Of a stretch of DNA of 21,908 nucleotides, positions 1 through 21,908 are shown in pieces. How positions within the stretch are numbered: position 1 is the stretch's first letter; every line of letters starts with the position of its first letter. The stretch comes from an uncultured Bacteriovoracaceae bacterium (GTDB taxonomy: Bacteria > Bdellovibrionota > Bacteriovoracia > Bacteriovoracales > Bacteriovoracaceae), in the NCBI GenBank assembly GCA_964012805.1, contig CAXGUD010000056.1, positions 1 to 21,908 of the forward strand, given 5' to 3'. The position numbers and the translations under genes were made by a program. Under the pieces are notes generated by a model. It ran no database searches. It worked only from the letters and a program-made list of their open reading frames with translations, and was not told the origin of the DNA.

Positions 1-40
1 CTTACTTTATCACTGCTTACTTTATCACTGCTTACTTTAT
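1..40. repeat. 15-bp tandem repeat (CTTACTTTATCACTG, at least 2.7 copies, truncated by the window edge)
   Basis: cttactttatcactg cttactttatcactg cttactttat; encodes KVSSD-KVSSD-KV in the minus-strand ORF. Confidence 0.9.
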
Positions 41-443
41 TTTTAATATCGGATTTAGCAACAAAAGTCTCAGTGAAATTATTTTTTTCTCCATTAGTTC
101 TAAAGTTTATTACTGGATCATAAAAGCTTAGATCTATTGCCTTTGAATCTTGGAAAAGAGATAGTAAAGGAATATTACTTTTTACTTTCTCAACTTTAAA
201 AAGAGTTTTTCCCTCTGAACCGGTAACTTCAAAACCGGCGACTTCGACATTAAGCGAAAGAAATAAGCTTGTCTCTATTGAATTTATTTTAAATTTAGCT
301 TTGGGAAAGCTTTTTTTAAGTTGGGTTAAGGTGATTTCCTTAATCTTTTCAGGAGGAAAAGCTTGTTTTATATAAAAAAATAAAGCTAGGAATGATATTA
401 AAGTTATTACTAAAAACACACCAAGATATTTTAATAATTTCAT
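1..443 (-). CDS. AsmA-like protein, 5' part only (runs off the window start)
   Basis: Not in the ORF track. Manual translation from ATG at 443 (GAGG RBS upstream) is open to position 1: MKLLKYLGVFLVITLISFLALFFYIKQAFPPEKIKEITLTQLKKSFPKAKFKINSIETSLFLSLNVEVAGFEV...NIPLLSLFQ...FYDPVINFRTNGEKNNF... An N-terminal TM anchor, an amphipathic helix and then beta-strand patterns resemble AsmA N-termini. The family call is by eye. Confidence 0.7.
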   Translation of the reverse strand, partial: MKLLKYLGVFLVITLISFLALFFYIKQAFPPEKIKEITLTQLKKSFPKAKFKINSIETSLFLSLNVEVAGFEVTGSEGKTLFKVEKVKSNIPLLSLFQDSKAIDLSFYDPVINFRTNGEKNNFTETFVAKSDIKNKVSSDKVSSDKV

Positions 444-509
444 TCTATTCCTCTATATTTTTTGTAAAATTAGATTTTAACAAAAAAAATTTTTTGTTGA
501 AAATTTAAT

Positions 510-2774
510 TCAAATTTTTTTTAGAGGAGCGAACTTAACCATAAACTTTTTTCTTTCCCCACCAAGAAACTCAATTACCACCTTTTCCTCAGTCCCAAAG
601 CCCTGATTATCAATTACTAAACCTTCTCCGTATAAAGAATGAAGGACTTTAATACCTTTTGGGAATTTACTTGATTCTTTTCTTTTCTTTTCATAACTTG
701 AAGGGAAATCACCAACTTGATAAACTTTTTCATCATCATATTCTCTATCATTAAAATCCGAATCATTTAAGTCTTCATACTCAGACCCTTCTTCACTTAA
801 GTTATCCGTTTTTTTCCGCCAAAAGTAGAATTGCTCTGGTATCTCATAGATAAACCGACTGGGTCCATTAAACCTCATCATACCGTGAAGCATTCTTCCT
901 TGGGCAAAACAAATATATAGCTTTTTCATTGCCCTCGTCATAGCAACATAGAAAAGTCTTCTTTCTTCTTCTAAACCCTGGTCTCCATTTTCAAGGCTCA
1001 TAAATGAGGGAAAAATATTTTCCTCTGAACCTACTAGGAATACATAATTAAACTCTAGTCCCTTTGAACCGTGTATTGTCATTAAAGAAACTTCTCCTAG
1101 ATTCTTTTTTTCTTCAATTTTCTCTTCACTACTACCATCTAAGGTAATCGTTTCTAAAAAACCAAGTAATGTCGGAGTACTTTGTCCACTTTCAAATTGC
1201 TTAATCGCATTCACTAACTCCTCTAAGTTTTCTACCCTAGCCAATGATTCATAATCTTTACTGGATTTAAGAAAACTTAAGTAACCTGAATCGTGCAGAA
1301 TCTTTTCAAAAATATCACTTGGACAAATTTTGCTTTGATTTAAGTCTTTACCTTCTTGAATCATATTAACAAATTCACTAATACTCGACTTTACCTTCTG
1401 ACTGATTTTTAAATGAAAATATTCCTCACTATTTTTTACAAAACCTTCTATTGTTTCCCACAAAGAACGTCCTGTTCTAATAGCTTCCTCTTCAAACTTT
1501 CTTAGAGTTACCGATCCAATACCTCGAGAAGGGGTATTGATAATTCTACTTAAGGCCAATGAATCCTTGTCATTAACAATCAATCTTAAGTATGAAAGAA
1601 GGTCCTTTATTTCCTTCCTTTCATAAAATTTTGTTCCACCAACTACTCTGTAAGGAATATTATTACTTCTTAAATAGTCCTCAACAATTCTTGATTGTGA
1701 ATTTGCTCTATAAAAAACAGCGATATCTCTATATAAAACCTTTTCATCTTTATTCTCAATGAGCTCTTTAATTTCTGTACTTACAAAGCTTGCCTCATCC
1801 TTATCATTTTTTAATTCTACAATTTGAACTGAATCACCTCTTTCATTTTCGGTCCACATTTCTTTGCCTTTTCTCATTTTATTTTGAGAAATAACACAAG
1901 AAGCAGCTTCTATAATATTTTTTGAAGAGCGGTAATTTTGTTCAAGTTTCAATACTTCAGCATCGTGAAATACCTTTTCAAACTCTAATATATTTCTTAT
2001 GTCCGCTCCTCTCCAAGAATATATGGATTGATCTTCATCCCCCACAACACAGATATTCTTTTTTTCATTTGCCAAAAGCTTGACCAGTTCAAATTGAGCC
2101 CTATTGGTATCTTGGTATTCATCAACAAGAATATATTGAAATCTATTTTTGTAAGTTTCTAGAACTGTTGGATGTTTTTCAAAAAGTTCTAGTGTCCCAG
2201 TAATCAATCCACCAAAGTCACAGGCATTGGCTTTATGAACTTCTCTTTCATATTCTTCAAAATAGGGAAAATATTCATCCTTCTCATCTAATTCAGATAA
2301 TGAGTCTTCTCTACCAATATAATGACCGTTATTTTTTAAGCCTTCTATAAAGTATAAAATTTCTGATGGTGGTAACTCCTTAGGACTTATTCCTTTTCTG
2401 CCCAAGATATTTTTTATAACAGCTTTAGATTCTGTTTGATCATAAATGGTAAAATTTCTACTTAAGCCAAGGTAGTTAGCCTCAGTTCTCAAAACTTTTG
2501 CACAGAAGGAATGAAAGGTTGTCACTTGCAAGGCACCTAAATCAAGGTTGGCTTCTGATGAAATCCTCTCCCTCATTTCTCTTGCAGCTTTATTAGAGAA
2601 TGTTAGTGCTAAAACTTGAAAAGGGCTAATCTTCAAATTCTCTAAAAGGTAGACTATTCTTGCTACTAAGGTCCTTGTCTTACCCGATCCAGCTCCAGCT
2701 AAAACCATTAGAGGCCCCTCAGTCTTTAAAACCACACTTTTTTGACCCTGACTTAAGCTTTCTAGATTTATCAT
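510..2774 (-). CDS. pcrA: ATP-dependent DNA helicase PcrA/UvrD (SF1A)
   Basis: Motifs AGAGSGKT, TFSNKAAREM, TFHS, VDEYQD, VGDEDQSIYSWRGA, LEQNYRS, MTIHGSKGLEF, EERRLFYVAMTRA, plus a C-terminal Tudor-like tail (VLHSLYGEG). ATG at 2774 lies 6 nt after GAAGGT; the ORF track starts at TTG 2777. Confidence 0.95.
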   Translation of the reverse strand: MINLESLSQGQKSVVLKTEGPLMVLAGAGSGKTRTLVARIVYLLENLKISPFQVLALTFSNKAAREMRERISSEANLDLGALQVTTFHSFCAKVLRTEANYLGLSRNFTIYDQTESKAVIKNILGRKGISPKELPPSEILYFIEGLKNNGHYIGREDSLSELDEKDEYFPYFEEYEREVHKANACDFGGLITGTLELFEKHPTVLETYKNRFQYILVDEYQDTNRAQFELVKLLANEKKNICVVGDEDQSIYSWRGADIRNILEFEKVFHDAEVLKLEQNYRSSKNIIEAASCVISQNKMRKGKEMWTENERGDSVQIVELKNDKDEASFVSTEIKELIENKDEKVLYRDIAVFYRANSQSRIVEDYLRSNNIPYRVVGGTKFYERKEIKDLLSYLRLIVNDKDSLALSRIINTPSRGIGSVTLRKFEEEAIRTGRSLWETIEGFVKNSEEYFHLKISQKVKSSISEFVNMIQEGKDLNQSKICPSDIFEKILHDSGYLSFLKSSKDYESLARVENLEELVNAIKQFESGQSTPTLLGFLETITLDGSSEEKIEEKKNLGEVSLMTIHGSKGLEFNYVFLVGSEENIFPSFMSLENGDQGLEEERRLFYVAMTRAMKKLYICFAQGRMLHGMMRFNGPSRFIYEIPEQFYFWRKKTDNLSEEGSEYEDLNDSDFNDREYDDEKVYQVGDFPSSYEKKRKESSKFPKGIKVLHSLYGEGLVIDNQGFGTEEKVVIEFLGGERKKFMVKFAPLKKI

Positions 2775-2808
2775 CAATTTACCTTCAATTTTTAATAATT
2801 AGTAATTG

Positions 2809-2828
2809 AGGCCTTTTGACAAAGGCCT
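2809..2828. other. Perfect 8-bp stem hairpin (AGGCCTTT-tgac-AAAGGCCT) in the pcrA leader
   Basis: Inverted repeat read directly. There is no U-tract on the minus strand, so function (operator, leader structure or weak terminator) is unresolved. Confidence 0.4.
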
Positions 2829-2938
2829 TAGAAGAGCTGTTTATTCTCAAACGCGCTTTTATACCATGGCGGAAGAGTAGATTCTACCTGTGAAATAAAA
2901 CGACTATTATGAAAGTATAGAAAAATTTAAACTTTTTT

Positions 2939-3277
2939 CTATTTTATTGGTGTTGCTCCACTTTCAGTTCTTATAATCTTGCCATCCTTAACAGTATGCA
3001 CTGCCATAATAGCTTCTTTACTTCCATCCGGGAAACTGCCCATATTATGCATAACTAAAATATCATTATTTTCATACAAACATCTGTTTTCACTAAAAGT
3101 CAGTTTACCCTCTCCCATTGCATTAAACATGCCAGTAACAGTAACTTCCCATTCTTTTTTGGGAACTGATTCACCCATCTGATGGCGCACAAAAATGAAG
3201 TCTTTGTGTAAAAGGTCTAAATAGGCAGACAGGTCTTTATCCTTAAGGCACTTAATCATTTTTTTATATACCGACAC
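2939..3277 (-). CDS. SnoaL/NTF2-like family protein
   Basis: 112 aa, GTG start with AGGAG RBS. The pattern of N-terminal helices (DLSAYLDLLHKDFIF) and C-terminal 'TVKDGKII' is typical of the NTF2-like fold. Confidence 0.75.
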   Translation of the reverse strand: MSVYKKMIKCLKDKDLSAYLDLLHKDFIFVRHQMGESVPKKEWEVTVTGMFNAMGEGKLTFSENRCLYENNDILVMHNMGSFPDGSKEAIMAVHTVKDGKIIRTESGATPIK

Positions 3278-3433
3278 TTAAGACACTCCTGTTAAATAAA
3301 TTTATAAACTTCAAGTTGTAGTATGGAAAAATACTATACTGTAAAAAGGTAAAATAATTAAGAAATTACTTCAAAGTAATAGATTAGGACCTAATAAAAG
3401 CCAGGAATTTTTAGATCTTATTTAAATAAGGAT

Positions 3434-3595
3434 TCATTTGAAAAATTTATATCCTAACTCCAAAAGTTTGAAATTCCTCCGAATCCCATGAACGGCCAAT
3501 GCATAAGAGATTATCAACAAAATGGAAGTTTACAGCATTGCAACAAGGGTTATGATTTCAACGACAAAGGGAATGAACAAGTCAGAGCTCAACAT
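3434..3595 (-). pseudogene. Possible degraded membrane-protein gene fragment
   Basis: MLSSDLFIPFVVEIITLVAML*TSILLIISYALAVHGIRRNFKLLELGYKFFK*: a hydrophobic frame interrupted by one TAA (3530-3532); no clear RBS. Confidence 0.25.
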
Positions 3596-3651
3596 TTTTT
3601 AAAATAAACAACTCAGTTTTTATTAAGTTTATAAAACGCCCACTTACACCA

Positions 3652-5463
3652 TCATTCAACTGTAACAGACTTCGCCAAATTTCTAGGCTTATCAATATCT
3701 GTACCCTTGAATTTGGCCATATAGTAAGAAAGTAATTGGTTGGCAACATTGACATAAATTGGTGACAACTCTTCTAAGCCATCAAAGTTAAGAGGTATAT
3801 AGTGGTCACTTAAAGCTTCTAGATCTTTTCTATCTTTGGGTCCTAAAATAACAATGACTCCTCTTCTCGCTTTTATTTCCTCAACATTCGACACAGCTTT
3901 TTCTAATAGCTCAGGCCCAATAATTGCGACATTAACCATCTCCTCGTCAATTAAAGCAATTGGTCCATGCTTAAGTTCGCCAGCTGCATACCCCTCAGCA
4001 TGGACGTAGGCAATCTCTTTAAGTTTAAGTGCTCCTTCAAGAGCAATCGGAAAATATTGGCCTCTGCCTGTAAAGAAGAAGCCTTTATAATTATAAATTT
4101 CTTCTGCTATCTTTTTAATTTTATCAACTTGAGACAGCAATACTTCAAGCCTGTGAGCCAACAAAGAAAACTTAGTCCTCAACTCTCCATAAGAAGGTGT
4201 TCCTTTTAAGGACTCTGCCATTATACGGCCGGTAAGAACTTGCTGGGTAAATGCTTTTGTACTTGCCACCCCTATTTCAACACCAGCTTTAATAAAAAGG
4301 TTTTGATCACACAACCTAGAAAGTGTAGATCCTTCAACATTAACAAGGGAGTAAGTTTTTACTTTTCTTTCAACGCAAAGATTAAGTGCAGCCAATGTAT
4401 CCGCAGTCTCACCTGATTGACTAATAAAAAGCCCCAAATCTGACTCTTGAAAGATCGGATCTCTGTAACGAAACTCACTTGCCAACTCAGCGGAAACAGG
4501 TATTCGATTTATTGACTCAATAAAATTACGAATAACCAAACCAGCATAATATGCTGTTCCACAGGCATTAAGCTGTATACGACTAGGCTTTTCGTTTTCA
4601 ACATTTTTTAAAACCTCTTTCCCCGCACCTAAAAAATAATACTCTTCTAAAAAACGAATAAGCCCAGGCTGCTCGTGTATTTCCTTAAGCATATAATGCT
4701 CAAATTCACCCTTCTCTTGAGGTTCTAATCCACATTCTTGCTTTTTTGATACATACCTCTCAGATAATTCACCATTTTTTTCATAAAAAGTAATAGGTTT
4801 ATCTTTCTCTCCTGTTAGACAACAAACGACTTCATCCTCCGGGAAAAATATCTGATCAACCATACCAACTAGAGCATATGGATCAGAAGAAACCATAACT
4901 TCATTTGTTTTAAAATTTAAACCACATACAAGTGGAGCGCCTCTTTTTATTGCTAGGATTTGATTTGAACTTTTTTCCTGAATGACAAAGGCTGAGTTAC
5001 CTTGAACTTTTTCAAAAGACCGAGAAACAGCATCAAAAAGACTCATGCCTTGTCTTACGCTGTAATGGACTAGACCTAAAAAAACTTCAGAATCAGTATC
5101 CGATTTAAACTGTAATCCTTCGGAAATTAAATCTTTTTTAACTTCCGCTGCATTTTCTATAATGCCGTTATGGACTATGGATATAGTATCATTCAAGTGT
5201 GGATGAGAATTTTGATCGTTTACAACTCCATGAGTTGCCCATCGAGTGTGTCCCACGCAGGAGTTGGAGCTTAAATTAACTCCTCTTAAGAGGTTTTTTA
5301 AATTATGTAATTTTCCAGTTTTCTTAAAGAGAGTTAAGTTACCAAACTCATTTTTAAAACAAACTCCAGAAGAGTCATAACCGCGATACTCTAGCCTTTT
5401 AAGACCTTCAAGAACTACATGAACCGAGTTTTTATGACCTATATGTCCAACAATTCCACACAT
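3652..5463 (-). CDS. glmS: Glutamine--fructose-6-phosphate aminotransferase (isomerizing)
   Basis: N-terminal MCGIVG (catalytic Cys), LEYRGYDS, GHTRWATHG, HNGIIEN, SQSGETADT, VASTKAF, ELKHGP and C-terminal DKPRNLAKSVTVE. Confidence 0.98.
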   Translation of the reverse strand: MCGIVGHIGHKNSVHVVLEGLKRLEYRGYDSSGVCFKNEFGNLTLFKKTGKLHNLKNLLRGVNLSSNSCVGHTRWATHGVVNDQNSHPHLNDTISIVHNGIIENAAEVKKDLISEGLQFKSDTDSEVFLGLVHYSVRQGMSLFDAVSRSFEKVQGNSAFVIQEKSSNQILAIKRGAPLVCGLNFKTNEVMVSSDPYALVGMVDQIFFPEDEVVCCLTGEKDKPITFYEKNGELSERYVSKKQECGLEPQEKGEFEHYMLKEIHEQPGLIRFLEEYYFLGAGKEVLKNVENEKPSRIQLNACGTAYYAGLVIRNFIESINRIPVSAELASEFRYRDPIFQESDLGLFISQSGETADTLAALNLCVERKVKTYSLVNVEGSTLSRLCDQNLFIKAGVEIGVASTKAFTQQVLTGRIMAESLKGTPSYGELRTKFSLLAHRLEVLLSQVDKIKKIAEEIYNYKGFFFTGRGQYFPIALEGALKLKEIAYVHAEGYAAGELKHGPIALIDEEMVNVAIIGPELLEKAVSNVEEIKARRGVIVILGPKDRKDLEALSDHYIPLNFDGLEELSPIYVNVANQLLSYYMAKFKGTDIDKPRNLAKSVTVE

Positions 5464-5495
5464 CTTTCCCTCGTAGATTTAAATTTGAAACACTT

Positions 5496-6905
5496 CTATA
5501 ATTCTTCTTTATTTTTAATAAATTTTTTGGCCATGCCCTCTTTAGTAATCTGTCTGGAGCGTGCAATCGCAAAAGAACCGCTTGGCATGGATTGACCAAT
5601 AGTAGACCCGCTCGCAACAAAGCACCGATCACCAATTTCAACAGGAGCAATCATCTGAGTATCTGAGCCCACAAAAGAGTCTTTTCCTATCTTGGTAAAA
5701 TGTTTTTGTGCGCCATCATAATTGCACGTTATAAAACCACAGCCAATATTTGTCCTCTCACCAACCTCAGCATCTCCCACATAACTCAAATGAGAAACTT
5801 TAGACCCTTCACATAAAGTCGCCTTTTTAATTTCTACAAAGTTACCTATCTTCACAAAATTTTCAGCAATAGTTTTAGGTCTAAGATGAGCAAAAGGTCC
5901 TATTTTTACATCTTGAAAAACCGTTGCTTCATCCAAATAGGAATAGGATTTAACAACAGTACCGTCCCCCACTAAAGAGTTTCTTACGACTGCTCCCGCC
6001 TCAATAATACAACCTTTACCAATAGTGGTTTTCCCAAAGAAGAGAGTATTCGGGTATATGACAGACCCTTCCCCAATAACAACATCATCCTCTATATAAA
6101 CAGTATCAGACATAAGAAACCTTACGCCTTTCCCCCGGAGCCTACATACTTTTCTGTTTAGAAGCTCTTTTTCAGCTTCTTCTAATTGTTCTAAATTGTT
6201 AACTCCAAGAAAACATTTTTCATCGCTAGATAAAATAGGTTTGACCATATCACCAGACTCAATTACATCAGTAAGGTAATATTCTCCTTTATCACCTCTC
6301 GGTTTAAGGCCCTGAAGTTTTTTAACAACAAAGTCTGTTTTAAAAAGATATAAGCCAGAATTAACTTCCTTTACTGACCTTTGAAGCTCATCTGCCTCCT
6401 GTTCTTCAACTATGGACAACCCCGACTCACTTCGAATAATCCGTCCATATCCATATGGGTTAGGTGTTACAAAAGTAGCTAGAGCTCCTTGTACCTGATC
6501 TTCTAAACACTTCTCATAGAGAGCTTTAATATTTTGTGCAGTTAATAAAGGAGTGTCTGCGCAAAGCACTAGAGTTAAATCATATTGAGAAGAGCTTTCA
6601 CAATGAGCCGTAAAATATGAGTTAAGAGCATCACCCGTACCAAGAGGCTTTTCTTGCAGCGAAAAGCTTATAGGAATATTTGGATAACTTTCTTTAACAT
6701 ATTTCTCAACGTCTTCACTCTTGTGCCCTGTTACAACAGAGACAGATCCATCCACATTCTCACTTCTAAAAAAATCGAGTACCTGAGTTAAAGGGTAATC
6801 AATTAATTTTTTACCAAGTAATGGAGCCAATGGTTTGGCATCAATACCGACTAAACGAGTTCCTTTACCACCAGCTAAAATGACTGCACGAACCGATAAT
6901 CTCAT
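5496..6905 (-). CDS. glmU: Bifunctional UDP-GlcNAc pyrophosphorylase / glucosamine-1-phosphate N-acetyltransferase
   Basis: LAGGKGTR, LGTGDA, YGYGRI, EVNSG, EYYLTD, hexapeptide repeats, GPFAHLRP, GNFVEIK, HLSYVGD, CNYDG; immediately upstream of glmS. Start placed at ATG 6905 (AAGGGG RBS) rather than 6968. Confidence 0.97.
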   Translation of the reverse strand: MRLSVRAVILAGGKGTRLVGIDAKPLAPLLGKKLIDYPLTQVLDFFRSENVDGSVSVVTGHKSEDVEKYVKESYPNIPISFSLQEKPLGTGDALNSYFTAHCESSSQYDLTLVLCADTPLLTAQNIKALYEKCLEDQVQGALATFVTPNPYGYGRIIRSESGLSIVEEQEADELQRSVKEVNSGLYLFKTDFVVKKLQGLKPRGDKGEYYLTDVIESGDMVKPILSSDEKCFLGVNNLEQLEEAEKELLNRKVCRLRGKGVRFLMSDTVYIEDDVVIGEGSVIYPNTLFFGKTTIGKGCIIEAGAVVRNSLVGDGTVVKSYSYLDEATVFQDVKIGPFAHLRPKTIAENFVKIGNFVEIKKATLCEGSKVSHLSYVGDAEVGERTNIGCGFITCNYDGAQKHFTKIGKDSFVGSDTQMIAPVEIGDRCFVASGSTIGQSMPSGSFAIARSRQITKEGMAKKFIKNKEEL

Positions 6906-7044
6906 AAACAATAACCCCTTAAAAACTAAAGAAAAAAGTCGTGGATTGTGAAGCAAAGTGAGGTACAAAGGTCAAAAAACACATCGCATAAAAGACTTAA
7001 ATTATCAGAAATTCAAAGTTTATATATTAAGCTCACAAAAAGCT

Positions 7045-7072
7045 TAAAGACATTATCACTTTTTCCCGACCT
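7045..7072 (+). promoter_or_regulatory. Candidate sigma-28 (FliA)-type promoter upstream of lon
   Basis: TAAAGACA-N12-CCCGACCT versus consensus TAAAGTTT-N11-GCCGATAA; same geometry as the site at 14527-14554. Confidence 0.4.
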
Positions 7073-7130
7073 AGACAAAATAAACCTGGAAAAATGTGGT
7101 GTTACTTCTCACTTTTAGGAGCCAAGCATT

Positions 7131-9587
7131 ATGGGTACAAATTATGAGGACGATAATGTCGAATTTAAGGAGACGCTCCCTCTCCTGCCTATTAGGGATA
7201 TCGTTGTTTACCCCTTTATGATTCTTCCCTTATTTGTTGGGAGAGAGTCCTCAGTTCTAGCGGTTGAGCACGCCCTGGCCCAGAACGAAAGACTTATCTT
7301 TTTATCTAGTCAAAAAGATATTACAGCAGAGTCTCCAGAGCCCTCAGAAATTTATGAGCTTGGTACAGTTGCAATGATCATGAGAATGAGGAAGCTGCCA
7401 GACGGAAGAATAAAGATACTTGTTCAGGGTCTTTCAAAAGCAAGAATTCAATCATTTACCCAAACAGAACCTTTTTTTATTACAAACCTCACAAAAGTTG
7501 AAAACAAAAAGCTGGGAATTGAAGATGTTCCAATAACTGCTCTCATGAGAAATATTAAAGAGCAATTAGAAAAAGTCATTACACTTGGAAAAACCCTTTC
7601 TCCAGATATTCTTATTGTTTTGGAAGATATTCAAGACCCTGGACGGTTAGCAGACTTAGTTGCATCAAATTTAAACCTCCATGTAGCTGAAGCCCAAATT
7701 ATTCTTGAAATACTTGACCCTTTAGAAAGGCTTCACAAAATAAATGATATTCTTTCAAGAGAGCTTGAAATTTTAGCAATGCAGGCAAAAATAAGAAATG
7801 TTGCTATTGATGAAATTTCCAAATCTCAAAAAGAATACTTTCTTAGAGAACAAATTAAGGCCATAAAATCAGAACTTGGGGACGAAGCTCAAGAGAGCCC
7901 TGAAGATGAATTTGCTGAGTTTAGAGATAAAATAAGAAGGGCTAAAATGCCTCTCGAAGTTGAAAAAGAATGCAGAAAACAGGTAAACCGACTTGAAAAA
8001 ATGCACCCTGATTCATCTGAATCAAGCATTTTGAGAAACTACTTAGAGTGGTTAACAGAACTGCCTTGGTCTAGAAGTTCCAAAGAGTTAATCAATCTTA
8101 TCAGAGCTCAAGAAATACTTGATGAAGACCATTTCGATCTTGAAAAAGTAAAAGAAAGAATTCTTGAATACCTAGCTGTAAGACAACTTAAAGGCAACAA
8201 TATGAAAGGCCCAATCCTCTGTTTTTCGGGACCTCCAGGAGTTGGTAAAACATCGTTAGGTAAATCTATTGCGAAAGCGACTGGAAGAGAATTTGTTAGA
8301 ATAAGTCTAGGTGGAATAAAGGATGAGGCAGAAATAAGAGGTCATAGAAGGACTTACGTTGGGAGCATGCCTGGCCGTTTTATTCAAGCTTTAAAACAAG
8401 TCAATACAAATAATCCTGTAATACTATTAGATGAAGTGGACAAGATAGGCGGTGACTTTAAAGGTGACCCTTCTTCAGCTCTTCTTGAAGTATTGGATCC
8501 GGAACAAAATTCTACTTTTAGAGATCATTATCTAAATCTTCCTTTCAATTTATCAAATATCATGTTCATTGCTACGGCAAATGTTCTCGATAATATTCCT
8601 GAGCCTTTAAAAGACAGGATGGAAGTTCTCAACTTAAGTGGTTATACCCAAGAAGAGAAAATAGCCATTGCACACAAATACTTGGTTCCAAAACAACTTG
8701 AAGAAAATGGAATTACAAATGAACATATCTCTTTTAAGGACGAAGGTCTAACAACTCTTATAAGGAATTTTACTTCAGAAGCTGGACTGAGAAACCTTGA
8801 AAGACAAATTGGAGCTCTTTGTAGAAAAGTCGCTATGAAGATAGCGAAGGGTGAAACAGGTAAAACAATCATGGATGCTAAAACGGTCTGTGAATTATTG
8901 GGTCCACAAATTTATACTGATGAAGACAGAAAAATAAATGATGAGGTTGGTGTCGCCACTGGCTTAGCCTGGACTGCTGTAGGTGGACAAATTCTCTACA
9001 TTGAAGCAACAAAGATGAAAGGTAAAGGACTAACCCTGACTGGGCAACTAGGCGAAGTAATGAAGGAGTCAGCCCAGACGGCCATCGGCTTTATAAGGAG
9101 CCAATACCAAAATTTTTGTATAGATGAAGATGCATTCGAAAAAAATGAAATTCATATCCATTTACCCGCTGGTGCCATTCCTAAGGATGGGCCAAGTGCT
9201 GGTATAACTCTCGCTACAGCAATCGTTTCACTCTTAACTGGTTGTCCTATCCATAGGAAAATCGCCATGACGGGAGAAATTACTCTCACAGGAAAAGTAC
9301 TTCCTGTTGGAGGAATAAAAGAAAAAGCTCTTGCCGCAATGAGAATGGATATACCGACAGTTATCTTCCCTTATAAGAATAAGAAGGACTTGGTAGATAT
9401 ACCTCAAGAGTACAGGGATAAAATTGAATTTGTACCAGTCAAAACATTTGAGGAAGTCCTCGGGTTAGTCCTTGAAGGTTGGGATAAAAAGAAAAAAGAG
9501 TTTCAAGATAAATTTAAGAGGGAAAATTCCGATCTTGAAATAGAGTCCGGTAAAAAAGTAAAAGAAATCCCTCCAGCAGCGGCTTAA
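7131..9587 (+). CDS. lon: ATP-dependent Lon protease (LonA)
   Basis: N-domain LPLLPIRDIVVYP, Walker A GPPGVGKTS, GHRRTYVGSMPG, Walker B LLDEVDK, catalytic PKDGPSAG (Ser) and GGIKEK (Lys); AGGAG RBS. Confidence 0.98.
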   Translation: MGTNYEDDNVEFKETLPLLPIRDIVVYPFMILPLFVGRESSVLAVEHALAQNERLIFLSSQKDITAESPEPSEIYELGTVAMIMRMRKLPDGRIKILVQGLSKARIQSFTQTEPFFITNLTKVENKKLGIEDVPITALMRNIKEQLEKVITLGKTLSPDILIVLEDIQDPGRLADLVASNLNLHVAEAQIILEILDPLERLHKINDILSRELEILAMQAKIRNVAIDEISKSQKEYFLREQIKAIKSELGDEAQESPEDEFAEFRDKIRRAKMPLEVEKECRKQVNRLEKMHPDSSESSILRNYLEWLTELPWSRSSKELINLIRAQEILDEDHFDLEKVKERILEYLAVRQLKGNNMKGPILCFSGPPGVGKTSLGKSIAKATGREFVRISLGGIKDEAEIRGHRRTYVGSMPGRFIQALKQVNTNNPVILLDEVDKIGGDFKGDPSSALLEVLDPEQNSTFRDHYLNLPFNLSNIMFIATANVLDNIPEPLKDRMEVLNLSGYTQEEKIAIAHKYLVPKQLEENGITNEHISFKDEGLTTLIRNFTSEAGLRNLERQIGALCRKVAMKIAKGETGKTIMDAKTVCELLGPQIYTDEDRKINDEVGVATGLAWTAVGGQILYIEATKMKGKGLTLTGQLGEVMKESAQTAIGFIRSQYQNFCIDEDAFEKNEIHIHLPAGAIPKDGPSAGITLATAIVSLLTGCPIHRKIAMTGEITLTGKVLPVGGIKEKALAAMRMDIPTVIFPYKNKKDLVDIPQEYRDKIEFVPVKTFEEVLGLVLEGWDKKKKEFQDKFKRENSDLEIESGKKVKEIPPAAA

Positions 9588-10024
9588 TGAGACCTTAAAG
9601 AAGACGGAAACTCGCTTTTTATAACTTCAATGCCTGTTTTTTGAAGTATTTCAACACCTGTTTTTAAACGATAGGGGTGAAAGTAATAGACTTTTTTAAT
9701 TCCACCTTTATTAACCATCCTTTTAGCACAATACGAGCAAGGTTGATGGGTAACAAATGCAATTTTTGGGACCTCTGGCCCTCCATTCGTTTTCAAAAGA
9801 GCGTTGTCCTCTGCGTGTAAGCAACCGCAGTTACCAGGTGCATTACTATCACAGTGGTTTCCCAACCCCGCAGCATTACCATTATAACCTATTCCATAAA
9901 CCCGAGAAAAGTCTTCAGAAACAATAACAGCACCAACGTTGAGCCTTGAACAGGTGGATCTCTTGGATAACTCAAATGCAAGATTCATATAAATTTCTTC
10001 AAAAGATATTCGTTCACTTTCCAT
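9584..10024 (-). CDS. dCMP deaminase / ComEB-like zinc-dependent deaminase
   Basis: 146 aa from ATG 10024 (GAGGT RBS): RSTC..VGAVIV, GYNG, HAEDNA, PCSYC (HxE and PCxxC zinc motifs). The first 156 aa of the 302-aa track ORF is an upstream extension, largely antisense to the response regulator. Confidence 0.9.
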   Translation of the reverse strand: MESERISFEEIYMNLAFELSKRSTCSRLNVGAVIVSEDFSRVYGIGYNGNAAGLGNHCDSNAPGNCGCLHAEDNALLKTNGGPEVPKIAFVTHQPCSYCAKRMVNKGGIKKVYYFHPYRLKTGVEILQKTGIEVIKSEFPSSLRSH

Positions 10025-10136
10025 AAAGACCTCGAATAACAAATTTTTAAAAAAGCTGGTGAGCTTTTGACTTTTTTTAGATAAACTTAGAAGGATCTGA
10101 CAATAGAATAAATAGGGAGTTTTATCAAAAATTTTT

Positions 10137-10535
10137 ATGGAAGATAATGAAAGAGAAACTCTAAAAATTGTCGTTGTAGAGGACTCCAACTTAGCTCGAA
10201 AAGCAATCATTGACACGCTAGAGCAAGAAGGATTCGAGGTTGTAGGTGAGGCACCAAGTGCAGAGGAAGCCATGACACTTTTACAAAGTTCAGGCTGTAA
10301 TTGTCTCATCATTGATATTGTAATGCCTGAAATTAGCGGTATCGAATTAGCGCAAGCTTTAAACGAGCTTAAAAACAAAGTCACAATTATTATGATGTCA
10401 TCACTAAAACAAGAAGATATTATAATCGAATCAATAGCAGTGGGTGCCGTTGACTTTTTGCAAAAGCCATTTGAAAAAGAAACACTTATCAAGTCAGTTA
10501 AAAAAGCTGAGCAAGACTTGGAAATTAGAAGCTAA
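10137..10535 (+). CDS. Single-domain response regulator (CheY-like receiver)
   Basis: IVVVEDS acidic pocket, phospho-acceptor in IIDIVMP, MMSS, conserved KPF; no output domain. Confidence 0.93.
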   Translation: MEDNERETLKIVVVEDSNLARKAIIDTLEQEGFEVVGEAPSAEEAMTLLQSSGCNCLIIDIVMPEISGIELAQALNELKNKVTIIMMSSLKQEDIIIESIAVGAVDFLQKPFEKETLIKSVKKAEQDLEIRS

Positions 10536-10554
10536 AACAAACAGAGAAATATTC

Positions 10555-10863
10555 ATGATCTTCCTTGTAAAAGTAACTTTCTATTTTTTCGTTAGTTTTT
10601 TCCTACTCTGTGTTCCTATAAATAAATCTCCCTTATTCTTCCATCTCTATAGGTTAGGAGGTAAATATGTTGAACAAGGTATATCAGAGATACAAAAAGA
10701 GGTTGTTGCAAAAGTTCAAGAAGGAACAAACCTTGGTAAAAAATTTTTTAATGGTTCACTACCTAGCCTCTCTACAGATACTAAAAGCTTACAAATAGAA
10801 AAGAATAAAGACCATTATACTGATCAAGAAAGAGAATTACTGAAAAGAGTTTTTAATAACTAA
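10555..10863 (+). CDS. Hypothetical protein with N-terminal membrane anchor or signal (102 aa)
   Basis: ATG 10555 lies 19 nt after the response regulator stop; MIFLVKVTFYFFVSFFLLCVP is hydrophobic and followed by a polar domain. The track start at 10444 overlaps the upstream gene and is unlikely. Confidence 0.7.
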   Translation: MIFLVKVTFYFFVSFFLLCVPINKSPLFFHLYRLGGKYVEQGISEIQKEVVAKVQEGTNLGKKFFNGSLPSLSTDTKSLQIEKNKDHYTDQERELLKRVFNN

Positions 10864-10871
10864 AAATCTAA

Positions 10872-12260
10872 TTATCCAAAAAGCTTCCAAACCCACCTTA
10901 CAATAGAAAGGTTTTTAAAATCAGGGGCATACCTAAATGGAGCATTAACCCAGTCTAAAAGCTGGAATCTTCTAACAATAGACTTTTTGTTGGAAAAAGT
11001 GTCAAAGCTAGTTCTTCCATGATATCGATTAACTCCACTCTCACCAAAACCGCCAAAAGGTAGATCCGAAGAGGCTAATTGAATGGCATTATCATTAAAA
11101 CAAATGGATCCCGATTGGGTATCACTTTGGATTCTTTGGCGTAAATGACTGTTTTTAGAGAATAAGTAAACAGCTAATGGCTTTGGTAGAGAATTGATAA
11201 TAGAAATACAGTCCTCAAAACTTTCTACCTCCAATATCGGTAAAATAGGACCAAATATTTCTTCGCTCATAACTTTGGAAGATGTATTGGCTTCAACAAT
11301 AGTAGGTGATATATAAAGAGCATCTTCATTGCTTTTTCCACCATACAAGATCTCTTCTTCTGAAAATAAGTTCATAATTCTTTGGAAGTTTCTTTTATTA
11401 ATAATTTTTCCATAGAATTCGCTAACCGCTGGATCTTTACCATAAAATTCTTCTATATAATGGATTATCTTACCGATAAGTTTCTTTTTTATATTCTTTT
11501 CAACTAGGATATAATCTGGTGCTACACAAGTTTGGCCAGTATTCAAATACTTTCCCCATACTATTCTCTTTGCCGTCAGATCAATATCATTTTCTCCAAA
11601 AATTACACAAGGGCACTTTCCGCCAAGCTCAAGAGTGACAGGAGTTAAAAATTTCGCGGCTTTTGCAGCAACAATCTTCCCAACAGAAGTGCTACCGGTG
11701 AAAAATATATGATTAAATTTTTGCTCTAAAATGAATTGGGTTACCTCTACACCACCATTAATAACTGCGATTTCCTCAATTTTAAAAGTTTCTTCAATAA
11801 TTTTCTTTATTACCTCAGCCGATCTAGATGATACCTCTGAAGGCTTCACAATAACGGTATTACCTGCGGCTATTGCACCAACAAGAGGAATAAAGATAAG
11901 ATGAAAGGGATAATTCCAAGGTCCTATAATAAGGACTTGTCCAACTGGCTCACTAACGATAGAGCTCACCGAAGGAAAAAGCATTATAGGAGTTGATATC
12001 CTAACAGGTCTCATCCACTTCTTTAATCTTTTGATACCTTTAGTAATTTCATGGATAATATACCCAGTTTCAGCAAGATATGATTGGTAAGGAGATTTTT
12101 TTAAATCTTCGTTCAATGCTTCACCAATGAGAGTTTCATTTCTTACAACCGCCTCCTTCAAGTTTTTCAACTTTTTAAGGCGAACTTCATAGGGATATGT
12201 CTGCTTGCTGTCAAAAAATTTCTTTTGCTTTTCTATAATTTGCAAAATTTCATCTTCCAT
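10872..12260 (-). CDS. Aldehyde dehydrogenase, class-3 / fatty- or aromatic-aldehyde type
   Basis: PWNYP, KPSE, FTGSTSVG, LELGGK, GQTCVAPDY (catalytic Cys), EEIFGP, PFGG. ATG 12260 has a GGAG RBS; alternative start 12272. Confidence 0.95.
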   Translation of the reverse strand: MEDEILQIIEKQKKFFDSKQTYPYEVRLKKLKNLKEAVVRNETLIGEALNEDLKKSPYQSYLAETGYIIHEITKGIKRLKKWMRPVRISTPIMLFPSVSSIVSEPVGQVLIIGPWNYPFHLIFIPLVGAIAAGNTVIVKPSEVSSRSAEVIKKIIEETFKIEEIAVINGGVEVTQFILEQKFNHIFFTGSTSVGKIVAAKAAKFLTPVTLELGGKCPCVIFGENDIDLTAKRIVWGKYLNTGQTCVAPDYILVEKNIKKKLIGKIIHYIEEFYGKDPAVSEFYGKIINKRNFQRIMNLFSEEEILYGGKSNEDALYISPTIVEANTSSKVMSEEIFGPILPILEVESFEDCISIINSLPKPLAVYLFSKNSHLRQRIQSDTQSGSICFNDNAIQLASSDLPFGGFGESGVNRYHGRTSFDTFSNKKSIVRRFQLLDWVNAPFRYAPDFKNLSIVRWVWKLFG

Positions 12261-12353
12261 GGAAGGCTCCATTCAGAAAATTTTAAATAAAGAATTACAA
12301 TAAATGGCAAATTGGAAAAAGTCTTTAATGTAGTGAATTAAATTAAAAAAAAC

Positions 12354-12581
12354 TTACTTAGACTTGGTTTCGGTAGTGCCAGATGAATCTTCTGCCTCTA
12401 AGTCCTCTAAATCTAGTTTTATATCCAATAGCTCTGACCTGCTTTGATCTGGCAAAGTAGCAATACACTCTCCCTTTAAATCTTCTCCTAACTCATTTTG
12501 AACTCCAAAAGAAGCGGAAGAAAGAAAAAAAGTGAAAAAAATGAAAGTATACTTTTTTAAATTTAATTTTTTAAAAATCAT
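12354..12581 (-). CDS. Small secreted acidic peptide 2 (75 aa), Bd0108/Hit-like candidate
   Basis: ATG 12581 with AAAGG RBS, 13 nt after the upstream stop. Sec-type signal MIFKKLNLKKYTFIFFTFFLSSASFG, then VQNELGEDLKGECIATLPDQSRS...EDSSGTTETKSK. Confidence 0.75.
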   Translation of the reverse strand: MIFKKLNLKKYTFIFFTFFLSSASFGVQNELGEDLKGECIATLPDQSRSELLDIKLDLEDLEAEDSSGTTETKSK

Positions 12582-12594
12582 TTTAAACCTTTGC

Positions 12595-12819
12595 CTAAGT
12601 ACTCCGACTACCGGATGATGATGAGTCACTATCTGACTCATCCTCATTCACTTCCTTAGCACCCCTTGATGAGTCATTTATACATTCACAATTATTAGTA
12701 GGACAGCCATCATTAATTTCCTCACCACTTTCTAAATCTTCTGCAAGAATTGGAACCTGTAAACTTACCAGAAGTATAAAATATAAAAAAATTAGCTTAA
12801 TCATATTAATAAAAGTCAT
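12595..12819 (-). CDS. Small secreted acidic peptide 1 (74 aa), Bd0108/Hit-like candidate
   Basis: AGGA RBS, starts 8 nt after the RHS gene stop. Signal peptide ending VPILA, then EDLESGEEINDGCPTNNCECINDSSRG...DSDSSSSGSRST. Confidence 0.8.
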   Translation of the reverse strand: MTFINMIKLIFLYFILLVSLQVPILAEDLESGEEINDGCPTNNCECINDSSRGAKEVNEDESDSDSSSSGSRST

Positions 12820-12827
12820 TTTTAATC

Positions 12828-14495
12828 CTAGTTTCCTAGCGTCACACCCGCTGGCCTAATAATTCCCAAAAGAGCCTGGAATGCTGAGGTTACCTGAGCT
12901 GCTATCCGAGAACCAGCGCTTGATTTAACTCTCTTTATATTTCCATAATTATCATAAGTAACATTTATTTTACCAACTTTGCTCATAGCAATTTCAATCG
13001 GCTTTCCTATGGAATTATATTTAAAGGAAAGAGAGCGCTTCTCTTTACTTTCTTTTTTAAAATCCACCATTTTACCAATTCGCCCTTTCCTATCATAAAT
13101 AAGGAGCACACTATTCCCATCTTTATCGAGAGCTTGGGCCAACTTACCTTGTTTATTATACTTAAATCTTGTCGTTCCATCATTTGTTGAAACTTTGGTT
13201 ATCTTGTTAAATTTTTTGTGGTAATCAAGCTTTACAAATTCCCCATCAGATGTTTCTTTTTGAACCAAAAGACCATTTTCGTTATATTTAAAAGAAGTGA
13301 CGTCTTTTTTAGTTTCATCATTAAAGGAAATACTTTTCTCGACCTTTAACGGAAGAGAACAGCAATCATTGTAAGTAGTTTCGGTTTTTACTCCATTTTC
13401 AGAAGTAATTGTTCTATAAGTGTAGGATGATCCATCTTTCCTTCTTCTTAACTCATATTCAAAACGATTTATTTTTTTAACATTTTCTGCATTTTCATTT
13501 TTTACAACGGTCCAATAATGGAGGTCCTTATTTTTTGGGTTGCTACCATATTCATATTCAGTACGAGAACCGTCTCTTCCTATAATTTTTTTAACAAAGC
13601 CCGTACCTTCTTCGTACTCAATAAGCCTTGTCGATTTATCAGAATAAGTAATTTGCAACATATTTTTCTTATCATCATATTTGTGTTTATAAGTATTTCC
13701 TCCTACATCAGTTGCCTCAATCAAATTACCCTTTTCATATTTATACAAAGATTTTCTTTTCCCAATGGAAGAAATACTTTTTACGTTTCCGCTTCCATAC
13801 CATTTGAAAAAAATCTGCTTTGCATCGGAATCTTTAATTGAATCTAATTTATTATTTTTATATTTAAATCTAATAGAATAACCATTACTGTGCGAAATTT
13901 TAATTAGTTTGCCACTTTGATCAAAGTCTTCTCTATTACCATTTGTAAACAAACGAGCATATCCTTTCTTTAATTTAACTACTTTTTGCAATCCCCTTTT
14001 TACAGAGTAAAGCTCAGTACCTTCCCTTAATTTAACTTTAACAAGATATTTCTCACCAAACTTTCTTCTTTTTTCTTCATTATTGGTGAGCTCTTTTTTC
14101 AAATTTTCCCCATAAGAATCATCGATTGACTGCCCCTCCTTTTCCATGGCTTTTATTATCCTTGAAACAGCGTCGTCAATATTTAAATCTTCTTTGGGAG
14201 TGAACCTTGTCACAGCACCTGAGCCATATTCTCTTATAACTACAGAACCATCAGCCGACACACTCAAACTTGTTTCAAAGTTACTTCCCCAACCATAACC
14301 AAACCAACCTCTTTTGGCAGACTTTGAGTTATACGTTCTAGTTATCTTTAAGTTTTTTCCTCCACCTGGAACAACAACATCAGTATAGGAAACATAAAAG
14401 TTTCCATTTTTTAAATTCACTCCTCCCCAAAGAGAGAAGGAAAAAAATGTAAAAATATTTAAAACGAATAGAAGCATACTTTTTAAATTACTCAT
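12828..14495 (-). CDS. Secreted RHS/YD-repeat protein (Bd0109-like), no C-terminal toxin
   Basis: Signal peptide; DUF6531-like start (VNLKNGNF..TD....LKITRTYNS...GWFGYGW); many YD-type repeats (YDDKKN, YNENG, YNKQG, YDRKG, YDNYG); no PxxxxDPxG motif; TAAGGA RBS. Confidence 0.9.
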   Translation of the reverse strand: MSNLKSMLLFVLNIFTFFSFSLWGGVNLKNGNFYVSYTDVVVPGGGKNLKITRTYNSKSAKRGWFGYGWGSNFETSLSVSADGSVVIREYGSGAVTRFTPKEDLNIDDAVSRIIKAMEKEGQSIDDSYGENLKKELTNNEEKRRKFGEKYLVKVKLREGTELYSVKRGLQKVVKLKKGYARLFTNGNREDFDQSGKLIKISHSNGYSIRFKYKNNKLDSIKDSDAKQIFFKWYGSGNVKSISSIGKRKSLYKYEKGNLIEATDVGGNTYKHKYDDKKNMLQITYSDKSTRLIEYEEGTGFVKKIIGRDGSRTEYEYGSNPKNKDLHYWTVVKNENAENVKKINRFEYELRRRKDGSSYTYRTITSENGVKTETTYNDCCSLPLKVEKSISFNDETKKDVTSFKYNENGLLVQKETSDGEFVKLDYHKKFNKITKVSTNDGTTRFKYNKQGKLAQALDKDGNSVLLIYDRKGRIGKMVDFKKESKEKRSLSFKYNSIGKPIEIAMSKVGKINVTYDNYGNIKRVKSSAGSRIAAQVTSAFQALLGIIRPAGVTLGN

Positions 14496-14526
14496 AAGAC
14501 TTTCCTTATTTATCCATACTCAGTAA

Positions 14527-14554
14527 TTTTCGGGATTTAATGGCCAAAACTTTA
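14527..14554 (-). promoter_or_regulatory. Candidate sigma-28 (FliA) promoter for the RHS + peptide genes
   Basis: Minus strand TAAAGTTT-N12-CCCGAAAA: 8/8 to the extended -35 and 6/8 to GCCGATAA, ending 31 nt before the ATG. Confidence 0.6.
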
Positions 14555-14602
14555 ATAAAGAAGAATCATTGATAATTATTTTAAAATAGAAAAAAAACTT
14601 AT

Positions 14603-15493
14603 TTATGTTTTAATTTTTACAATTTTTAAAATTACAAATAAACCTAAGGCATCTAAGCCAAGAACTAAAATTAAAGCGATATTACCAATGATCGTTGTAA
14701 AAAGAGGCGTCATAGAATCTGGGTCAGAAATATAGTAGATCCCACCTATAGCAAATGGCATTGCTGCGATTGTATAACCTTGAAACTTTCCCTGGGCAGT
14801 ATATTGATCAACCTTTTGCTGAACTCTGATTCTCTCTCTAATGACTCCAACAATTGTATCAAAAGTCTCCGCTAAGTTACCACCTGTCTCTCTTAAAATA
14901 TTAACACCCGAAACAAACATATCATTATCTTCAGTCGGAACCCTTTTGACTAAATTATCAAAACACTCCTCTAAAGGGACACCCAATTTATTTTGTTGGA
15001 GCATTAAGTTGAATTCTTGTGAAATAGGAGCTGGCATTTCATCAACAACCATGCCGACAGCTTGAGGCATGGATAAACCGGCCCTAATACCATTTGAAAG
15101 CAGAGTCAGTGCGTCAACCATTTGATCACTGTAAGCCTTAATTTTTCTCTCGACGAGCATATCAACAAATGGTTTAGGGATTTTAAATCCAATAAACGAT
15201 AATATTATAGCAAAAAAAACACCCATTCCCCAATTCCCCATAAGTCCAAACAGGGTAAGGGTAACTAACGCTAACCCTATTGAAAGGGAGAGAAGCACAT
15301 AAGTTATATGATCATCTTCAGCCTCTATAAAAAGAAGATCAAATTTTTCTTGAATATAATTTCTTGTACCCAGAGTTTGATTTTCAATCCAAGTAAAAAT
15401 TTTGTTCGAGTTTCTAAAAACATAAACAAATATTAATAATCCAACTCCAAAAATAACGTTTGTTTTTGTAAAAAGGCTAGCGCTATTTTCCAT
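14603..15493 (-). CDS. tadB: Tad pilus inner-membrane platform protein TadB (T2SS-F family)
   Basis: DALTLLSNGIRAGLSMPQA, PISQEF, ETGGNLAETFD, RERIR; multiple TM helices; follows cpaF; AGGAG RBS. Confidence 0.9.
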   Translation of the reverse strand: MENSASLFTKTNVIFGVGLLIFVYVFRNSNKIFTWIENQTLGTRNYIQEKFDLLFIEAEDDHITYVLLSLSIGLALVTLTLFGLMGNWGMGVFFAIILSFIGFKIPKPFVDMLVERKIKAYSDQMVDALTLLSNGIRAGLSMPQAVGMVVDEMPAPISQEFNLMLQQNKLGVPLEECFDNLVKRVPTEDNDMFVSGVNILRETGGNLAETFDTIVGVIRERIRVQQKVDQYTAQGKFQGYTIAAMPFAIGGIYYISDPDSMTPLFTTIIGNIALILVLGLDALGLFVILKIVKIKT

Positions 15494-15505
15494 GTTAGAA
15501 ATCTC

Positions 15506-17608
15506 CTATTTATTTTTAAAGATTCCTCTAGGAATGTTGTATCCCTTTTTTTCTAGTGTCTCTATAAACTTGGGTATAAAGCCTGATGCCTGGAATTTAC
15601 CAAGAATCTTTCCGTTTTTATCAATGCCTTCTTGTTTAAAATTAAATATATCTTGCAAAGTAACGACATCACCCTGCATTCCACCTACTTCTGTAATAAA
15701 CATAACTTTTCTGGACCCATCATCCAAACGCGACTGCTGGATAATTAAGTGAACCGCTTTAGAAATCATTTCTCTTATCGCCTTAGCACTTAATCCTGCT
15801 CCAGCATACTGGACTAAAACTTCTATTCTACCAATACATTCTCTAGGATTGTTAGAGTGAACTGTAGTCATAGAACCATCATGGCCAGTTCCCATTGCTT
15901 GCAACATATCTAGAGTTTCGCCACCTCGACACTCACCTACAACAATCCTATCTGGCCTCATCCTCAAAGTCTGCTTAACAAGGCAACGAATATCAATCTC
16001 ACCTTCTCCTTCGAGCGAGGGTGGCCTCGTTTCAAGTCTTACAATATGCTCTTGTGGAAAATCTAATTCAGCAGAGTCTTCACAGGTTATAATTCTTTCA
16101 TTGGCTTGGATAAAAGAACCTAAAACATTTATTAGAGATGTCTTACCAGATCCAGTTCCACCACTAACAACAATATTCCGATGAGCCTCAACTCCAATTC
16201 TTAAAAAGTCGGCCATTTCTTGTGTCATTGATCCAAACTTTATTAGATCTTTATAAGTCAACCTAGATTCAGGAAATTTTCTTATTGTAATTGCAGCGCC
16301 ATCAATAGCAGATGGTGGAATTATAGCATGAACCCTAGAGCCATCAGCTAATCTTGCATCCACATATGGTGTTTTTTCATCAATTCGCCTTCCAATAGGT
16401 GCAACAATCCTTTCTATAACATTTACCACTTGTCTATTATTTGTAAAAATAGTCTCAGATAATTTTAATTTTCCACTTTTTTCATAATAAATTTTCTTAG
16501 GACCAACTACCATTATTTCTGATACTGCTTTATCCGATAAAAGATCTTCTAAAGGTCCTAAACCTAGAGCTTCATCTAAAATCTCTTTGACAATCTTATT
16601 CATATCATCTCGAGTATTAAGAATACCTTTTGTGTCCTCTTTTCCTAAAAGCTCTACTACTAACTTTTTAGTTTTTTCCCTTAAAATAATTTTTGCTTTG
16701 GGATCATTTTCATCTGACTTATTTATATCCATTTCTTCAACGAGGGATTTATGAATACGACTTTTTAAATCTATCCATTTTTCCTTTTCTTTCTCAGCTC
16801 CTTTTTCACCCTTACCAGAAGTCTTTTTTTCAACTTCACTAGGCTTATTAAGCTTGGCAAGAACTTTCAAAACATTTTTTTGAGTTATTTTTCTAACGAC
16901 TTCAACAATGCCTTTAGCAAAAGCACTATTCTTACCAATAACCATAACTGGTTTTTTAGAACTCAATGCCAAGGTGCATGCTTGATCATCTTTTTGAATA
17001 TTCGCAAAAACAGGCTTTCCTAAAGTTTTTCCAACAATTTCGGGTGACACAGGATGACCTTTAACCATCTGATTTAAAATAATTTGAATCATGTCCTTAG
17101 GAAACATCATTGATACAAGATCAGAATAAAGCCTCTTTGTTTGATTTAAAGCAAGAATATCCGGTGTAACCACTAGAAAAATTAACGTTGAAAACTCTAA
17201 AGCCTTAAGTGTTAATTCATTTAATTCACTTCCACAATCAATTATTGTAATTGGAAAAACACTAGTTATATTTTTTAATGTTTTTCCCATTCCTTCAACA
17301 TTTATGTTTTCTGATTCCATTGGATCAGTAGGCATACCGATATAACTAACATTTTGTGGATGCATAGCTATGAATTGCTGAATTGACCTGGCATCTAATG
17401 TTCCTGAGAATTCTGATAAATCCTTAATGGTTTTTTTCGACTTCAAGCCAGTTAAGAAGTTTTGATCACCACTAGCTTTTTGATCAAAGTCTAAAAGAAG
17501 AACCTTATTTCTAATTTCAGCTGCGAAGGAAAAAGATAAATTAGTTGATACTTGACTTTTACCAACTCCACCTTTTCCCCCAAGCACTGAAATTATGTAT
17601 CCGGCCAA
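15506..17608 (-). CDS. cpaF: Fused CpaE/TadZ (MinD/ParA-like) - CpaF/TadA pilus assembly ATPase
   Basis: N-terminal ~245 aa: GGKGGVGKS, LLLDFD, IIDCG. C-terminal: GLGPLEDLL, VDARLADGSRV, Walker A GGTGSGKTS, EDSAEL, LRMRPDRIVVGECRG, His-box TGHDGSMTTVH. One continuous frame, TTG start. Confidence 0.93.
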   Translation of the reverse strand: MAGYIISVLGGKGGVGKSQVSTNLSFSFAAEIRNKVLLLDFDQKASGDQNFLTGLKSKKTIKDLSEFSGTLDARSIQQFIAMHPQNVSYIGMPTDPMESENINVEGMGKTLKNITSVFPITIIDCGSELNELTLKALEFSTLIFLVVTPDILALNQTKRLYSDLVSMMFPKDMIQIILNQMVKGHPVSPEIVGKTLGKPVFANIQKDDQACTLALSSKKPVMVIGKNSAFAKGIVEVVRKITQKNVLKVLAKLNKPSEVEKKTSGKGEKGAEKEKEKWIDLKSRIHKSLVEEMDINKSDENDPKAKIILREKTKKLVVELLGKEDTKGILNTRDDMNKIVKEILDEALGLGPLEDLLSDKAVSEIMVVGPKKIYYEKSGKLKLSETIFTNNRQVVNVIERIVAPIGRRIDEKTPYVDARLADGSRVHAIIPPSAIDGAAITIRKFPESRLTYKDLIKFGSMTQEMADFLRIGVEAHRNIVVSGGTGSGKTSLINVLGSFIQANERIITCEDSAELDFPQEHIVRLETRPPSLEGEGEIDIRCLVKQTLRMRPDRIVVGECRGGETLDMLQAMGTGHDGSMTTVHSNNPRECIGRIEVLVQYAGAGLSAKAIREMISKAVHLIIQQSRLDDGSRKVMFITEVGGMQGDVVTLQDIFNFKQEGIDKNGKILGKFQASGFIPKFIETLEKKGYNIPRGIFKNK

Positions 17609-17609
17609 A

Positions 17610-19139
17610 CTACCTACCTCTCTTTAAAAATTTTGATTTTATAACCTCTACATTCTCAGAAGCTGTTTCAATAATTGATGGAGTAGCAAAAACGACAAAC
17701 TGATTTCTATCATTAAGATATTTTTTAGATTTAAGAAAAGAAAACAATGGTACGGCAGGTTGACCACCACCTGCTTGTGAGTAGTCTATTTCACCATAAG
17801 GTGGATCTCGATCAAATTGAGTTGAAGTTTTTTTGATTGCAACACCACCCATCACTGCCGTTTCTCCTGATCTTACATCTACTTCACTATTCAGCTTATT
17901 TGACGTAGTGGATGCAGATCCATCACCTTGGCTAACTCCAACTGAAACTTGAAGACTTATAATTTCTTTACTCTTTGATTGGAGTTGAGGCTTAACTTCT
18001 AAATTAAATTTTGCAGTTGTTGTTTGTTTTGTTGAAAATTGACCTTTTGCTGCGACTGAAGAGGATGTTGTTGTTTCCTTACTGATCGTACCCTTTTGGC
18101 CGTCCTTAACAATAATCATACCTGATTGCACAACTCTTGCATAGCCTGCGGCTTTAGCTGAGGCCAATTTAGGAAAAAGGTTCGATATTGTTCCAGCAAG
18201 TGTTCCGTTAGAATCTGTATAAATATCTCCGGCCTTAGACCTTCCATATTTAATAACACCACCACCACCACTCATTAAAGGGCTCCACTTAAAGCCAAAT
18301 ATTTTCATATACTCTTTTACGACCTCTACAAACTGTGCCGATATTTTAATCATCTTTTTAATAGGTAATGATTTTTTTGCTTTCGAGGGTACTACCTTTA
18401 AAAAGTTGCGAAGCAATGCCTTTCCTCCCTGCACCGTTTGAACAACCCTCTCTCTTTCTGCAATAGTCGCAATGCTACCAGGGATAAATGCTGTGGCTAT
18501 TTTTTGAGCGTAAGGAATATCTTTTTCAGAATCAACCCTTCCTACTAACCAAAATGTGTTATTAACAACTCTAACCCGGACTTTTTTTAACCCCATTCTA
18601 TTTAGCTCAACTTCCATCTTTTCTGCTACTTTCAGTTGAGATTGATGTGAAAGTTCAACAAAATTTAATACATCTGGATACCCTTTAAGAACTATATTTA
18701 TCATTCCCATGTCAGATGGAACAACAATCTTTCCTCCAACATAGACATTCTTACCTTTTATCCCTATTTCTATACCTTCAATATCACCTAAATACTCCTT
18801 CAACTCCATAACTTTGCTAGATAAGTCACTAGAGGTAATTGTCAAGAGATAACGGGCTCTAATATCACCTACAGTATTTCTAATTATGACGGAGGTCTTA
18901 CCAGGCTTAAGTCCCTTAAAAGTAATTTCTCTTTTTTGAGGAATAATTTGATAAGTCAGTATTGAATTATTACCTACTTGAATTTTTGTCGAAGGTGCAA
19001 AATCTAATTGAATAATTCTATCAATACCTAACACAACCTCCAGGGGTTGTTCTTTAACCTCTCTATTACTTTGAGCAAATAAGTTAAAACTTATCAGGAC
19101 TCCAATTATGAAAGTTTTTGTTTTAATAGTAAAATTCAA
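17610..19139 (-). CDS. cpaC: Tad pilus secretin CpaC/RcpA
   Basis: Signal peptide, pilus-formation N-domain (IQVGNNSIL...ITFKGLKPGKTSVII), BON-like segments and secretin C-terminus (VRSGETAVMGG, VPLFSFLKS, FVVFATPSII); lies between cpaB and cpaE/F. Confidence 0.88.
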   Translation of the reverse strand: MNFTIKTKTFIIGVLISFNLFAQSNREVKEQPLEVVLGIDRIIQLDFAPSTKIQVGNNSILTYQIIPQKREITFKGLKPGKTSVIIRNTVGDIRARYLLTITSSDLSSKVMELKEYLGDIEGIEIGIKGKNVYVGGKIVVPSDMGMINIVLKGYPDVLNFVELSHQSQLKVAEKMEVELNRMGLKKVRVRVVNNTFWLVGRVDSEKDIPYAQKIATAFIPGSIATIAERERVVQTVQGGKALLRNFLKVVPSKAKKSLPIKKMIKISAQFVEVVKEYMKIFGFKWSPLMSGGGGVIKYGRSKAGDIYTDSNGTLAGTISNLFPKLASAKAAGYARVVQSGMIIVKDGQKGTISKETTTSSSVAAKGQFSTKQTTTAKFNLEVKPQLQSKSKEIISLQVSVGVSQGDGSASTTSNKLNSEVDVRSGETAVMGGVAIKKTSTQFDRDPPYGEIDYSQAGGGQPAVPLFSFLKSKKYLNDRNQFVVFATPSIIETASENVEVIKSKFLKRGR

Positions 19140-19147
19140 ATTATTAC

Positions 19148-19960
19148 CTATTGCTTCTTATACTTCTCTTGGAAAAATGATTTAGCTTTGGCCATATTTT
19201 CTTTCCCAACTAAATCCATCATTCTGGTTCCTTTTAAAGCTACTTTTTTATCATCATTATTATTTCTTAAAATCAAAAATGGTTTTTTTCCTGTTTCTTC
19301 AATTAAAAAAATTATTTTTTGAACTTGATAAGGTTCTAGTTCAAGGGTCACAGTATTATATTGGCTGTATGTATTTAGCTTCATTTTTCTAACAGAGTTA
19401 GCCCCCTTAATTCCAATAAGGGGAATAGAATTAGTCATACTAATACCTGTAGATAAAACAAGAACATCTTGAAGAACGGTTTGGACAAAAGATAAGTCTT
19501 TTCTACTTCCTGATGCAAAATCTATTACACCAACAACATCAACTCTATCGCCTGGTTTTATCAATTTGCTAACAGCTTGTTGCTCAGTAATAGTTATACT
19601 CATAGCCCTTTTCCCTAAACTTATTTGTCTTGATAAGCCAGTTGAAGAACCTGGGTAGGTTACACGAGGTTTAGTAATCTGCTCGCCCTTTAAAATTGGT
19701 ACTGTAGCGATAGTATTTTTTAATTCTTCTCTCGAGCTGAAGGCATGCTTATGTTTAAAAGAACTAGGAACGGATATCTCTTGAAGTTTATCATCATCTA
19801 TCAGTTCCAATTCTTGAATATCAACTTTTGCAATAACAACAGGAACTTCTCGACCAAATTTTGTTTTGAAATTTTGCTCTCTTTCGTCAATAAAAGTATA
19901 GACCATAAACATTGCAATACTTGCAATGACCAAAGCTAGAGTAAAAGCCCGAGTATTCAT
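19148..19960 (-). CDS. cpaB: Flp pilus assembly protein CpaB/RcpC
   Basis: N-terminal TM, SAF-like VVIAKVDI...PILKGEQIT, GKRAMSI, IKPGDRVDV, VLQDVLVL, VTLEL, LILRN. Confidence 0.92.
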   Translation of the reverse strand: MNTRAFTLALVIASIAMFMVYTFIDEREQNFKTKFGREVPVVIAKVDIQELELIDDDKLQEISVPSSFKHKHAFSSREELKNTIATVPILKGEQITKPRVTYPGSSTGLSRQISLGKRAMSITITEQQAVSKLIKPGDRVDVVGVIDFASGSRKDLSFVQTVLQDVLVLSTGISMTNSIPLIGIKGANSVRKMKLNTYSQYNTVTLELEPYQVQKIIFLIEETGKKPFLILRNNNDDKKVALKGTRMMDLVGKENMAKAKSFFQEKYKKQ

Positions 19961-19978
19961 TTTTTAATTAATCCTTTA

Positions 19979-20009
19979 TTTGATAAAGTATTAAGAATAT
20001 TTTATCAAA
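19979..20009. promoter_or_regulatory. 14-bp-arm inverted repeat upstream of cpaB
   Basis: TTTGATAAAGTATT-aag-AATATTTTATCAAA with 13/14 positions complementary; abuts the cpaB RBS (AAAGGA). Confidence 0.55.
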
Positions 20010-20068
20010 AAGGAGACTAGGAACCCTCATTTTTAAAAGGTGAATCTATTTTCCGACTATTAAGCTGA

Positions 20069-20569
20069 TTAATTTGATAAACTACAGGAAGATGAGATTG
20101 ATACCCCACTTAGATTATCTACGTACACATTATTTTCACTAAAAATATAAGATGCTGAGCAAACTCCGTAAGCTGAAAATACCTTAATTAAGCCACTCAC
20201 AGTATCTTCAATTCCTTTTTCACAAGTATCATCCCTAGGCCTAAGTGCAGGGACCTTAAAACATGGTCCCAACTGATTGTCTCCCCTTTGCTCCTTAGAA
20301 AAGCCAAACGAATAAGCTCCGACTCTTGAAACCCCTTTACTTAAATAGCTATCCATATCTTGATTAAATGGTAAGGTTGAATTGTTTCTAATGGTATAAA
20401 AAAAATACCCTCTCAAAGTTTTCTGCTGATTTATAGAAGCGTTAATTCCTCCTATTACACTAACCATTACAGCAAAAAATAAAATAAAAAATGGCAAAAA
20501 AATTATAAACTCAAATATGGCTTGCCCTTTATCTGATTTAATTTTTTTATTTTTAAGGCTTTTCCACAC
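20069..20569 (-). CDS. TadE/TadF-like pseudopilin
   Basis: Class III signal KSDKG|QAIFEFIIFLPFFILFF (G-1, E+5); four Cys in the C-terminal domain. Start uncertain (GTG 20569 or ATG 20581). Confidence 0.8.
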   Translation of the reverse strand: MWKSLKNKKIKSDKGQAIFEFIIFLPFFILFFAVMVSVIGGINASINQQKTLRGYFFYTIRNNSTLPFNQDMDSYLSKGVSRVGAYSFGFSKEQRGDNQLGPCFKVPALRPRDDTCEKGIEDTVSGLIKVFSAYGVCSASYIFSENNVYVDNLSGVSISSSCSLSN

Positions 20570-20570
20570 A

Positions 20571-21107
20571 TTAACATCCATTATCATAAATTGTTGTATG
20601 AGATGAACAACCTCCTCCATCAATAGAAGAAAAAGCTTCACAAATTCTTTCTATACACTCCTGTCTTGATGGCTCTCTTCCTAAAAATGATTCAGAGATT
20701 AATGTAATAGGACCTTTTCCACCAATCATAGAAGAAACACCAAAATCCATCTTAAAAGAGATATAATTTCCAATAAAAGGCTTGTTTGCAAAGGATCCAG
20801 GATTATTTACCATGAGCTCTGGACGAGCTCCTCCAATTAAGTATTCTACTTTAAATCTATCATAAACTTCTTTTGCTTTTTCAATAGCGCTTGAGTCACC
20901 ATTTTGAATAGAGTTATTATTTTCATCACTAACCAAATAAGCTCGACTGGCATTAAATACTGCATAATGGGCATAAAAACCATTTGTTGCATTAAAAGCA
21001 ATTCTTACAAAGGTCAATAAAATGGTAAAAATAACAGAAAATGAAACTAAAAACTCAATTGTTGATTGACCTGTTTCCTTTTTTAATTTTTTTTCTTTAT
21101 CTTTCAT
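20571..21107 (-). CDS. TadE-like pseudopilin
   Basis: KKETG|QSTIEFLVSFSVIFTILL; 'YAVFNASRAY' resembles the TadE AAxxAAR helix; four C-terminal Cys, ending DNGC. Start ATG 21107 overlaps the end of the upstream gene. Confidence 0.82.
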   Translation of the reverse strand: MKDKEKKLKKETGQSTIEFLVSFSVIFTILLTFVRIAFNATNGFYAHYAVFNASRAYLVSDENNNSIQNGDSSAIEKAKEVYDRFKVEYLIGGARPELMVNNPGSFANKPFIGNYISFKMDFGVSSMIGGKGPITLISESFLGREPSRQECIERICEAFSSIDGGGCSSHTTIYDNGC

Positions 21108-21408
21108 ATGGAGCCGTAGGAGTAAAAAATCTTGTCGAATTATCACCAACATAGGATCTATGAACACCAGAATAATCTTCTTCAGGATTCACCGTTGGGT
21201 TTATGTTACTTTCATATAAACCATGCCTATAGCTAACCATAAAAACTTTTCTAAGTGCTGTAAAAAACTCAGAATCTTTACCTAAAAACCGCTTAAATAC
21301 TGGAGAATTAAAAACCGCCACTGCAAGAGATACTACTACTGCAGTTAAGAAAATATATTCTACAACTGTTTGGCCTCTTTCATTCATCTTTGTTTTAACT
21401 TTGTCCAT
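21097..21408 (-). CDS. Flp-family pilin-like protein with C-terminal extension
   Basis: NERG|QTVVEYIFLTAVVVSLAVAV: Flp motif with E+5 and Y+6. Confidence 0.8.
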   Translation of the reverse strand: MDKVKTKMNERGQTVVEYIFLTAVVVSLAVAVFNSPVFKRFLGKDSEFFTALRKVFMVSYRHGLYESNINPTVNPEEDYSGVHRSYVGDNSTRFFTPTAPYER

Positions 21409-21901
21409 AAATCTCTATTCCTAGCCACCCCCAAGAAAGCAAAATTACTGGGGTAAAGGGTATTTTCATTCCAAAAGCATAGATCTTTGAATAATTTTTT
21501 CTTCGTATGTGTTCTATTATATTACTTAAATTTCCCAAAATATTTAAAATAATACAAAAACCTGTCACAAGGATTGTAACCCAAAGGATGTTCAATAAAA
21601 ATAAATCATGATAGCTGGTCGGGACCAATAAAAAAATTGAAGCCAAAAGTTTGCTATCACCACCGGCCATAATTTTTTGAGGATGAAGGAAAAAGATAAA
21701 CCCCAAAACTATAAACATAATAGAATAGATATAGTGTCCAAAGGTAAAGTTATAATTTTCCTTAAATATCGATATAAAGAAAAAATATAAAATTAAATTT
21801 AAAATAATATACTGGTTTGGTATTTTTCTATATCTAATATCTAAATAAGTTACAATTATGAGCTCAAAAAAAAGAAACAAATAAAGCGGCATTGGTATCA
21901 T
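21395..21901 (-). CDS. cpaA: Prepilin peptidase CpaA/TadV (A24 family)
   Basis: YLDIRYRKIPN and MAGGDSKLL (two catalytic Asp), IPF near the C-terminus, polytopic hydrophobic; no N-terminal Cys-rich methyltransferase domain. Confidence 0.9.
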   Translation of the reverse strand: MIPMPLYLFLFFELIIVTYLDIRYRKIPNQYIILNLILYFFFISIFKENYNFTFGHYIYSIMFIVLGFIFFLHPQKIMAGGDSKLLASIFLLVPTSYHDLFLLNILWVTILVTGFCIILNILGNLSNIIEHIRRKNYSKIYAFGMKIPFTPVILLSWGWLGIEIYGQS

Positions 21902-21908
21902 TGGACAC

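Follow-up and report, generated by a model that had tools for sequence, protein, structure and literature searches.

Two small, probably secreted peptides behind the RHS gene of a tad pilus operon in an uncultured Bacteriovoracaceae bacterium and their possible place in a two-slot hit locus

Introduction

In Bdellovibrio bacteriovorus, Bd0108 (Hit) is encoded by the first gene after the RHS gene bd0109 at the end of the tad operon, and both genes are co-transcribed (PMC3818213). According to the accessible text of Prehna et al. (2014; PMC4267844), Bd0108 is a disordered protein with a C56–C59 disulfide which binds Bd0109 via residues 24–66 of its N-terminal half, with a Kd of 45 μM and a ratio of about 3:1, and encapsulation of Bd0108 by Bd0109 has been proposed. 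Loss of bd0108 alters the growth mode of the Bdellovibrio cell itself, as described in the accessible sections of PMC3818213 and PMC11323537. Moreover, a non-coding RNA of 261 nt at positions 96455–96716, raised in all bd0108 mutants, has been reported from the locus (Capeness et al., 2013; PMC3818213), and control of the tad operon by FliA has been shown for Bdellovibrio only (PMC5430801).

The closest described arrangement is the tandem pair BMS0183/BMS0184, found at this position in Bacteriovorax marinus (Crossman et al., 2013; PMC3526173), for which Prehna et al. (2014; PMC4267844) stated no significant homology to Bd0108. Among the literature searched, these genes are named only in the two papers, whose accessible text describes neither a family motif nor a promoter or binding model and is at odds over the homology to Bd0108. 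The tandem pair as such is already known, and its homology to Bd0108 is disputed.

Here, the window, i.e., the whole 21.9-kb contig (21,908 nt) from the 4.47-Mb genome of an uncultured Bacteriovoracaceae bacterium, is analyzed, in which two small genes, A and B, follow a Bd0109-like RHS gene. As judged by the published description, the pair resembles BMS0183/BMS0184 of Bacteriovorax (Halobacteriovorax) marinus SJ in consisting of two small signal-peptide genes in tandem after a bd0109 orthologue, in belonging to the same predator family and in encoding products shorter than Bd0108, whereas the window peptides have 74 and 75 aa and their genes are separated by just 13 nt that lack a promoter motif. 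For the family, such a pair is nothing unusual; added here are a binding prediction for A, a two-slot assignment with a lost promoter and a re-reading of the Bdellovibrio small RNA.

Materials and Methods

Signal peptides were judged via hydrophobicity and a cleavage heuristic as well as by comparison with relatives. Besides the window, 178 RHS loci were fetched; after dropping duplicates and loci with less than 900 nt downstream, 150 were kept in all. ORFs were filtered for being small and hydrophilic and for having a signal peptide and a Cys residue. The family profile was built from the mature parts of 135 Bacteriovoracaceae peptides, with the window left out.

Results

All genes of the locus lie on the minus strand in the order tad operon, RHS gene, peptide A, peptide B and aldehyde dehydrogenase. 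The operon, starting beyond the contig end, comprises a TadV-like prepilin peptidase (21395–21901), three tad operon ORFs (20069–21408) with a weak class III signal match in one of them, RcpC/CpaB (19148–19960), an RcpA-like secretin (17610–19139), a TadA-like ATPase with fused ParA/MinD-like domain (15506–17608) and a TadB/C-like T2SSF protein (14603–15493), the latter encoded by the only T2SSF gene of the operon. The aldehyde dehydrogenase (10872–12272) is the 3' neighbour of B, and such a gene is located near the peptide array in at least 26 of the 68 Bacteriovoracaceae loci. Sequencing runs containing window DNA are mostly marine metagenomes, and a metagenome scan gave at least one locus at 99% among the matches listed. 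With the queries used here, the locus was not seen in the same-genus genomes G226 and G227 (72 and 68% complete, respectively).

Both small ORFs are real genes. As stated in the original prediction, they follow the RHS gene with gaps of 8 and 13 nt and have their own, albeit modest, ribosome-binding sites. From the RHS stop at 12828, an 8-nt spacer (12820–12827, with an SD-like AGGA overlapping the stop codon) leads to the ATG of gene A (12819–12595), which is separated from gene B (12581–12354) by a 13-nt spacer containing an SD-like AAGG (12582–12594). In the mechanical ORF list, the start of B is extended to 12647; since the 13 relatives of B (60–85% identity) have lengths of 74–75 aa, the ATG at 12581 is taken as its start. 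Peptide A (74 aa) occupies the first slot, i.e., the position of Bd0108, and bears Cys39, Cys44 and Cys46, while the second-slot peptide B (75 aa) has Cys39 as its single Cys. For A, the heuristic predicts a Sec signal peptide of 26 aa (12742–12819) cut before Glu27, which in relatives is variable up to a fixed mature start. The mature parts of A and B (48 and 49 aa) have net charges of −11 and −9 at Ser/Asp/Glu contents of 52 and 39%, respectively, and a comparison of charge with hydropathy places both on the side of disorder. Heuristic, relatives and charge-hydropathy position thus support the proposed build of an approximately 26-aa signal peptide and a probably disordered mature part rich in Ser, Asp and Glu. 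The AlphaFold model of B (pLDDT 64, pTM 0.15) shows one short helix.

In the three most distant of nine close relatives of A, residues 27–58 are kept at 27 of 32 positions and the signal peptide at 8–10 of 26. The core of B, Leu31–Asp57 (12411–12491), is near-invariant across 11 aligned sequences, i.e., B and 10 of its 13 non-self matches. Judging from such alignments, A and B are evidently under selection as proteins. Expression is weakly indicated by a contig from RNA run X11 spanning both genes (12392–12851, with 3 differences) and by cover of parts of both in run X15, contigs of this kind being unable to show strand, level or freedom from DNA. In X16 and X17, i.e., two of the four RNA runs, the peptides are not covered; as the flanking genes lack cover too, this carries no weight as evidence. 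Pfam holds no family for A or B. A lipobox Cys at the signal cleavage site is absent from both, the first Cys being residue 39, 13 residues after the predicted cut. Further paralogues were not found among 5684 small ORFs of the genome, where the next-best match has an E value of 4.3. A possible dispersed paralogue, faintly similar to the family at E 4.3, is found near 60215 on the plus strand of another contig (G000:C21), where an ORF with a good ribosome site encodes a secreted peptide of 48 aa with three Cys.

The RHS gene (12828–14495) encodes a secreted RHS/YD protein of 555 aa with a DUF6531 N-terminal domain, a partial YD-repeat shell and a C-terminal helix. Its structural model (pLDDT 92) consists of an N-terminal domain with helical insert, a YD-repeat sheet and a final helix and matches Rhs cages and teneurins; no Bd0109-like structure was present among 29 solved relatives. 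The YD-repeat beta-shell fold is shared with the Rhs/YD cages of T6SS Rhs effectors, the Tc BC component and teneurins. In contrast to these cages, the window protein has about half the length, is Sec-exported and has no toxin tail, its putative cargo being encoded by a separate gene. The best named relatives (41–53%) belong to Halobacteriovorax, Bacteriovoracaceae and related bins. Matches were found in 224 of 238 class genomes and in 125 of 141 sampled phylum genomes; of the sampled families with more than one genome, f10 alone gave no match with this query (0 of 10 genomes).

Immunity genes are usually small and located immediately behind an RHS gene, and A and B, sitting exactly there, could be immunity or orphan modules of a Rhs polymorphic toxin. 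This explanation is largely refuted and extremely improbable, as a toxin domain was not found in the RHS protein, its RHS_core score is 35 bits versus a cut-off of 2000, almost all 224 matching class genomes have just one copy of the gene and the protein ends alike across the phylum. A protease tail was not found either. The C-terminal [KR]PAG word of the protein resembles the Rhs cleavage motif, without its Asp. In one other locus (L074, G349:C1:96867–98499), the bd0109 orthologue lies in two frames (256 and 325 aa), representing either a sequencing error or a lesion; bd0109 has been reported as undeletable, yet it is split there.

With mature A, the RHS protein gives a predicted complex scoring 0.75, compared to 0.00 for the best of three controls, so that the complex modeling suggested with the original prediction supports binding of A. 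The score mark applied is attained by 116 of 157 solved pairs, compared to 2 of 215 mismatched ones, and holds only roughly here, the alignments being self-made. Individual runs resulted in 0.76, 0.75 and 0.44, with at least 54% of contacts common to the runs. Within the complex, A has a pLDDT of 45–57 and its fold is uncertain. The surest contacts are those of A residues 46–51 with RHS residues 27–34, 54–58 and 93–95, and the predicted interface of A, its conserved core of residues 29–58 (12646–12735), coincides with the part fixed in relatives. Solved Rhs cages enclosing a polypeptide may have biased the model, and acidic disordered peptides are not necessarily represented by the controls. 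Altogether, binding of A to the RHS protein is predicted. Conservation of the RHS side of the interface (0.79 versus 0.71 within the family, with lower agreement outside) was considered as well and dismissed as too weak to count.

Cys378-Cys379 of the RHS protein (13359–13364, minus strand) represent a CC pair found in 55 of 67 family proteins and in 17 of 18 proteins of families f6 and f18; RHS proteins of family f8 have four other Cys instead. A disulfide between peptide and RHS protein was rejected, as RHS Cys numbers are even in all 67 family proteins and the CC pair is kept in the peptide-less families.

The predicted binding would also fit A and B being cargo of the RHS shell, serving as signals to prey or sibling predators and not as RHS regulators. 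Such a role, raised as cargo delivery or receipt in the accessible text of PMC4267844, would agree with a YD shell free of toxin or protease tail and with peptides which diverge fast between families and occur in 1–3 copies per locus. However, the peptide cores are strongly conserved within the lineage and Bdellovibrio cells deprived of bd0108 are themselves altered in growth mode (PMC3818213, PMC11323537, as far as accessible), making a cargo function improbable. Regulation of the RHS protein by the peptides is the preferred reading.

Small ORFs at this position are well kept in relatives, as the original prediction had implied. At least one such peptide is encoded in 67 of 68 Bacteriovoracaceae loci, always within 1.55 kb of the RHS gene, and in 54 of 58 loci from 18 other peptide-bearing Bdellovibrionota families, the loci counted stemming from kin genomes and not being independent. 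Compared to 120 small signal-peptide ORFs in the complete 4.47-Mb genome, a chance location can be dismissed. Within the family, 0, 1, 2 and 3 peptides were called in 1, 11, 35 and 21 loci, respectively, where a few third calls are false ORFs. For the 6 loci outside the phylum sample, the count was one. Besides those of families f6 and f18, five loci were left empty by the filter, and in these such an ORF is visible by eye, once inverted. Locus L081 (f23) has two hit-like ORFs on the opposite strand as an inverted array, 60–680 nt past the RHS stop.

Families f6 and f18 keep the RHS gene and have no such peptide in 18 loci. In most of these loci (L107–L120, L124, L125 and L140), the RHS stop is immediately followed by an ORF of about 100 aa rich in Lys and Ala, which is conserved, has no signal peptide and is unrelated to the hit-locus peptides. 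First-slot peptides of family f4 (L130–L135) are 97–140 aa long and rich in Gly, Met, Gln and Pro, with Cys present.

Cys occurs in 223 of 225 ORFs from the loci versus 69 of 120 small secreted ORFs genome-wide (obtained with a similar filter). The Cys count is odd in 58 of 66 first-slot peptides, and exactly one Cys is found in 67 of 71 later-slot peptides. When scored against profiles of the two slots, A reaches 15.2 bits on the first and 7.3 bits on the second, while B reaches 4.6 bits on the first and 14.6 bits on the motif-led second; cross-scores are matched by only 0–2 of 200 shuffles. Assignment of A to the first and B to the second slot fits these profile scores. As A and B fit separate family-wide slots, their duplication would be older than the window's lineage, in agreement with the old duplication initially proposed. 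The shared motifs cited for it are present, whereas the pairwise likeness of A and B is not significant (31% of 2000 shuffles score as high), their kinship being visible only at the family level. Not tenable is the suggestion that two peptides are a trait of this particular lineage, as the tandem pair of B. marinus is already in print and Bdellovibrio also has a second peptide gene.

In most relatives, the second gene is preceded by a sigma-54-type motif. Its pattern was written after seeing the Bdellovibrio locus L066 and applied within 130 nt upstream. In Bacteriovoracaceae, the motif is found before 45 of 53 second, 11 of 18 third and none of 66 first genes and, correspondingly, in family f8 before 8 of 11 second and none of 13 first genes; the remaining families show it ahead of 13 of 40 genes called first and 5 of 14 called second, at a background of 102 of 4500. 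A TGTC-N9-GACA repeat is located near these motifs in 28 of 56 cases in the family, 6 of 8 in f8 and 5 of 18 in the remaining families (background 104 of 3000). The window's genome encodes rpoN. Unlike in most relatives, however, the 13-nt spacer between A and B contains neither a sigma-54-type motif nor a terminator-like site; among family loci encoding more than one peptide, 52 of 56 have gaps of at least 91 nt, and the 13-nt coupling occurs also in L174 and L177. Likely, B has been folded into the operon transcript in the window's lineage. In a quick tree of RHS proteins, that of the window forms a long, deep branch. Sigma-54-type motifs elsewhere in the window, at 3120–3134 and 6628–6642 (minus strand), both lie inside coding sequences (SnoaL-like gene, glmU).

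In Bdellovibrio, the second unit after the RHS gene is the published 261-nt RNA, to which B corresponds in position. Both published primers match L066 exactly (96555–96574 and 96633–96652) and lie inside a 66-codon ORF on the bd0108 strand (L066:984–1184, corresponding to G328:C1:96483–96683, minus strand), which has an AGGAG site, a signal peptide and one Cys and is located wholly within the RNA. A sigma-54-type motif (96758–96744) and also an inverted repeat are found upstream. This ORF is open in 9 of 9 intact-looking aligned loci of the Bdellovibrio-type genus (62–68 aa), and codon differences in close pairs are 11 synonymous versus 1 non-synonymous and 13 versus 3, respectively. NCBI lists a hypothetical protein 95% identical to its product, while Rfam gave no match in L066 or L061. 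In the freely accessible main texts searched, no paper links the ORF to the RNA, and the accessible texts of PMC11323537, PMC11870529, PMC12075869 and PMC13689555 contain nothing on a second peptide. Since the ORF lies wholly inside the RNA and evolves as a protein, the "sRNA" is likely an mRNA. Going by these sequence features, the ORF is very probably translated into a second secreted peptide, and a dual role as RNA and mRNA may exist. Differences from B are the publication of this unit as non-coding, its own sigma-54-type motif and a basic peptide (+7), which scores 6.9 bits on the family profile (7 of 200 shuffles as high).

Alternatively, the RHS protein might be bound by A only, with B having another partner, e.g., a sensor acting on the sigma-54 promoter, and forming a feedback arm. 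Consistent with this are the distinct profiles of the two slots, the own promoter motif of second-slot genes with the nearby TGTC-N9-GACA repeat and the rise of the Bdellovibrio RNA in bd0108 mutants. On the other hand, a G[EQ]-x2-8-C motif is common to both slots (80 of 137 family peptides versus 18 expected), both slots cross-score and B is still conserved here without a promoter, so that a separate partner of B appears quite unlikely. Preference is given to B as a second ligand of the RHS protein.

A direct relation of A and B to Bd0108 by sequence was not detected. The Bd0108 sequence was taken from L066, encoding a 101-aa protein with the published landmarks, and the words GED and CRECIA given for it in the original prediction are correct there. 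The argument built on them fails: ECI is present in just 10 of 137 family peptides and was rejected as family motif, the spacing from GED to ECI is 22 residues in Bd0108 versus 13 and 6 here, and the ECIA match between B and Bd0108, comprising four residues only, was discarded. The G[EQ]-x2-8-C motif of the family is represented in both A and B by G32-E33 to C39. Regarding Cys patterns, A shows C-x4-C-x-C and B one Cys, CxxC being absent from both. An N-terminal block around residues 32–40 is confined to the Bdellovibrio-type alignment.

With NCBIfam NF053838 (hit_Bd0108, cut-off 40 bits), no match at E up to 1 was obtained for A or B, whereas the positive controls L066 and L061 reach 102 and 130 bits; across the genome, the best score is 13.3 bits, i.e., a Bd0108 orthologue over the cut-off does not exist elsewhere. 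The profile from family peptides recovers both window peptides (24.0 bits for A and 13.1 bits for B, 0 of 200 shuffles as high each) and not Bd0108 (1.7 bits, 78 of 200 shuffles as high). Conversely, on a profile of 12 Bd0108-type peptides, A scores −0.1 bits (78 of 100 shuffles as high) and B 3.1 bits (0 of 100), with 2 of 100 shuffles or better being attained by 10 of the 137 peptides of the family. In pairwise comparison with Bd0108, 98 and 53% of shuffles score as high, and profile-profile alignment (hhalign) gives E values of 0.23 and 0.14, at a test power that is low, as comparison of the two family slots yields only E 0.08. The first-slot positional orthologue of a sister genus (L062) likewise escapes NF053838. 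Direct homology was rejected on pairwise, HMM (both ways), hhalign and NCBIfam results, all negative or marginal. Judged by sequence, neither A nor B belongs to the Bd0108 family. Of the proposal of very divergent hit homologues, the positional link stands, while homology was not detectable.

Likeness to the Bd0108/Bd0109 system is found in position and build. A is the first gene after the RHS gene at the tad operon end, like bd0108, and in both cases a signal peptide is followed by a disordered mature part with a Cys-bearing core and a low-complexity tail; RHS binding has been measured for Bd0108 and is predicted for A. In contrast, Bd0108 has 101 aa, a CxxC and a conserved NPGEDPNEA-type block, whereas A is a strongly acidic 74-aa peptide with three Cys and no detectable sequence similarity. 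From position and build only, common ancestry of A with Bd0108 is considered fairly probable. As an alternative, the peptides may be unrelated to Bd0108 by descent, the slot having been filled by replacement, as implied for B. marinus by Prehna et al. (2014). All homology tests with Bd0108 fail, as replacement would predict, and in f6 and f18 the slot indeed holds an unrelated gene; nevertheless, both orders share the layout of two slots, the second gene being led by a sigma-54-type motif, and 10 of 78 outside peptides match the family profile at p up to 0.025, compared to an expectation of about 2. We regard replacement as rather unlikely; it concerns the question of ancestry and is compatible with the same function.

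Other loci show variants of the Bd0108 type. In genome G257, a peptide of 124 aa that lacks Cys and contains the Bd0108 word GEDPN is encoded behind one RHS gene (L070:1819–2193, plus strand), and a second RHS locus (L071) has an 85-aa CxxC peptide without GEDPN, as if the conserved halves were split between both loci. The first ORF after the RHS gene in L068 (G346) is of Bd0108 type with 65 aa, its C-terminal half apparently frameshifted and without Cys.

Discussion

For the window, we consider it probable that both peptides are exported, that A binds the RHS protein and tunes the pilus and growth state as Bd0108 does, and that B is a second ligand. In the proposed mechanism, A and B would leave the cytoplasm via Sec, and the RHS protein would accommodate residues 29–58 of A along its DUF6531 domain and YD strands, which fits the published encapsulation idea. 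Binding of A would then tune the RHS control of pilus and growth state, like Bd0108 in Bdellovibrio. B would be a paralogous second RHS ligand, probably inducible in most relatives, in line with the rise of the Bdellovibrio RNA upon bd0108 loss. Here, B would be made constitutively with A on the operon transcript. The RHS protein can apparently work without a peptide, as families f6 and f18 keep the RHS gene and have peptides in 0 of 18 loci.

The odd Cys counts suggest that a free thiol is kept. Since the RHS protein offers no free Cys partner, links between peptides can be guessed, i.e., the free thiol may connect the peptides to each other. Tentatively, a two-peptide hit circuit might be proposed, in which two paralogous peptides, one linked to the operon and the other inducible through sigma-54, share a single RHS receptor and act on it via a free-Cys core, with the inducible one having been misread as non-coding RNA in the model predator since 2013 and both being hard-wired into the pilus operon in the window's lineage.

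How Bd0108 and Bd0109 gate predation versus prey-independent growth has been a standing question since the discovery of the hit locus. Reports of genomes lacking bd0108, as in the accessible text of PMC11870529, may reflect search failure, as slot peptides escape sequence searches. A second secreted peptide encoded in the hit-locus "sRNA" would make the effects of RNA and peptide separable in the model strain, and the sigma-54-type promoter would point to the class of regulator involved. Moreover, the complex model names residues that can be mutated on the peptide and on the N-terminal domain of the RHS protein.
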